Shown here: positions 1 to 43,121 of the stretch, piece after piece
Position numbering within the stretch: the stretch's first letter is position 1
Layout: the number at the start of each line of letters is the position of its first letter
Assembly: GCA_964585895.1 (NCBI GenBank)
Contig: CAZPFP010000002.1
Span: 1 to 43,121 of the forward strand
DNA from: an uncultured Gammaproteobacteria bacterium
GTDB lineage: Bacteria; Patescibacteriota; Microgenomatia; PFEM01; JAHIFH01
Direction: 5' to 3'
Length of the DNA: 43,121 bases
Notes under the pieces: generated by a model
The model's input: only the letters and a program-made list of their open reading frames with translations
Databases searched by the model: none
Told to the model about the DNA's origin: nothing
Program-made: the position numbers and the translations under genes

Positions 1-2280
1 CATCTGCCGAGAGGTATTGTTCCATGGTTTCACTGTGTCATTGTTGGCCGCTGATTGACGCTTTCCGTCAACCATGGAGCCATGAAGCAATGAAACAATC
101 TGGTTGGTATCCCCAGAATCTGCAAATCTGCCGAAAACTAACCTTGAGAACATCTTCCGGATGTTGTAGGAATGTCCCTCTGCCCAACGCATCCGTTGGC
201 GGATCAGCCGTTTGAGGGTAGAAGCGCACTCCGCAGGGGCTTGGATGTAGGGGGTGTAAACCACTTTATAGCCTTGTTCATAGAGTTTAAGGGTTAATTG
301 AAAGTCTTCAGTAATACTTCTCCCCCAACCGACTTTCTTAAGGACATCACTTCTAATCATATAGACACTACCGGAAATCTGCTTTAGCAAACCCAAGATT
401 TCTCTGCCAGGCCGTTCTACCACATAAGAGCCCGCGTATTCCGTTCTCACCCCTCTGGTAATCCAATTCTCTGATTTATTAAGCACATGCCATTGGTAAC
501 CACCAACAACGGCTATATTAGAAGTAGTATATTTTTCTGAGTTATTATTATTAGCCTTAAAATATTTAACAAACATCTCGAGAGTATCAGGATAAGGAAT
601 AAAGTCAGCGTCAAAAACCACACAAAACTCGGTTTTCGGATTCATGTTTTTGACCGCAAAGCTCAAAGCCGCCCCCTTAAAACCTTCCCTAGTGGGCCGA
701 TGGAGAATTTTAATTTTAGGACCTCTGGGATGAGCCTTGTTATGTGCTTTTGCATATCTTTGCACAATTCCTGTAGTTTCATCAGTACTGTCATCACAAA
801 CAATCACTTCATAGTTGGGATAATCCATAGAAGTACAAGCTTCAAGGATTCTCTCGGCCACTTTTTTTTCGTTGTAAAAAGGCAGATGAATAGAAATAAA
901 AGGATATCTTTTCAATTTAATATGGTCTAGAGAAGGCTGCAATCCCCCGGCTTGGACAAAACCATTTTTTCCATTACCGTTCCCGTTATCGTTTCCATTT
1001 AAACCAAAAATTTTTCTTAACCAGCCGCCATTTCCATTACCATTACTATTATTGTGGTTATTATTCAGTTTTGCTCCCAAACCAACAGCATAACCCCCTC
1101 CTTCCTCTATGGGCTGGCGAGAGAAAGACAAAACAATCGCCAAGGTTAAATAATATTTCATTGAATAGGCAAAGAAAAACGAGCCTACCAGCAAAGAAAC
1201 GGTGGCAAAGAAAAAGCCAACCTTTGAAGAAACCGGCGCTGCGGCCGTAATCGTGGCAAAATAACCCAAAATACCCAGAAAGACGGTGGTAAAAAAGGCT
1301 GTTGCCAGGGTAGCTGAAGCGAATCTGACCACTCGAACTCGTGTTTCGGTTGGCAGAATAATAAATTGAGCGCCAAGCTTTTCTACAGCCGCTATTACTT
1401 TGGTAACCGGAGTAACTTGGGACTGTGCATAAGCCAACCGCTTCTCATAGGTATTAAGCTCATATCGACGAAGAACATTCTGAACGCCATGATGACCAAC
1501 AATCGACTTCCCGGCAATCTGAGGCAAAACCTGAATAATTCTTTCCACCCCAAAACCCGGATATTGAGCCACCACCGAAAGAACCGCTTCTTCATATTTC
1601 TCTGGAGTCTGACGATAATAGCGCCCGACTGTGGGTTTTTTGTCTTGGAGAGCTTCTCTCTTTTTATCATCTGGCGCCGCCTGATATCTCTTCAACCATT
1701 TATAAAAAAGAGGTCGAGAAATTTGATAGTCGCGGCAAATTTTAGTCACTGGCTCTTTAAGCTTCACTACCCGCTCAATCATATCCAGTCGTTGCTGAGG
1801 AGTCAGTTCTTTGCTCGCCAAAACAGAACGGAAGACTCCTATTTCTACCTTGGTTTTGCCTCTGGCAACTTTCAGAGCTTCCTCGATACTAAGACCTTTT
1901 ACCTTTTCAACAAGCTTCTTTCTCCTATCAGAAGTGTTCAAGCCCAATCTTTCCAAAACATTTTGTACTCCATGATTGCCGACGATTGGTTTAGCAGCAA
2001 TCTTAGGCAATCCTAGGCTTATCCTTTGGCTTGACCACTGAGGATGAGCTAGAACAAGCTCAATAATCTTTAAAACATGTTTTCGGGAAACTCTTCGAGG
2101 CTTGACTCTAGCTCTCTTTTTCGGACTAACCGTTCCCTCTTTCTTATAGCGTCGGAGCCAACGATAAAAAAGCGTTCGGGAAATGCCTGCTTCTTGGCAA
2201 ACCCGACTAACGGGTTCATTTCTAAGAACAATCCGTTCAATTAACTTTATTCTATCTTGAGAAGACAGTTTTGGTGGCAG
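1..2280 (-). CDS. Family-2 (processive, QxxRW-type) glycosyltransferase with two N-terminal transposase-like HTH modules, TM helices and an Asn/Gly-rich linker; the 3' end runs off the window
   Basis: Hand translation of the minus strand shows one frame open from the stop at 2302-2304 down to nt 1. It is absent from the ORF track, which needs an ATG and an in-window stop. It contains MDYPNYEVIVCDDSTDE (778-828), VVFDADF, SITEDF and RQRMRW (about 184-201), which together form the GT2 D/DxD/ED/QxxRW signature. The N-terminal part carries two HTH repeats and hydrophobic helices (about 1120-1340). The start codon is uncertain (see finding). Confidence 0.75.
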   Translation of the reverse strand, partial: MPPKLSSQDRIKLIERIVLRNEPVSRVCQEAGISRTLFYRWLRRYKKEGTVSPKKRARVKPRRVSRKHVLKIIELVLAHPQWSSQRISLGLPKIAAKPIVGNHGVQNVLERLGLNTSDRRKKLVEKVKGLSIEEALKVARGKTKVEIGVFRSVLASKELTPQQRLDMIERVVKLKEPVTKICRDYQISRPLFYKWLKRYQAAPDDKKREALQDKKPTVGRYYRQTPEKYEEAVLSVVAQYPGFGVERIIQVLPQIAGKSIVGHHGVQNVLRRYELNTYEKRLAYAQSQVTPVTKVIAAVEKLGAQFIILPTETRVRVVRFASATLATAFFTTVFLGILGYFATITAAAPVSSKVGFFFATVSLLVGSFFFAYSMKYYLTLAIVLSFSRQPIEEGGGYAVGLGAKLNNNHNNSNGNGNGGWLRKIFGLNGNDNGNGNGKNGFVQAGGLQPSLDHIKLKRYPFISIHLPFYNEKKVAERILEACTSMDYPNYEVIVCDDSTDETTGIVQRYAKAHNKAHPRGPKIKILHRPTREGFKGAALSFAVKNMNPKTEFCVVFDADFIPYPDTLEMFVKYFKANNNNSEKYTTSNIAVVGGYQWHVLNKSENWITRGVRTEYAGSYVVERPGREILGLLKQISGSVYMIRSDVLKKVGWGRSITEDFQLTLKLYEQGYKVVYTPYIQAPAECASTLKRLIRQRMRWAEGHSYNIRKMFSRLVFGRFADSGDTNQIVSLLHGSMVDGKRQSAANNDTVKPWNNTSRQM

Positions 2281-2507
2281 CCCGCCCTCCTTATGTAAAC
2301 ACTAATTCAAAATTGCCTATCTTTTTTAGCTTCAATCATTGATGTTAACACCATATGGATATACCATGTCAAGGGTCATTTGCCATCAAACTAGGTCAAA
2401 TTAGAACAGCTGTTTGAGGCTAAAAGAATTAAATATATCAAATTAACTAACTAAAGAAAATTATTAGGCAAAATTAAGATATTTTTGTACCTTTAAAGAA
2501 AACCCCC

Positions 2508-2536
2508 TTGACATCAATACCTTAAAATTTTAGAAT
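2508..2536 (+). promoter_or_regulatory. Sigma70-type promoter for the HTH gene at 2601
   Basis: TTGACA (2508-2513), an exact 17-nt spacer, then TAGAAT (2531-2536), read directly from the sequence. Confidence 0.55.
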
Positions 2537-2600
2537 ACAATCATCAGTTTTTTAAACCTTAAATCGTAAAATAAGCAATTATTAGCAAATCTCCTAAAAA

Positions 2601-2915
2601 ATGAATGAAGATAAAAAATATCAATGGATGCCAATTGGCGAAGCGGCCAAATACCTTGGGATCTCTCGAGACACTCTTCGACGTTGGGGAAAAAGGGGAA
2701 AAATAAAAGCTGTTCGCTCTCCCACTAATCGGCGTTACTACACCAAAAAGCAACTTGACAAAATAATGAGTACTGGCAAAGAAGAGAAAAAAGTTAACAA
2801 ACTAGAAAAGAAATTATCAATCAACAAAACTCAAAAACTGATTATCACCGGTATTCTAAGTTTCCTCGTTACCGCCGCTCTAGCTTTACTGACTCAATTT
2901 TTTCTCCTAAAATAA
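2601..2915 (+). CDS. MerR/excisionase-type HTH protein with a C-terminal transmembrane anchor
   Basis: ORF track, 104 aa. PIGEAAKYLGISRDTLRRWGKRGKIKAV is a MerR/excisionase-like helix-turn-helix. The C-terminal LIITGILSFLVTAALALLTQFFLL is a hydrophobic helix. Confidence 0.7.
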   Translation: MNEDKKYQWMPIGEAAKYLGISRDTLRRWGKRGKIKAVRSPTNRRYYTKKQLDKIMSTGKEEKKVNKLEKKLSINKTQKLIITGILSFLVTAALALLTQFFLLK

Positions 2916-3047
2916 AATCTCCCATAACTCAAAGCCACGAAGACCACGGGCTTTTTCATAAAGGTTGAGGTTGATAAACCAACCACTATTCCGGGCTGGT
3001 GGCGGCTTCTTACGCCTTTTTTTCAAATGCAGCGAGAAAGGAAGGTA

Positions 3048-4478
3048 TTAGTCTAAAAGCCGATAAATTTTATCACCGTTTTGGTCGTAAACCTTCTCTA
3101 GACCAGAAATTTCTTCAAACTTTTCCGGATAAGAAAAATCGTGATAAAATTCCTCAGATTCTTCGGTGTGAACCACTAAATAATTAATCTCCAAGTCTCT
3201 AAGCCACTGGAGAGATTTCTCCGGATCTTCTCCTTCTCTTATCTCCCAGGCTGCTTTTCGCCACCTGGAATCAACTGAAGCTTGGTCCACTCCACCCCGA
3301 ACTTGAGAAATATCAAAGAAAGCATTAAGCCAAAAGACAGTTGTACCTGAGAGGAAGACTTTCTCGCCTGATTTAGCAACCTTATCTAGTCGACTGCCAA
3401 TTTGGTACTCCACTGTTTGAGTGATATCATTTTGCCATGCTACCAAAACGGTTTGGTTAAAAACGAATAGCCAAATTATTAATAGCATCCCTGTCACCAA
3501 AACTATACCTACTTTTGCCTTTATTTTCCTTATGCCCACCTGTTCTGCCCAATTTCCTAGTAAATAACCTCCAAAAATTGCCAAACCAAATTGTAATTCT
3601 GTTCCGTAAACAATCCAATCCAACCAAAAGTCAGGATCTGACAAAAATCTAAGCAAAGTTAGGCAAATAAAGATAAAAAGCCAATAAAAGCAAAAATCAC
3701 GGAGAAAGCTCTTTTTCCTAAAGAATTTAGCTGAAAAAACCGCCATTCCCAAGGCTAGAACCACTGGTAACAATCTCCCCAACCAAAGAATAACGGTCAT
3801 TAAACCTTTGCCTGCTAACGAAGGAGTACTAAAAAGAGTCAACCAATAACCGGGAGTATACCAAAAAGTAACTAACAAAAGAGAAAAAACTAAAATAAAT
3901 AATGTTTTTTTAATTTTCTCCTCTGCTTTTTTCCAACCAACCTGAACCAAAAAAACAATCACCATACCCAATAGGAGTGATGGTAGTATCAAACTATCAA
4001 GCAATATAATAATAGATATCGATACAAATAGTAATATTGCTCGCTTTGTTGTCCACTCTTTTAATAAACGTAGATAGATTATTAAAATAAAAGGAAGAAA
4101 AGAAAAAGCCATTAAATAAAGTCCACCAGAAAACCTGAAAAGAAAAGGGATAATTGGTCCAAAAAAGTAAAAAACGCCCGCTAAAACAGCGCTCTGCTGA
4201 CTCCCCTTCAATTCCTTAACCAAGAGATAAAGTCCTAGAGCCCCAAAAGGAAAAATTAGACTAATCAATCCGAAAAAAATCTCAAATAGGCTTAGACCCG
4301 GAAAAAATCGATTGAGAATAACAAGAATTGATGGCAAAATTGGCCCGGTTAAATACCGGAAAGGGGTTGTTCCCAAATACCAGTAGGGATAGCTACCAAA
4401 AACATTTCCTCCTTGCTCGATGAACCGGACCAAAGCAATTTGAATGGGTATTAGAGATGTCTGGGCTGGATACACCAC
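3048..4478 (-). CDS. Polytopic membrane protein with a C-terminal soluble domain (GT-C/ArnT-PMT-like architecture; function not established)
   Basis: ORF track, 476 aa, with a GTG start at 4478. About 11-12 hydrophobic helices cover the first 350 aa or so, followed by an acidic soluble tail (VVHTEESEEFYHDF). The glycosyltransferase idea rests only on topology and the neighbouring GT2 gene. Confidence 0.6.
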   Translation of the reverse strand: MVYPAQTSLIPIQIALVRFIEQGGNVFGSYPYWYLGTTPFRYLTGPILPSILVILNRFFPGLSLFEIFFGLISLIFPFGALGLYLLVKELKGSQQSAVLAGVFYFFGPIIPFLFRFSGGLYLMAFSFLPFILIIYLRLLKEWTTKRAILLFVSISIIILLDSLILPSLLLGMVIVFLVQVGWKKAEEKIKKTLFILVFSLLLVTFWYTPGYWLTLFSTPSLAGKGLMTVILWLGRLLPVVLALGMAVFSAKFFRKKSFLRDFCFYWLFIFICLTLLRFLSDPDFWLDWIVYGTELQFGLAIFGGYLLGNWAEQVGIRKIKAKVGIVLVTGMLLIIWLFVFNQTVLVAWQNDITQTVEYQIGSRLDKVAKSGEKVFLSGTTVFWLNAFFDISQVRGGVDQASVDSRWRKAAWEIREGEDPEKSLQWLRDLEINYLVVHTEESEEFYHDFSYPEKFEEISGLEKVYDQNGDKIYRLLD

Positions 4479-4656
4479 TCCAGTATATCATAATCTTTAT
4501 AAAACATAAGCAAAATTAAAGCTTAAAAAGTGTAAACATTAAGTGGGTATAATACCAGGATGCTTGTCAGGCTCACAAAATCCTAAAATGTTATAGGTTG
4601 CGGGTAATGAAGGAGATAGATTTAAGTAATCCTTTTATGGGTCAGTATGTTGAACT

Positions 4657-4771
4657 TTACAATTTTTCAGGTATGACTATAGGGGCAAAGATAAAAATAC
4701 TATAGGAGAAGACTGCTTAAAACCTTTTCAGCCGAAATCTTCTTTTTCCAAATTACTAATAATTTTTCGTC
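4657..4771 (-). pseudogene. Decayed C-terminal fragment of a paralog of the lipoprotein gene at 15747-16409
   Basis: The minus strand reads ..KIISNLEKEDFG(stop).. then ..SIFIFAPIVIPEKL(stop) in a shifted frame. Compare EEILREIKEDESKLIFIFAPIGEMPV at the end of the 15747 gene. A 23-nt exact match, CTATAGGGGCAAAGATAAAAATA, occurs at 4677-4699 and 15764-15786. Confidence 0.55.
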
Positions 4772-4774
4772 CCA

Positions 4775-5048
4775 TTAGCGTAAAAGAACAAAATGAAGCT
4801 CTTTTAAAAAACTAAAAATAGCATCATTAGACAGTTTATAGCTTTGTTTACATACTTTTGCAGATATCTTTCGCCTCCTCCAAAAAGGATTAGAAACAAC
4901 AATTGAAATAACTCTATCTTTACATTGAGCTCGTTTATTCTGGAGATGAGCCTTGCCTAAAACATAATTTGCTTTTAGAGCTTGTTCTAAGACGATTAGG
5001 CGCTTCTAAATATCTCTTTGCACTGATAAAAGGTCTTCCCGGGGCCAT
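4775..5048 (-). pseudogene. Frameshifted relic of a transposase-like HTH module (third copy of the module fused to the GT2 gene)
   Basis: Minus strand: an ATG at 5048 gives MAPGRPFISAKRYLEAPNRLRTSSKSKLCFRQGSSPE(stop). A shifted frame continues EQALKANYVLGKAHLQNKRAQCKDRVISIVVSNPFWRRRKISAKVCKQSYKLSNDAIFSFLKELHF. This parallels RKHVLKIIELVLAHPQWSSQRISLGL...HGVQNVLERLGL in the GT2 N-terminus. Confidence 0.5.
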
Positions 5049-5653
5049 TTCTGTCTCTCGACAGGTCTCAGATCGGCTTTCCCTTGTCAAGACCTTATAA
5101 GGCAAAATTAATAAAAGAAAAAATTGTTGTAAAACCCAATTAAAACACAGTCCAACTAGAAAAAAGCCCTACTTAAAGGTAAAAAATAATTAAATTTTCA
5201 GCTATAGGATTGCTGTCAATTACGACTTTTTCGCCGAGATAATTCGGATATAAGTCTAAATACTCACTGCCTTAGTGGTTTTTGAGGCTAAACCAAAGAA
5301 GAAAGGCAGTTAAAATCACCTAAAAGTTATTATCACCAAAAATAAAGTCTAAAAATATCAATTTTTGAACAACTTTAATCCTCAAGCTTTTCACTAAAGA
5401 CACGGAAAAAGAGGATGCTGCCAGCGCAGAACCCCAAAGTAAAAGCACCCCAGTAGAGCATCTTCGCCCCTTCCTGGGCAGGCACAAATAATCTGTTTAA
5501 ACTGAGCAGGAGAAAATTGGACAGAAGTAGGGTTTTTTTTACATCATTTAAAAGTTAATGTCAAGCCGTTAGTGATTTTTTCCAAGAAAAAACACCTTTT
5601 TAATAAATAGAAGTTGTTTAATATCGATTACTCAGCTTCGACAGGTATATTGC

Positions 5654-6553
5654 TCAACCAACCAGATTCTCGAAATACTTAATTATCTCTAGAGCAACAT
5701 TAGTCGGGGTGTATTTTTCCAAGCCTGTAAACTGCGGCCCCGGATTAATCTCCAAAACGTACGGCTGTTTTGTTTCTTGATGAATCATAATATCCACCCC
5801 CGCGATTTCAGTCCGGGTTAATTGGCTGATTTTCTCTGCCATCTGTTTCACTTCTGGAGCCTTTTTAAGGTCAAAATTACTCCCCGAACCACCCTGACTG
5901 ATGTTGCTGCGGAAATCCCCTGGCTTAGGGAGGCGCTTCATTGCCCCAATCGCTTTAAAACCGACGGTAAAAACCCTAATATCGCCCTCATTAGGTAAAT
6001 ACTCGCGAATAACAAACGCCGAAGCCTGATTTTTAACTCTCTCTTCGAATTTTTTGAGAGTTTTCTTAAGCTCATCAAGAGAGTCTATTTTAAAAACTCC
6101 TTTCCCCTGCCGGCTACCGCTGATTTTCAAAATAAGGGGAAATTCAAAATCATTCACCACTTCATCGACTTGAGAAGAAGAAAAAAGAAAAACCGATTTT
6201 GGGTAGCGAAGACCATTCTCTGTCTGCTGAAGATAGTCAGAAGCCGGTGTTAGATAGTAGCGATAGTCAAGGGTAATAACTTTTTGATTAACAATTTTAA
6301 TCTGATGGCGCTGGTTAAGATATTGCGCCGCCAAAGACCATTCCCAACGCCTTTTAGCAAAAGCCCAAAGATAAACAAGGTTGTAATCAAGAATATTTTT
6401 ATCCTTCAGCAGTATTTTAAACTGATTAGGACCGGCTTTAATGATCAAGTCAGCGCTGAGACAGCCATCAATCTGATGACCCCGCTTTTCTCCCTCTTCT
6501 TGGAGACGTTTTAACTGGGAATTGGCCACCAAGCCCACAATTAGAATTTTCAT
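5654..6553 (-). CDS. RimK-family ATP-grasp ligase (alpha-L-glutamate-ligase-like), paralog 2
   Basis: ORF track, 299 aa. FPLILKISGSRQGKGV, GDIRVFTVG, GDFRSNISQGG and AGVDIMI...VLEINPGPQF match the RimK-type ATP-grasp pattern. Confidence 0.85.
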   Translation of the reverse strand: MKILIVGLVANSQLKRLQEEGEKRGHQIDGCLSADLIIKAGPNQFKILLKDKNILDYNLVYLWAFAKRRWEWSLAAQYLNQRHQIKIVNQKVITLDYRYYLTPASDYLQQTENGLRYPKSVFLFSSSQVDEVVNDFEFPLILKISGSRQGKGVFKIDSLDELKKTLKKFEERVKNQASAFVIREYLPNEGDIRVFTVGFKAIGAMKRLPKPGDFRSNISQGGSGSNFDLKKAPEVKQMAEKISQLTRTEIAGVDIMIHQETKQPYVLEINPGPQFTGLEKYTPTNVALEIIKYFENLVG

Positions 6554-6559
6554 TGTTCT

Positions 6560-7429
6560 TTAAGAGCTATTTTTAATAGCGTGTTCAATAAATAATTTGC
6601 CAATATTTTCCCCAACCGCTTTTTCCATGCCCACAAAGCCGGCCGTATGGTTGACCTCAAGCAAATAACGTTTCTTCTTGGTCATCAACATATCAACCCC
6701 GCCAACGCTCAGGCCAATCGCCTTAAGGGCCCGCCAGGCGAGTTTCTGTCCCTGACGGTCAAGTTCAAAAGGTTCAACCTTGCCGCCAAGAGAAAAATTA
6801 GCCCGGAATTCACCGGGAGCAGGCAGACGACGCATGGTAAACAAATGTTTACCCACAATTAAAACCCGCAAATCATAAAGATAAGGAATAAATTCCTGAA
6901 GAAGAAAGCCTTTGGCTGGCCGGTCTTCAGTCTGACACTGATTGATAAAAGAGGCCAACTCTTCAGGCGTTTCGAAGCGAAAAACCGAAACTCCCTTACC
7001 CATCCGGGTTGATTTAACAACCAAAGGATAACCCAGTTTCTCGGCTAATTGAGAATAATCCTGAAAATCCCGGCTGTAGGCGCTTCTAGGTACCGGCAAG
7101 CCAGCCAGAGTCAGCTTAACCATGTCAGTTATTTTATCAATTGAATAGCGGTGAGCTAAAAAGCCATTATCAAAAACCTTCACTTTTTTCTTTCTCAGCC
7201 CCGCCACGACAGCGGCAATAGTTTTGAGCGAATTAAAAACACCCCGAACGATGACCAGGTCAGCCTCAAGGTTGGTCAGTCCGGCTACTTTCAAACGATT
7301 TTTATCAATCTGAAAATTAAAATCCTTGAGGTTAAGCAAACGAAAGGAGTGACCTAACTTTTTCGCTTCTTCCTCAAGGCGCTGGTTTTCTAACAAAGAA
7401 GGCAAAGTCGTCAGTAAAACAATTTTCAT
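6560..7429 (-). CDS. RimK-family ATP-grasp ligase, paralog 1
   Basis: ORF track, 289 aa. YPLVVKSTRMGKGVSV, YDLRVLIVG, GEFRANFSLGG and GGVDMLM...LLEVNHTAGF match the RimK-type pattern. There is a 6-nt gap to the next gene. Confidence 0.85.
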   Translation of the reverse strand: MKIVLLTTLPSLLENQRLEEEAKKLGHSFRLLNLKDFNFQIDKNRLKVAGLTNLEADLVIVRGVFNSLKTIAAVVAGLRKKKVKVFDNGFLAHRYSIDKITDMVKLTLAGLPVPRSAYSRDFQDYSQLAEKLGYPLVVKSTRMGKGVSVFRFETPEELASFINQCQTEDRPAKGFLLQEFIPYLYDLRVLIVGKHLFTMRRLPAPGEFRANFSLGGKVEPFELDRQGQKLAWRALKAIGLSVGGVDMLMTKKKRYLLEVNHTAGFVGMEKAVGENIGKLFIEHAIKNSS

Positions 7430-7432
7430 TTG

Positions 7433-8728
7433 TTACCGCCTCGGTTTGACTAAAAAACCGCTCAAATCTTTCCGGCCAATAATCATTGATGCCCGCAGAT
7501 TGGCTCTTTCGGCCACACTAGCAATTGTTTCAATTTTCCGACCGGCTAAATAGAAAGTTAAGCCAATCACCTCTCTTCTCTCTATTCCCAAGCCGCTTTT
7601 ATAAATCTTACTCCATAAAATATTATCTGGTTTTAAGAGGCCCAGCTCTCTGGCTAAATCCCGGTCAATTGAAGTGCGCCAAGCGCCGGTATCAACTTTC
7701 GCTCTCACCTCCACTCTTTTCTTATCAGCCGAACGAACCCTTACTGTTTCCCAAATCCTAATCGTCTTAATTCCCTCATCAGCCATGACTCTGTCTGCAA
7801 ATCTTTCCGCAAAAAGAGTTCTGCCAATCTTCACCCCATGCTCAGCGTCTTTCACTTCTAAACCGACCACCCGATTCAACCGCCCCTTTAAGGGTGAATG
7901 ATTAGCTTTTTGAATCTCCAGGCCCGGCTGGTTGTTGAGTTCTAAAATGACCGGACCATGCTTCTTGTCAAAGACAATGTCCACACCCAAATAGCCCAAC
8001 CAAGGCACCGCTTCTTGTGATTTGGCGGCGAGAAGCAAAATTGTATTCCAGTGAGGTAATTTCAAGCCATTCACCTTTCTTTTTGTCCCGGGAATATGCT
8101 TAATAAATTTATCCCTGTGGATACCGTAGGTGGTCACTCCGGTAGCAATGTCAACTCCCACCCCAATTGCTCCTTGATGAAGATTGGCTTTCCCTTTAGA
8201 CTGGGCCGTCGGTAAGCGAAGCATGGCCATCACCGGCACCTTGTTGAAAACAAGCACCCGGATATCAGGCGTGCCTTGAAAAGCATATTTTCGAAAAACT
8301 TTGGCAATCTTAATCCGTTCCTCAATCATTGCCTTATCAGGCAAATTATGAAGGCTATGGCGACCCGCCAAAATATCTAAAATCCGCAATTTAAGATCGG
8401 AGGTGTTAATAATCGAATCATCCATCAAATACCATTCGCCCGCAAATTTAGCCTTCTTTTTAATAATAACTATTCCTTCTCCTCCCAAACCGGAAACAGG
8501 CTTAAGAACAAAATTATCAGGCAAAGAAAGCCAGTTAAATTCTTCAACTTTTTTAGGGGTTTTAAAAACCGCTAGGAGTCCGGGAGTGGGCAAACCGGCC
8601 TTAGTCAAATACTTCTTCGTTAAGAGCTTAGAATTAGCAATTCGCCGCCCTTTCCTTTTATTCAGGGGCTTTAAATAATCCAGACTACGCGCGTTGACGC
8701 CTAAAATCTGATTGGATTTGGAAAACAT
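7433..8728 (-). CDS. Fusion protein: ATP-grasp ligase (alpha-L-glutamate-ligase-related type) plus a C-terminal retropepsin-like (RimB/DUF785-type) protease domain
   Basis: ORF track, 431 aa. Residues 1-300 carry FVLKPVSGLGGEGIVII, DIRVLVF, GKANLHQGAIGVGVD and LGVDIVFD..ILELNNQPGL. Residues 320-431 carry AKVDTGAWRTSID, with the DTG triplet encoded at 7685-7693 (checked by hand). Confidence 0.8.
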   Translation of the reverse strand: MFSKSNQILGVNARSLDYLKPLNKRKGRRIANSKLLTKKYLTKAGLPTPGLLAVFKTPKKVEEFNWLSLPDNFVLKPVSGLGGEGIVIIKKKAKFAGEWYLMDDSIINTSDLKLRILDILAGRHSLHNLPDKAMIEERIKIAKVFRKYAFQGTPDIRVLVFNKVPVMAMLRLPTAQSKGKANLHQGAIGVGVDIATGVTTYGIHRDKFIKHIPGTKRKVNGLKLPHWNTILLLAAKSQEAVPWLGYLGVDIVFDKKHGPVILELNNQPGLEIQKANHSPLKGRLNRVVGLEVKDAEHGVKIGRTLFAERFADRVMADEGIKTIRIWETVRVRSADKKRVEVRAKVDTGAWRTSIDRDLARELGLLKPDNILWSKIYKSGLGIERREVIGLTFYLAGRKIETIASVAERANLRASMIIGRKDLSGFLVKPRR

Positions 8729-8730
8729 AA

Positions 8731-9378
8731 CTATTTCAAAAGCTTTTTAAATCGTCTGTATTCGATCAGTCGAAGACCAGTAAACCTCCCCAGCCAAATA
8801 TCTAAAATAAGAGGCGTTAAAATCACCAGAAGAGGATAAGTTAAGGCTAATTCTCTCAGCCAATGGAAGCTGAAAATAAAATAACCGGCTAAAGCAATCA
8901 CTATCGTTTCCATGATTAAACGAGCCGCCTCACGCAATGACTTTCTGATTTGAACGGCGATAAATTCCTCGGCAAGTAAAATCAGAATAACAATCGGAAA
9001 AATGGAGACAACTCCCAATTGGCTCACTCCCAAGTAAGAGAAAATCACCATTAATCCTAAAATACCCAAAGTGATAAACCAAATGAAAAGAGCCATCCGA
9101 GGCAGATAATGAAGTCTTAATTTTCTTAAAATCCGACGGCTAAGGGTAGCAAGAACCAAAATCACCAGAAAAATTGAAATGCCGGTGATAATGCCCGTGG
9201 CTACAAAAGTGACCGCAATTAAAGTCGGAATTAAAATCCCAAACCCCCGGAAGCCAATTAAATGCCTGGCGGCGGCAACAATTGAAGCCACTAACGGCAA
9301 AAGGAGCAGTAAAACAATTGTTTCCTCCGAAATACCATTGGCAATCGCCTGAGCAATGACTGACTGAAAGATATTCAT
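8731..9378 (-). CDS. Seven-TM membrane protein, first gene of the ATP-grasp operon (resembles the 7TM module usually fused to an inactive transglutaminase)
   Basis: ORF track, 215 aa. I count seven hydrophobic helices by eye. There is a 2-nt gap to the ATP-grasp fusion gene. The family assignment is from memory of the ATP-grasp/7TM neighbourhoods and is not verified. Confidence 0.65.
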   Translation of the reverse strand: MNIFQSVIAQAIANGISEETIVLLLLLPLVASIVAAARHLIGFRGFGILIPTLIAVTFVATGIITGISIFLVILVLATLSRRILRKLRLHYLPRMALFIWFITLGILGLMVIFSYLGVSQLGVVSIFPIVILILLAEEFIAVQIRKSLREAARLIMETIVIALAGYFIFSFHWLRELALTYPLLVILTPLILDIWLGRFTGLRLIEYRRFKKLLK

Positions 9379-9462
9379 AAGTCTATTAAACTGCGCCTAT
9401 CGGCTTGTATAATTCTTGTAAGAGAATTATCGAGATACGCAGTACCGCTATATAATGGATAT

Positions 9463-9491
9463 ATTATACTAAAAAAAGGGTAAATCAACAA
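9463..9491 (-). promoter_or_regulatory. Candidate promoter of the ATP-grasp operon
   Basis: Minus strand: TTGTTG (9491-9486), a 17-nt spacer, then TATAAT (9468-9463). It lies about 85 nt upstream of the ATG at 9378. Confidence 0.4.
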
Positions 9492-9502
9492 AAAGAAGAC
9501 TT

Positions 9503-10285
9503 TTATTCAGCCAGCTCCGCGTCAATAATCATCTTGAAGTTGGCAAATGGCTGGGCGCCGACTAATTTCTGACCGTTAATAAAGAAGGTTGGTGTTCCGC
9601 TGACGCCAACGCTTTGCCCTAATTGGTAATTGTCCTCAATCACTTTTCCAAATTCATTATCTGCCAAACAGGAGCTAAACCCCTCACTATCTAAATTTAT
9701 CTCTGAGGCTAGTGTCTCCAGTAAACCTTCTAAATCTTCTGTTTCATAAAGGTCTGCCTGTTTTTCAAAAAGCAAATCATGGTATTGCCAATATTCGTCT
9801 TGCTCTCCAGCACAATAGGCTGCTTCAGCGATTTCTTTAGCCTTCTCTCCATGAACGGGAAAATCTCTAAAAATATAACGGGCTTTGCCTGTATCTACGT
9901 AGTCTCTAATTATTTGCTGATAAGTTTCTTCCTCATCTATTGGTCTTGATGGAACTGAATCAAAACCAACATATTCTGCACAATAAGGACATAAATACTC
10001 AGAAAATTCAACAATCGTGATAGGAGCGTCATCCTTGCCCTTTACCGCCACTGTTCCGGTTTCAATTTTAATAATCTGTTCCTCACCTAAAACTGCTCCT
10101 TGTTCCTGAGGCGCGGTTGGAGCAGAACTCGCTTGAGCTATCTTCTCTCCTTGCTCCCCTGTTTTTTCTCCCCCTAAATACTTAATCACAAACATCCCAG
10201 CCAAAAAGGCGACAATCACCGCCAGAGTAACTAAAATCGGGGTGGTATAAGTTCTTACTTTCTTTTCTTCTTTTTCTTCAGCCAT
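9503..10285 (-). CDS. Membrane-anchored DsbA-like thiol:disulfide oxidoreductase
   Basis: ORF track, 260 aa. It has an N-terminal TM helix, a Pro/Gln-rich linker and the thioredoxin-fold active site EYLCPYCAEY. Its start overlaps the ferredoxin stop by 1 nt. Confidence 0.8.
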   Translation of the reverse strand: MAEEKEEKKVRTYTTPILVTLAVIVAFLAGMFVIKYLGGEKTGEQGEKIAQASSAPTAPQEQGAVLGEEQIIKIETGTVAVKGKDDAPITIVEFSEYLCPYCAEYVGFDSVPSRPIDEEETYQQIIRDYVDTGKARYIFRDFPVHGEKAKEIAEAAYCAGEQDEYWQYHDLLFEKQADLYETEDLEGLLETLASEINLDSEGFSSCLADNEFGKVIEDNYQLGQSVGVSGTPTFFINGQKLVGAQPFANFKMIIDAELAE

Positions 10286-10470
10286 TATTTTGTGGATTTT
10301 ATTGCTTCAACCGGACAGGCATCAATCGCTTCCTTAATTTTCTCTTTCTTATCACCAGGAGGAGTAATGACTTCAGCTTTACCATCACTCGCCAGTTTGA
10401 AGGTCTTTGGAGCCAGCACCGTGCAGGTGCCGCAGCCAAGACATTTTTCTTTATTAATCTTAAGTTTCAT
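10285..10470 (-). CDS. Small single-cluster ferredoxin
   Basis: ORF track, 61 aa, with CLGCGTC...CPVEAI (CxxCxxC...CP). Confidence 0.8.
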   Translation of the reverse strand: MKLKINKEKCLGCGTCTVLAPKTFKLASDGKAEVITPPGDKKEKIKEAIDACPVEAIKSTK

Positions 10471-10487
10471 CGTCTAATTATACCTCA

Positions 10488-11219
10488 TCAAGTCTGTTCT
10501 TGCCAAGCCGCAAATAATTTCTCAAATTCCCCTTGATGCTCCCTTAAAAATTTATCCAAAGCTAAAGCGGGTTCAAACAAAAACCTCATAAGAGCCTCTC
10601 CTTCACCCACTTTGATTATTTCCTCACTCAGGGGAACTCGCCTCATAATGTTGTAATAAAGGGGTTGTCCCACTTCAGGAAAGTGACAAGAAAAAAGCCC
10701 TCCGTCAAGTCGATATCGCACCCTACTCATCACTTCTGAGAATCTTAGAGTTAAAACCTCTCTATCTAACTCTTCAACCAAGGGCACCAATGCTTCTGAT
10801 GGGACTTCATAAAAAAATTGTTTATCGTCATCGGGTCTAAAAGGCACCTCTCCTTTGAGAACTAGAAGTGTTTGCTTTTCTCCTGAAACATCCTTCACTC
10901 TTTTAGCTAAGGAATATCCTCCCTCTCCTTCTTTAATAAATCCTATTTTTCTACCAATACCCTCTAAATATGGCAAAGGTGCCGACCAATCTTCCATCTC
11001 AGAAAAAATCAAAGCGCTGCGACATCTGAAACTACCAACAAGACCATTCTTTCCAACCATTTTTAATACCAAATCCGCATCATAAGCATCGCTCATGTGC
11101 TTCAATTCAAACCATTCCACTGGATCTTCTCCAACGGCCAGCTTGATTAATTCTAATCCGGTTTTTAAAGGAATTGGTTCTTGTTCAACAGTTTTTCCTT
11201 CTTTAGAAGTTCTCTCCAC
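10488..11219 (-). CDS. Hypothetical acidic protein inside the redox gene run
   Basis: ORF track, 243 aa. A GTG start at 11219 is preceded by GGGAGGCGAGGAAAA (Shine-Dalgarno). I recognise no motif. Confidence 0.6.
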   Translation of the reverse strand: MERTSKEGKTVEQEPIPLKTGLELIKLAVGEDPVEWFELKHMSDAYDADLVLKMVGKNGLVGSFRCRSALIFSEMEDWSAPLPYLEGIGRKIGFIKEGEGGYSLAKRVKDVSGEKQTLLVLKGEVPFRPDDDKQFFYEVPSEALVPLVEELDREVLTLRFSEVMSRVRYRLDGGLFSCHFPEVGQPLYYNIMRRVPLSEEIIKVGEGEALMRFLFEPALALDKFLREHQGEFEKLFAAWQEQT

Positions 11220-11237
11220 TTTTCCTCGCCTCCCTTT

Positions 11238-11267
11238 TTTAAAAAAATTAAACTGCCTTCTGGGCAG
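11238..11267 (-). terminator. Candidate intrinsic terminator after trxB
   Basis: Minus strand: CTGCC-CAGAA-GGCAG hairpin (11253-11267), followed by TTTAATTTTTTT. Confidence 0.45.
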
Positions 11268-11299
11268 CTATCTCATTCTAAATTAAAACCCCATTAATG

Positions 11300-12250
11300 T
11301 CAACTCTGTTGACCCCAGGCAGGCGCCGGTATCGCTCCTTTGTGAAGATATTGGTAAACACTGGCGGCCGCTCGGGCGCCATCTGAAGCAGCAGTAATAA
11401 ACTGGCGAAAAAGAATCCCGCCCTGAATCGCGGCTAAATCACCGGCCGCAAAAACACCGGCAATATTAGTTTCCATAGTCGGCTTGACCTTCACGTAATT
11501 GCCTCCATCAAGCTCGACCTTTAATCCGGCCGCCAAAGTAAAAGAAGGCACTTGACCAATTTCAATAAAAACCCCGTCAACTTTAAGCGACTGATTGCCC
11601 TGATAAGAATTAGCCAGAATAATTTCCTCGACTTTCTCTTTCCCTTTTATCTCTTCAACCTGATTGGATAAGACTTCTTCTATTTTCTTCACTTTTCTCA
11701 CTTTCTCTACCCAACCAGGTTCGGCTCGAAACTCATCCCGACGGTGAATAATATAAACCTTTTGGGCAAAAGAAGCGGCATGAAGAGCGCCGGTCACGGC
11801 TGAATCGCCGCCGCCGGCAATAGCGACCACTTTATCCCGAAAAAGGGGAATATCACAGGTTGTACAATAAGAAACACCCTTGCCTAGAAACTTCTCCTCG
11901 CCGGGAATATTGAGGTGTCGATAAACCGCTCCCATGGCTAAAATTAAGGTTTTGGTTTGGAATTTCTCCTTGGTAGTTTTAACTTCAAAACCACCTTTGA
12001 TTTTGGCCAAACCGCCGACTTTATCCTGTTTAATCTTCACCCCAGATTGCTTCACCTGCTCAATAAGCTTTTGCATCAGTTCCGGTCCGGGAATAGAAAG
12101 ATAGCCCGGGTAATTCTCCACTCTTCCGGCAAGGGTCCCCTGCCCTCCGGGTATCTCGCCAATAACAAGATGGTTAATTTTATAACGGCTGGCATAAACC
12201 GAAGCGGTCATCCCCGCTATTCCAGCACCAACAATAATCAGGTCATTCAT
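11300..12250 (-). CDS. trxB: Thioredoxin-disulfide reductase
   Basis: ORF track, 316 aa. GAGIAG FAD motif, redox-active CTTC (GVSYCTTCD), a second dinucleotide motif GGGDSA and GVFAAGD. Confidence 0.9.
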   Translation of the reverse strand: MNDLIIVGAGIAGMTASVYASRYKINHLVIGEIPGGQGTLAGRVENYPGYLSIPGPELMQKLIEQVKQSGVKIKQDKVGGLAKIKGGFEVKTTKEKFQTKTLILAMGAVYRHLNIPGEEKFLGKGVSYCTTCDIPLFRDKVVAIAGGGDSAVTGALHAASFAQKVYIIHRRDEFRAEPGWVEKVRKVKKIEEVLSNQVEEIKGKEKVEEIILANSYQGNQSLKVDGVFIEIGQVPSFTLAAGLKVELDGGNYVKVKPTMETNIAGVFAAGDLAAIQGGILFRQFITAASDGARAAASVYQYLHKGAIPAPAWGQQS

Positions 12251-12568
12251 TTAAATTACTTCCTCAATTAACTTCTTATAGCCTTCTTTGCCCGGAAAAC
12301 CAATTTGCTTTTTAACTTCTTTACCGCCTTTAAAAATAATTACCGTCGGAATACTCATAATGCCAAAGTTCTGGGCTATTCTTGGGCTTTCATCAACATT
12401 GAGCTTGCCTGCTTTTATTTTCCCATCATATTCCTCAGCCAACTCTTCAATCGCTGGGCTTGCCATCAAACAAGGTTGACACCAAGGCGCCCAAAAATCA
12501 ACCAAAACCGGCAAATCTGCCTGCAAAACTTCCTTTTCAAAATTTTGGTCAGTTAAATCTAAAGCCAT
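12251..12568 (-). CDS. trxA: Thioredoxin (atypical WCQPC active site)
   Basis: ORF track, 105 aa, with FWAPWCQPC. It directly abuts trxB. Confidence 0.9.
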   Translation of the reverse strand: MALDLTDQNFEKEVLQADLPVLVDFWAPWCQPCLMASPAIEELAEEYDGKIKAGKLNVDESPRIAQNFGIMSIPTVIIFKGGKEVKKQIGFPGKEGYKKLIEEVI

Positions 12569-12681
12569 GAACTTTGAAACACAAAAAGAATGATAACCAA
12601 AGCCGCTAAAAGCAACAATAAAAGAAAGCTCTTTTTATCAGAGAAAATCTGAATTGTCTTGGCTTTTTTCTTTCTTGCCAT
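12559..12681 (-). CDS. Small (40 aa) single-pass membrane protein upstream of trxA
   Basis: Hand translation gives MARKKKAKTIQIFSDKKSFLLLLLLAALVIILFVFQSSWL. A strong Shine-Dalgarno GGAAGGAGGTGG lies 4 nt upstream. The stop overlaps the trxA start (ATGGCTTTAG). It falls below the ORF-track size cutoff. Confidence 0.5.
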   Translation of the reverse strand: MARKKKAKTIQIFSDKKSFLLLLLLAALVIILFVFQSSWL

Positions 12682-12745
12682 CTTACCACCTCCTTCCTTT
12701 TTCCATCTTACCCAAAACCGGCTATTTTTTCAATCGTTGGCTTTT

Positions 12746-12774
12746 TTGACCAAATGATACCCATAGTGTATAAT
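12746..12774 (+). promoter_or_regulatory. Sigma70-type promoter placing the TSS at or next to the ATG of the 12782 ORF (leaderless)
   Basis: TTGACC (12746-12751), a 17-nt spacer, TATAAT (12769-12774), then 7 nt and the ATG at 12782. Confidence 0.55.
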
Positions 12775-12781
12775 CAGCTCA

Positions 12782-13060
12782 ATGCGGGTAGAGATCCTAT
12801 CACAACTCTTCCAGGTCAGCGTTCATGCTACTGAGAATGACGCCCATTTCAGCTTATCATGCCCTCCTGATATTACCGAGCCGGAGATAACCAGGGCTAT
12901 AGTCGATCTAGTAGCAATAATTAAAAGAGGCGAAAAACCTTACGACCAACTAAATAAGAAACAAAGAAAAACCGCCGCTGATTTTATTGATAGAGTTGCC
13001 AAATCTCTTCTCGTTTCTCAATCAGCGATTAAGAGTCCCCTCGGTCCAAGAGCGAATTAA
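12782..13060 (+). CDS. Hypothetical 92-aa protein (the only plus-strand gene between nt 2916 and 38.7 kb)
   Basis: ORF track, with a consensus promoter directly upstream. No recognisable motif. Confidence 0.5.
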   Translation: MRVEILSQLFQVSVHATENDAHFSLSCPPDITEPEITRAIVDLVAIIKRGEKPYDQLNKKQRKTAADFIDRVAKSLLVSQSAIKSPLGPRAN

Positions 13061-13072
13061 TTTAAAAACTTT

Positions 13073-13834
13073 CTAGCTGGCCAACCAGCCCCCATCAATA
13101 TAAAGAACGAGGCCAATAATGTAATCGGCTTCATCAGAAGCTAAGAAAGTAACGGCGGCGGCCACGTCTTCAGGTTTACCAAATCTTCCTTTAGGAATAT
13201 GAGATAAAAAGTTCTTTTGGATATTAGGATCGGCAATAAAATCTCTCGTCATATCTGTTTCAATAATTCCTGGGGCGACGGCGTTAACGTTAATGCCTTT
13301 GGGCGCTAGTTCAGCGGCTAAATCCTCGGTCAGCCCGACCACTCCACCTTTAGAAGCCACATAACCCGCGGCCCGACCGAGCCCCACGCCGACACCGCCA
13401 GAAGCAATCGAAGCACTATTAATAATTTTTGCCCCTGACCCCATTAATTTGACTGCTTCTCTTGCGCATAAAAACTGTCCTTTGAGGTTTGTGTCCAAAA
13501 CTGTATCCCATTGCTCCTCGGTGGTTTGTTCTATTGAAACAGAAGAAGAGGCAATTCCCGCGTTATTGGCTAAAATATCCAGTTTCCCCCATTTTGCTTT
13601 TATTTCCGCAAACATTTTTGCGACACTTTGAGCATTTGAAACATCAGCCTGGACAGCAAAAGCTTCTCTACCTAGTTTTTTCACCTCCACCACCACCGCT
13701 TCCGCCTCCTCGGTTTTTGAATGATAATTGACGGCCACATCCGCCCCTTGTTTGGCTAAAGCCAAAGCAATGCCTCGACCAATGCCCCGGGAACCACCGG
13801 TAACCAAAGCTTTTTTACCTGTTAAGTCAAACAT
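13073..13834 (-). CDS. Short-chain dehydrogenase/reductase (FabG/glucose-dehydrogenase-like)
   Basis: ORF track, 253 aa, with TGGSRGIGRGIA, NNAG and YVASK (YxxxK). Confidence 0.9.
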   Translation of the reverse strand: MFDLTGKKALVTGGSRGIGRGIALALAKQGADVAVNYHSKTEEAEAVVVEVKKLGREAFAVQADVSNAQSVAKMFAEIKAKWGKLDILANNAGIASSSVSIEQTTEEQWDTVLDTNLKGQFLCAREAVKLMGSGAKIINSASIASGGVGVGLGRAAGYVASKGGVVGLTEDLAAELAPKGINVNAVAPGIIETDMTRDFIADPNIQKNFLSHIPKGRFGKPEDVAAAVTFLASDEADYIIGLVLYIDGGWLAS

Positions 13835-13853
13835 CTTATCACCTCCTATCTGT

Positions 13854-14405
13854 TTATATTAACAAAACATTTAAGCCAATAAAAACAAGCAGCATTAAAA
13901 TAACAAAAAATCTCTGCTGGTTAAAGGTAACTTCAGTCTTTACTTGCCAAAAAAGCCATTTTCGCAGATATTCCTCCCTTTCTCTACTAAATAAACACTC
14001 TATTTCATCTTTTAATAAATGAAGGGCCATCGCCATGACCAAGCCGGCCCCAAATAAACTGCCGGTAGAAGTCAAAATAAAAAAGCAAGCAATATAAAGA
14101 ATCGGCTGAAAAATGGCCGTGTGAAAGGAAAACTTGAATCGTTCCTCGTGAGTATCAACAAGCAAAATAAGGGCATCTTTGAAACGCCGCTGGTCTATTA
14201 GGCGCTTCACTCTCATACTGGTTAGTTCGTGGGGGTAAATGACCAGGGCATAAAGAAGGTGGTCAATATCAAGCAGAAATGTTCCCATTAAACCGCCCAA
14301 CCAAAGCAAGACTAAGTTCCAGTGCCAGTTCCAGCGCAGCAAGGTAATCAGAATTAGCCAAATAAGAGTGACTAAAAGATGGCTTCTTACTTCTTTTTTG
14401 AGCAT
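13854..14405 (-). CDS. Hypothetical membrane protein
   Basis: ORF track, 183 aa, with about five hydrophobic helices. It overlaps the upstream DUF72 gene by 19 nt. Confidence 0.55.
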   Translation of the reverse strand: MLKKEVRSHLLVTLIWLILITLLRWNWHWNLVLLWLGGLMGTFLLDIDHLLYALVIYPHELTSMRVKRLIDQRRFKDALILLVDTHEERFKFSFHTAIFQPILYIACFFILTSTGSLFGAGLVMAMALHLLKDEIECLFSREREEYLRKWLFWQVKTEVTFNQQRFFVILMLLVFIGLNVLLI

Positions 14406-15142
14406 AATTTTATCAAAGTTTGGGCATTTTCAACCGCATATCCAAGCGCGTCATTGTTAAAAAAGGCATAACAATCAATTCCTTTTTTCTGCCAATTCTT
14501 AATCTTTTTTACCCATTCTCTTAACTCTTTTTTAGTATAGCACGAAGAATAGAGCTGCGTCCTGCCATGGAAGCGAAGATAAACAAAATCAGTAGTGATT
14601 TCATCGGTAATGGGCCAGCTGGGGTTGTCCTGAAAAACAACCGCCGCCTTGTGTTTTTTAAGAAGTTTGTAAACCCCACCCATCAGCCAGCTTTCATCCC
14701 GAAATTCAAAGGCATGACGCCATTCCTTGGGAAGGAGCCTTAAAAATTCAGCTAATCTTTCAGGATTAGCTTTAAACCTTGGTGGTAGTTGCCAAAGAAC
14801 TACCCGATGAGGTCTGACCTCCCGAGAGGTCAGACCTCCTAAGGGTTCTGCTGCCTCGAAAAATCTCTTGAGCCGTTCTTGACAATCTTTTAACCTCTTA
14901 ATGTGAGTAATATAGCGACTACCTTTAACTGAAAAAACAAAATCCTTGCCGGCTCGCTTTCGCCAGCCTTGAAAAGTTTCTTTTTTGGGCAGGCGATAAA
15001 AAGAAACATTTAACTCCACTGTCTTGAAATACTGACAATAATATTCGAACCATTTTGTTGGTGATAAACCTTTGGGGTAAAAAACTCCTTTTCCCCAGTG
15101 AGGATAAGAAAAACCTGAAGTACCAATGAAAACCTTACCCAT
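14387..15142 (-). CDS. DUF72 (UPF0759) family protein
   Basis: ORF track, 251 aa. IGTSGFSYPHWGKGVFYP...TVELNVSFY is typical of DUF72. Confidence 0.8.
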   Translation of the reverse strand: MGKVFIGTSGFSYPHWGKGVFYPKGLSPTKWFEYYCQYFKTVELNVSFYRLPKKETFQGWRKRAGKDFVFSVKGSRYITHIKRLKDCQERLKRFFEAAEPLGGLTSREVRPHRVVLWQLPPRFKANPERLAEFLRLLPKEWRHAFEFRDESWLMGGVYKLLKKHKAAVVFQDNPSWPITDEITTDFVYLRFHGRTQLYSSCYTKKELREWVKKIKNWQKKGIDCYAFFNNDALGYAVENAQTLIKLCSKKK

Positions 15143-15152
15143 GTTTACCTCT

Positions 15153-15431
15153 CTATTTTATCTCAAACCCAGAAAACACACTGCTAGCTTTTCCCTTCTC
15201 CATTTCAACATTTTCAATCTTCGCCCCAGCTGAACCCTGCTTACATTTTTCAATCATTTTCTCAACCTTTTCTGTTGTTCCCTGAAAAACCGCCTCGACC
15301 CGCCCGTCAGCCAAATTCCCTACCCAACCTGTTAAACCAAGTTTTTTTGCCTGGCGTTGAGTCCACCAACGAAAAAAGACCCCTTGAACTCTGCCTTTTA
15401 TAAAAACATGGGCTTGGATTACATCTGACAT
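15153..15431 (-). CDS. acyP: Acylphosphatase
   Basis: ORF track, 92 aa, with GRVQGVFFRWW...GWVGNLADGRVE. Confidence 0.85.
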   Translation of the reverse strand: MSDVIQAHVFIKGRVQGVFFRWWTQRQAKKLGLTGWVGNLADGRVEAVFQGTTEKVEKMIEKCKQGSAGAKIENVEMEKGKASSVFSGFEIK

Positions 15432-15730
15432 TTTTCCAAATCAACGTGATTGCCCTCTTTAAACTTCACCCCTTCTTTCAAAAGCCTCCTTTTATGCTCC
15501 TGCCAGCCTTTCCCGGCAAAATTGGGCGCCAGTCTTCCTTCTCGGTTGACTACCCGATGACAGGGAATTGTTTTGGGGTCAGGATTATTATGAAGAGCAT
15601 TACCCACGGCTCTCGCCGCTTTGGGCTTACCTAATTTAGCCGCAATCTGGCCATAGGTCATCACTTTTCCAAAGGGAATTTCCTTGGTAATTCGATAAAC
15701 TTTCTGGGAAAACCCACTTAAAGACTTCAC
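15419..15730 (-). CDS. ogt: Methylated-DNA-protein-cysteine methyltransferase, DNA-binding/active-site domain only
   Basis: ORF track, 103 aa, with YGQIA...AVGNAL..NP..IPCHRVV (PCHR active site). Confidence 0.85.
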   Translation of the reverse strand: MKSLSGFSQKVYRITKEIPFGKVMTYGQIAAKLGKPKAARAVGNALHNNPDPKTIPCHRVVNREGRLAPNFAGKGWQEHKRRLLKEGVKFKEGNHVDLEKCQM

Positions 15731-15746
15731 TAAGAAGAATTATAAC

Positions 15747-16409
15747 CTAAACCGGCATTTCTCCTATAGGGGCAAAGATAAAAATAAGTTTACTTTCGTC
15801 TTCTTTTATCTCCCTTAAAATCTCTTCTCCAATTTCACTAATTCTTTCTTCTGGAAAACTTTGGTAAAGAATTTCCTCTTCTTCTCGGCTGACCTCCCCA
15901 TCCTCAAGATAAGGTTGAAAAAAATCAATCAAGTGAAGATGGATTCTGAAAGCGGTCGTGGCCACAAAGGAAATCCTTTCATTCTCATCTAGTCCTTCAA
16001 GGGGTAATGTTTGGCCTAATTCAAGCCCAAGGATGGCTGATTCGTTCGTAGGACTATCATAAACGTAAAGGATGGTTTTAAGTGTTGGTTTGTTGGTTTC
16101 AGGTTCGCTGGCATCCTCAAAAACAAAATAGAGAAGATAATTAGGGTCAAGATTAGTTTCTGCTAAGGCCTCTTCTAGCGAATCATCTCGGATGCCAACC
16201 AGTTGATAATTTTTGCTTAAATTTTGAAAAGAAAGGGAAAGACACTCTTCAGTTTCGGGAAGGCTTTCAGGCAAATTCTCTTTGGCTGATTCACCAGGCG
16301 TTAGCTCAGGCGAACTAGGCTGATTTCTTGAACTACAACCAACAACCAAAGTCATAAATGCATACTTTAGAAAGTCTCTTCGAGTTAGAACTTTCTCTCT
16401 TTCTATCAT
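15747..16409 (-). CDS. Acidic secreted lipoprotein candidate with a twin-arginine-type signal
   Basis: The ORF track gives 15747-16499. I prefer the ATG at 16409 (MIEREKVLTRRDFLKYAFMTLVVGCSS) because TRRDFLK is a Tat consensus and LVVGC a lipobox. The longer form would overlap the upstream gene by 40 nt. Confidence 0.6.
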   Translation of the reverse strand: MIEREKVLTRRDFLKYAFMTLVVGCSSRNQPSSPELTPGESAKENLPESLPETEECLSLSFQNLSKNYQLVGIRDDSLEEALAETNLDPNYLLYFVFEDASEPETNKPTLKTILYVYDSPTNESAILGLELGQTLPLEGLDENERISFVATTAFRIHLHLIDFFQPYLEDGEVSREEEEILYQSFPEERISEIGEEILREIKEDESKLIFIFAPIGEMPV

Positions 16410-16459
16410 GATTAACAGAAGAATCTTAAGGTGGCAGTTTCGATAATTATAACACAGAT

Positions 16460-16744
16460 TTATCTTTTCTTCTTTTTCTTCAGTTCCTGTAATTTCCACA
16501 TAAAAAGTCTCGCCGGGTTTTTTACGTTTTTGGCGTCTTTAACAAAATTCCTTGCTTCTTCAAGTATGACTCGAGGTAATTCTTTGGCCAGCTTAATATA
16601 AAGGGCTTTGTGTTTTAAGTCACCTAATTCTTCAGCTAAACGATAGCCATAATCCTGAAATTCTCGGGAAATGTATTTCTTTTCGTCCCAATCGAAGTTT
16701 TTGAGAACATCACCTATAGTTTGAAAGCTTTTTTTCTTTGCCAT
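16460..16744 (-). CDS. Hypothetical basic/acidic 94-aa protein
   Basis: ORF track. It lies on the coding strand, 2 nt after the MFS gene. No motif recognised. Confidence 0.55.
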   Translation of the reverse strand: MAKKKSFQTIGDVLKNFDWDEKKYISREFQDYGYRLAEELGDLKHKALYIKLAKELPRVILEEARNFVKDAKNVKNPARLFMWKLQELKKKKKR

Positions 16745-16746
16745 TT

Positions 16747-17931
16747 TTACCCTCTACCAATCAAAATCGGCGCCAAAGCTCCTATAGAAGCCAAAAGAAA
16801 GATGGTCCAAAGAGGCAGGTTAAAAAAGACGAAAATCGCCGCGATTGACAGGGCGGTAATCGCCCCAAGACCCAAGGAGATTTCCATGAAATAAAGAGAC
16901 TGACCGGTGCCGCCATCAATTGCTTTCTGATAAGACCGAACACTCAATGGAATAGTGAGCATTTGCGCAGTCATTCGGTAAAGACCATCAACACCAACAA
17001 TAGCTAAAGGGGCTCTCGCCACTACCCGGACAAGCCAAGTTAAAAAGCCAATGATTGAGCCTAAACTAATCACCTTCTTCACCCCTATCTTGTCAACAAT
17101 TAAACCCACTAAATAAGTAATTATCGCCGCTACCAGGACGGCCGCAGCAATAACCTCACCAAAAACCACCATCTTACCTACTAATAAAAACAAAAAGACT
17201 GGCCAAATGGCGCTGTAAAGAGCTGTTTCTGACCCCCAGCCAAAGTAACCAGCCATTACCTTTTTATGGGTTTTGAAAAGTTGAACAACGTTGGCAATCC
17301 GGGCGTCACGATTAGGCTTTATTTCTTTGGAAAGAAGGGCAACCATCATCGCTAAGGTAAAAATTGCCCCCGCCGCGATAAAGAGCGCTTGATAGCCAAG
17401 ATTAATGACAATTAATCCGCCCAAAATCGGCGTTAAAATACCGATTAAAATATAAATAGCCTGGCAAATGCCGGTCTGTTTGCCAAAATGTTCGTGGTCA
17501 GCTCTCTTAACAAAAAGCCCGTGATAACCAAACCAGAAAAAGGCCGCATGTATTCCCCAAAAAACAGCCACGGCAATAAGTAAAATTGGCTGGCTTTGAC
17601 TAAAAGCCAATAAACCAACAAAAAGGAAAAAAGGAATGACAGAAAGGATTAAAGTCCGCCGGTAGCCTAATCTAAAACTAGTGTTCTCTGCTAAAGGCAT
17701 CGTCAAAAGCTTAGCGATGTAAATTAATAGTTCATAACCAATAATCACTAAAATAGAACCTTTGGTGGAAAAACCCCGGCTCTGAGTAATGTATAGAATA
17801 TAGAGAGGTGAGAATAAGCCCAGTAATTCTACCGCCATCCGTCGCAGAGTCACCATCGTAATAACTGTACCAATCCCATCACTGTCTAAATGAAGCCAGC
17901 GAAAACCAGTGCTATGGGTAAGATGTTTCAT
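16747..17931 (-). CDS. MFS-type transporter (12 predicted helices)
   Basis: ORF track, 394 aa. Twelve hydrophobic segments in a 6+6 layout with a basic central loop. Confidence 0.75.
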   Translation of the reverse strand: MKHLTHSTGFRWLHLDSDGIGTVITMVTLRRMAVELLGLFSPLYILYITQSRGFSTKGSILVIIGYELLIYIAKLLTMPLAENTSFRLGYRRTLILSVIPFFLFVGLLAFSQSQPILLIAVAVFWGIHAAFFWFGYHGLFVKRADHEHFGKQTGICQAIYILIGILTPILGGLIVINLGYQALFIAAGAIFTLAMMVALLSKEIKPNRDARIANVVQLFKTHKKVMAGYFGWGSETALYSAIWPVFLFLLVGKMVVFGEVIAAAVLVAAIITYLVGLIVDKIGVKKVISLGSIIGFLTWLVRVVARAPLAIVGVDGLYRMTAQMLTIPLSVRSYQKAIDGGTGQSLYFMEISLGLGAITALSIAAIFVFFNLPLWTIFLLASIGALAPILIGRG

Positions 17932-18522
17932 CTACCTTTTCCTAAGATCTCTATAAAAAACAAACAAAAAAGCCGTGCCTAATAAAGAAAGTAAGCCTAC
18001 TAATAAAAATAAAGGTTGAAAACCTAAATAATTGGCAATCGCTCCACCTAAACCCGCCACCAAAGCCCCACCTAAATCCGTAGTTGTGTAATAAAGACTC
18101 CATTCAAGGCCTTCTCGACGATTATCAACATGTCTGGTAAAAATTGCCAGCCAGGTAGGATAAGAAAGAGCCGCACCAAAACCCCCGATAACCTGAATTA
18201 AGAAAATATGAGAAACTGTTCGGGCAAAAATATAAAGAAAGGCAGTCAGAGAAATAATTAGCGAACCGATAATCATCACCCAAAAATCATCAATCTCACC
18301 TCTTTTTTTATCAATAACCAAGGCAGTTGGAATTTGGACTAAACATTTTGTCAAAAGAAAAACAGTAATCGCTAAACCGGCCATTTCCACATTGCCTCCT
18401 TGAACCTGATCAGTCACAAAAACAGCAAAAATGGGATTAATCAATCCCCAGCCTGAAAGCATGAGAATATCGGAAATAGTCAAAAAACGAATGATTTTAT
18501 TAATTGAAAAATTTATTTTCAT
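17932..18522 (-). CDS. Half-size (6-helix) MFS-like membrane protein
   Basis: ORF track, 196 aa. Six hydrophobic helices and an MFS-like loop VIDKKRGEID. Its TAG stop directly abuts the next ATG. Confidence 0.65.
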   Translation of the reverse strand: MKINFSINKIIRFLTISDILMLSGWGLINPIFAVFVTDQVQGGNVEMAGLAITVFLLTKCLVQIPTALVIDKKRGEIDDFWVMIIGSLIISLTAFLYIFARTVSHIFLIQVIGGFGAALSYPTWLAIFTRHVDNRREGLEWSLYYTTTDLGGALVAGLGGAIANYLGFQPLFLLVGLLSLLGTAFLFVFYRDLRKR

Positions 18523-18525
18523 TAC

Positions 18526-19110
18526 TTAATTAAATTGATTAGCAGCTCCCTGCCAATCCTCAACCAAAGCTATTTTAATCGCTTTAACCGCCCTGCCAAT
18601 TACCTGTTTAACTTTAGTTTTTTCTTCTCGCTTGAATTCTGACAAAACATATCTTTCCACTAATTTTTCTTTACCAATCTTGGCTTTTTCCTTCTTGACC
18701 GGATAACCGATGCCTAAACGAAAACGAACAAAATCACTCTTGCCTAATTCCTCAATAATCGATTCTAAACCACGATGGCCAGCTGAACTCCCGCCTTTTC
18801 TGACTCTCATCTTGCCTAATAGTAGGTCAACGTCATCATGAACCACCCAAATATCTTCTGGCTTAATTTTATAATAATTAGTTATCTTGGTGACAGCAAG
18901 TCCAGAGGCATTCATAAAAGTTTGCGGTTTTGCCAGAATTAGATTGCCAATTTTCGCTATTTCGCTATTAAATTTTTTATTTTCTTTCCAAGCTGTTTTT
19001 TCTACGGGTAACAATTTTGCCAATACTCCATCCAAAACCATAAAACCCAAATTATGGCGGGTGTTCTGATATTTCTTACCTGGATTACCCAGTCCAACAA
19101 TTAAAATCAT
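18526..19110 (-). CDS. pth: Peptidyl-tRNA hydrolase
   Basis: ORF track, 194 aa, with LIVGLGNPGKKYQNTRHNLGF and HDDVDL. Confidence 0.92.
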   Translation of the reverse strand: MILIVGLGNPGKKYQNTRHNLGFMVLDGVLAKLLPVEKTAWKENKKFNSEIAKIGNLILAKPQTFMNASGLAVTKITNYYKIKPEDIWVVHDDVDLLLGKMRVRKGGSSAGHRGLESIIEELGKSDFVRFRLGIGYPVKKEKAKIGKEKLVERYVLSEFKREEKTKVKQVIGRAVKAIKIALVEDWQGAANQFN

Positions 19111-19733
19111 CTTAATAACCTTTTAACTTCCTCATCAGTAATCTGTCTAAATTCCTGATAAAACTGACCGACGGCAAAAAACATCAAGGGCGCTTCTAGA
19201 TAAATGACTTCATCAGCTTTTTCTTCAAGTTTCTTCAGCGAATCTCGGGCAATTACCGGCGTCGCCACAATAATTTTTTTAGGTTCTTGTTGTCTGACTA
19301 CTTCCACGGCTGCTTCCATCGTTGCCCCGGTCGCCACCCCATCATCAGTAATAATCACCGTTTTATTTTTCAAATCAAAAGGAAGTCTTTCGCCTCGATA
19401 TTCCTTTATTCGTCTCTCCACTTCTGTTTGCCGATTAGTAATTTCCTCCTCAAGATACTTCTCACCCGCGCCAACACTGACGGCTAATTCTTCATTTATT
19501 ACCGGCTCGCCAATCTCCCCCACCGCCCCAATGGCCAACTCCGGGTTACCAGGGGCGCTAATTTTTTTGGTCACAATAATATCTAAGGGACAATTAAGAG
19601 TTTGGGAAAATTGTTTACCAACTGCCAGTCCACCTCTGGGGATAGCCAAAACAATCAAATTTTTTTTATCTTGAAAGTTTTTTAGTTTAACGGCAAGTTT
19701 TTTACCTGCTTCTTCTCTATTCTTAAAAACCAT
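19107..19733 (-). CDS. Phosphoribosyltransferase-family protein
   Basis: ORF track gives 19107-19757. I prefer the ATG at 19733 (MVFKNREEAGKKLA). The PRPP loop is VIITDDGVATGATM. Confidence 0.8.
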   Translation of the reverse strand: MVFKNREEAGKKLAVKLKNFQDKKNLIVLAIPRGGLAVGKQFSQTLNCPLDIIVTKKISAPGNPELAIGAVGEIGEPVINEELAVSVGAGEKYLEEEITNRQTEVERRIKEYRGERLPFDLKNKTVIITDDGVATGATMEAAVEVVRQQEPKKIIVATPVIARDSLKKLEEKADEVIYLEAPLMFFAVGQFYQEFRQITDEEVKRLLR

Positions 19734-19818
19734 CCTAATCACAATTTTAACACACAAAAAGCAGTCCGACCTGACGGCTAAAAGGAGCAGCCTGATGATT
19801 CACTAATTGATCGAACTG

Positions 19819-20142
19819 CTATTTAATTTTCGTTAGCTGCTTTTTGGCAAAGTCACCTACAAACGGTAATTTGAATTCTTCCCCTTGATAAGCTTTGAAG
19901 ATTAAAACCAGCCAAAGGATAAAGCCGATAATCCAAAGCAAGGGAGAAAGCATCCAGCCAATGACGGGAATGAACATCAAAATCATCAGGGCGCCAAAAA
20001 CAATAATTGACTGCATCGCATGGAAGCGAACAAATGGGTCTTTTTCAATCAAAAGAAAAACAATCCCGGTCAGCCAACCCAAAACATAAGTAAGCGCCGC
20101 CGCTGTATTTTTGGGTAATCCTGTACCTGCTTTTTCTGGCAT
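19819..20142 (-). CDS. Small membrane protein (DUF4870-like)
   Basis: ORF track, 107 aa, with three hydrophobic helices and LTYVLGWLTGIVFLLIEKDPFVRFHAMQS. Confidence 0.6.
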   Translation of the reverse strand: MPEKAGTGLPKNTAAALTYVLGWLTGIVFLLIEKDPFVRFHAMQSIIVFGALMILMFIPVIGWMLSPLLWIIGFILWLVLIFKAYQGEEFKLPFVGDFAKKQLTKIK

Positions 20143-20270
20143 AATTTTTGTTTTCCGCAGTAACTAAAAAAATTTAGAGTCTTATACAGCGTCACTGCGA
20201 AGTATAAATTTATTCACCTCCTCTCTACCTAAATCGTCCCATAAATTAATAATGGTTGTCAAGGCTCATT

Positions 20271-21563
20271 TCAAAACAAAGTCATTTGTTTCTTCTCTTT
20301 TTCCTCTTTTTCTCCCCAAATCTTAACTGTCCCAAAAACCCCATCATAACCCGGATCAACGACAATTTCGCCCTCTCTTACTTTCTTAATCCCCTGGGCC
20401 GCTTTTTCACCGGCAATTTTGGCAATTTCTAAAGGGTCAACTTTCAGTAAAACATTAAACTCAGAATTAAATCTTTCCACCAAACGATTGTACTCAGTTT
20501 CTACTCTTTGGCTGGAAACACCAACCCCTAAAACCTCGGATAAAATTTCTACTAAAGGCACTAGCATTATGTATGGTGGCCTCTTTCGCCAACTAATTCC
20601 TTTTACCCCATTCCCAATTTTAATTTCTTTAGTTTTCATTTCCTCAGCGCTTCGCCCTGCCAGTTCTTCCACTCGATGCATGACTCCCACGGTCAAGGGC
20701 TTGCCGCAAACCGGGCAAGTCGTTCCCAGTTTTTTCGTTTCTGCAGGAGATTGTTTGACTTCACAGTTCCGATGACCGGTATAATGATACTTCCCTTCTT
20801 GAGGATAAAACTCAATCGTGTAACTAATCTGCTGTTCTTGAATCGCTTGTTTAATATCCTGATAATCGAACTTTGACTTTTCAATTTTAAAAACCGTTGC
20901 CTCTCTCCCCAGCTTCTGAGGACTATGGGCATCACTGAAACTAAGAATACTCCGGCTATCCAGTTCTTCTATCCGCCAATTCATTGCCGGATTACTGCTC
21001 AAACCTGTCTCAATCGCATAAATTTGGTCAGTAAATTTCCCAAAACACTCTCTAATTGAATCAAAACCGGAACGAGAGCCATAAAGTGAATACCAAGGAG
21101 TCCAGACGTGGGCCGGAATCACCAGGCAATCTTTAGAAATTGAGAAAACAAGCTCACAAAGCTCAATACTGGACAAGCCCGTCATTGGCCGCCCATCAGA
21201 TAAAAGCTTCACTCCATCGCTTCTTAGCTGTTCGTTAATCTTCTCCACTGTCTCAAAATTAGGGGCAAAAACAAGATTGTGAATCCGGTGTCCTTTTCCT
21301 CCTTGACTGTAGATACTGGAGATTTCGGTGGTTAATAAAAACAAAACATCGCTCGGTTCTCCTTTACAACAATAGATGCCTTTATTCACCTCAGTCAAAT
21401 TCTCCTTAAGTTCCCTTAGCCATAAGGGGTGAGTAAAATCAGCTGTCGTCACCAAGTCAATCCCCTTTCTTTTTGCCCATCTGGCTATTTCAGGAATAAT
21501 CATCTGCGGCGAAACTGCTCGTGAATATTTACTGTGAATATGAAGATCGGCAATCAGGTCCAT
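20271..21563 (-). CDS. PHP-domain nuclease with zinc ribbon, endonuclease Q (EndoQ/COG1379)-like
   Basis: ORF track, 430 aa. It has the N-terminal PHP motif DLHIHSKYSRA and the zinc ribbon CPVCGKPLTVGVMHRVEEL. Size and layout match EndoQ as I recall it. Confidence 0.7.
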   Translation of the reverse strand: MDLIADLHIHSKYSRAVSPQMIIPEIARWAKRKGIDLVTTADFTHPLWLRELKENLTEVNKGIYCCKGEPSDVLFLLTTEISSIYSQGGKGHRIHNLVFAPNFETVEKINEQLRSDGVKLLSDGRPMTGLSSIELCELVFSISKDCLVIPAHVWTPWYSLYGSRSGFDSIRECFGKFTDQIYAIETGLSSNPAMNWRIEELDSRSILSFSDAHSPQKLGREATVFKIEKSKFDYQDIKQAIQEQQISYTIEFYPQEGKYHYTGHRNCEVKQSPAETKKLGTTCPVCGKPLTVGVMHRVEELAGRSAEEMKTKEIKIGNGVKGISWRKRPPYIMLVPLVEILSEVLGVGVSSQRVETEYNRLVERFNSEFNVLLKVDPLEIAKIAGEKAAQGIKKVREGEIVVDPGYDGVFGTVKIWGEKEEKEKKQMTLF

Positions 21564-21566
21564 TAC

Positions 21567-22550
21567 TCAAAGCTTAAGAAATTCAAGAAGAACAAAAATC
21601 AAGTAAACTCCAAAAAGAATGGCTCCTTCCCAACGCTCTAGTTTGTGTTTGGTCCGGATAAAAAGATAGAAAAAACCAAAAATAATCACAAAAGCAATTG
21701 TCGCCAAGAGATACTCATCGAAAGCCCTAATTCTAATTGGAGAAATTAAAGCTACTATTCCAATAATCAAAGTGCTATTAGCCACCACTGAACCCAAAAG
21801 GTCACCAAAAACCATACCTGATTCTTTTTCTCGCACTGCTTTCAGTTCAAAAGCCAGCTCTGGCAAAGAAGTGCCAACAGCGACTAAAAACAGCCCGATT
21901 AATAACAAGGGTAAGTTAAAAGCTATTGCCATCCTGCTTGCTATTCTGACAATCATATCCGCTGAAAAAAGCAAAAGAGCAATGCCTAAAAATAGCCAAC
22001 CAAGTTCTTTTTTCGTCCCCCTATGACTTAATTGTTTCAATAGCCGCCCAACAAAGCTTTCTTCTCTTCCGTCTCTTGCCTCAGCCAAACGCTGTTGGCT
22101 TTCTTTAAGAATCAAAACATTATAAAAACCATAGAGAGCGAGAAGAATTAGACCATCAGTTCTCCCCAACTGCTTATCGAACAAAAGCACCATCGGCGCC
22201 GCCCCAGCCAGAAAAGCATAAAAAACATCCCGACGCAGAAAAATGCCTCGAACCGCTACGGCGCCACCAACCAAAGCAGCGCCACCGATAACCAAAGACA
22301 AATCAGCAATATTAGAACCAAGAACATTACCTAAAGCTAAGCTAGGCTTGTTCTCTAAGGCAGCGGTTACTCCCACTACCAACTCTGGCAAAGAAGTTGC
22401 CAAAGCCAGCAAAAAACCACTAATGGCAAATTGACCGATACGGGCTTGACGAGAAAGACCTTTAAGGTTAATAACAATAATATCCGTGGCTTTAACCAGG
22501 AGAATTGAAGAACCAAAAATTAAGAGTAAATAAAAAGCAATCATTAACAT
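21567..22550 (-). CDS. Ca2+/cation antiporter (CaCA, YrbG-like)
   Basis: ORF track, 327 aa. It has two alpha-repeats, GNVLGSNIADL and GDLLGSVVANS, and about 10 helices. Confidence 0.85.
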   Translation of the reverse strand: MLMIAFYLLLIFGSSILLVKATDIIVINLKGLSRQARIGQFAISGFLLALATSLPELVVGVTAALENKPSLALGNVLGSNIADLSLVIGGAALVGGAVAVRGIFLRRDVFYAFLAGAAPMVLLFDKQLGRTDGLILLALYGFYNVLILKESQQRLAEARDGREESFVGRLLKQLSHRGTKKELGWLFLGIALLLFSADMIVRIASRMAIAFNLPLLLIGLFLVAVGTSLPELAFELKAVREKESGMVFGDLLGSVVANSTLIIGIVALISPIRIRAFDEYLLATIAFVIIFGFFYLFIRTKHKLERWEGAILFGVYLIFVLLEFLKL

Positions 22551-22560
22551 CTAAACTATC

Positions 22561-25029
22561 TTACCATTTTTTCTGGCGAATGAGAAAAACCCATTTGGTC
22601 AGCTCAATGGCCAAAAAATTAAAAAAGCCAATTCCCAAAAGAAAGAGCCACTCATGAGTACCCAAAGGATGGGTTCTTAATAATGTCTGAAGAGGTGGGA
22701 AGTAAACCGCTAAAACCAAAAACAGCAATCCTAAAACAATCGAGCCGGTTAAAAATCGATTGGTAAAAAGATTATATTTAAAAAACGGCTTTCTGAAAGT
22801 TCTACAAGCCAAGGCAATGAACAAAGAATCAATTCCCAAAGCAACGAACATTACCGTCTGAATATAGTGAAGATGTAGAAAGCCCTTCAGGAGCCAATAA
22901 AAAAGAGCCAAAAGGATAATATCAGTAAAGATACCAATAATAAAAATCAGGGTTTTAAGTTCCGTATCCAAAATTGGCTGGCCTCGAGGTCGAGGCGGTT
23001 CACCCATGACTTCTTTCTCCTCTGGTTCAAAAGCTAAAGCAACGGCCGGCAAACTGTCTTCAATCAAATTAACCCAAAGAATTTGGGCTGCGGTTACCGG
23101 TAAAGGCAACCGTAAGAGAAGCGAACCGCCAATTAAAACTATTTCCGTAAAACTGTCAGAAAGGAGATAAAGAACCACCTTTTTAATATTTTCAAAAATA
23201 TTCCTCCCCTCTTCAACCGCTTCAACAATGGTGGAAAATTTGGAATCCAGTAAAACTATATCCGCAATTTCTTTGGCGACATCCGAAGCCTCACCCACAA
23301 CAATACCAATATCTGCTTGTTTTAGGGCGGGGGCATCATTGACTCCATCACCGGTCATGGCAACCACTTCCCCGTTCTCTTTCAGCGCTTTGACTATCTT
23401 CAGCTTCTGCTCAGGCGTTGTCCGAGCAAAGAGAATAATCTCTTTAACCTTTTCTCTTAATTCCTTCTCTGGAATTTTTTCTAACTCCGTGCCCTCAATC
23501 ACCTGGGTCTTGAGGTCAACTTGAAAATCAAGCTGTTTTAAAACCGCCACCGCCGTAGAAACATAGTCACCAGTAATTATTTTTACCTTAATGCCCGCTT
23601 TTTGGCATTCCTTTAAAGCCACTTTGACTCCCTCTCTCACCGGGTCCTCATAAACCAAAACCCCTAACCACTGACAATTTTTCAAATCTTCCTTACTAAT
23701 CTTTTTTCTGTTTCCCTGAACTTTTTGATAGCCAAAGCCTACCAGCCGGTAGCCTTTATTCCCGTATTCGTCAAGTTTCTTTTGCCACTCTTTTAACTTT
23801 GAATTTTGCATTTTACACCTACTTAAAATCACTTCCGGTGCTCCAGAGATGAAAAAAAGGTTTGGGTGGAGAGTGACGATATATTTATATTTCGGCGAGA
23901 AGGGAATTTCGTCTAGCCGAGGATATTTCTCCTTAATTCCTTCACTCTTACCAATCTCTTCTTCAGCCCAATTAAACATTGCCACTTCCAGAGGATCGCG
24001 CATATCGTTGCAAAGGATAGAGGCTTTAATCCCCAATTCTTTGTCAGTAAAGTCAGCTTTAACAACCTTCATTTCCCCTTCGGTGAGAGTGCCGGTTTTA
24101 TCAGCACAAATCGTCGAAACTGAACCCAGGGTTTCGGCCGCCATTAGTTTCCGCACAATTGCTTTCTTTTTCAAAATCCTTTGCATTCCTAAGGCCAAAA
24201 TGACGGTCAAAGTCACCACCAATCCCTCAGGAATGGCGGCCACCGCCACGGCCACACTGGTAGTAAACATCTCCAATGGCTCATGGCCCAGAAGTTCACC
24301 CAGAAGAAAAATAATTAAAGTTATCGCTCCTACCACCAGGGCAAGGATTCTGGCTAATTTATCCAGCTGAACCTGAAGAGGTGTTGCTTCTTCCTCAACT
24401 TCTTCCAAGCTCCTGCCAATCTTGCCCATTTCTGTTTCCATGCCTGTTTTAATGACCGTCATCTTGGCAATACCGGTCACCACTGTCGTCCCCATAAAAA
24501 CTTTATTTTCCTTTTTCGCTTTATCTACCGCTTCGTTAGCTTCCTTATTAACGGACATGGATTCCCCGGTTAAAATTGCTTCATTAACGGAAAAATCAGT
24601 GGCTTCAATTAAAACCCCATCAGCCGGAACCCGAGTGCCAATCGTTAAAACCACCAAGTCACCAGACACCACTTCAGCCGCTTTAATTTCTTGCTTTTCT
24701 CCATCACGAATTACCTTGGCTTTAGGAGCAAGAAGAGAACGCAAAGCCGCCAGGGATTTTTGAGCTTTTCTTTCTTGATAAAAACCAAGAATAGTATTAA
24801 GAAAAACCGCGGCAAAGATAACAATTGAATCAGTAAAATCTCGAAGAAAAAGAGTCACTAAACCAGCCAAAACTAAAACATAGATTAAAGGTGATTTAAA
24901 CTGGAAAAACAAAAGTTTGAAAGAAGAAAAATCTTTTTTTTTGACTAACTGATTAGGACCGAATTTCTCTAACCGCTCTTGGGCTTCTGCTGAAGTTAAA
25001 CCTTGTTTGAGAAATTCTTTCTTAGCCAC
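22561..25029 (-). CDS. P-type cation-transporting ATPase (type II, Ca2+-ATPase-like)
   Basis: ORF track, 822 aa, with a GTG start. It carries TGES, PEGL, CADKTGTLT and TGDGVNDAPAL. Confidence 0.92.
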   Translation of the reverse strand: MAKKEFLKQGLTSAEAQERLEKFGPNQLVKKKDFSSFKLLFFQFKSPLIYVLVLAGLVTLFLRDFTDSIVIFAAVFLNTILGFYQERKAQKSLAALRSLLAPKAKVIRDGEKQEIKAAEVVSGDLVVLTIGTRVPADGVLIEATDFSVNEAILTGESMSVNKEANEAVDKAKKENKVFMGTTVVTGIAKMTVIKTGMETEMGKIGRSLEEVEEEATPLQVQLDKLARILALVVGAITLIIFLLGELLGHEPLEMFTTSVAVAVAAIPEGLVVTLTVILALGMQRILKKKAIVRKLMAAETLGSVSTICADKTGTLTEGEMKVVKADFTDKELGIKASILCNDMRDPLEVAMFNWAEEEIGKSEGIKEKYPRLDEIPFSPKYKYIVTLHPNLFFISGAPEVILSRCKMQNSKLKEWQKKLDEYGNKGYRLVGFGYQKVQGNRKKISKEDLKNCQWLGVLVYEDPVREGVKVALKECQKAGIKVKIITGDYVSTAVAVLKQLDFQVDLKTQVIEGTELEKIPEKELREKVKEIILFARTTPEQKLKIVKALKENGEVVAMTGDGVNDAPALKQADIGIVVGEASDVAKEIADIVLLDSKFSTIVEAVEEGRNIFENIKKVVLYLLSDSFTEIVLIGGSLLLRLPLPVTAAQILWVNLIEDSLPAVALAFEPEEKEVMGEPPRPRGQPILDTELKTLIFIIGIFTDIILLALFYWLLKGFLHLHYIQTVMFVALGIDSLFIALACRTFRKPFFKYNLFTNRFLTGSIVLGLLFLVLAVYFPPLQTLLRTHPLGTHEWLFLLGIGFFNFLAIELTKWVFLIRQKKW

Positions 25030-25052
25030 AAATTCATTGTAGCATAAAAAAA

Positions 25053-25646
25053 TTATTCATCAGGAAAAAGAAACATATTCTCAGGGGTCAATCCTCTCCC
25101 TTCCCAAATCTCAATTTGAGAATAATTAGCCGCTTTTAGTTTAACAAAGATATAATTAGCCACGCCCGCAAGATTTTCCTTATCTACGTCGGTCAAAGTG
25201 CTTCCGCCTTCAACAAATTCCATTAAACCTTTTAAAGGTGGAAATTGCTCAGCATGAAGCTCAATCAGCGCTCGATGGGGTCTAAGAATAAGGGCCGTGT
25301 CAACACCGGATGTCATCGAGGCTTGGCCGAGTTGAAAAAGAGAATAATACAAGTTTGCTAAGACCTTGCTCTGTATTTCCTCGTCCTCGTTCGCCCAAGC
25401 AAAAGCTTGCTCTAAAAGATAATATCTATCTTCACTCACCACAATTTTTGTTTCGCCTTTTTTAGGAATCATCAAGATGCCTGATTTTTTTAAAATTTTT
25501 TGAGGAAAGCGCAAGATAATGGCCGCTAAAAAAGGAGGAATCATAACTTCTGCTCGCCCCTGTAATTTGGTTTCGTCTATAAGTTGACTACGAAAATCTT
25601 CAGCTTTTTCAAAAAAAGTCTCTCTTTCTTCTTGTTCTGTTGTCAT
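25053..25646 (-). CDS. Hypothetical acidic protein
   Basis: ORF track, 197 aa, on the coding strand. No motif recognised. Confidence 0.55.
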   Translation of the reverse strand: MTTEQEERETFFEKAEDFRSQLIDETKLQGRAEVMIPPFLAAIILRFPQKILKKSGILMIPKKGETKIVVSEDRYYLLEQAFAWANEDEEIQSKVLANLYYSLFQLGQASMTSGVDTALILRPHRALIELHAEQFPPLKGLMEFVEGGSTLTDVDKENLAGVANYIFVKLKAANYSQIEIWEGRGLTPENMFLFPDE

Positions 25647-25681
25647 CTCAGTTAAATTTTATCAACCAATTGGGATTGAAA

Positions 25682-26149
25682 TTAATCGCCCGGTGGTCTG
25701 TATTGAATTTCTAATCGCAAACAAGCCAATTCACTTGATTCGGGTTCATATTCTCTTGTCACTTTAAAATATAAGCTTGGCCTAGTAGAAAAAACCCATG
25801 TTTTTGTCTCTTTTACTATTCCTTCCTCGTGATTTTCAAAAAGAAAATCAACGGGCACACCGAGTTCTTCTAGATAAGCATCCAAGGCCTCTAACCAGGT
25901 TTTTTCCGAAACAGATAAGGGTCCGGAATCGGTCTCAATCTCTTTAATCAATCTTCCCGAAAGAGCAGGATATCTTTGCCCTGCCTGGAGTAAGTTAACG
26001 ACTAAAACCGCCTCGGCTCTTTCTCCTGATTCTACCTCGCCAGTCAACTGATTTAAATAATTTAAAGCCAACTCAGTTGGTGCTGGTTCACCCTCTTTAT
26101 CTTTAATCTCAATTGGCTTTATTAGCTCAGCAAGCGGCACCTTCTCCAC
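25682..26149 (-). CDS. Hypothetical acidic protein
   Basis: ORF track, 155 aa. The start is preceded by GGAGGTGGAG. No motif recognised. Confidence 0.55.
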   Translation of the reverse strand: MEKVPLAELIKPIEIKDKEGEPAPTELALNYLNQLTGEVESGERAEAVLVVNLLQAGQRYPALSGRLIKEIETDSGPLSVSEKTWLEALDAYLEELGVPVDFLFENHEEGIVKETKTWVFSTRPSLYFKVTREYEPESSELACLRLEIQYRPPGD

Positions 26150-26160
26150 CTCCTTTCATT

Positions 26161-26182
26161 TAAAAACTGCCCTAAAGGCAGT
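26161..26182 (-). terminator. Intrinsic terminator after the DNA ligase gene
   Basis: Minus strand: ACTGCC-TTTAG-GGCAGT (6-bp stem, 26182-26166), followed by TTTTT (26165-26161). Confidence 0.6.
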
Positions 26183-26219
26183 CTAATTCTTTAATAACAT
26201 AAACAAGTTAATAATGCAA

Positions 26220-27980
26220 CTATTTTTGCAGTTTAAATAGCTTCTCCGCTTCTTTGAGACTGGTTGCTTCTTGAGGTGATTTATCATCCCGAAAGCGAAC
26301 CAGCCTGGGAAAACGCAGAGAATATTTAGCGGTATAAATCGATGATTTAGTAATGTTATCTGCCTCAATCTCAACCATAATCTTGGGCGAACACCAACTA
26401 TCTGGCACTAAATTCTTAGCCACTCGATATTGTTTTGGCTTTTCTTTTGTCTTGACCTTACCGCACCGTTGATACATCTCCCGCCATTGCTCATCAGTTA
26501 AACCGGTGCCAATCTTAGAAATGGTTAAGAATTCACCTTTTTGTTTGATGCCCACTAAAAAGGCGCCTAAACCGAAGCTGGCTCTTTTTCCCTTGCCTTT
26601 GTTATAGCCCATGACTACACAGTCCAGAGTATCCGTTAAACCGCCGCCCTTCTTGCCTTTTTCTTGTTTAAACTTGACCCAGGTATAACCGCGCCGACCG
26701 GGGTCATAGACTTCTTTCCATTTCTTAACCACCACCCCTTCTAAACCCTTCTTAATTTGCTCGTCATGATATTTTCTTAACTCTTGAGGACTTTCGGTAA
26801 GAATTTGGGGAGCCAGAATTAAGGTTTTATTCTTTGAGGAAAGTGTTTTTTCTAAAATCGCCCTTCTTTGATTAAAAGGTGTTTGGAGTAAATCCCGTCC
26901 ATCTTTATATAAAATATCAAAACAGAAAAATTTAAGGGGGATTTCTTTGGCTTTTCTGCCAATGCCATACTTTCTTTTTCGCTTCATTGTTTCCTGAAAA
27001 GGCAAAAATTTACCTGTTTTTGGCTCAAAACCAATCGCTTCACAATCCAAAATCGCTTCTTGAGCTTTGAATTCTCTGAAAACCGCTTCCACTAAATCAG
27101 GGAACATATTGGTCGTGTTTTCCAAATTGCGGGTAAAGGTCCTCACAAATCCCTTGGGCTGAAAATCAAAAGCTAACTGATCACCCGCTTGTTCCCATTT
27201 TTTCTTTTTACTAAAGTGAATCATTAAGCGCTGCCCATCATATTTAGGCTCAACCGCCATTTTTCCCAGTTTCTTGACCATTTCCTCAGCCGTGGGCAGG
27301 CGCTGACACAAGGCGGGCATAATCGGCACCCCTATTTGCACCTTCAAACCCTTTAAACCTTTTAAACCTTTAGCCTTGATTATCTGGGCAATTTGGCCTA
27401 CATCGGCTCGATTATTAAAAGCCTCCTCAATTTCCTGGCGCTTGCTTTTATCGCCGGCCACCAGCCAAGAAAGAGCATCAAGAATGGTTAAATCGGAAAA
27501 ACCCATTCTTAATTTACCCAAAGGAATTCTGACCACATATTTAGCACTTTCGCCATCCAAATCATCAAGAAGTTTAGCTAAATAACCAATTTTACGCTCT
27601 ACTGAACCTTCACCCGAATCTTGGGCAATCTGTTCCAGTCGCTGAAAAACCTGATTGACTGATAAGGGTTTCGATTTCTCTCTTTTATCAAACTTCTCTG
27701 CCACTTCACCTAAATCGCCAATCTGCTTGTATTCTTTTTTCGCTTTTTCCTCACTAATACCATAAGCCTGGGCAATCACTCTAAGCATCATTTTTTCGGC
27801 TAAATTAAATTCAACCCCGGCATAAAGAGGGGCAAGACGGCCTAAAGAAAGATAACAGATTTTATCAACTTCATTCTGGTCAGCCTTCTTCAGCAAATCC
27901 GCCAAAATCTCGGTGATTTGATTTCGTGAACTGGTCTTTTCTAATTGAGAAAAATAAGTGGCTAATTTTTTAAACGTCAT
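26220..27980 (-). CDS. ATP-dependent DNA ligase, three-domain archaeal/eukaryotic Lig1-like type
   Basis: ORF track, 586 aa. Adenylation motif I is VEPKYDGQR. The long N-terminal DNA-binding-domain-sized region and the C-terminal OB region are inferred from size and layout. Confidence 0.9.
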   Translation of the reverse strand: MTFKKLATYFSQLEKTSSRNQITEILADLLKKADQNEVDKICYLSLGRLAPLYAGVEFNLAEKMMLRVIAQAYGISEEKAKKEYKQIGDLGEVAEKFDKREKSKPLSVNQVFQRLEQIAQDSGEGSVERKIGYLAKLLDDLDGESAKYVVRIPLGKLRMGFSDLTILDALSWLVAGDKSKRQEIEEAFNNRADVGQIAQIIKAKGLKGLKGLKVQIGVPIMPALCQRLPTAEEMVKKLGKMAVEPKYDGQRLMIHFSKKKKWEQAGDQLAFDFQPKGFVRTFTRNLENTTNMFPDLVEAVFREFKAQEAILDCEAIGFEPKTGKFLPFQETMKRKRKYGIGRKAKEIPLKFFCFDILYKDGRDLLQTPFNQRRAILEKTLSSKNKTLILAPQILTESPQELRKYHDEQIKKGLEGVVVKKWKEVYDPGRRGYTWVKFKQEKGKKGGGLTDTLDCVVMGYNKGKGKRASFGLGAFLVGIKQKGEFLTISKIGTGLTDEQWREMYQRCGKVKTKEKPKQYRVAKNLVPDSWCSPKIMVEIEADNITKSSIYTAKYSLRFPRLVRFRDDKSPQEATSLKEAEKLFKLQK

Positions 27981-27981
27981 C

Positions 27982-28176
27982 TTAAGACAAATTTACCGAA
28001 AAATAAAAGTAAGCGAGAACCGTCAAAGCAATAAAAAGCGAGCCAAAAATAATCGAAATCCAGCCTTGAATATCTTCTCGATAAATCTTAACTAACCCTT
28101 CCCCAATCAAGGTTAACCCAAAAAGGCTGGGCAAAATCAACATCATATATAAAAATTGAGGGTCGGTTACGCTCAC
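27982..28176 (-). CDS. Small two-helix membrane protein
   Basis: ORF track, 64 aa. It overlaps the Fic gene by 4 nt and ends 1 nt before the ligase ATG. Confidence 0.5.
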   Translation of the reverse strand: MSVTDPQFLYMMLILPSLFGLTLIGEGLVKIYREDIQGWISIIFGSLFIALTVLAYFYFSVNLS

Positions 28177-29276
28177 CTTAGAACATACCTCGCCGCTTTA
28201 GTTTTACCTTGTTTTTTAACAATCCCTTTCTTTTTAAAATAATTAAAATCCCGGACTAAAGTGTCATCAGAATAAGCCGGGGCCATTTTTCTTGCTTCTG
28301 GTGTAGTAATTGAACCATGCTCCTCAAGATATTCCACCAATTTAATCTGGCGTTCATTAAGAGGCACTTGCTTACCCACTCGGCTCTTTATTTTGACGTC
28401 CACTGACAATCTCTTGACTTTTTCTTTGATTCTGGTTAACTCCACTCCCATTGCTTGGGTAAAGTATTCTAACCAAGCCGTTAAATTTCTCTTAGCTAAA
28501 TCACGATGTTGTTTATCAACTTCCATCAAAGACTGGTAATAACGAGCGGCATCTTTATCAAAATAATCCTCCAGGGAAAAGAATTTATTAATCTCATAAC
28601 CTTCGGCAAAGAGAATTAAAGTGGCAAAGGCTCGGGCTGTCCGACCATTAGCTTCAATAAAAGGGTGGACACTGACTAAATAGTAATGGGTAACGCCGGC
28701 ACGAAGGACGGGATGGATTTTTTTGGCTTCAGCAGAATTAAGCCAAGTAAAAAAATCTTCCATTAAAAAAGACACTTCAATCGCTGGCGGGGGGCGAAAA
28801 GTAATTTCGCCCGTGGCACTATTTCTAAGAATAACTTGGGTTTGACGATAGTTGCCGGCCCGGCCATCAATAATTATCCGCTCACAAGCAGTCCGGTTAA
28901 TCTCTTTAATCATCCCTTGGTCATACTTAGGCTTATCTGATAATTCTCTCTCTTGACTATCAATGTATTTAAGAACATTGCGATAATTTATCACTTCTTG
29001 AAGGTCCCGCTCTCGAGCCACAAATGTCTCTCCCTCAATCGCCTTGCGAACCTCGCTTAGAGTCAAATCATTACCTTCAATATGAGTACCGTGGTGAACG
29101 GTCCTTAAAAGGGCGTCTTTTTTGAACCGAGATTCGTAAATGGGAATTAGCGGAGCATTTTCGATGACTTCTTTGGCGGCTTCAATTAAGCCGATGTTGG
29201 CCAAAGTGTTATTAGTGATAGTAAACTTGGGAGTATACACTGAAGTGATTATCGCATTATTTGCGGGAAAAAGCAA
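28173..29276 (-). CDS. Fic-family protein (AMPylase-type motif) with a C-terminal wHTH-like tail
   Basis: ORF track, 367 aa, with a TTG start. The Fic motif is HPFIEANGRTAR. Confidence 0.85.
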   Translation of the reverse strand: MLFPANNAIITSVYTPKFTITNNTLANIGLIEAAKEVIENAPLIPIYESRFKKDALLRTVHHGTHIEGNDLTLSEVRKAIEGETFVARERDLQEVINYRNVLKYIDSQERELSDKPKYDQGMIKEINRTACERIIIDGRAGNYRQTQVILRNSATGEITFRPPPAIEVSFLMEDFFTWLNSAEAKKIHPVLRAGVTHYYLVSVHPFIEANGRTARAFATLILFAEGYEINKFFSLEDYFDKDAARYYQSLMEVDKQHRDLAKRNLTAWLEYFTQAMGVELTRIKEKVKRLSVDVKIKSRVGKQVPLNERQIKLVEYLEEHGSITTPEARKMAPAYSDDTLVRDFNYFKKKGIVKKQGKTKAARYVLR

Positions 29277-29300
29277 GTTTACAACCGAGGTGAAGAAAAA

Positions 29301-30122
29301 TTAGCGAAGATACTCTCCTAAAGATTCAGGGATTTTGTCAGCTAAATCATCGGCGTTGAAGTTAGAACCTACTTTCTCAGACAGTTTATCTACCGCCTGC
29401 ATCGTCAGCCAGGAAGAAGCACAAGCTGCCAAAAAAGGTGGGTTCTTAGTTGCCAAAGCCACTACTAAACCCGCTAAAACATCACCAATACCACCCTTGG
29501 TTAAACTAATCTCTTTGCCTCTAACTATCTGGCATTTTTCCGGCGAACAGATAATTGTTTCTCCATTTTTAGTGATAACGACGCATTGGTGTTTCTTGGC
29601 CGCCTCCTGAGGTTCAGCCTCGCCAAAAAGCAATTTGAATTCCTTCTTATTAGGTGTCAAAATGGCCTTCTTAGGAATAAATTTTGAATCCATTACCTGT
29701 AAAGAGCCTGCATCAATTACCCATTGCTTCTTAGGAAATTCCTGTAATAATTTTTCCGTAATTCTCTTCGTTTCCCTTCCCGCCTCATCAAATTGCCTGC
29801 TGTCCTCTTTCTGATAGCGCATTAATCCCGGTCCAATTAAAATAGCCTCCGACTTCTTAATGTATCTGTTAACCTCATCCCAGGGCACCCAGATAAAGGA
29901 AAAGAGCTTGCTTTTGAAACCTTCTGCTGCTCTTCCCACCGAAGGCTCAGGCGAAGCGAAAAAAACCATATCCACGACTCTTGAAGCCACTTTCAAAGAT
30001 AAGAGCGGAGCGCCATGAAATAATTCCGAACCGCCAATAATTACTGCTCGACCATTTTCCCCCTTACTTACGCCTGTCTTTGGCTTGTAAAGCTGGTCTT
30101 TTCCTAAAGTGAATTTTTCCAT
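29301..30122 (-). CDS. NAD(P)H-hydrate dehydratase (YjeF C-terminal / carbohydrate-kinase fold)
   Basis: ORF track, 273 aa, with GRAVIIGGS..FHGAP and KGGIGDVLAG. Confidence 0.8.
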   Translation of the reverse strand: MEKFTLGKDQLYKPKTGVSKGENGRAVIIGGSELFHGAPLLSLKVASRVVDMVFFASPEPSVGRAAEGFKSKLFSFIWVPWDEVNRYIKKSEAILIGPGLMRYQKEDSRQFDEAGRETKRITEKLLQEFPKKQWVIDAGSLQVMDSKFIPKKAILTPNKKEFKLLFGEAEPQEAAKKHQCVVITKNGETIICSPEKCQIVRGKEISLTKGGIGDVLAGLVVALATKNPPFLAACASSWLTMQAVDKLSEKVGSNFNADDLADKIPESLGEYLR

Positions 30123-31180
30123 TACTTTAACTTTATCACTTTCACTTTCTTTCTGTAAGTCGAGTCAACCAGGTGAATGTCGGTCGTCGTCATAATCGTT
30201 TGTTGTCTAGGAATCACTTTAACTAAATGCTGGCGCCGCTCGTGGTCAAGCTCGGAAAAAATATCATCTAATAATAATACCGGTCTTTGACCTGTTTTTT
30301 CGGCGACAAATTCTAATTCAGCCAGTTTCAAACTAAAAACTGCCGTTCTCTGCTCGCCCCGCGAACCAAACAAATGGAGATTGCGTTCTTCTTCACCGTT
30401 AACCAAATTAAGGGTAAAATCATCCCGGTGAGGTCCGATTAAAGTCATTCCCGCCCCAATTTCTTTGGCTTGATATTGCTCCAGTCTTAAAGGAGAAAGG
30501 ATGTTTTTTTGATAATCAATCACCAAATCACCAAAGTATTCCGGCTGTTGATTAATGAAATCAATCAGTTCTCCCCTTTTCTGACTAATCACGGCGCCGC
30601 TTTCCAAAATTAACTTATCCCACAAAAACAAGCTTGATTTGGCTCTGCCTTTATCTCGAATCTGCTCTAAAAGTTTATTTCGCTGTCTCAAACTTCTTTT
30701 ATAAGACAGACTGGCGCGGCGGTAATCCCGGTCAACCTGCTCTAAAACCGCATCAAGATAATCACGTCGCGTAGACGGACTGCCAATAACAATCTCCAAA
30801 TCCTCAGGTCCAAAGAGGACGCAATTAAGATAACCAATAAAATCTGCCTGGCGCTTTTTAACTCCGTTAAGTAAATATTGCTTTTTCATTAACTTCCTTT
30901 TACCTATCTGCCCGGTGGTTATAAGTATCTCCAGCTCATCTATCTCTTCTTCGCTCATAATCTCGGCTTTCACTCTGGCTAATTCTTTCTCATAACTAAT
31001 CATTTCCTCTTCAACCTGGGCGCGAAATGACTTGCCTGTGGCGAGAAGGTAAATTGCTTCTAAAAGATTAGTTTTGCCTGAAGTATTGGGACCAATGACC
31101 AAAATTGTCCCACCAGGAAATTTAAAAGTTTGGTCTTGATAAGAACGGAAATTTTGGAGCTGAAGAGATTTAAGAATCAT
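30122..31180 (-). CDS. recF: DNA replication and repair protein RecF
   Basis: ORF track, 352 aa, with LQNFRSY, Walker A GPNTSGKTN and LLLDDIFSELD. Confidence 0.9.
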   Translation of the reverse strand: MILKSLQLQNFRSYQDQTFKFPGGTILVIGPNTSGKTNLLEAIYLLATGKSFRAQVEEEMISYEKELARVKAEIMSEEEIDELEILITTGQIGKRKLMKKQYLLNGVKKRQADFIGYLNCVLFGPEDLEIVIGSPSTRRDYLDAVLEQVDRDYRRASLSYKRSLRQRNKLLEQIRDKGRAKSSLFLWDKLILESGAVISQKRGELIDFINQQPEYFGDLVIDYQKNILSPLRLEQYQAKEIGAGMTLIGPHRDDFTLNLVNGEEERNLHLFGSRGEQRTAVFSLKLAELEFVAEKTGQRPVLLLDDIFSELDHERRQHLVKVIPRQQTIMTTTDIHLVDSTYRKKVKVIKLK

Positions 31181-31183
31181 CGC

Positions 31184-31999
31184 TTATTTTTGACACCGGG
31201 GGCAGAAAAAGGTGCCCCGACCCCCAATTTTAATTCTTTTGATTTTACCGCCGCAATCAAAACACGGTTTTCCTTGCCGACCGTAAGTCAGGAAATGCTC
31301 CTGATAGGCGCCCTTTTTGCCCAGAGCATCTAAATAGTATTGGTCAGAAGCCCCCCGATATTTAATCCCGGCTTGAAGCACCTTTTCGATTGCCTGATAA
31401 AGCTTTTTTGCTTCTTGGTCGGTAATTTTCTTGGCTGGCCGCCGGGGGTCAATTCTAGCCAAAAACAAGGCATCATTAGCATAGATATTGCCAATGCCGC
31501 TAATTTTCTTTTGGTCCATTAAAACAATTTTAATTGCTCGGCCGGTTGAACCAAGAACGGCTTTAAACTTCTTCAAATCAAGGTCATCCAAAGGCTCGGG
31601 TCCGAACTCAGAGAGAATTTTCTCTAGCTCTTTTTTGTCCTTAATAAGCCTAACCCAGCCAAACTTCCGCAAATCAGCAAAGCGGAGTTCTTGGTTGCCA
31701 CTTAAAAAAATAGTCACGTGCTGCCAATCATCTTGAGAGGATCCTTTTTTCCTGACTAAAAGTCGTCCCGTCATCTTGAGATGAATCGCTAAAATTTGAC
31801 CAGTCGAAAGAAAAATTTGGAGCAGTTTCGCTCGCCTCTCTACCTTCTTAATTTCCGCCCCCGCAATGACTTTTCTTACCGCCGCTAATGAAGGCTGTAT
31901 CTGCTTCGGTGAATCCGTGGCAATAGCCAAAATCTTCTTACCAACAATCAAGCGGTTTAAGTCTCTTTTAATAGTTTCGACTTCCGGTAACTCAGGCAT
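31184..31999 (-). CDS. mutM: Formamidopyrimidine-DNA glycosylase
   Basis: ORF track gives 31184-32011. I moved the start to the ATG at 31999 so that the protein begins MPELPEVE (catalytic Pro2). The C-terminal zinc finger is CFDCGG...FFCPRCQ. Confidence 0.9.
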   Translation of the reverse strand: MPELPEVETIKRDLNRLIVGKKILAIATDSPKQIQPSLAAVRKVIAGAEIKKVERRAKLLQIFLSTGQILAIHLKMTGRLLVRKKGSSQDDWQHVTIFLSGNQELRFADLRKFGWVRLIKDKKELEKILSEFGPEPLDDLDLKKFKAVLGSTGRAIKIVLMDQKKISGIGNIYANDALFLARIDPRRPAKKITDQEAKKLYQAIEKVLQAGIKYRGASDQYYLDALGKKGAYQEHFLTYGRQGKPCFDCGGKIKRIKIGGRGTFFCPRCQK

Positions 32000-33107
32000 A
32001 TTTTTTAACAAATTCCTTTATTTCTTTTTTAAATCTTTCTTTAGAAAACTTTTTCGCTTGTTGACGGCAGTCTTCCGGTTTGTATTTTTTTGGTTTGAAT
32101 TTCTTCAACACTCCAACTAAACTCTCAACTGTTGGCTCATCAAAAAATTCTCCCGTTTTTCCTTCAATTACTGACTCCATCACCCCCCCTTGACGGAGAG
32201 CGATAACGGGCTTGCCATAGCTCATTGCTTCTACCGGGACAATGCCAAAATCCTCTTCTTCGGCAGGAAAGATAAAGGCCTGACAACCAACGTAAAGCCT
32301 GGTTAATTCTTTATCACTCACCTCACCTAAAAACTCAATTGTTGGACCGGCTATTTTTTTCAGTTCTTCCCCATAACCAGCGAACGGCTTACCATAAACC
32401 TTAAGAGGCAGCTTAAGCTGATTACAGGCTTCAATCGTCAAATCAATCCGCTTGGCTCGTCCAAGTCGCCCTCCCGCCAGAAAATAGTTTTCTCTTTCCT
32501 TTCCGCTCCGGGAACGGTTTGCTACCTGCAATTCGGGAAGTTCAACAGGCGGGTAAATTACTGTTGCTTTTTTCCGATAGAACTTTTCGATTCTGGCCGC
32601 CGTGTTTTTGGAATTGGCAATAAAATAATCAACTTTTTGGGCAGAGCGGAAGTCCACTAACCTCAAAAAATGATTGGCAATTTCGGCTGGAATCCGAATC
32701 CACCAATGTTTTTTCCATTCCCGCGCCGTGGGTAAACCATACAAGTAGCGGGGCGGAGTGTGACAATAACAAAGATGAGCACCCGGTTTAGTTTTAACCA
32801 GATTGGGATTATAGGCACCAGTGGCAGAGACAATGACGATATCATAGCCAGTCAGGTCTAACCGCTTGAAGAAGCAAGGAGCAATCAATCTCAAAGGACT
32901 AATCAGTTTATATATTAATGGTATCCATCTGGAAATAAGAGGACGAATATTCCACTTTTTTATCCTTTTCTGATGGGGACCAAGATAATTTGGAGCATAA
33001 ACCATGGTAAAAATTGGCGCCTTAGGCCAAATCTCGTGAAATACCTCCAAGACCCTCTCTGCCCCGCCGTATTCTTTGAGATAGTCATGAACTAAAGCGA
33101 CTTTCAT
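31992..33107 (-). CDS. GT-B fold glycosyltransferase (family 4-like)
   Basis: ORF track, 371 aa. EEDFGIVPVEAMSYGKPVIA is the E-x7-E region. Its TGA stop overlaps the mutM start (ATGCCTGA). Confidence 0.85.
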   Translation of the reverse strand: MKVALVHDYLKEYGGAERVLEVFHEIWPKAPIFTMVYAPNYLGPHQKRIKKWNIRPLISRWIPLIYKLISPLRLIAPCFFKRLDLTGYDIVIVSATGAYNPNLVKTKPGAHLCYCHTPPRYLYGLPTAREWKKHWWIRIPAEIANHFLRLVDFRSAQKVDYFIANSKNTAARIEKFYRKKATVIYPPVELPELQVANRSRSGKERENYFLAGGRLGRAKRIDLTIEACNQLKLPLKVYGKPFAGYGEELKKIAGPTIEFLGEVSDKELTRLYVGCQAFIFPAEEEDFGIVPVEAMSYGKPVIALRQGGVMESVIEGKTGEFFDEPTVESLVGVLKKFKPKKYKPEDCRQQAKKFSKERFKKEIKEFVKKYA

Positions 33108-33133
33108 TTCGAACTCCTGTGAGAAACAAGGTT

Positions 33134-33151
33134 CTCCCGAAATTTCGGGAG
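33134..33151. promoter_or_regulatory. Perfect 18-bp palindrome between the exonuclease and GT4 genes
   Basis: CTCCCGAAATTTCGGGAG read directly. It is overlapped by a second small hairpin, GAGAA-ACAAGG-TTCTC (33121-33136). Confidence 0.4.
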
Positions 33152-33155
33152 GTTC

Positions 33156-34073
33156 TTATTTGAGCAACTCCATTTGTTGATGTTTATCTTTTTTCTTTTT
33201 TTCTTCAATCTCTACTCCCGGTAGTTTTTTTATCAAACTTTTAAACCCTAATTCTTGAAAAAGTTTAATTACCTCTTCTTGGTCATAATCATGGATCCGA
33301 CAGGCACGAAGATTAAGTTTAATAGGAACATTAGTAACAATCTCTGCCAACATTCTGGAAAGAGCGGCACTCTCGGCTCCATCGGCTAATTTTTTGGCAA
33401 TTTTTGGCTCAATCCTATTAAGATTACTATAGATAGTATCCAGGTCTTTATACTTGTTCAAAAGTTTAGGAGCCGTTTTTGGCCCAATTCCGGGTACGCC
33501 AGGGTAATTATCGGAAGCGTCGCCAATCAAGGCCTTATAATCAATAATTTGTTTGGGGGCAACTCCCATCTCTTCTCTAACTTTTTTCTGGTCATAAATA
33601 ATTGGTTCGGAAAAACCTCTTTTCGGGGCATAAAGTTTAACTCTTGGTCTGACTAACTGGAGCAAATCTTTATCACCGGTCACAATCATTGTTTCTATTT
33701 TTTTCTTGGCCGCCTGACTAGCCAAAGTGCCAATCACATCATCCGCCTCATAACCCTCAACTGTAAATATGGGGATATTTAGTGTTCTGACCACTTCAAA
33801 TACCCGCTCAATTTGGTCTTTTAGCTCGGCCTCCATTTTCGGTCTTTGGGCTTGATAGCCAATGAATTCCTTGTGTCTGAAAGTGGGTTTGGGCAAATCA
33901 AAGGCAACAGCAACGTACTCCGGATGAAGGTCTTTAAGAACGGAAAGAAGCATGCGGGTAAAACCATAAACCGCATTGACTATCTCGCCATGACGAGTGG
34001 TCAAAGTAGCAGGAAAAGCATAATAAGCACGGTGAATAATGGCGTGGCCATCAACAAGAACAAGGCGCTTCAT
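33156..34073 (-). CDS. Stand-alone 5'-3' exonuclease / flap endonuclease (Pol I N-terminal domain-like)
   Basis: ORF track, 305 aa, with LVLVDGHAIIHRAYYA, TGDKDLLQL and the H3TH motif GVPGIGPKTA. Confidence 0.9.
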   Translation of the reverse strand: MKRLVLVDGHAIIHRAYYAFPATLTTRHGEIVNAVYGFTRMLLSVLKDLHPEYVAVAFDLPKPTFRHKEFIGYQAQRPKMEAELKDQIERVFEVVRTLNIPIFTVEGYEADDVIGTLASQAAKKKIETMIVTGDKDLLQLVRPRVKLYAPKRGFSEPIIYDQKKVREEMGVAPKQIIDYKALIGDASDNYPGVPGIGPKTAPKLLNKYKDLDTIYSNLNRIEPKIAKKLADGAESAALSRMLAEIVTNVPIKLNLRACRIHDYDQEEVIKLFQELGFKSLIKKLPGVEIEEKKKKDKHQQMELLK

Positions 34074-34106
34074 GAGGCTATTTTAGCATAATTAAGAAGG
34101 AATAAG

Positions 34107-34628
34107 TTATCTTGTTGGCCAATATTGAAAATCAAGTTGCAAACTTCTTCTTAATCGCCTTGTTGCTTTTTCCCAAATAGATTTGGGTTTAATATTTTTC
34201 AAATGCCAAGCCTCTCCTAGGACTACTTGAGAATCCTGGTATCTCTCAACAATTAACCAGACGCCATCATGACCAGTGGGAAATTGCCACTTCATTATAT
34301 CCCAATGAGATTCTTCTTTTATCCTATCAGGTTCTTTTTCCTTAATGGTTACTTCTATAACCTCCAAATATCTTTCCAGTTCTTCTTCTGTGTTCACCCC
34401 TAAAACTTCTCCAAGGACTGTTCTGAAAACTGTCTCTCTTTTATCTTTAGAAAAAGGTCCCTCACCTGTTGGTAAACGTAATGGAGGGGCCATTAATTTT
34501 TTTCCTCCGTCCCTGAAATCATATGCCAGAATCGTACACACAGAAGAATCACCTGAAATTACCTTTTCAACATTGTTTTGAAGCCACTCTAGTACTGGCT
34601 CTTTTATTCCTATGTCTCTTTCAACCAT
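34107..34628 (-). CDS. Hypothetical protein
   Basis: ORF track, 173 aa, on the coding strand. No motif recognised. Confidence 0.55.
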   Translation of the reverse strand: MVERDIGIKEPVLEWLQNNVEKVISGDSSVCTILAYDFRDGGKKLMAPPLRLPTGEGPFSKDKRETVFRTVLGEVLGVNTEEELERYLEVIEVTIKEKEPDRIKEESHWDIMKWQFPTGHDGVWLIVERYQDSQVVLGEAWHLKNIKPKSIWEKATRRLRRSLQLDFQYWPTR

Positions 34629-34671
34629 AAAAAATACCCTTCCGGGCAGCAGGTTTATTATAGCCTTCCTG

Positions 34672-36537
34672 TCAATTGGTTCCTATTTTTTTCTTACCAA
34701 TCAATTTCTCAAACTCCTCTTCATCGATCGTTTCCTGCTCAAGCAGTTTTTTGGCAATTATATCTAGTTTCTTTTTATTCTTCTTAAGAACCGCCACCGC
34801 TTCTTTATAACCTTCGTCAACAATCCGTTTGATTTCTCTATCAACCTTAGCTTGCGTTTCTGGGCTAATCTCCGTGGGTTGAACCCAGGTTCGTCCATAT
34901 TCAGTCGCTTCAAGTTGAGGACCAAGATAAACCGGACCCAATTCACTCATCCCAAAATCAACCACCATACTTCGGGCGATTCTCGTCGCCTTGTCAATGT
35001 CTGAAGCGGCTCCAGCGGTAAACTCATTAAAAATCATTTCCTCCGCCGCCCGACCGCCAAGTAAAGAGGTAATTGTCTCTAAAAGATGGGATTTTGTCTC
35101 AGTATAACGGTCTTTTTTCGGAGGAATCAGAGTAAAGCCCATGGCTATCCCTCGAGAAACAATCGAAACCCGATGAACTGGGTCCATCTGAGGCAACATA
35201 TGAGTGACAATGGCATGACCGGCTTCATGATAAGCGGTCATTTTTTTCTCTTCGTCTGATTGGAGTCGCTTTTTTTCAGGCCCGAGTTTAACCTTAGTGG
35301 CTGCTTCTTCGATATCATCCATATCAATTATTTTTTTGCTATACCGAGCGGCTAAAATGGCGGCTTCATTCAACATATTTTCAATATCGGCTCCGGAAAA
35401 ACCCACTGTCCTCTTAGCCACTCTTTGCCAAGAAACTCCTTTAACAAACGGTTTACCCCGAGCATGGATTTTGATAATTGCTTCTCTATCTTCAATATCC
35501 GGCATATCTAAAACAATCCGGCGGTCAAACCTACCCGGTCTGGTTAAAGCCGGGTCAAGAAGGTCTGGTCTATTGGTCGCGGAAAGAACGATGACGTTGT
35601 CATTGGGAGTAAAACCATCCATCTCTACTAACATTTGATTTAAAGTCTGTTCTTGTTCGCCATGACCGCCCGCAAAACCGCCTAAACCCCGATGCCGCCC
35701 GATACTCTCAATTTCATCAATAAAAATAATAGAAGGGGCGGCTTTTTTGGCTGTTTCGAAGAGATCACGCATTCTGGCAGAGCCAACTCCGACCAACATT
35801 TCCATAAACTCTGAGCCCGCCATGGAAAAGAAGGGCACTTTAGCTTCACCGGCTATTGCTCTTGCTAATAAAGTTTTTCCTGTCCCCGCTGGACCCACTA
35901 ACAAAACTCCTTTAGGTGTTCGGGCTCCTAAACGGCGATACTTCCCCGGGTGTTTTAAGAAATCAACAATTTCTTCTAGTTCTTTTTTAGCTTCCTCCAC
36001 TCCGGCCACATCATCAAAACTGATTGGTTGTCTGCCTTTGGCAAAAAGTTTAGCTCGAGAACGCCCAAAAGAAAAAATAGAATCTTGGGCTCCCCGAGCC
36101 TGGCGAAAGATAAAGAAGAAAAACAAAATCATTAAGCCAAGGGGCAAAAGAGTGGCCAGAATCTCCACCCAAGCTTTAGAAAAACTGGTGTCTTTAATCT
36201 TTATTTCAACCTCCTCTGGTTTAATCCCCTCTCGCTGGAGAATCTCAGTGAAACTGACCCCAGGTTCCTTGCGTGAAGTTAGAATCTTATCCTCTTCATA
36301 TTTAATATTAAGCTGGTCATCAACTACTTCAATCTCCTTAACTCTATCTTGCTTAATATCACTCATTACTTGGGAAAGAGGAACTTCCTCAGTCTCAGTA
36401 GTTTCACCGCGAAATGAAAACAAAAAAGAGGTAATAATGGCAATTATTAATCCCCAAAAAAGGACGTTTTTGAGATTCAACTTTAGTTTAAATTCAAATT
36501 TTTTATCCGGTTTAAAAAAGATTTTCCTGGGCATCAT
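34672..36537 (-). CDS. ftsH: ATP-dependent zinc metalloprotease FtsH
   Basis: ORF track, 621 aa. It has two N-terminal TM helices, Walker A GPAGTGKT, Walker B IIFIDEID-like and the zinc site HEAGHA. Confidence 0.95.
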
Positions 36538-37112
36538 TACTTTATTTTCTTACGCATCACAACATTATTATGACGAATAATTTTTTTCCTAGAGTCCGTT
36601 TTAAAAACAGATTCAAAGCCCAATCCTTTCCAAAGAGCTACCGAACCACAAGGGGTTTGATTGAGCGACCTTGGCTTTTCTACCGGATAGACATCAACCG
36701 TTCTGACTCCACGCCGCTTGAGATCGCGAAGAACATTCCTAATCAACCGCTTGGCTAAGCCTTTACCTCGATAATTAGTATCAACGGCAATACAGGTAAT
36801 ACACCAACCATTACGGGGAATCGGGGCGGTATCCTGATAAAAAATTCTCACCGTTTCAAATTCACTAATCGGTCCAAATTGAATATAGCCAACGGATTTT
36901 TGGCGCTTACCCCAAAGAAAAAGCTTACCCAAACTGCCCTCATATTTCTTAGCCCCTCTTACAAACCATTTTTTCTTTTGATTGACTAGATCGAGCTTGC
37001 CATCCATTTTGCACATCCAATAAAAACATTCTTGACAATTATAACGACGGTCAGCTGGGCGAGGAATTTGATCGAAGTTTTTAGCGTCAATGTCAACAAT
37101 TTTTACTTCCAC
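36537..37112 (-). CDS. GNAT-family N-acetyltransferase
   Basis: ORF track, 191 aa, with a GTG start. The acetyl-CoA loop is [14 protein letters not shown], and there is a Cys-rich N-terminus (CQECFYWMC). Confidence 0.75.
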
Positions 37113-37156
37113 AAGGTGATTTTACCAAATTTTAAGCTTGTTTTCCAGAAGGAGAA

Positions 37157-37486
37157 CTATCTTATAATCGCTCCCGGAGGCAGGTCAGGAGCAGGAACAA
37201 GCACCGCTTTGTTTTCGACTTCGGCACATAAAATCATTCCCTGGCTTTCCTCACCCATCATTTTCTTTGGTTCGAGATTGGTGACAAAGATAAAGTTTTT
37301 GTTGATTAAATCCTCCGGCTGATACCACTCCGCAATTCCCGCCAAAATTGTTCTTGGCTCTTTTTCCCCCAAATCAACTTTCATTTTAATTAGACTATGG
37401 CTTTCAGCAATTTTTTCGGCTTCCAAAACTTTACCAATACGTAAATCTAAACGCTGGAATTCGGAAAAAGAGATAAGATTACTCAT
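37157..37486 (-). CDS. tRNA-binding domain protein (CsaA/Trbp111/MetRS C-terminal-like)
   Basis: ORF track, 109 aa, with LDLRIGKVLEAEK...LEPKKMMGEESQGMIL. It overlaps the trpS stop by 4 nt. Confidence 0.8.
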   Translation of the reverse strand: MSNLISFSEFQRLDLRIGKVLEAEKIAESHSLIKMKVDLGEKEPRTILAGIAEWYQPEDLINKNFIFVTNLEPKKMMGEESQGMILCAEVENKAVLVPAPDLPPGAIIR

Positions 37487-38466
37487 AATAACCCCATTGC
37501 TTCCTTAGCTTCCTGAAGGGTTTGTTTAGCGATTTTCGAACAATATTTTCGCCCTTCCTCAAGAATTTTATCAACCTCTTCAGGGCGCCCTTCATAATAT
37601 TTCCTTCTTTTTTGGATTGGTTTTAATTCTTTATAAATGGCTTCAGCTAATTTATCCTTCAACTCAATATACTTAATTCCCTTACCCAAATATTGTCTCT
37701 CATATGACTGACGAGCTTTCCTACCCATAAATAATTCCACTAGCTTTAGTAAATTAGCCGCTCCGCCTTCTTTAGGAACTTCTCCCCCTTTACCAGTATC
37801 AGTTCGGGCTTTGGTTAACCTTGCTTTAATCGTTTTTAAATCATCAGTCAAAAGAATATGGCTACCTTCAATTGTTTTACTCATCTTTCCTTCTCCAGTT
37901 AAAGAAGGAATATATTCACCTTTAGTGGCAAATCTCTGCGGTTCAGGAAAAATAGGTTTAAACATCCGGTTAAACTTCCGGGCAATTTCCCTCGTCAATT
38001 CCAAATGGGGCTCCTGGTCAACCCCTACAGGCACTAACCCTGCTTTATAAATAAGGATGTCTGCCGCCATCAAGACCGGATAATATAAAAGTCCAAAATT
38101 AACATACTTGGGAAATTGGAGTTTTTTATCCTTATAAGTAGGCAGTTGTTCTAGTCGGGAAACCGGGTAAATTGTCCCAAAAAGATAAGCCAGCTCAACA
38201 TGCTCCGGTACTTGAGATTGAATCATTAAATGACATTTCTTAGGGTCTAAACCGGCACCAAGATAATCTAAAACCACTTCATGAACATCCTGCTGAAGGG
38301 TTTTAGGGTCATAGGGAGTGGTGATGCCATGTAAATCAACCACACCATAAATGCAGTCTAAATCTCCCTTCTCTTGAAGGGCAATGTAGCCTTTAATCCC
38401 GCCGAGATAATTGCCTAAATGCAATCTCCCGGTCGGTCTGGAACCTGAATAAACTCGTTTTTTCAT
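37483..38466 (-). CDS. trpS: Tryptophan--tRNA ligase
   Basis: ORF track, 327 aa. Class I motifs are HLGNYLG (HIGH) and KMSKT (KMSKS). Confidence 0.93.
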   Translation of the reverse strand: MKKRVYSGSRPTGRLHLGNYLGGIKGYIALQEKGDLDCIYGVVDLHGITTPYDPKTLQQDVHEVVLDYLGAGLDPKKCHLMIQSQVPEHVELAYLFGTIYPVSRLEQLPTYKDKKLQFPKYVNFGLLYYPVLMAADILIYKAGLVPVGVDQEPHLELTREIARKFNRMFKPIFPEPQRFATKGEYIPSLTGEGKMSKTIEGSHILLTDDLKTIKARLTKARTDTGKGGEVPKEGGAANLLKLVELFMGRKARQSYERQYLGKGIKYIELKDKLAEAIYKELKPIQKRRKYYEGRPEEVDKILEEGRKYCSKIAKQTLQEAKEAMGLL

Positions 38467-38467
38467 C

Positions 38468-38542
38468 TGGCAGGCCCGCCAGGGCTCGAACCTGGAATAA
38501 GGGTTTTGGAGACCCTCGTGATTCCAATTTCACCACGGGCCT
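38468..38542 (-). tRNA. tRNA-Trp (anticodon CCA), with 3' CCA encoded
   Basis: Hand-folded, 75 nt. Acceptor AGGCCCG/CGGGCCT. D arm GTGA-AATTGGAA-TCAC. Anticodon arm AGGGT-CTCCAAA-ACCCT. T arm CCAGG-TTCGAGC-CCTGG. Discriminator G plus CCA. Confidence 0.9.
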
Positions 38543-38550
38543 ATTTCCAC

Positions 38551-38578
38551 TAAAAAACTCGCCGCCGCTCGGCGAGTT
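38551..38578 (-). terminator. Intrinsic terminator/attenuator hairpin 9 nt upstream of tRNA-Trp
   Basis: Minus strand: AACTCGCCG-AGCGG-CGGCGAGTT (perfect 9-bp stem) running into a six-T run. Confidence 0.65.
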
Positions 38579-38608
38579 AACTTTTAATCCACGCAAACTC
38601 TCCGGCGG

Positions 38609-38668
38609 TTATTTACCGGTTAGTTTACCCCACCAAGAAAGAATTGTTTCCTTGATTTTTTCTAGCAT
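38609..38668 (-). CDS. Candidate 19-aa leader peptide with tandem Trp codons (MLEKIKETILSWWGKLTGK)
   Basis: Hand translation: ATG at 38668, TGG TGG at 38635-38630, TAA at 38611-38609. It starts 7 nt after a -10 box and ends directly at the attenuator segments. Confidence 0.55.
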   Translation of the reverse strand: MLEKIKETILSWWGKLTGK

Positions 38669-38675
38669 TGGGGAT

Positions 38676-38704
38676 ATTTTAACTCAGTTGAGAATTGGTG
38701 TCAA
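38676..38704 (-). promoter_or_regulatory. Sigma70-type promoter for the leader/tRNA-Trp/trpS unit
   Basis: Minus strand: TTGACA (38704-38699), an exact 17-nt spacer, then TAAAAT (38681-38676). Confidence 0.6.
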
Positions 38705-38716
38705 GTATGATAAAAT
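38688..38716 (+). promoter_or_regulatory. Sigma70-type promoter for the plus-strand CAT-tRNA pair
   Basis: TTGAGA (38688-38693), a 17-nt spacer, then TAAAAT (38711-38716). tRNA 1 starts 12 nt downstream. Confidence 0.55.
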
Positions 38717-38727
38717 TGCAGGCAACG

Positions 38728-38797
38728 TGCGGGGTAGTGTACGGTGGCACGTGAGGCTCATAATCTCACAGATCAGGTTCAACCCCTGACCCCGCAA
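38728..38797 (+). tRNA. tRNA with CAT anticodon (Met family; elongator vs initiator not resolved), compact 70 nt
   Basis: Hand-folded. Acceptor TGCGGGG/CCCCGCA. U8 A9. D arm GTGT-ACGGTG-GCAC. Anticodon arm TGAGG-CTCATAA-TCTCA. Variable loop CAGA. T arm TCAGG-TTCAACC-CCTGA. Discriminator A, with no encoded CCA. Confidence 0.65.
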
Positions 38798-38833
38798 CAC
38801 ATTCGACTCGCCCTTTCGGGCTCGCTCAGTGTT

Positions 38834-38875
38834 GTCCTGAGCCACTCGGTCCTGAGCGGTTCGACAGTCCTGAGC
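38834..38875 (+). repeat. Three direct copies of GTCCTGAGC in the inter-tRNA spacer
   Basis: Exact 9-mers at 38834-38842, 38849-38857 and 38867-38875, read directly. Confidence 0.8.
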
Positions 38876-38922
38876 TCACCGTCGAAGGACTCGTGGCCGA
38901 AGGGTTTGTCGAAAGGCAACCA

Positions 38923-38994
38923 GGCAGGGAGTAGGCTGGTGCCTTGGGACGTTTCATAAGCGTCTTTTAGTGGGTTCGAATCCCACCCCTGCTA
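38923..38994 (+). tRNA. tRNA with CAT anticodon (Met family; weak G1-U72 pair and A11:U24 hint at an initiator, not proven)
   Basis: Hand-folded, 72 nt. Acceptor GGCAGGG/CCCTGCT. D arm TAGG-CTGGTGC-CTTG (two wobbles). Anticodon arm GACGT-TTCATAA-GCGTC. T arm GTGGG-TTCGAAT-CCCAC. Position 8 is A, which is unusual. Confidence 0.6.
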
Positions 38995-39008
38995 CTAATT
39001 CTTTACTC

Positions 39009-39356
39009 TTAAAGAAACAGTCTCAGCCACCTCTGCCAATTAGGCAATTCCGGGGCAGGAGTAGAAGTAATTTCTCCAGTCCCACCAACATTGGGGGGCA
39101 AAATAACCACAGTTTCGCCTGGTTTACCCATATTCAACCTGTTTCTTGCCTCTTGCTCAACAAATTCCTCAGATTGATAATAATCTTCCTTCTTTAATAA
39201 TTCCTGATGCTCTTTCTCCAGCTCTTCTAGACGTTGTTGGGCTAGTTCTACCTGGTCTCCAGCCTTGAGTAAGCAGTAAATATTCCTAGAGAGGCTGATT
39301 ATAAGCCCAGTACCAATGATAATTATTGCAATCTTAATTAGGCGATTTCCCTTCAT
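39009..39356 (-). CDS. Septum formation initiator (FtsB/DivIC-like) protein
   Basis: ORF track, 115 aa. It has one N-terminal TM helix, a coiled coil (QQRLEELEKEHQELLKKE), then EFVEQEARNRLNMGKPGETVVI. Confidence 0.75.
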   Translation of the reverse strand: MKGNRLIKIAIIIIGTGLIISLSRNIYCLLKAGDQVELAQQRLEELEKEHQELLKKEDYYQSEEFVEQEARNRLNMGKPGETVVILPPNVGGTGEITSTPAPELPNWQRWLRLFL

Positions 39357-39364
39357 TTTCCCTG

Positions 39365-39393
39365 TTGACAGCCTCTCCTATAGGTGTTATTAT
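39365..39393 (+). promoter_or_regulatory. Sigma70-type promoter of the recombinase gene
   Basis: TTGACA (39365-39370), a 17-nt spacer, then TATTAT (39388-39393). The TTG used as a start by the ORF track is this -35 box. Confidence 0.55.
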
Positions 39394-39412
39394 GGGCTTG
39401 CTGCTCTTAATC

Positions 39413-40276
39413 ATGACTGACGATAAATCACTTACCGCTACCCATAAAAATTTTATAGAGTACCTCAAAAAAAGTGGCAAAGCAACTTCCACTATTTTAG
39501 CATATGGAGCCGATATTGAGCAGTTTATTGAGTTTCTTAATAAAAAACAAATCACCCAAATTACTTCTGTTTCTCAGGAACAAGTTGAAGAGTTTAAAGA
39601 ATCTCTTGATAAGCAAAAATATACGAAAAAATCGATTTCCCGCAAGCTCAACTCCCTAAAAACCTTTTTCCATCACTTTAAAGAAAAGGGTTTTATTGAC
39701 CAGGATCCAGCCGCTTCGGTTGAGCATCCTAAGTATGAAATTAAACCGCCTCGAGTTCTATCTAAAATGGAATACCGAGCCTTACGGGATGCTTGCCGGG
39801 ATGACCTGAGAATGGCGGCGATTATTGAAATCTTTCTTCAGACCGGACTGCGGATTGGCGAACTCGCCAGATTAGAACTTGATGACATTAGTGAAAAAGA
39901 AATTCGAATCCGGGCCTACGAATCTCATCCCGCCAGAATTGTCCCCATTAACCAACCAGCCAAAAAAGCCCTTAACCGCTATTTTGAAGTCAGACCAAAG
40001 ACTAAAAGCCGAGCCGTTTTTATCACTAAAACTGGTCGCCCGGTCTTGGTTAGAAACATTCGCGCTTCAATCAGCCGTTTTTTCCGGATTGCGGGGATTA
40101 AAAAGGCAACCGTTAATGATTTAAGGCATACTTTTATTGTCCACCAAATCTCTTCCGGCACTTCAGTGACCACCGTTCAGCGCTTGGTTGGTCACAAGCG
40201 CCTTTCCACTACGGAAAAATATTTAGAATTGGTTGAAGGCAAAGCGGAAGAGAAAATGAAGTTGGAAGAACTGTAG
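39413..40276 (+). CDS. Tyrosine recombinase, XerC/XerD family
   Basis: ORF track gives 39365-40276. I prefer the ATG at 39413 (MTDDKSLT). An N-terminal SAM-like domain is followed by catalytic elements GLRIGELARL, LRHTF and LVGHKRLSTTEKY. Confidence 0.85.
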   Translation: MTDDKSLTATHKNFIEYLKKSGKATSTILAYGADIEQFIEFLNKKQITQITSVSQEQVEEFKESLDKQKYTKKSISRKLNSLKTFFHHFKEKGFIDQDPAASVEHPKYEIKPPRVLSKMEYRALRDACRDDLRMAAIIEIFLQTGLRIGELARLELDDISEKEIRIRAYESHPARIVPINQPAKKALNRYFEVRPKTKSRAVFITKTGRPVLVRNIRASISRFFRIAGIKKATVNDLRHTFIVHQISSGTSVTTVQRLVGHKRLSTTEKYLELVEGKAEEKMKLEEL

Positions 40277-40285
40277 GAAAGAATT

Positions 40286-40792
40286 ATGACCGTCGAAAAA
40301 ACACTTGATGGGCTTCGCAGATCGGTAATAAAAAAGATGGGTGGTTACGAAACACACCAACTTTCTACCGATGCAGAATTAGAATCTTTTGTACTTTTAC
40401 TCCAAGAATTATTAATAAATGCTGAAGAAGAAGCTAAAATTGTAACCAGAAGGGTTGCCAGCAAACTCTATAATCACCCTCAAATTATTGACGCCTTAAC
40501 CCAACTTGGTCAGAAAGTTGAAATTATTCACTCTGAAGCTCTTCCTTCAGGCATAGGTGATCCAAAAACCACGGAAATTGCCGCTCTGGCTAAAAAAGGA
40601 GTTTTAAAAATGTATTCCTCATCCGAGGAGATAGAATATGATTTTTGGATAGTCGACCAAAACAAAGTTATGTTCGAAGAACCTCTTTTCCAAGGCAGGA
40701 ATTTCGTTCTTTACACTCGACCTTCTGAAATCTTAGCAAGAAGATTCCGAGGACATTTTGATTTTCTAAAAGCAGGCGCCCGCTTAGATTAA
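40286..40792 (+). CDS. Hypothetical protein
   Basis: ORF track, 168 aa, with Shine-Dalgarno AGGAAAG. No motif I can name with confidence. Confidence 0.55.
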   Translation: MTVEKTLDGLRRSVIKKMGGYETHQLSTDAELESFVLLLQELLINAEEEAKIVTRRVASKLYNHPQIIDALTQLGQKVEIIHSEALPSGIGDPKTTEIAALAKKGVLKMYSSSEEIEYDFWIVDQNKVMFEEPLFQGRNFVLYTRPSEILARRFRGHFDFLKAGARLD

Positions 40793-40846
40793 ATTTAAAA
40801 TTAGAGAATTTTGTTAATAATAAATCCGCTTAGAGCGGTTTTTCAG

Positions 40847-40918
40847 TGCGCCCGCTTGGAATTGAACCAAGTACCTGTTGTTTATAAGACAACCGCTCTA
40901 CCAATGAGCTACGGGCGC
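40847..40918 (-). tRNA. tRNA-Ile (anticodon TAT)
   Basis: Hand-folded, 72 nt and canonical. Acceptor GCGCCCG. TA. D arm GCTC-ATTGGTA-GAGC. G26. Anticodon arm GTTGT-CTTATAA-ACAAC. Variable loop AGGTA. T arm CTTGG-TTCAATT-CCAAG. 3' acceptor CGGGCGC, discriminator A. Confidence 0.85.
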
Positions 40919-40924
40919 ATTTTT

Positions 40925-40963
40925 GATTGAAGAATCCCATTCTCACCGTTGAACTACGGGCCC
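40925..40963 (-). pseudogene. Truncated tRNA (5' half only)
   Basis: Minus strand: GGGCCCG TA GTTC AACGGTGA GAAT G GGATT CTTCAAT.., that is acceptor strand, D arm and the 5' side of an anticodon arm. No matching 3' stem, T arm or acceptor follows. It ends 6 nt before tRNA-Ile. Confidence 0.5.
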
Positions 40964-40979
40964 TGATTCAACCCTTTAA

Positions 40980-41651
40980 TTATATCATTTCCCCATAGTA
41001 ATCAGCAATCGCTTCTATCGCCATTAAAATTCTTTCCTTTAATGGTGTCTCGTAAACATACAGCCCACAAGTTCCGTGACCAAACCCTTTATGATCAATG
41101 TCTGCCTTTTTACTTTTTTTAACATAAGGCTTAATGAATTGAGAAAGAGGAATATTTAATTGCTTGCTCCAAAAATACTTCTCAATATCTATGTCCATAT
41201 CCTCATATAAATGCAGGTCTACTTTAATTTTTTTCTTAGGAATTTTAAGTGAACGAGTCATCCAATATAGCGTGAATTTAATCACTTGAGGATCACTGTT
41301 ATTGAGACCCACTTTATGATAAGTAGCTTTGGCACCTTCTCCCCAATAGAGGAAAAGTCCCGCAATAAAAAATTCTTTCTCAGAAAGCGGCAACCACTTT
41401 CTTTTTTCCTCGCTATAAAACCCCATCAATCTTTTTTCTCTCTTTCTCCTCATCGTCTCTCTAAATTTTTCTATTCTCGTTTCGCTCCGACCCCGAAGCT
41501 CATTAATCCTTTCCTTGCTTAATGGATAATCCCTCAGCCAATAACTTAAAGTGCTTTTGCTTACGCCAAGCGTTTTCTTTATTTGACTATAGCTCATTTT
41601 CTTCTTTAGCCTGAGCTCTAAGGCTTTTTGTCTTTCCTTTACTTTCGCCAT
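40980..41651 (-). CDS. HTH plus LAGLIDADG-like homing-endonuclease-family protein
   Basis: ORF track, 223 aa. The N-terminal HTH is MSYSQIKKTLGVSKSTLSYWLRD. FIAGLFLYWGEGAK resembles the LAGLIDADG dodecapeptide. Confidence 0.6.
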   Translation of the reverse strand: MAKVKERQKALELRLKKKMSYSQIKKTLGVSKSTLSYWLRDYPLSKERINELRGRSETRIEKFRETMRRKREKRLMGFYSEEKRKWLPLSEKEFFIAGLFLYWGEGAKATYHKVGLNNSDPQVIKFTLYWMTRSLKIPKKKIKVDLHLYEDMDIDIEKYFWSKQLNIPLSQFIKPYVKKSKKADIDHKGFGHGTCGLYVYETPLKERILMAIEAIADYYGEMI

Positions 41652-41728
41652 AATAGAACCATTGAAGACTAATCCAGTAATAACAATTCAATGGTACTAA
41701 TTTATAGAAAGAAAATCAAATTTTGAAG

Positions 41729-43121
41729 CTAAAGTCGAGCTCGTTGAGCAACGTCTGATTCCACAATCTCTCTATCTCTCCCGTATTTCAGTCGTGAAAG
41801 TTGCTTAATCATTTTGGCTACTTTTGGATTAGCTTGCTTTAACTGGGCCTCCATATTTTTAGTCACATCCATGGAAAATGCCGGTACCGGCTCATTATCG
41901 ACAATCGTCTTAATGTAAACGTGGAAGCGGTCAATGTTTAACAAATCATCTTCAGCAAAAGTGGGCTGGAATTCACGTTGTAAATAGTTAGCATCCGTTA
42001 CTCCTACCCGAAAAGCAATAATCGTGCCGACGTTACCAAAGATAGCATTTTTCACCTCATCTTCCATTTGACCAATAAACTGGTTGGCCACGGTTAGATT
42101 AAGTTTGAACTTCCTCGCCTCAGAAAGAATCTGGGCAAAGTCCGGAGTGGCAAAATTTTGAAACTCATCAACATAAAGATAAAAATCACGTCTTTTTTCC
42201 GCGGGAATATCTTGGCGAGACATGGCGGCAATCAAAATCCGGGGAATTAAAACCAAACCCAAGAAGTTCGAGTTCTCCTCCCCTATCTTGCCTTTGGCTA
42301 AATTAATAATTAAAATCTTGCCCTCATCCATCACTTTTCTGAAATCAAAAGAAGATTTTGACTGACCAATAATATTGCGCATCATTTTGTTGGTGACAAA
42401 TCTACCAAATTTGGAAACAGTGTAATCCAAAACTTCAGACTTATGGAAATCAGCCGTCTTGGCAATTTGGTCAGTCCAATAACGGCGGACAATCGGGTCT
42501 TTGACTTTAGGCAATAACTCCTGAACAAACTTAGAATCAGTCATTGCTCTAACCACTTCCACAAAAGTGTTGCCCGGCTCAGCCATCACGGTTAACATTG
42601 CATTCCTAATCCCGTGTTCAAACCTCGGGCCAATAATCCCGGTTTTGTAAGGGTCATAAAGTTTGTACATTAAGTTAATAATCGCTGAGGTGATAAAATG
42701 CTGCTCTTCTTCAGTTTCAGCTTCAAGCAAGTTCAAGCCCATTGGTCGTTCAGAATCCGAGGGGTCAAAATAAATAACGTCTTCAGCTCGTTCCGGGGGA
42801 ATATAAGCGAGCAAATCTTCAGCTAAATCATGGGGATCAATTAAACAAACCCCTTTGCCGGCTCGGATATCCTGGAGAACCATGTCTCGTAAAAGCTCAC
42901 TTTTACCGGTCCCGGTTTTACCAATAATGTAAGCGTGGCGACGACGGTCGTCATCACTAATATGAACAGGGCGAGTTACCCCTCGATAAACGCTCTTGCC
43001 TAAATAAAGTCCTTTTTCGGCTATCTTGGCTGGTGCTGGCGCTCTTTTAGCATAAAGCCAATAGATATGAGGTGTTTCTACCTGTTTGTTGGGAAAATGG
43101 AAAATAGTCGCTATTTCTTCG
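41729..43121 (-). CDS. VirD4/TraG/TraD-like coupling-protein ATPase (type IV secretion/DNA transfer); the 5' end runs off the window
   Basis: The ORF track starts at an internal Met (42883). Hand translation shows the frame stays open to nt 43121 and includes Walker A GKTGTGKS (42899-42922). The Walker B-like motif is YLYVDEFQNF. Confidence 0.8.
   Translation of the reverse strand, partial: EEIATIFHFPNKQVETPHIYWLYAKRAPAPAKIAEKGLYLGKSVYRGVTRPVHISDDDRRRHAYIIGKTGTGKSELLRDMVLQDIRAGKGVCLIDPHDLAEDLLAYIPPERAEDVIYFDPSDSERPMGLNLLEAETEEEQHFITSAIINLMYKLYDPYKTGIIGPRFEHGIRNAMLTVMAEPGNTFVEVVRAMTDSKFVQELLPKVKDPIVRRYWTDQIAKTADFHKSEVLDYTVSKFGRFVTNKMMRNIIGQSKSSFDFRKVMDEGKILIINLAKGKIGEENSNFLGLVLIPRILIAAMSRQDIPAEKRRDFYLYVDEFQNFATPDFAQILSEARKFKLNLTVANQFIGQMEDEVKNAIFGNVGTIIAFRVGVTDANYLQREFQPTFAEDDLLNIDRFHVYIKTIVDNEPVPAFSMDVTKNMEAQLKQANPKVAKMIKQLSRLKYGRDREIVESDVAQRARL

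What the first reader, a model, noticed from the sequence alone, without database searches (positions are those of the whole stretch)
38464..38542. The tRNA-Trp 3' CCA end lies 1 nt from the trpS start codon
The minus strand reads ...CGGGCCT G CCA G ATG AAA AAA CGA. The encoded CCA ends at 38468 and the trpS ATG is at 38466-38464. There is no separate promoter and no Shine-Dalgarno, since the upstream sequence is the tRNA acceptor stem. trpS must therefore be co-transcribed with its cognate tRNA. 3' processing of the tRNA would leave a trpS mRNA with a 1-nt leader, which is effectively leaderless. Alternatively, translation must initiate next to a folded tRNA. Either way, production of the tRNA and its synthetase is physically coupled.
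Basis: seen in the sequence. Interest (0 to 1): 0.6.

Follow-up and report, generated by a model that had tools for sequence, protein, structure and literature searches.

The report
Trp attenuator, tRNA-Trp, leaderless trpS operon
In this tiny-genome bacterium the tryptophan tRNA gene runs straight into the gene for its charging enzyme, both sit behind a tryptophan-sensing switch, and the enzyme's message is probably made translatable by cutting the tRNA off.

Summary
tRNA-Trp(CCA) lies at 38542..38468 (-) with an encoded CCA, followed by one G and then the trpS ATG at 38466. That ATG is the true start: the TIGR00233 profile aligns from residue 1.

There is a sigma70-like promoter (38704..38676). 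It is followed by a probably leaderless 19-codon ORF with tandem Trp codons (38668..38609), then a terminator (38578..38552) with a competing antiterminator. This is a classical Trp leader-peptide attenuator. The unit leader, tRNA-Trp and trpS recurs in 9 related genomes and 22 metagenome stretches.

The distance from the tRNA discriminator base to the ATG is 2-7 nt. The encoded CCA is not conserved.

Abutment is not special to the cognate pair:
- In this genome 5 of 42 tRNAs are followed within 5 nt by a long ORF, for example tRNA-Leu then efp.
- One relative has tRNA-Met abutting trpS.
- Relatives without the tRNA carry a -10 box 6-11 nt before the ATG, or a Shine-Dalgarno sequence.

Best reading: an attenuator-controlled co-transcript, in which endonucleolytic tRNA 3' cleavage gives a near-leaderless trpS mRNA. 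This resembles mitochondrial tRNA punctuation. No RNA data exist, so processing and translation mode are inferred. I rate it a new variant of known kinds.

The parts
38676..38704 (-). Sigma70-like promoter: TTGACA (38704-38699), 17-nt spacer, TAAAAT (38681-38676). Seven nt then separate it from the leader ATG.
   Evidence: 11 of 12 consensus matches, the best minus-strand site in 37300-39400. An equivalent TTGACA-N17-TAAAAT/TAGAAT lies 7-9 nt before the leader ATG in G002, G004, G001, G030 and G010.
38609..38668 (-). Leader ORF MLEKIKETILSWWGKLTGK* (19 codons plus TAA). Tandem Trp codons TGGTGG lie at 38635-38630. It is probably leaderless.
   Evidence: The ORF, the WW pair and the stop position are conserved in 9 genomes and in 22 metagenome stretches. 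In G011 it is preceded by AAAGGAGG.
38594..38627 (-). Anti-antiterminator hairpin: GUAAAC..CCGGU(AAAUAACC)GCCGG..GUUUGC. The leader stop codon sits in its loop.
   Evidence: MFE fold, RNAalifold, and 92.9% of cells paired in 9 sequences.
38565..38608 (-). Antiterminator: CCGCCGG.GAGUU (38608-38596) pairs with AACUC.CCG.GCGG (38578-38565), which is the terminator 5' strand plus loop.
   Evidence: Constrained folds with the ribosome masked at the Trp codons. Duplex energy is -15 to -23 kcal/mol in 23 distinct variants, better than at least 95% of shuffles in 20 of 23. 95.1% of cells are paired against 35-50% when slid.
38552..38578 (-). Intrinsic terminator: AACUCGCCG-AGCGG-CGGCGAGUU followed by a T6 run. 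It ends 9 nt before the tRNA.
   Evidence: 9 pairs, 6 of them GC, T-run. 100% of cells paired in 9 sequences.
38468..38542 (-). tRNA-Trp(CCA) with A1-U72, discriminator G and an encoded CCA (38470-38468).
   Evidence: In an alignment of 11 orthologues, 17 of 22 cloverleaf pairs show compensatory changes, and A1-U72, the discriminator G and the following C are invariant.
38467..38467 (-). Single-base spacer (G) between the CCA and the trpS ATG.
37483..38466 (-). trpS (tryptophan--tRNA ligase, 327 aa). It has no SD and no promoter of its own.
   Evidence: The first 40 nt of the putative processed mRNA are unstructured (-3.0 kcal/mol, z +1.56).
37157..37486 (-). 109-aa tRNA-binding-domain protein (Trbp111/CsaA/MetRS C-terminal-like). 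Its start overlaps the trpS stop (ATGA), so it probably belongs to the same transcript.
   Evidence: (PF01588, 1.2e-28). It follows trpS directly in 7 of 30 loci and lies 1.2 kb downstream in an 8th.

Best explanation
One transcription unit starts at the promoter 38704..38676. It first encodes a probably leaderless 19-codon leader peptide with two adjacent Trp codons.

When charged tRNA-Trp is plentiful, the ribosome runs to the stop codon, which lies inside the anti-antiterminator hairpin next to CCGCCGG. The terminator (38578..38552) then forms and transcription stops 9 nt before the tRNA gene.

When charged tRNA-Trp is scarce, the ribosome stalls on UGG UGG. The segment CCGCCGG.GAGUU stays free and pairs with the terminator's 5' strand and loop. 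RNA polymerase reads on into tRNA-Trp, trpS and the small tRNA-binding protein. Output therefore rises for exactly the two molecules that make Trp-tRNA.

RNase P releases the tRNA 5' end. An endonucleolytic cut at the tRNA 3' end, most likely just after the discriminator G in the manner of RNase Z, frees the tRNA. The same cut leaves a trpS mRNA with a 1-4 nt leader. That mRNA is translated in the leaderless mode this organism already uses for many genes.

Shown here: the anatomy, its conservation, the alternative pairings in silico, and the generality of tRNA-ORF abutment. Inferred: co-transcription, the response to Trp-tRNA, the cleavage site and enzyme, and leaderless translation.
For: Junction and true start.

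No promoter or SD inside the tRNA, a strong promoter upstream, and the terminator.

Leader ORF with invariant WW and a fixed stop: found in 7 of 30 relatives' loci, plus G003, G006 and a variant in G014. It is present in all 22 metagenome stretches found with a leader-derived pattern. Of these, 20 have a complete tRNA-Trp downstream and 13 have a trpS ATG within 7 nt of the tRNA. In G014 a WW leader plus terminator sits directly before an SD-bearing trpS with no tRNA.

Three-state folds. The antiterminator has a median of -19.5 kcal/mol against a terminator median of -10.3 in 23 distinct variants. It beats at least 95% of shuffles in 20 of 23.

The tRNA is genuine: 17 of 22 pairs are compensatory.

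Leaderless mode is plausible. The trpS ATG is preceded by a -10 box at 6-11 nt in 10 of 30 relatives. The same holds for the efp ATG in 11 of 30 (read by eye). Genome-wide, a -10-like hexamer lies 5-9 nt before the ATG in 63 of 500 long ORFs, against 9 in a control window. Strong SD occurs in only 47 of 500. The trpS 5' end is unstructured.

Generality of abutment: 5 of 42 tRNAs in G000 (control). tRNA-Leu(CAA)/efp abuts in all 5 genomes of the family, and the EF-P profile aligns from position 1-2. tRNA-Met/trpS abuts in G037.

Processing machinery: RNase P RNA at 119 bits and a CCA-adding enzyme family member. Thirty-three of 42 tRNAs lack an encoded CCA, so a 3' endonuclease and CCA addition must exist.
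Against: There is no RNA evidence at all. No RNA run holds the locus.

No canonical RNase Z was found. The best candidate is a 255-aa MBL-fold protein scoring 59 bits against a cut-off of 293.

In model bacteria (recalled) an encoded CCA inhibits RNase Z. CCA-bearing precursors are there matured by exonucleases after a downstream cut, which in this case would destroy the trpS 5' end.

Column-wise covariation for the antiterminator is weak. There is 1 compensatory pair, and 66 of 500 shuffles reach the observed score. The terminator and hairpin show none. The sequences are close relatives, so conservation alone could give the high paired fractions.

G004's leader did not switch to the antiterminator with the +10 mask. 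G014's alternative fold is ambiguous.

Leaders of up to 7 nt (G001) may be poor substrates for leaderless initiation (recalled from E. coli work).

A second tRNA(CCA) gene exists in G000 (contig C28). The trpS-linked copy may therefore not be the only source of tRNA-Trp.
Confidence: 0.6

Rival explanations
1. trpS is translated from the unprocessed precursor. The 30S or 70S ribosome initiates on the AUG directly 3' of the folded tRNA. The A-rich unstructured start (AUGAAAAAAC) recruits the ribosome, and the acceptor/T-arm helix lies roughly where an SD-antiSD helix would lie.
For: The first 40 nt after the tRNA are unstructured. The helix begins 3-8 nt before the AUG in all tight junctions, a distance range similar to SD spacing (recalled). 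This reading needs no precise 3' endonuclease, and none was securely identified.
Against: Relatives lacking the tRNA put a -10 box, not a structured element, at the same place. This points to a free 5' end as the shared requirement. The tRNA must be released to function, and it is the only canonical tRNA-Trp found. Steric clash of a whole tRNA with the ribosome's mRNA exit is likely (inference).
Confidence: 0.15
2. The two fates are mutually exclusive. 3' maturation of this CCA-encoding tRNA goes through a cut inside trpS followed by 3'-5' trimming (PNPase). Each transcript then yields either a tRNA or an mRNA, and the ratio is a regulatory variable.
For: G000 has RNase Y (501 bits), an RNase J-like protein and PNPase, but no canonical RNase Z. 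In model bacteria an encoded CCA diverts precursors to the exonucleolytic route (recalled).
Against: Most relatives' junction tRNAs lack CCA. Thirty-three of 42 G000 tRNAs lack it, so a discriminator-site endonuclease must exist. Five independent tRNA-ORF junctions with 3-6 nt between discriminator and ATG, and their conservation, argue that both products are meant to survive.
Confidence: 0.12
3. The tRNA moiety is also a cis-acting operator. TrpRS binds the tRNA embedded in its own transcript and blocks processing or initiation. This would be negative autoregulation in the manner of E. coli thrS, but with a complete tRNA.
For: The cognate tRNA carries full bacterial Trp identity elements (A1-U72, G73, CCA anticodon; the identity set is recalled, the bases are seen) and directly abuts the start codon. 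The leader/tRNA-Trp module is kept next to two different TrpRS types (41% identical to each other).
Against: Non-cognate junctions are equally tight (tRNA-Leu/efp, tRNA-Met/trpS), so abutment does not need this explanation.
Confidence: 0.08
4. The small ORF and hairpin are an unrelated micro-gene with its own constitutive terminator. tRNA-Trp and trpS are transcribed from an unrecognised promoter.
For: Promoter scans cover only sigma70-type consensus.
Against: Only 9-15 nt separate the T-run from the tRNA in all variants. The module leader, terminator and tRNA-Trp (or trpS directly, in G014) is conserved as a unit. The WW pair is invariant in 23 distinct variants.
Confidence: 0.05

Closest known systems
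Classical leader-peptide transcription attenuators. Examples are the E. coli trp operon and the pheST (pheM) operon (recalled), and the attenuators predicted upstream of trpS in Streptomyces (PMC1262725, passages read).
   Same: A short ORF with tandem codons of the sensed amino acid, a terminator, and mutually exclusive hairpins. An aminoacyl-tRNA synthetase gene is the regulated output.
   Different: There is no sequence match to any Rfam leader family. The leader ORF is itself probably leaderless. A tRNA gene, the very tRNA that reads the sensor codons, lies between the attenuator and the synthetase gene and is regulated too. The lineage is a CPR-like reduced genome with no trp biosynthesis context in view.
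Mitochondrial tRNA punctuation (recalled; the reviews listed were seen only as a search listing)
   Same: tRNA genes directly flank protein genes. tRNA excision would define mRNA ends and give leaderless or near-leaderless mRNAs without SD.
   Different: This is a free-standing bacterial genome with ordinary promoters and terminators. Only some tRNAs (5 of 42) are used this way. The enzyme for the 3' cut is unidentified, and nothing has been shown at the RNA level.
Leaderless short ORFs acting as amino-acid-responsive attenuators in mycobacteria (bioRxiv 10.1101/834739; title and start of abstract seen)
   Same: A leaderless leader ORF rich in one amino acid's codons controls downstream operon expression.
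   Different: That system senses Cys and controls Cys-related genes. From what I saw it does not involve a tRNA gene or a tRNA-defined mRNA 5' end.
Bacterial and archaeal tRNA-mRNA co-transcripts. Examples are E. coli thrU-tyrU-glyT-thrT-tufB (recalled) and Thermococcus kodakarensis tRNA-Lys in the 5' UTR of TK0306 (PMC4247193, passage read).
   Same: The tRNA and a protein gene lie on one primary transcript.
   Different: In those cases the mRNA keeps a normal leader with its own ribosome-binding site. Here the spacer is 1-7 nt and there is no SD.
T-box riboswitches controlling trpS in Firmicutes (recalled; mentioned in PMC1262725)
   Same: Uncharged versus charged tRNA-Trp status controls read-through of a terminator before trpS.
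   Different: There is no T-box match. Sensing here would go through ribosome stalling, not direct tRNA binding to the leader.

Membership tests
Leader-peptide (ribosome-mediated) transcription attenuator | Short translatable ORF with clustered codons for the sensed amino acid | tested here: met
   A 19-codon ORF with tandem UGG UGG. The WW pair is invariant in 23 distinct variants. There is an SD before it in G011 and a -10 box 7-9 nt before it elsewhere.
Leader-peptide (ribosome-mediated) transcription attenuator | Intrinsic terminator between the leader ORF and the regulated genes | tested here: met
   A 9-bp GC-rich stem plus T6. 100% of cells paired in 9 sequences. This is a pattern match only; termination itself was not assayed.
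Leader-peptide (ribosome-mediated) transcription attenuator | Antiterminator mutually exclusive with the terminator, favoured when the ribosome stalls at the regulatory codons | tested here: met
   In silico only. Masked folds give the antiterminator in 8 of 9 genome leaders, G006 only with the +13 mask and G004 not at all. The duplex median is -19.5 against -10.3 kcal/mol and beats shuffles in 20 of 23. Covariation is weak, with 1 compensatory pair.
Leader-peptide (ribosome-mediated) transcription attenuator | Read-through responds to charged tRNA level | not testable with these tools
   This needs reporter or in vitro assays.
Rfam Trp_leader and other curated leader families | Match to the family covariance model | tested here: not met
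   cmscan at E<=1 over 37400-39400 returned only tRNA-type hits.
T-box leader | Match to the T-box covariance model (specifier loop, T-box sequence) | tested here: not met
   No T-box hit.
tRNA-punctuated (mitochondrial-type) mRNA processing | tRNA gene abuts the protein-coding start with at most a few nucleotides, at several loci | tested here: met
   5 of 42 tRNAs in G000 (control 1.2-3.3%). The trpS and efp junctions are conserved in relatives.
tRNA-punctuated (mitochondrial-type) mRNA processing | RNase P and a tRNA 3' endonuclease (RNase Z) present | tested here: inconclusive
   RNase P RNA is present at 119 bits. For RNase Z there is only a weak match in a 255-aa MBL-fold protein, 59 bits against a cut-off of 293. 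The genome is 94% complete.
tRNA-punctuated (mitochondrial-type) mRNA processing | mRNA 5' ends coincide with tRNA 3' boundaries | not testable with these tools
   No RNA run holds the locus.
Leaderless mRNA | 5' end at or within a few nt of the start codon, and no SD | tested here: inconclusive
   No SD is present. The 5' end was not measured. Support is indirect, from -10 boxes 6-11 nt before the same genes' ATG in relatives and from a genome-wide enrichment.
Synthetase autoregulation by tRNA mimicry (thrS type) | The synthetase binds a tRNA-like element overlapping its own translation start | not testable with these tools
   A genuine cognate tRNA abuts the start. Binding and repression could not be tested.

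The most novel reading that the evidence does not exclude
A bacterial counterpart of mitochondrial tRNA punctuation. In this CPR-like lineage, cleavage at tRNA 3' ends is used routinely to create translatable, SD-free, near-leaderless mRNAs (trpS, efp and others). It replaces the transcription start that does this job in relatives. At trpS this is combined with a leaderless Trp-codon attenuator whose sensor input (charged tRNA-Trp) and outputs (tRNA-Trp gene plus TrpRS gene) close a homeostatic loop. A tRNA gene would then itself be under ribosome-mediated attenuation.
Probability: 0.45. Interest if true: 0.8.

Novelty: new variant of a known kind. Interest (0 to 1): 0.68.

Why it matters
If the model holds, it would show three things.

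1. Ribosome-mediated attenuation works in ultra-small CPR-like genomes. There it governs a tRNA gene together with its synthetase, which is a minimal feedback loop on tRNA charging in organisms that cannot make tryptophan.

2. Bacteria can use tRNA excision to define mRNA 5' ends for leaderless translation, a strategy so far associated with mitochondria.

3. Gene finders and operon models for reduced genomes should accept starts that abut tRNAs.

It also points to an unidentified tRNA 3' endonuclease in these genomes. It makes a clear, testable prediction: 5'-monophosphate trpS and efp mRNA ends at the tRNA boundary.

Tried and rejected
Expression data. The look-up of sequencing runs listed no RNA holder. 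Read laying could therefore only lay DNA contigs of runs X3-X6, which confirm the sequence but say nothing about RNA.

Rfam gave no known cis-regulatory family in 37400-39400. It also gave nothing but tRNA in L061, L062 and L019.

Column-wise covariation tests gave high pairing but almost no covariation. I therefore do not claim covariation support. I relied instead on per-sequence duplex energies against shuffles.

Weak covariance-model hits were inspected: G017, and G077, G103, G112, G114, G135 and G164 (two places). I rejected them, because they are terminator-like hairpins without the WW ORF.

G014's alternative fold is ambiguous. I count it only as a probable variant.

BLAST with the 75-nt tRNA against 5 relatives was too insensitive to count tRNA-Trp paralogues, since it missed G010's own junction tRNA. 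I make no claim about copy number in relatives.

An internal promoter in the tRNA and a downstream alternative start were considered and rejected. The next Met is about residue 80. A TTG at codon 15 would delete the first beta-strand, and its GGGAG lies only 1 nt away (reading).

The GGCGGG in the acceptor/T region was considered as an SD and rejected. It has a central mismatch to the anti-SD found in the 16S, it is sequestered in tRNA stems, and it is not conserved.

Taxonomy. Record titles of close relatives read 'uncultured Gammaproteobacteria bacterium'. This conflicts with the 0.5-1.8 Mb genomes of the whole class sample and with the absence of L30 and L9 matches. I call the lineage CPR-like by inference only.

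Literature searches found no description of bacterial leaderless mRNAs made by tRNA excision, nor of a tRNA gene behind a leader-peptide attenuator. These searches cover only the held open-access library. Supplementary files were not consulted.
Full report
OBSERVATION. On the minus strand, tRNA-Trp(CCA) spans 38542..38468 (ARAGORN; Rfam tRNA 58.6 bits). Its last three bases are an encoded CCA (38470-38468). One G follows (38467), then ATG (38466-38464), which opens a 327-aa ORF ending at 37483. The ORF is tryptophan--tRNA ligase: Pfam tRNA-synt_1b 3.9e-60, and NCBIfam TIGR00233 286.9 bits against a cut-off of 176.75. Residues 1-326 align to profile positions 1-328. No in-frame start lies upstream, so this ATG is the true start. 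Contigs from four other DNA runs cover the junction without a difference.

THE tRNA IS GENUINE. An alignment of 11 orthologous tRNA-Trp genes folds into a cloverleaf. Seventeen of 22 pairs show compensatory double changes. A1-U72, the discriminator G and the next C are invariant. The genome (G000: 692 kb, 70 contigs, 94% complete) has a second tRNA(CCA) on contig C28, but that one is atypical. It has G instead of U before the anticodon, G1-C72 and a U discriminator, and scores 52.3 bits in Rfam.

WHAT LIES UPSTREAM. The only strong minus-strand promoter-like site in 37300-39400 is TTGACA-17-TAAAAT at 38704..38676 (11 of 12 matches). Seven nt after the -10 hexamer an ATG (38668) opens MLEKIKETILSWWGKLTGK*, with TGG TGG at 38635-38630 and TAA at 38611-38609. 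The stop is followed at once by CCGCCGG. A 9-bp GC-rich hairpin plus T6 (38578..38552) ends 9 nt before the tRNA, so there is no room for another promoter.

THE THREE FOLDING STATES.
- The free leader folds (z = -4.0) into a hairpin that holds the stop codon in its loop, plus the terminator.
- With the ribosome masked at the Trp codons, the segment CCGCCGG.GAGUU (38608-38596) pairs instead with the terminator's 5' strand and loop (38578-38565). The energy is about -20 kcal/mol against -12 for the terminator alone.
- With the ribosome masked at the stop codon, only the terminator forms.
This is the logic of a classical Trp attenuator.

CONSERVATION OF THE LEADER.
- TrpRS matched in 58 of the 61 genomes searched, G000 included. 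Of the 30 loci fetched, 7 have this leader ORF with an invariant WW and the same stop position, followed by terminator, tRNA-Trp and trpS.
- A covariance model of the leader hit 10 of the 23 genomes of the order. After inspection 8 are clear, G014 is a variant and 1 is a false hit.
- The model hit 10 of 151 sampled genomes of the class, of which only 4 are real.
- In G014 a WW leader (MKKFIEISFSWWKKLTG*) and terminator sit directly before an SD-bearing trpS of the other TrpRS type, with no tRNA. This ties the leader to trpS regulation, although its alternative fold is ambiguous.
- A pattern from the invariant leader columns found 22 metagenome stretches, and all carry the ORF. Twenty have a complete tRNA-Trp downstream, and two contigs end too early. 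Thirteen have the trpS ATG within 7 nt of the tRNA, 6 have it 0.3-1.25 kb away or beyond the stretch, and 3 are truncated.
- Two tight junctions (L118, L128) involve the other TrpRS type, 41% identical.

STRENGTH OF THE STRUCTURE EVIDENCE. Twenty-three distinct leader variants result. In all of them the antiterminator duplex is -15.0 to -23.2 kcal/mol (median -19.5), while the terminator is -8.9 to -11.9 (median -10.3). In 20 of 23 at most 5% of 300 shuffles of the 5' partner do as well. Column-wise, 95.1% of antiterminator cells pair, against 35-50% when slid. But only one pair shows a compensatory change, and 66 of 500 shuffles reach the observed score. The hairpin and terminator show no compensatory pairs. 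The structures are therefore conserved and mutually exclusive, but they are not proven by covariation.

THE JUNCTION IN RELATIVES. After the invariant discriminator G and C, the spacers to the ATG differ between genomes:
- G000: CCAG
- G002: CTAG
- G004: CTAAA
- G030: CAGA
- G010: CAT
- G001: CTTAAAA
- G011: CC, if the ATG overlapping the CCA is used
- Metagenome variants: CCAA, CCAAA, CCGA, CTAA, CAAA
So the distance from discriminator to ATG is 2-7 nt, most often 4. The encoded CCA is not conserved. In G011 and L111 the A of CCA is the A of ATG. A cut after the discriminator, followed by CCA addition, would leave both products intact in every variant. A cut after CCA would not.

WHAT STANDS THERE WHEN THERE IS NO tRNA. 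I classified the 30 trpS loci.
- 7 abut tRNA-Trp.
- 1 (L021, G037) abuts a tRNA-Met. The script classed it as 'other', and I read the tRNA.
- 10 have a TATAAT-like hexamer 6-11 nt before the ATG, which is leaderless-type.
- 5 have an SD, 1 has both, and 6 are unclear.
Genome-wide in G000 the 16S carries a normal anti-SD. Yet only 47 of 500 long ORFs have a strong SD (control window 11). In 63 of 500 a -10-like hexamer lies 5-9 nt before the ATG (control 9). This is a crude count using the most-upstream ATG as start. The first 40 nt of the putative processed trpS mRNA are unstructured (-3.0 kcal/mol; 193 of 200 shuffles fold at least as well).

ABUTMENT IS GENERAL. In G000, 5 of 42 tRNAs are followed within 0-5 nt by an ATG-started ORF of at least 100 aa on the same strand:
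- tRNA-Trp then trpS
- tRNA-Leu(CAA) then efp
- tRNA-Thr(CGU) then a 238-aa Ig-like protein
- tRNA-Leu(UAG) then a 360-aa membrane-fusion protein
- tRNA-Pro(GGG) then a 127-aa unknown protein
Random positions give 1.2% (ATG) or 3.3% (any start), for binomial p of 1.4e-4 and 0.012. EF-P aligns to its profiles from position 1-2, so that start is real. tRNA-Leu(CAA) abuts efp in all 5 genomes of the family, and G008 has a tRNA 3'-half remnant there. In 11 of the 30 efp loci, TAAAAT or TAGAAT lies 6-11 nt before the ATG (read by eye). In G002, G004 and G001 a promoter lies just upstream of tRNA-Leu. The tRNA thus looks inserted between the transcription start and the start codon of a leaderless gene.

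PROCESSING ENZYMES IN G000.
- Found: RNase P RNA (119 bits), a CCA-adding enzyme family member, RNase Y (501 bits), an RNase J-like protein and PNPase.
- Not found: RNB family and RNase E/G.
- RNase Z: only a weak match in a 255-aa MBL-fold protein, below cut-off.
- Thirty-three of 42 tRNAs lack an encoded CCA. Some enzyme must therefore cut at the discriminator, but its identity is open.

MODEL. The promoter starts a transcript whose first codons are the leader ORF. Stalling at UGG UGG when charged tRNA-Trp is scarce frees the antiterminator, and RNA polymerase reads into tRNA-Trp, trpS and the overlapping tRNA-binding-protein gene. RNase P and a 3' endonuclease release the tRNA. The same 3' cut creates a trpS mRNA with a 1-4 nt leader, which is translated in leaderless mode.
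- Shown: the anatomy, its conservation, the alternative pairings in silico, and the generality of abutment.
- Inferred: every RNA-level step.

RIVALS. Four rival readings are scored separately: initiation beside the folded tRNA, mutually exclusive fates through exonucleolytic maturation, TrpRS autoregulation on the embedded tRNA, and an unrelated micro-gene.

COMPARISON WITH THE KNOWN. Leader-peptide attenuators of synthetase genes are known, such as pheST (recalled) and those predicted for trpS in Streptomyces (PMC1262725, passages). Leaderless attenuator ORFs are described in mycobacteria (bioRxiv 10.1101/834739, listing and abstract start). tRNA-mRNA co-transcripts are known (PMC4247193, passage). 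tRNA punctuation giving leaderless mRNAs is a mitochondrial hallmark (recalled). In searches I found no report of a tRNA gene behind a leader-peptide attenuator, nor of bacterial leaderless mRNAs made by tRNA excision. These searches cover only the held library, and no supplements were read. I rate the finding a new variant of known kinds.

LIMITS. There are no RNA data. All genomes are metagenome-assembled. The relatives are close, so counts across them are not independent. The lineage is called CPR-like only by inference, from small genomes and the lack of L30 and L9 matches.

Noticed in passing
G000 contig C28:1331-1402 (locus L075), minus strand: A second tRNA with anticodon CCA has odd features: G instead of the near-universal U before the anticodon, G1-C72, a U discriminator and no encoded CCA. 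It still scores 52.3 bits as tRNA. It lies in a tRNA cluster interspersed with small HTH-like ORFs.
   Followed up: partly
G000 contig C28:1193-1321 (locus L075), minus strand: Rfam tRNA matches at 45.2 bits over 129 nt, which ARAGORN did not call. It may be an interrupted or intron-bearing tRNA.
   Followed up: no
G000 contigs C13:6653-6741, C48:3739-3816, C52:1286-1376, C4:6696-6775: Four further tRNA-to-ORF junctions of 1-5 nt: tRNA-Leu(CAA) to efp, tRNA-Thr(CGU) to an Ig-like protein, tRNA-Leu(UAG) to an HlyD-type adaptor, and tRNA-Pro(GGG) to an unknown 127-aa ORF.
   Followed up: partly
G000 contigs C11, C28, C25: Three of the 9 tRNAs with an encoded CCA are followed by the next tRNA after 0-1 nt (Glu to Lys, Pro to Gly, Val to Phe). 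RNase P cleavage of the downstream tRNA would then directly make the mature CCA end. tRNA-Arg(CCU) and tRNA-Pro(CGG) overlap by one base.
   Followed up: no
window 37157-37486 (-): The start of a 109-aa Trbp111/CsaA-like tRNA-binding protein overlaps the trpS stop (ATGA). The same neighbour follows trpS directly in 7 of 30 relatives' loci and lies 1.2 kb away in an 8th.
   Followed up: partly
window 40846-40918 (-): tRNA-Ile with anticodon UAU is unusual for bacteria. Only two tRNA(CAU) genes were found in the genome. AUA may therefore be read without a lysidine tRNA.
   Followed up: no
window 38834-38875: Three copies of GCTCAGGAC (read on the minus strand), 15-18 nt apart, lie between the two divergent tRNA-Met genes.
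   Followed up: no
L094 (G008:C2), about 1357-1500 in the oriented copy: A complete tRNA-Leu(CAA) is followed after 7 nt by a duplicate of a tRNA-Leu 3' half (variable arm, T arm and acceptor 3' strand). That duplicate abuts the efp ATG.
   Followed up: partly
L034 (G003:C41) and L114, L115, L122: In these loci 0.7-1.2 kb of extra DNA has been inserted, either between the attenuator and tRNA-Trp or between tRNA-Trp and trpS. In G003 there is an HTH-like ORF after the terminator. trpS then has its own SD or promoter.
   Followed up: no
L061:1-290 and L062:1-390: A conserved, structured-looking GC-rich stretch lies upstream of tRNA-Trp and is cut by the contig start. No Rfam family reached gathering score.
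   Followed up: partly
Record titles of L053-L062: Close relatives are deposited as 'uncultured Gammaproteobacteria bacterium'. Their 0.5-0.9 Mb genomes and gene content look CPR-like, so this is probably a labelling problem in the records.
   Followed up: no

Follow-up and report, generated by a model that had tools for sequence, protein, structure and literature searches.

A candidate ribosome-mediated tryptophan attenuator ahead of tRNA-Trp and trpS in Patescibacteria

Introduction

A short leader with tandem tryptophan codons precedes the genes for tRNA-Trp and tryptophanyl-tRNA synthetase (trpS) in contig CAZPFP010000002.1 of assembly GCA_964585895.1, of which positions 1 to 43,121 were analysed as a whole and are referred to here as the window. 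The question raised by this locus is whether the leader acts as a ribosome-mediated transcription attenuator, as a preliminary description of the DNA had proposed, or whether its features are better explained as a small gene, a descendant of a T-box, a sensor of free tryptophan or a general gauge of translation. The E. coli trpL and pheST leaders are the classical examples of ribosome-mediated attenuation, and in pheST the gene under control is an aminoacyl-tRNA synthetase.

Results

Organization of the locus

The promoter, the 19-codon open reading frame (ORF) with its two Trp codons, segments 2 to 4, tRNA-Trp and trpS are all present on the minus strand, as originally described. The features are arranged as follows.

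38699..38704, minus strand: leader promoter, -35 hexamer TTGACA (sequence reading and promoter scan)
38676..38681, minus strand: -10 hexamer TAAAAT, after a 17-nt spacer from the -35 hexamer, with the ATG 7 nt further
38609..38668, minus strand: leader ORF of 19 codons, MLEKIKETILSWWGKLTGK plus TAA (ATG at 38668, TAA at 38611-38609)
38630..38635, minus strand: tandem UGG UGG (Trp codons 12-13), where the ribosome is proposed to stall
38615..38628, minus strand: segment 1, GUAAACU AA CCGGU, codons 14-18, 5' arm of the 1:2 hairpin (anti-antiterminator; MFE folds, RNAalifold)
38593..38608, minus strand: segment 2, CCGCCGG A GAGUU U GC, beginning next to the TAA
38570..38578, minus strand: segment 3, AACUCGCCG, the terminator 5' arm and also the antiterminator 3' arm
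38565..38569, minus strand: terminator loop AGCGG; the extended antiterminator pairs its GCGG with CCGC from segment 2
38552..38564, minus strand: segment 4, CGGCGAGUU plus a six-U tract, forming the intrinsic terminator with segment 3
38468..38542, minus strand: tRNA-Trp(CCA), first gene of the predicted regulated unit (ARAGORN; Rfam tRNA, 58.6 bits)
37483..38466, minus strand: trpS, tryptophan-tRNA ligase, PF00579 (ATG at 38466)
37157..37486, minus strand: gene for a tRNA-binding-domain protein, PF01588, whose start overlaps the trpS stop

The leader promoter is an 11/12 match and ranks joint best with one other among the 15 promoter-like sites of a 5.5-kb scan. In the window sequence the leader stop codon is adjoined by CCGCCGGAGAGTT, and the terminator reads AACTCGCCG-AGCGG-CGGCGAGTT at 38578-38556, with a stem of nine pairs (six of them G-C) and with its final two T shared with the six-T run at 38557-38552. 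This terminator had been assigned to 38578-38551; its presence stands, and its end is corrected to 38552, position 38551 being the A after the T run. tRNA-Trp begins 9 nt past the T run, a gap too short for a separate tRNA promoter, and the promoter scan found no promoter-like site between the terminator and tRNA-Trp. Because the element sits in a divergent intergenic region, with tRNA-Met on the plus strand and tRNA-Trp on the minus strand, the terminator is not serving an upstream gene. The coincidence of a promoter, an ATG 5-11 nt past the -10 box, a short ORF and a terminator occurs once in the 43-kb window, and a scan of the whole window found no second unit of promoter, leaderless short ORF and terminator. 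Folding of the 126-nt leader gives -41.9 kcal/mol (z = -4.1), a stability that none of 200 shuffled sequences reached.

Recurrence in related genomes

The whole leader unit was found again in 28 related Patescibacteria loci whose TrpS proteins are 71-88% identical, and this recurrence is the decisive point for the reality of the observation. All 28 related leaders that carry the tandem Trp codons and retain the terminator have a tRNA-Trp gene downstream. The -35 hexamer is TTGACA in nearly all of them (one has TCGACA), and the -10 hexamer is TAAAAT, TAGAAT or TAATAT, situated 7-10 nt ahead of the ATG; at these spacings some versions would have a 5' UTR of 1-3 nt. Segment 2 begins 0-1 nt past the stop codon in the related leaders with the exception of locus L027, where a 50-nt insertion separates the two. 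A second misfit to the simple model is locus L047, which has kept the ORF and its promoter and in which a second promoter and a T-box replace segments 2-4. The named relatives of TrpS are Patescibacteria, Microgenomates and Shapirobacteria, with which the 'Gammaproteobacteria' labels of the metagenome-assembled genome records clash; these labels are suspected to be mislabels by the submitters.

Coding signature of the leader ORF

The variability pattern of the leader ORF looks coding. Among 25 distinct nucleotide versions, which span down to 53% nucleotide identity, frame 0 is open in all 25 and the other two frames in none and three, respectively. ORF lengths of 48, 57 and 60 nt are all multiples of three, the variants shorter by 3 and 12 nt being in frame, and the entropy at the three codon positions (13.2, 7.9 and 15.9) follows the order third, first, second. 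A comparison of relatives for a small ORF with tandem Trp codons had been suggested at the outset, and it bears the proposal out: TGG TGG is invariant in 25 of 25 versions across the related loci, is the sole invariant codon pair besides ATG and stop, and lies six codons from the stop in each. The N-terminal length varies, as in locus L033, where the Trp codons are codons 8-9. No Shine-Dalgarno sequence precedes the ORF, either in the window or in the relatives.

Beyond the tandem Trp residues the peptide is conserved at a basic residue (K/R4), in a hydrophobic periodicity and in a KLTGK tail, and much of the C-terminal conservation falls on paired RNA positions. The degree of peptide conservation exceeds that of most leader peptides, and its overlap with RNA structure accounts for part of it only.

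Such a pattern might also mark an independent small-protein gene with a promoter and terminator of its own, or the leader might be a small-RNA gene, in which case the tandem Trp would serve the function of the peptide, and tRNA-Trp and trpS would be expressed by constitutive leakage past the terminator. The conservation of basic residues, hydrophobic periodicity and KLTGK would suit such a gene, as would the persistence of ORF and promoter without the attenuator segments in locus L047; moreover, leader peptides and attenuator RNAs of Sinorhizobium can act in trans (PMC7298713, PMC6614838). However, an essential tRNA and its synthetase would then rely on leakage past a 9-bp, G+C-rich, six-U terminator with no intervening promoter, and tandem Trp codons would stand beside a Trp tRNA and synthetase by a coincidence that is very unlikely (roughly estimated at 0.2% for a 19-residue peptide, assuming about 1% Trp usage). 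Nor does a plain small gene need a conserved non-coding segment 2 complementary to segments 1 and 3, or a stop codon consistently placed just ahead of that segment. A small gene with leaky downstream expression is considered unlikely.

Competing RNA helices

Segment 2, which is non-coding and conserved nearly as well as the terminator, has two alternative partners: segment 1, and segment 3 together with the terminator loop. The folding comparison called for in the preliminary description found the expected competing helices: 1:2, in which codons 14-18 pair with segment 2 and the UAA of the leader ORF falls in the hairpin loop, at -16.3 kcal/mol; the extended 2:3 antiterminator at -19.4 kcal/mol; and the 3:4 terminator at -14.7 kcal/mol. 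Both the MFE fold and the RNAalifold consensus recovered 1:2 and 3:4. Across 21 leaders the pairing is kept in 93.6% (1:2), 90.4% (2:3) and 98.9% (3:4) of cells, as against 21-58% for slid registers.

Two of these helices differ in extent or partner from those first drawn. The antiterminator does compete with the terminator and is longer than the helix of 8 in 9 positions originally given, owing to a CCGC:GCGG extension without which it is the weaker helix, at -8.7 kcal/mol. The proposed pairing of the Trp codons with segment 2 (UUGGUGG:CCGCCGG) can form, and 99% of cells retain it; as the main 1:2 pairing it was rejected in favour of codons 14-18, since it is weaker (-8.1 kcal/mol), and RNAalifold independently agrees. 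A shuffle control of the Trp-codon pairing was non-discriminating (500 of 500 shuffles match the observed value), and the pairing is uninformative because G/U tolerates all observed changes. A further candidate, hairpin A inside the ORF (nt 13-37, -6.8 kcal/mol), was also rejected: its positions are paired in 69.8%, its register shifts between groups and it is absent from the RNAalifold consensus. Hairpin A had at first seemed conserved through a concerted swap of K6/L10 to L6/K10.

The stems had been expected to covary among relatives. Pairing is indeed kept, in 90-99% of cells, but covariation is weak, with double-sided changes numbering 2 in 30 pairs and shuffle controls not significant, because the leader is well conserved and the sequences are too similar. 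One compensatory change occurs in the 1:2 helix (locus L071, CCAGC/GUUGG). In place of covariation, support is therefore taken from the energies, the retained potential to pair and the coding signature.

Folding with a ribosome mask

Nascent-transcript folds were computed with a ribosome mask of assumed footprint size. A mask placed at the tandem Trp codons makes the 2:3 helix the MFE structure in 22 of 22 leaders (-13 to -22 kcal/mol). When it is moved to the stop codon, no 2:3 helix forms in the 22 leaders and weak structures only (-2.5 to -9.8 kcal/mol) are left, so that the terminator is free to form. There is a stretch of codons at which a stalled ribosome masks segment 1 and leaves segment 2 exposed, and its first two codons are the tandem Trp codons. 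At equilibrium, the full-length window RNA masked to nt 49 slightly favours the inner 1:2 pairing plus terminator (-22.1 kcal/mol) over the antiterminator (-19.4 kcal/mol), and the switch therefore needs either co-transcriptional kinetics or a footprint reaching nt 50-54.

The same geometry bears on two further explanations. A stall anywhere in codons 12-16 would act on the three-helix arrangement, and leaderless initiation may itself depend on conditions, so that the leader might be a general translation-coupling attenuator whose readthrough reports overall ribosome availability or speed rather than Trp. Against this, TGG TGG stands alone in its invariance besides ATG and stop and occupies the first two codons of the masking stretch, the cargo is Trp-specific, and relatives use a Trp T-box at the same locus; a sensor of translation in general is thus highly improbable.

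The second draws on TnaC, in which a Trp at position 12, an Asp and a C-terminal Pro are conserved at fixed spacing and downstream termination is Rho-dependent. A TnaC-like nascent peptide sensing free tryptophan would, with Trp in ample supply, arrest the ribosome at the stop codon or close to it, keep segment 2 covered and so cause termination. The unusually conserved peptide, its W at position 12 and the fixed six-codon distance from the Trp pair to the stop would accord with such a sensor. Yet the C-terminal Pro and other TnaC hallmarks are absent, the last codons being T-G-K, and an intrinsic terminator is present. The placement of the Trp pair at codons 8-9 in locus L033 shows that the N-terminal length is not fixed, the C-terminal conservation largely coincides with paired RNA positions, and the simple stalling model already explains the geometry. 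Arrest of the TnaC kind accordingly appears as improbable here as a general translation sensor.

T-boxes at the same locus

Control of trpS by T-boxes had been regarded as a trait of Firmicutes, a view that does not hold here: close relatives of this organism have Trp T-boxes at this very locus. Rfam T-box matches were obtained in loci L043 (60.2 bits), L050 (64.9 bits) and L047 (41.2 bits), and a Trp T-box lies ahead of trpS in L060, L038 and L050 and ahead of tRNA-Trp in L047. Some relatives have the Trp-codon leader, some a Trp T-box and some the two in tandem; in L060 the leader precedes tRNA-Trp only, and trpS has its own promoter and Trp T-box. Since a Trp T-box occurs at the same locus in relatives, selection there for sensing of Trp-tRNA is independently evident. 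The T-box and Trp-codon leader terminators have CTCGCC...GGCGAGTTTT in common, a motif absent elsewhere in the loci compared, and the neighbouring T-box may have a common origin with the expression platform (CTCGCC...GGCGAG and U tract).

The window itself gave no Rfam match to the T-box (RF00230), whether at the gathering threshold or with the cutoff relaxed to E <= 10, and its leader has neither Stem I, with K-turn and specifier loop, nor the GGUGGNACCGCG motif. Likewise, cmscan of 38440-38730 (E <= 10) returned the tRNA and chance-level matches, with none to the Rfam amino-acid leaders (Trp, His, Leu, Thr) or to an sRNA; these negatives exclude membership of described families, not function.

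A UGG is present in the segment 2-3 loop of every leader. It was considered as a vestigial T-box bulge and rejected, because its position drifts among relatives and the base that follows it mismatches the discriminator (A in the window, as against G in the tRNA). The leader might nonetheless be an RNA-only attenuator of T-box descent, in which uncharged tRNA-Trp would bind a UGG directly through its anticodon and a UGGN of the antiterminator loop through its acceptor end, the ORF being incidental. The true T-boxes of relatives, the common terminator motif and the ubiquitous loop UGG favour such descent. Set against them are the lack of any Rfam hit in the window, the missing T-box domains, and the drifting, mismatched UGG; in addition, an RNA-only sensor leaves frame conservation, in-frame indels and fixed stop placement unexplained. 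It is judged very unlikely.

Downstream genes and leaderless translation

The trpS ATG lies 1 nt past the encoded 3' CCA of the tRNA and has no Shine-Dalgarno sequence. In the window's subclade trpS starts 1-13 nt behind the tRNA, and the tRNA-fused trpS genes of relatives are likewise devoid of a Shine-Dalgarno sequence. Elsewhere, trpS of L005, L007 and L008 and the GNAT gene of the window start 6-10 nt past a -10 box, and leaderless translation in this lineage appears plausible from these arrangements. The PF01588 tRNA-binding-domain gene directly follows trpS in six relatives and probably closes the regulated unit.

Discussion

Proposed mechanism

The leader combines cognate tandem codons, a terminator before the first gene, mutually exclusive 2:3 and 3:4 helices and a fitting mask geometry. 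It is quite probably a ribosome-mediated Trp leader-peptide transcription attenuator that gates tRNA-Trp, trpS and probably the tRNA-binding-domain gene, and that would sense the supply of charged tRNA-Trp. The proposal of a Trp attenuator ahead of tRNA-Trp and trpS thus gains support from the conservation of the ORF, the conservation of pairing and the mask folds.

In the model suggested by sequence and folding, transcription would start at the ATG or a few nt from it, and a 70S ribosome would translate the leaderless 19-codon ORF behind RNA polymerase. When Trp-tRNA-Trp is plentiful, the ribosome would arrive at the UAA and mask segment 2, leaving segment 3 to pair with segment 4, and transcription would stop at the U tract; without leader translation, 1:2 would form and termination would also be expected. 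When Trp-tRNA-Trp is scarce, the ribosome would stall at UGG UGG with its front edge over segment 1 and not segment 2. The freed segment 2 would then form the extended 2:3 helix with segment 3 and the terminator loop, blocking the terminator and permitting readthrough into tRNA-Trp and trpS. RNase P and tRNA 3' processing would free the tRNA and leave a leaderless or nearly leaderless trpS mRNA. The result would be a homeostatic loop in which shortage of Trp, tRNA-Trp or TrpRS leads to more tRNA and enzyme.

More tentatively, and with confidence somewhat short of balanced, the primary and ancestral cargo may have been the cognate tRNA gene, with the T-box lost and trpS fused behind the tRNA in the window's subclade, its leaderless mRNA arising by tRNA 3' processing.

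Relation to known systems

The leader shares with E. coli trpL and pheST a short ORF with tandem regulatory codons, 1:2, 2:3 and 3:4 helices that rule one another out, a stop codon situated between the first two segments, and an intrinsic terminator ahead of the first structural gene; like pheST, it has an aminoacyl-tRNA synthetase in the predicted regulated unit. Unlike the E. coli leaders, the window ORF has no Shine-Dalgarno sequence and no predicted 5' UTR, its first predicted cargo is the cognate tRNA, with trpS joined directly to the 3' end of that tRNA, its lineage is Patescibacteria and it has no Rfam leader match. The likeness to the T-box (RF00230) consists in the predicted sensing of tRNA-Trp charging through a terminator/antiterminator switch, in the use of the same locus in relatives and in the common terminator-arm motif; the proposed sensor in the window is, however, a translating ribosome and not direct tRNA binding.

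Two points first put forward as novel have precedents. An attenuated synthetase is not new: besides pheST, attenuators have been predicted in Streptomyces ahead of trpS and leuS (PMC1262725), where a Trp-codon leader peptide and a terminator/antiterminator likewise precede the tryptophanyl-tRNA synthetase gene. In contrast to the window, the Streptomyces units are actinobacterial, apparently serve an auxiliary trpS copy and contain no tRNA gene, and no sequence relationship between the window leader and the Streptomyces trpS attenuators was detected. Leaderless leader peptides are also known: in Deinococcus deserti they precede genes for aminoacyl-tRNA synthetases and amino-acid biosynthesis (PMC4007540), and in mycobacteria leaderless poly-Cys uORFs are reported to give Cys-responsive attenuation of operonic genes (bioRxiv 10.1101/834739). 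In these systems, as predicted for the window, transcription starts at the start codon of a short ORF rich in cognate codons that is proposed or shown to attenuate; they differ from the window in lineage and in having no tRNA cargo.

The claims that a tRNA gene as regulated cargo and the Candidate Phyla Radiation (CPR) as lineage are new found no precedent against them. In the literature searched, from which most subscription journals were missing, no attenuator or T-box controlling a tRNA gene came to light. As far as could be found, the novelty lies in a tRNA gene as predicted cargo, in the occurrence within the CPR and in a trpS fused to the tRNA.

Implications

Should the tRNA be the ancestral cargo, it would be the first tRNA gene placed under amino-acid-specific control by ribosome stalling, and the loop would be a direct one in which a ribosome awaiting Trp-tRNA-Trp causes more tRNA-Trp to be made. 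If true, attenuation here would add a tRNA gene to the cargo known for amino-acid-specific attenuation (biosynthetic, transporter and synthetase genes), suggesting that tRNA supply itself may be tunable codon by codon. The tRNA-trpS fusion makes it possible to test in a bacterium whether tRNA processing creates mRNA 5' ends, and a leaderless trpS mRNA produced in this way would, if real, amount to a mitochondria-like 'tRNA punctuation' in a bacterium. The relatives with the Trp-codon leader, the T-box or both in tandem form a natural series on the mutual replacement of two unrelated sensors of tRNA charging. At about 120 nt, the element is open to coupled in vitro systems although the organism, an ultrasmall CPR bacterium, is uncultured. 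The Patescibacteria (CPR) have tiny genomes and their gene regulation is little understood; the attenuator would be a clear, conserved cis-regulatory switch among them and, if true, would place classical leader-peptide attenuation at work on a leaderless transcript in this lineage.

The leader upstream of tRNA-Trp and trpS

The elements from which a sequence-only preliminary description had proposed a ribosome-mediated tryptophan attenuator (promoter, ORF, TGG TGG, segment 2, terminator, tRNA-Trp and trpS) are all present on the minus strand as claimed, except that the terminator had been extended to 38551, an A just past the end of the T run.

Elements of the leader in the window
38704-38699, minus strand: -35 box TTGACA, 17-nt spacer to the -10 box
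38681-38676, minus strand: -10 box TAAAAT, 7 nt to the ATG
38668 (ATG) to 38611-38609 (TAA), minus strand: 19-codon leader ORF, read in the sequence as MLEKIKETILSWWGKLTGK; codons 14-18 form segment 1
38635-38630, minus strand: tandem TGG TGG of the leader ORF (codons 12-13)
Directly 3' of the leader ORF stop, minus strand: segment 2, CCGCCGGAGAGTT
38578-38556, minus strand: terminator hairpin (segments 3 and 4), AACTCGCCG-AGCGG-CGGCGAGTT, running into six T (38557-38552)
38542-38468, minus strand: tRNA-Trp(CCA), 9 nt downstream of the T run
38466, minus strand: trpS ATG, 1 nt past the encoded CCA of tRNA-Trp

In a consensus scan of 5.5 kb the leader promoter matches at 11 of 12 positions, joint best with one other among 15 promoter-like sites; of the terminator's 9 pairs 6 are G-C, and the stretch from the terminator to tRNA-Trp holds no promoter-like site. 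The folding energy of the 126-nt leader is -41.9 kcal/mol (z = -4.1), and a whole-window scan for a promoter, leaderless short ORF and terminator in combination returned the leader site only. Because the unit is flanked by divergent tRNA-Met (+) and tRNA-Trp (-) genes, the terminator ends no upstream gene. The leader is confirmed as real and non-random.

Conservation and coding signature of the leader ORF

Named homologues of TrpS come from Patescibacteria, Microgenomates and Shapirobacteria. TrpS-anchored sampling gave 10 close genome loci and 80 metagenome loci, and a small ORF with tandem Trp codons before tRNA-Trp/trpS, sought among these relatives, was found in 28 of them (TrpS 71-88% identical). 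The recurrent unit consists of TTGACA-17-TAAAAT/TAGAAT, 7-10 nt without a Shine-Dalgarno sequence, ATG, the short ORF with its two Trp codons (hence WW leader), a terminator and tRNA-Trp.

The 25 distinct nucleotide versions of the leader ORF encode 23 different peptides, and the most divergent pair is 53% identical. All 25 keep frame 0 open, against none and three for the other two frames. Its lengths of 60, 57 (L071) and 48 nt (L033) show that all indels are in-frame, whereas the non-coding loop that joins segments 2 and 3 is rich in indels. Summed column entropy at codon positions 1, 2 and 3 is 13.2, 7.9 and 15.9, and the second-position T is invariant at hydrophobic codons 5, 9 and 16. TGG TGG is also invariant and is followed in every version by exactly six codons and the stop, a distance kept in L033 despite an N-terminal part four codons shorter. 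This signature, though indirect, is strong evidence that the leader ORF would be translated. Leaderless initiation in this lineage is plausible, since trpS starts 6-10 nt after the -10 box in three related loci (L005, L007, L008), the apparently leaderless GNAT acetyltransferase gene of the window (start region 37112-37147, -) has its GTG at 37112, 6 nt past a TG-extended -10 TAAAAT (37124-37119), and trpS fused to the tRNA gene lacks a Shine-Dalgarno sequence. The conservation of the peptide (K/R4, a hydrophobic periodicity and KLTGK) exceeds that of typical leader peptides and fits the attenuator model poorly; a second role of the peptide, as an arrest peptide in cis or by action in trans, is conceivable.

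Competing helices and the proposed ribosome-dependent switch

MFE folding and RNAalifold agree on a hairpin that joins codons 14-18 (GUAAACU..CCGGU) to segment 2 (GCCGG..AGUUUGC) around a loop holding the stop codon, and on the terminator. With the masked folds below included, folding supports the competing 1:2, 2:3 and 3:4 structures that had been anticipated.

Helices of the leader, with cells paired in 21 aligned leaders and energy in the window sequence
1:2, anti-antiterminator (codons 14-18 with segment 2): 93.6%; -16.3 kcal/mol
1:2 as first described (UUGGUGG:CCGCCGG): 99.3%; -8.1 kcal/mol
2:3 as first described (8/9 pairs): 90.4%; -8.7 kcal/mol
Extended 2:3, antiterminator: -19.4 kcal/mol
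3:4, intrinsic terminator: 98.9%; -14.7 kcal/mol
Slid-register controls: 21-58%

The antiterminator pairing first described holds, but the helix is longer than was thought: the opening CCGC of segment 2 extends it by pairing with GCGG in the terminator loop. In 12 leaders the single mismatch of the pairing first described is a U-G pair, giving 9/9 pairs there. Pairing of the Trp codons themselves with segment 2 is possible but uninformative, because every shuffle attains the same value. Double-sided covariation is rare, with one clear case (L071, CCAGC/GUUGG), and the shuffle controls for covariation do not reach significance, given how similar the aligned leaders are. All 21 aligned leaders carry a UGG at drifting positions in the 2:3 loop (window 38579-38592, -), followed by a base unlike the tRNA discriminator. 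This UGG is a further feature that fits the attenuator model poorly; it could be a chance occurrence, the loop being rich in G and U, or a vestigial T-box UGGN bulge.

Ribosome positions were modeled on nascent transcripts ending before segment 4, in which the 5' nucleotides were kept single-stranded as far as +15, counted from the P site. A stall that places the second UGG in the A site makes the extended 2:3 helix the MFE structure of 22 of 22 leaders (-13 to -22 kcal/mol), while a ribosome at the stop codon leaves weak structures only (-2.5 to -9.8 kcal/mol), so that the terminator is free to form. When full-length window RNA is masked to nt 49 only, the inner 1:2 stem plus terminator (-22.1 kcal/mol) is slightly favored over the antiterminator, implying either that the switch is kinetic, like that of the E. 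coli trp leader, or that the footprint extends to nt 50-54. In this model codons 12-16 would be the only stall positions that mask segment 1 but not segment 2, and the two Trp codons would be the first two of these. ORF conservation, helices and mask folds together support the attenuator mechanism, with these refinements, and make it fairly probable; it is of the same class as trp and pheST attenuation.

The tRNA-trpS junction and neighboring elements

The trpS ATG lies 1-13 nt past the tRNA-Trp 3' end without a Shine-Dalgarno sequence in the window (38464-38470, -) and at the junctions of relatives (L001-L004, L026-L029, L036, L037, L040, L041, L045, L101, L102), whereas relatives with a spacer of 39-59 nt (L085, L066, L010) have a GGAGG-type Shine-Dalgarno. 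This difference suggests that tRNA 3' processing makes the trpS mRNA leaderless or nearly so, in a mitochondria-like 'tRNA punctuation'.

Further features of the window
37157-37486, minus strand: gene for a 109-aa tRNA-binding-domain protein (PF01588, E 1e-28), ATGA overlap with the trpS stop
38799-38922, plus strand: 124-nt G+C-rich spacer between two tRNA-Met genes, with repeated CTCAGGAC-like motifs
38923-38995, plus strand: second tRNA-Met(CAT), called by ARAGORN
40846-40918, minus strand: tRNA-Ile(UAU), also in L002 and L005
~40925-40960, minus strand: tRNA-like 5' fragment GGGCCCGTAGTTCAACGGTGAGAATGGGATTC, between the 223-aa ORF and tRNA-Ile(UAU)
40980-41651, minus strand: 223-aa ORF with an N-terminal HTH (PF13384), adjoining tRNA-Ile(UAU)

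Given the ATGA overlap, the tRNA-binding-domain gene would share the regulation of trpS; L002, L005, L023, L027, L029 and L037 have this arrangement too. The 223-aa ORF has a counterpart with the same HTH upstream of tRNA-Trp in L043 (262-933; 32% identity, E 2e-21), where it displaced attenuator segments 2-4. Such ORFs lie directly upstream of tRNA genes in the window, L043, L050 and L085, and the family resembles a mobile gene that targets tRNA genes. The anticodon UAU in tRNA-Ile is uncommon in bacteria. Fragment GGGCCCGTAGTTCAACGGTGAGAATGGGATTC may be what is left of a tRNA gene that was disrupted or duplicated. The tRNA-Met spacer (-52.2 kcal/mol, z = -2.7) looks like an inserted element, since the two genes are just 4 nt apart in L001-L003; the pair is inverted in the window relative to L002-L004. 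The second tRNA-Met has an unusual D-arm region, is conserved in L008, and has no Rfam tRNA match at the gathering threshold.

Locus variants and relation to T-boxes

The window and most close relatives share one arrangement (WW leader, tRNA-Trp, trpS fused 1-13 nt behind). In a second, WW leader and tRNA-Trp are followed by a separate promoter with a Trp T-box; these precede trpS in L060 and another gene, with trpS after it, in L038. L043 and L050 have this T-box type too, between tRNA-Trp and trpS, and there a 223-aa ORF replaces the attenuator upstream of tRNA-Trp. The T-box has a very short Stem I with a loop containing UUGGAA, a long Stem III and the motif AAAGGUGGCACCGCGAG, and scores 57-65 bits against RF00230, below the gathering score of 93 (E 1e-10 to 1e-12).

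Trp T-boxes and T-box-like leaders in related loci
Trp T-boxes: L060 1103-1304; L038 569-771; L050 1633-1833; L043 1032-1232; L047 190-410
T-box-like leaders: L009 ~95-298; L010 ~205-398; L066 ~800-1005; L086 ~480-683

A third arrangement (L047) has the WW ORF, a second promoter, a T-box (also with the very short Stem I and long Stem III; 41 bits, E 6e-8, below gathering) and, directly after it, a tRNA-Trp with a discriminator, A73, that matches UGGU of the T-box; the ORF is intact but diverged, lacks the attenuator segments and fits the attenuator model poorly. In a fourth (L009, L010, L066, L086), a leader with a T-box-like 5' half (Stem I loop GGUUGGA, then GACGGAGGC.AAACCGUA) and a terminator precedes tRNA-Trp and trpS; these leaders lack the canonical GGUGGNACCGCG motif, are not recognized by Rfam and may be a divergent T-box class. 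The fifth carries the 223-aa HTH ORF between leader ORF and tRNA (L043) or immediately 5' of the tRNA gene (L050, L085), and the sixth (L005-L008) a plain leaderless trpS promoter with no tRNA-Trp upstream of trpS. The model also fits L027 poorly, where a 50-nt G+C-rich hairpin is inserted between stop codon and segment 2 (73-125). In L042, G+C-rich hairpin inserts lie on both sides of tRNA-Trp (1547-1583, 1661-1715), and the small ORF between tRNA-Trp and trpS may be GIY-YIG-like.

WW-leader and T-box terminators at 24 loci share CTCGCC(N3-14)GGCGAGTTTT (e.g. L060 964-983, 1293-1318), a motif absent elsewhere in the 102 fetched loci. Common ancestry of the two expression platforms is possible, but only a lead because the motif is short.

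Attenuators upstream of trpS and leuS have been predicted in Streptomyces (PMC1262725), Deinococcus deserti is reported to have leaderless leader peptides ahead of aaRS genes (PMC4007540), and leaderless Cys uORF attenuators have been reported in mycobacteria (10.1101/834739). Operons of tRNA-Trp and TrpRS have been noted in Microgenomates without mention of leaders (PMC5370408). A literature search covering few subscription journals yielded neither a tRNA gene reported under attenuator or T-box control nor a description of such attenuators or T-boxes in Patescibacteria. Of the novelties first proposed, the tRNA cargo and the lineage therefore stand, whereas the leaderless leader peptide is anticipated in D. 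deserti and the aaRS cargo by Streptomyces trpS. Within that search, what would be new is the tRNA gene as cargo, the CPR lineage and the fusion of the downstream mRNA to the tRNA. Within one clade, two unrelated putative sensors of tRNA-Trp charging use the same locus. That coincidence is independent support for the role proposed for the WW leader, and it suggests tRNA-Trp as the leader's original cargo, joined by trpS after trpS had lost its T-box.
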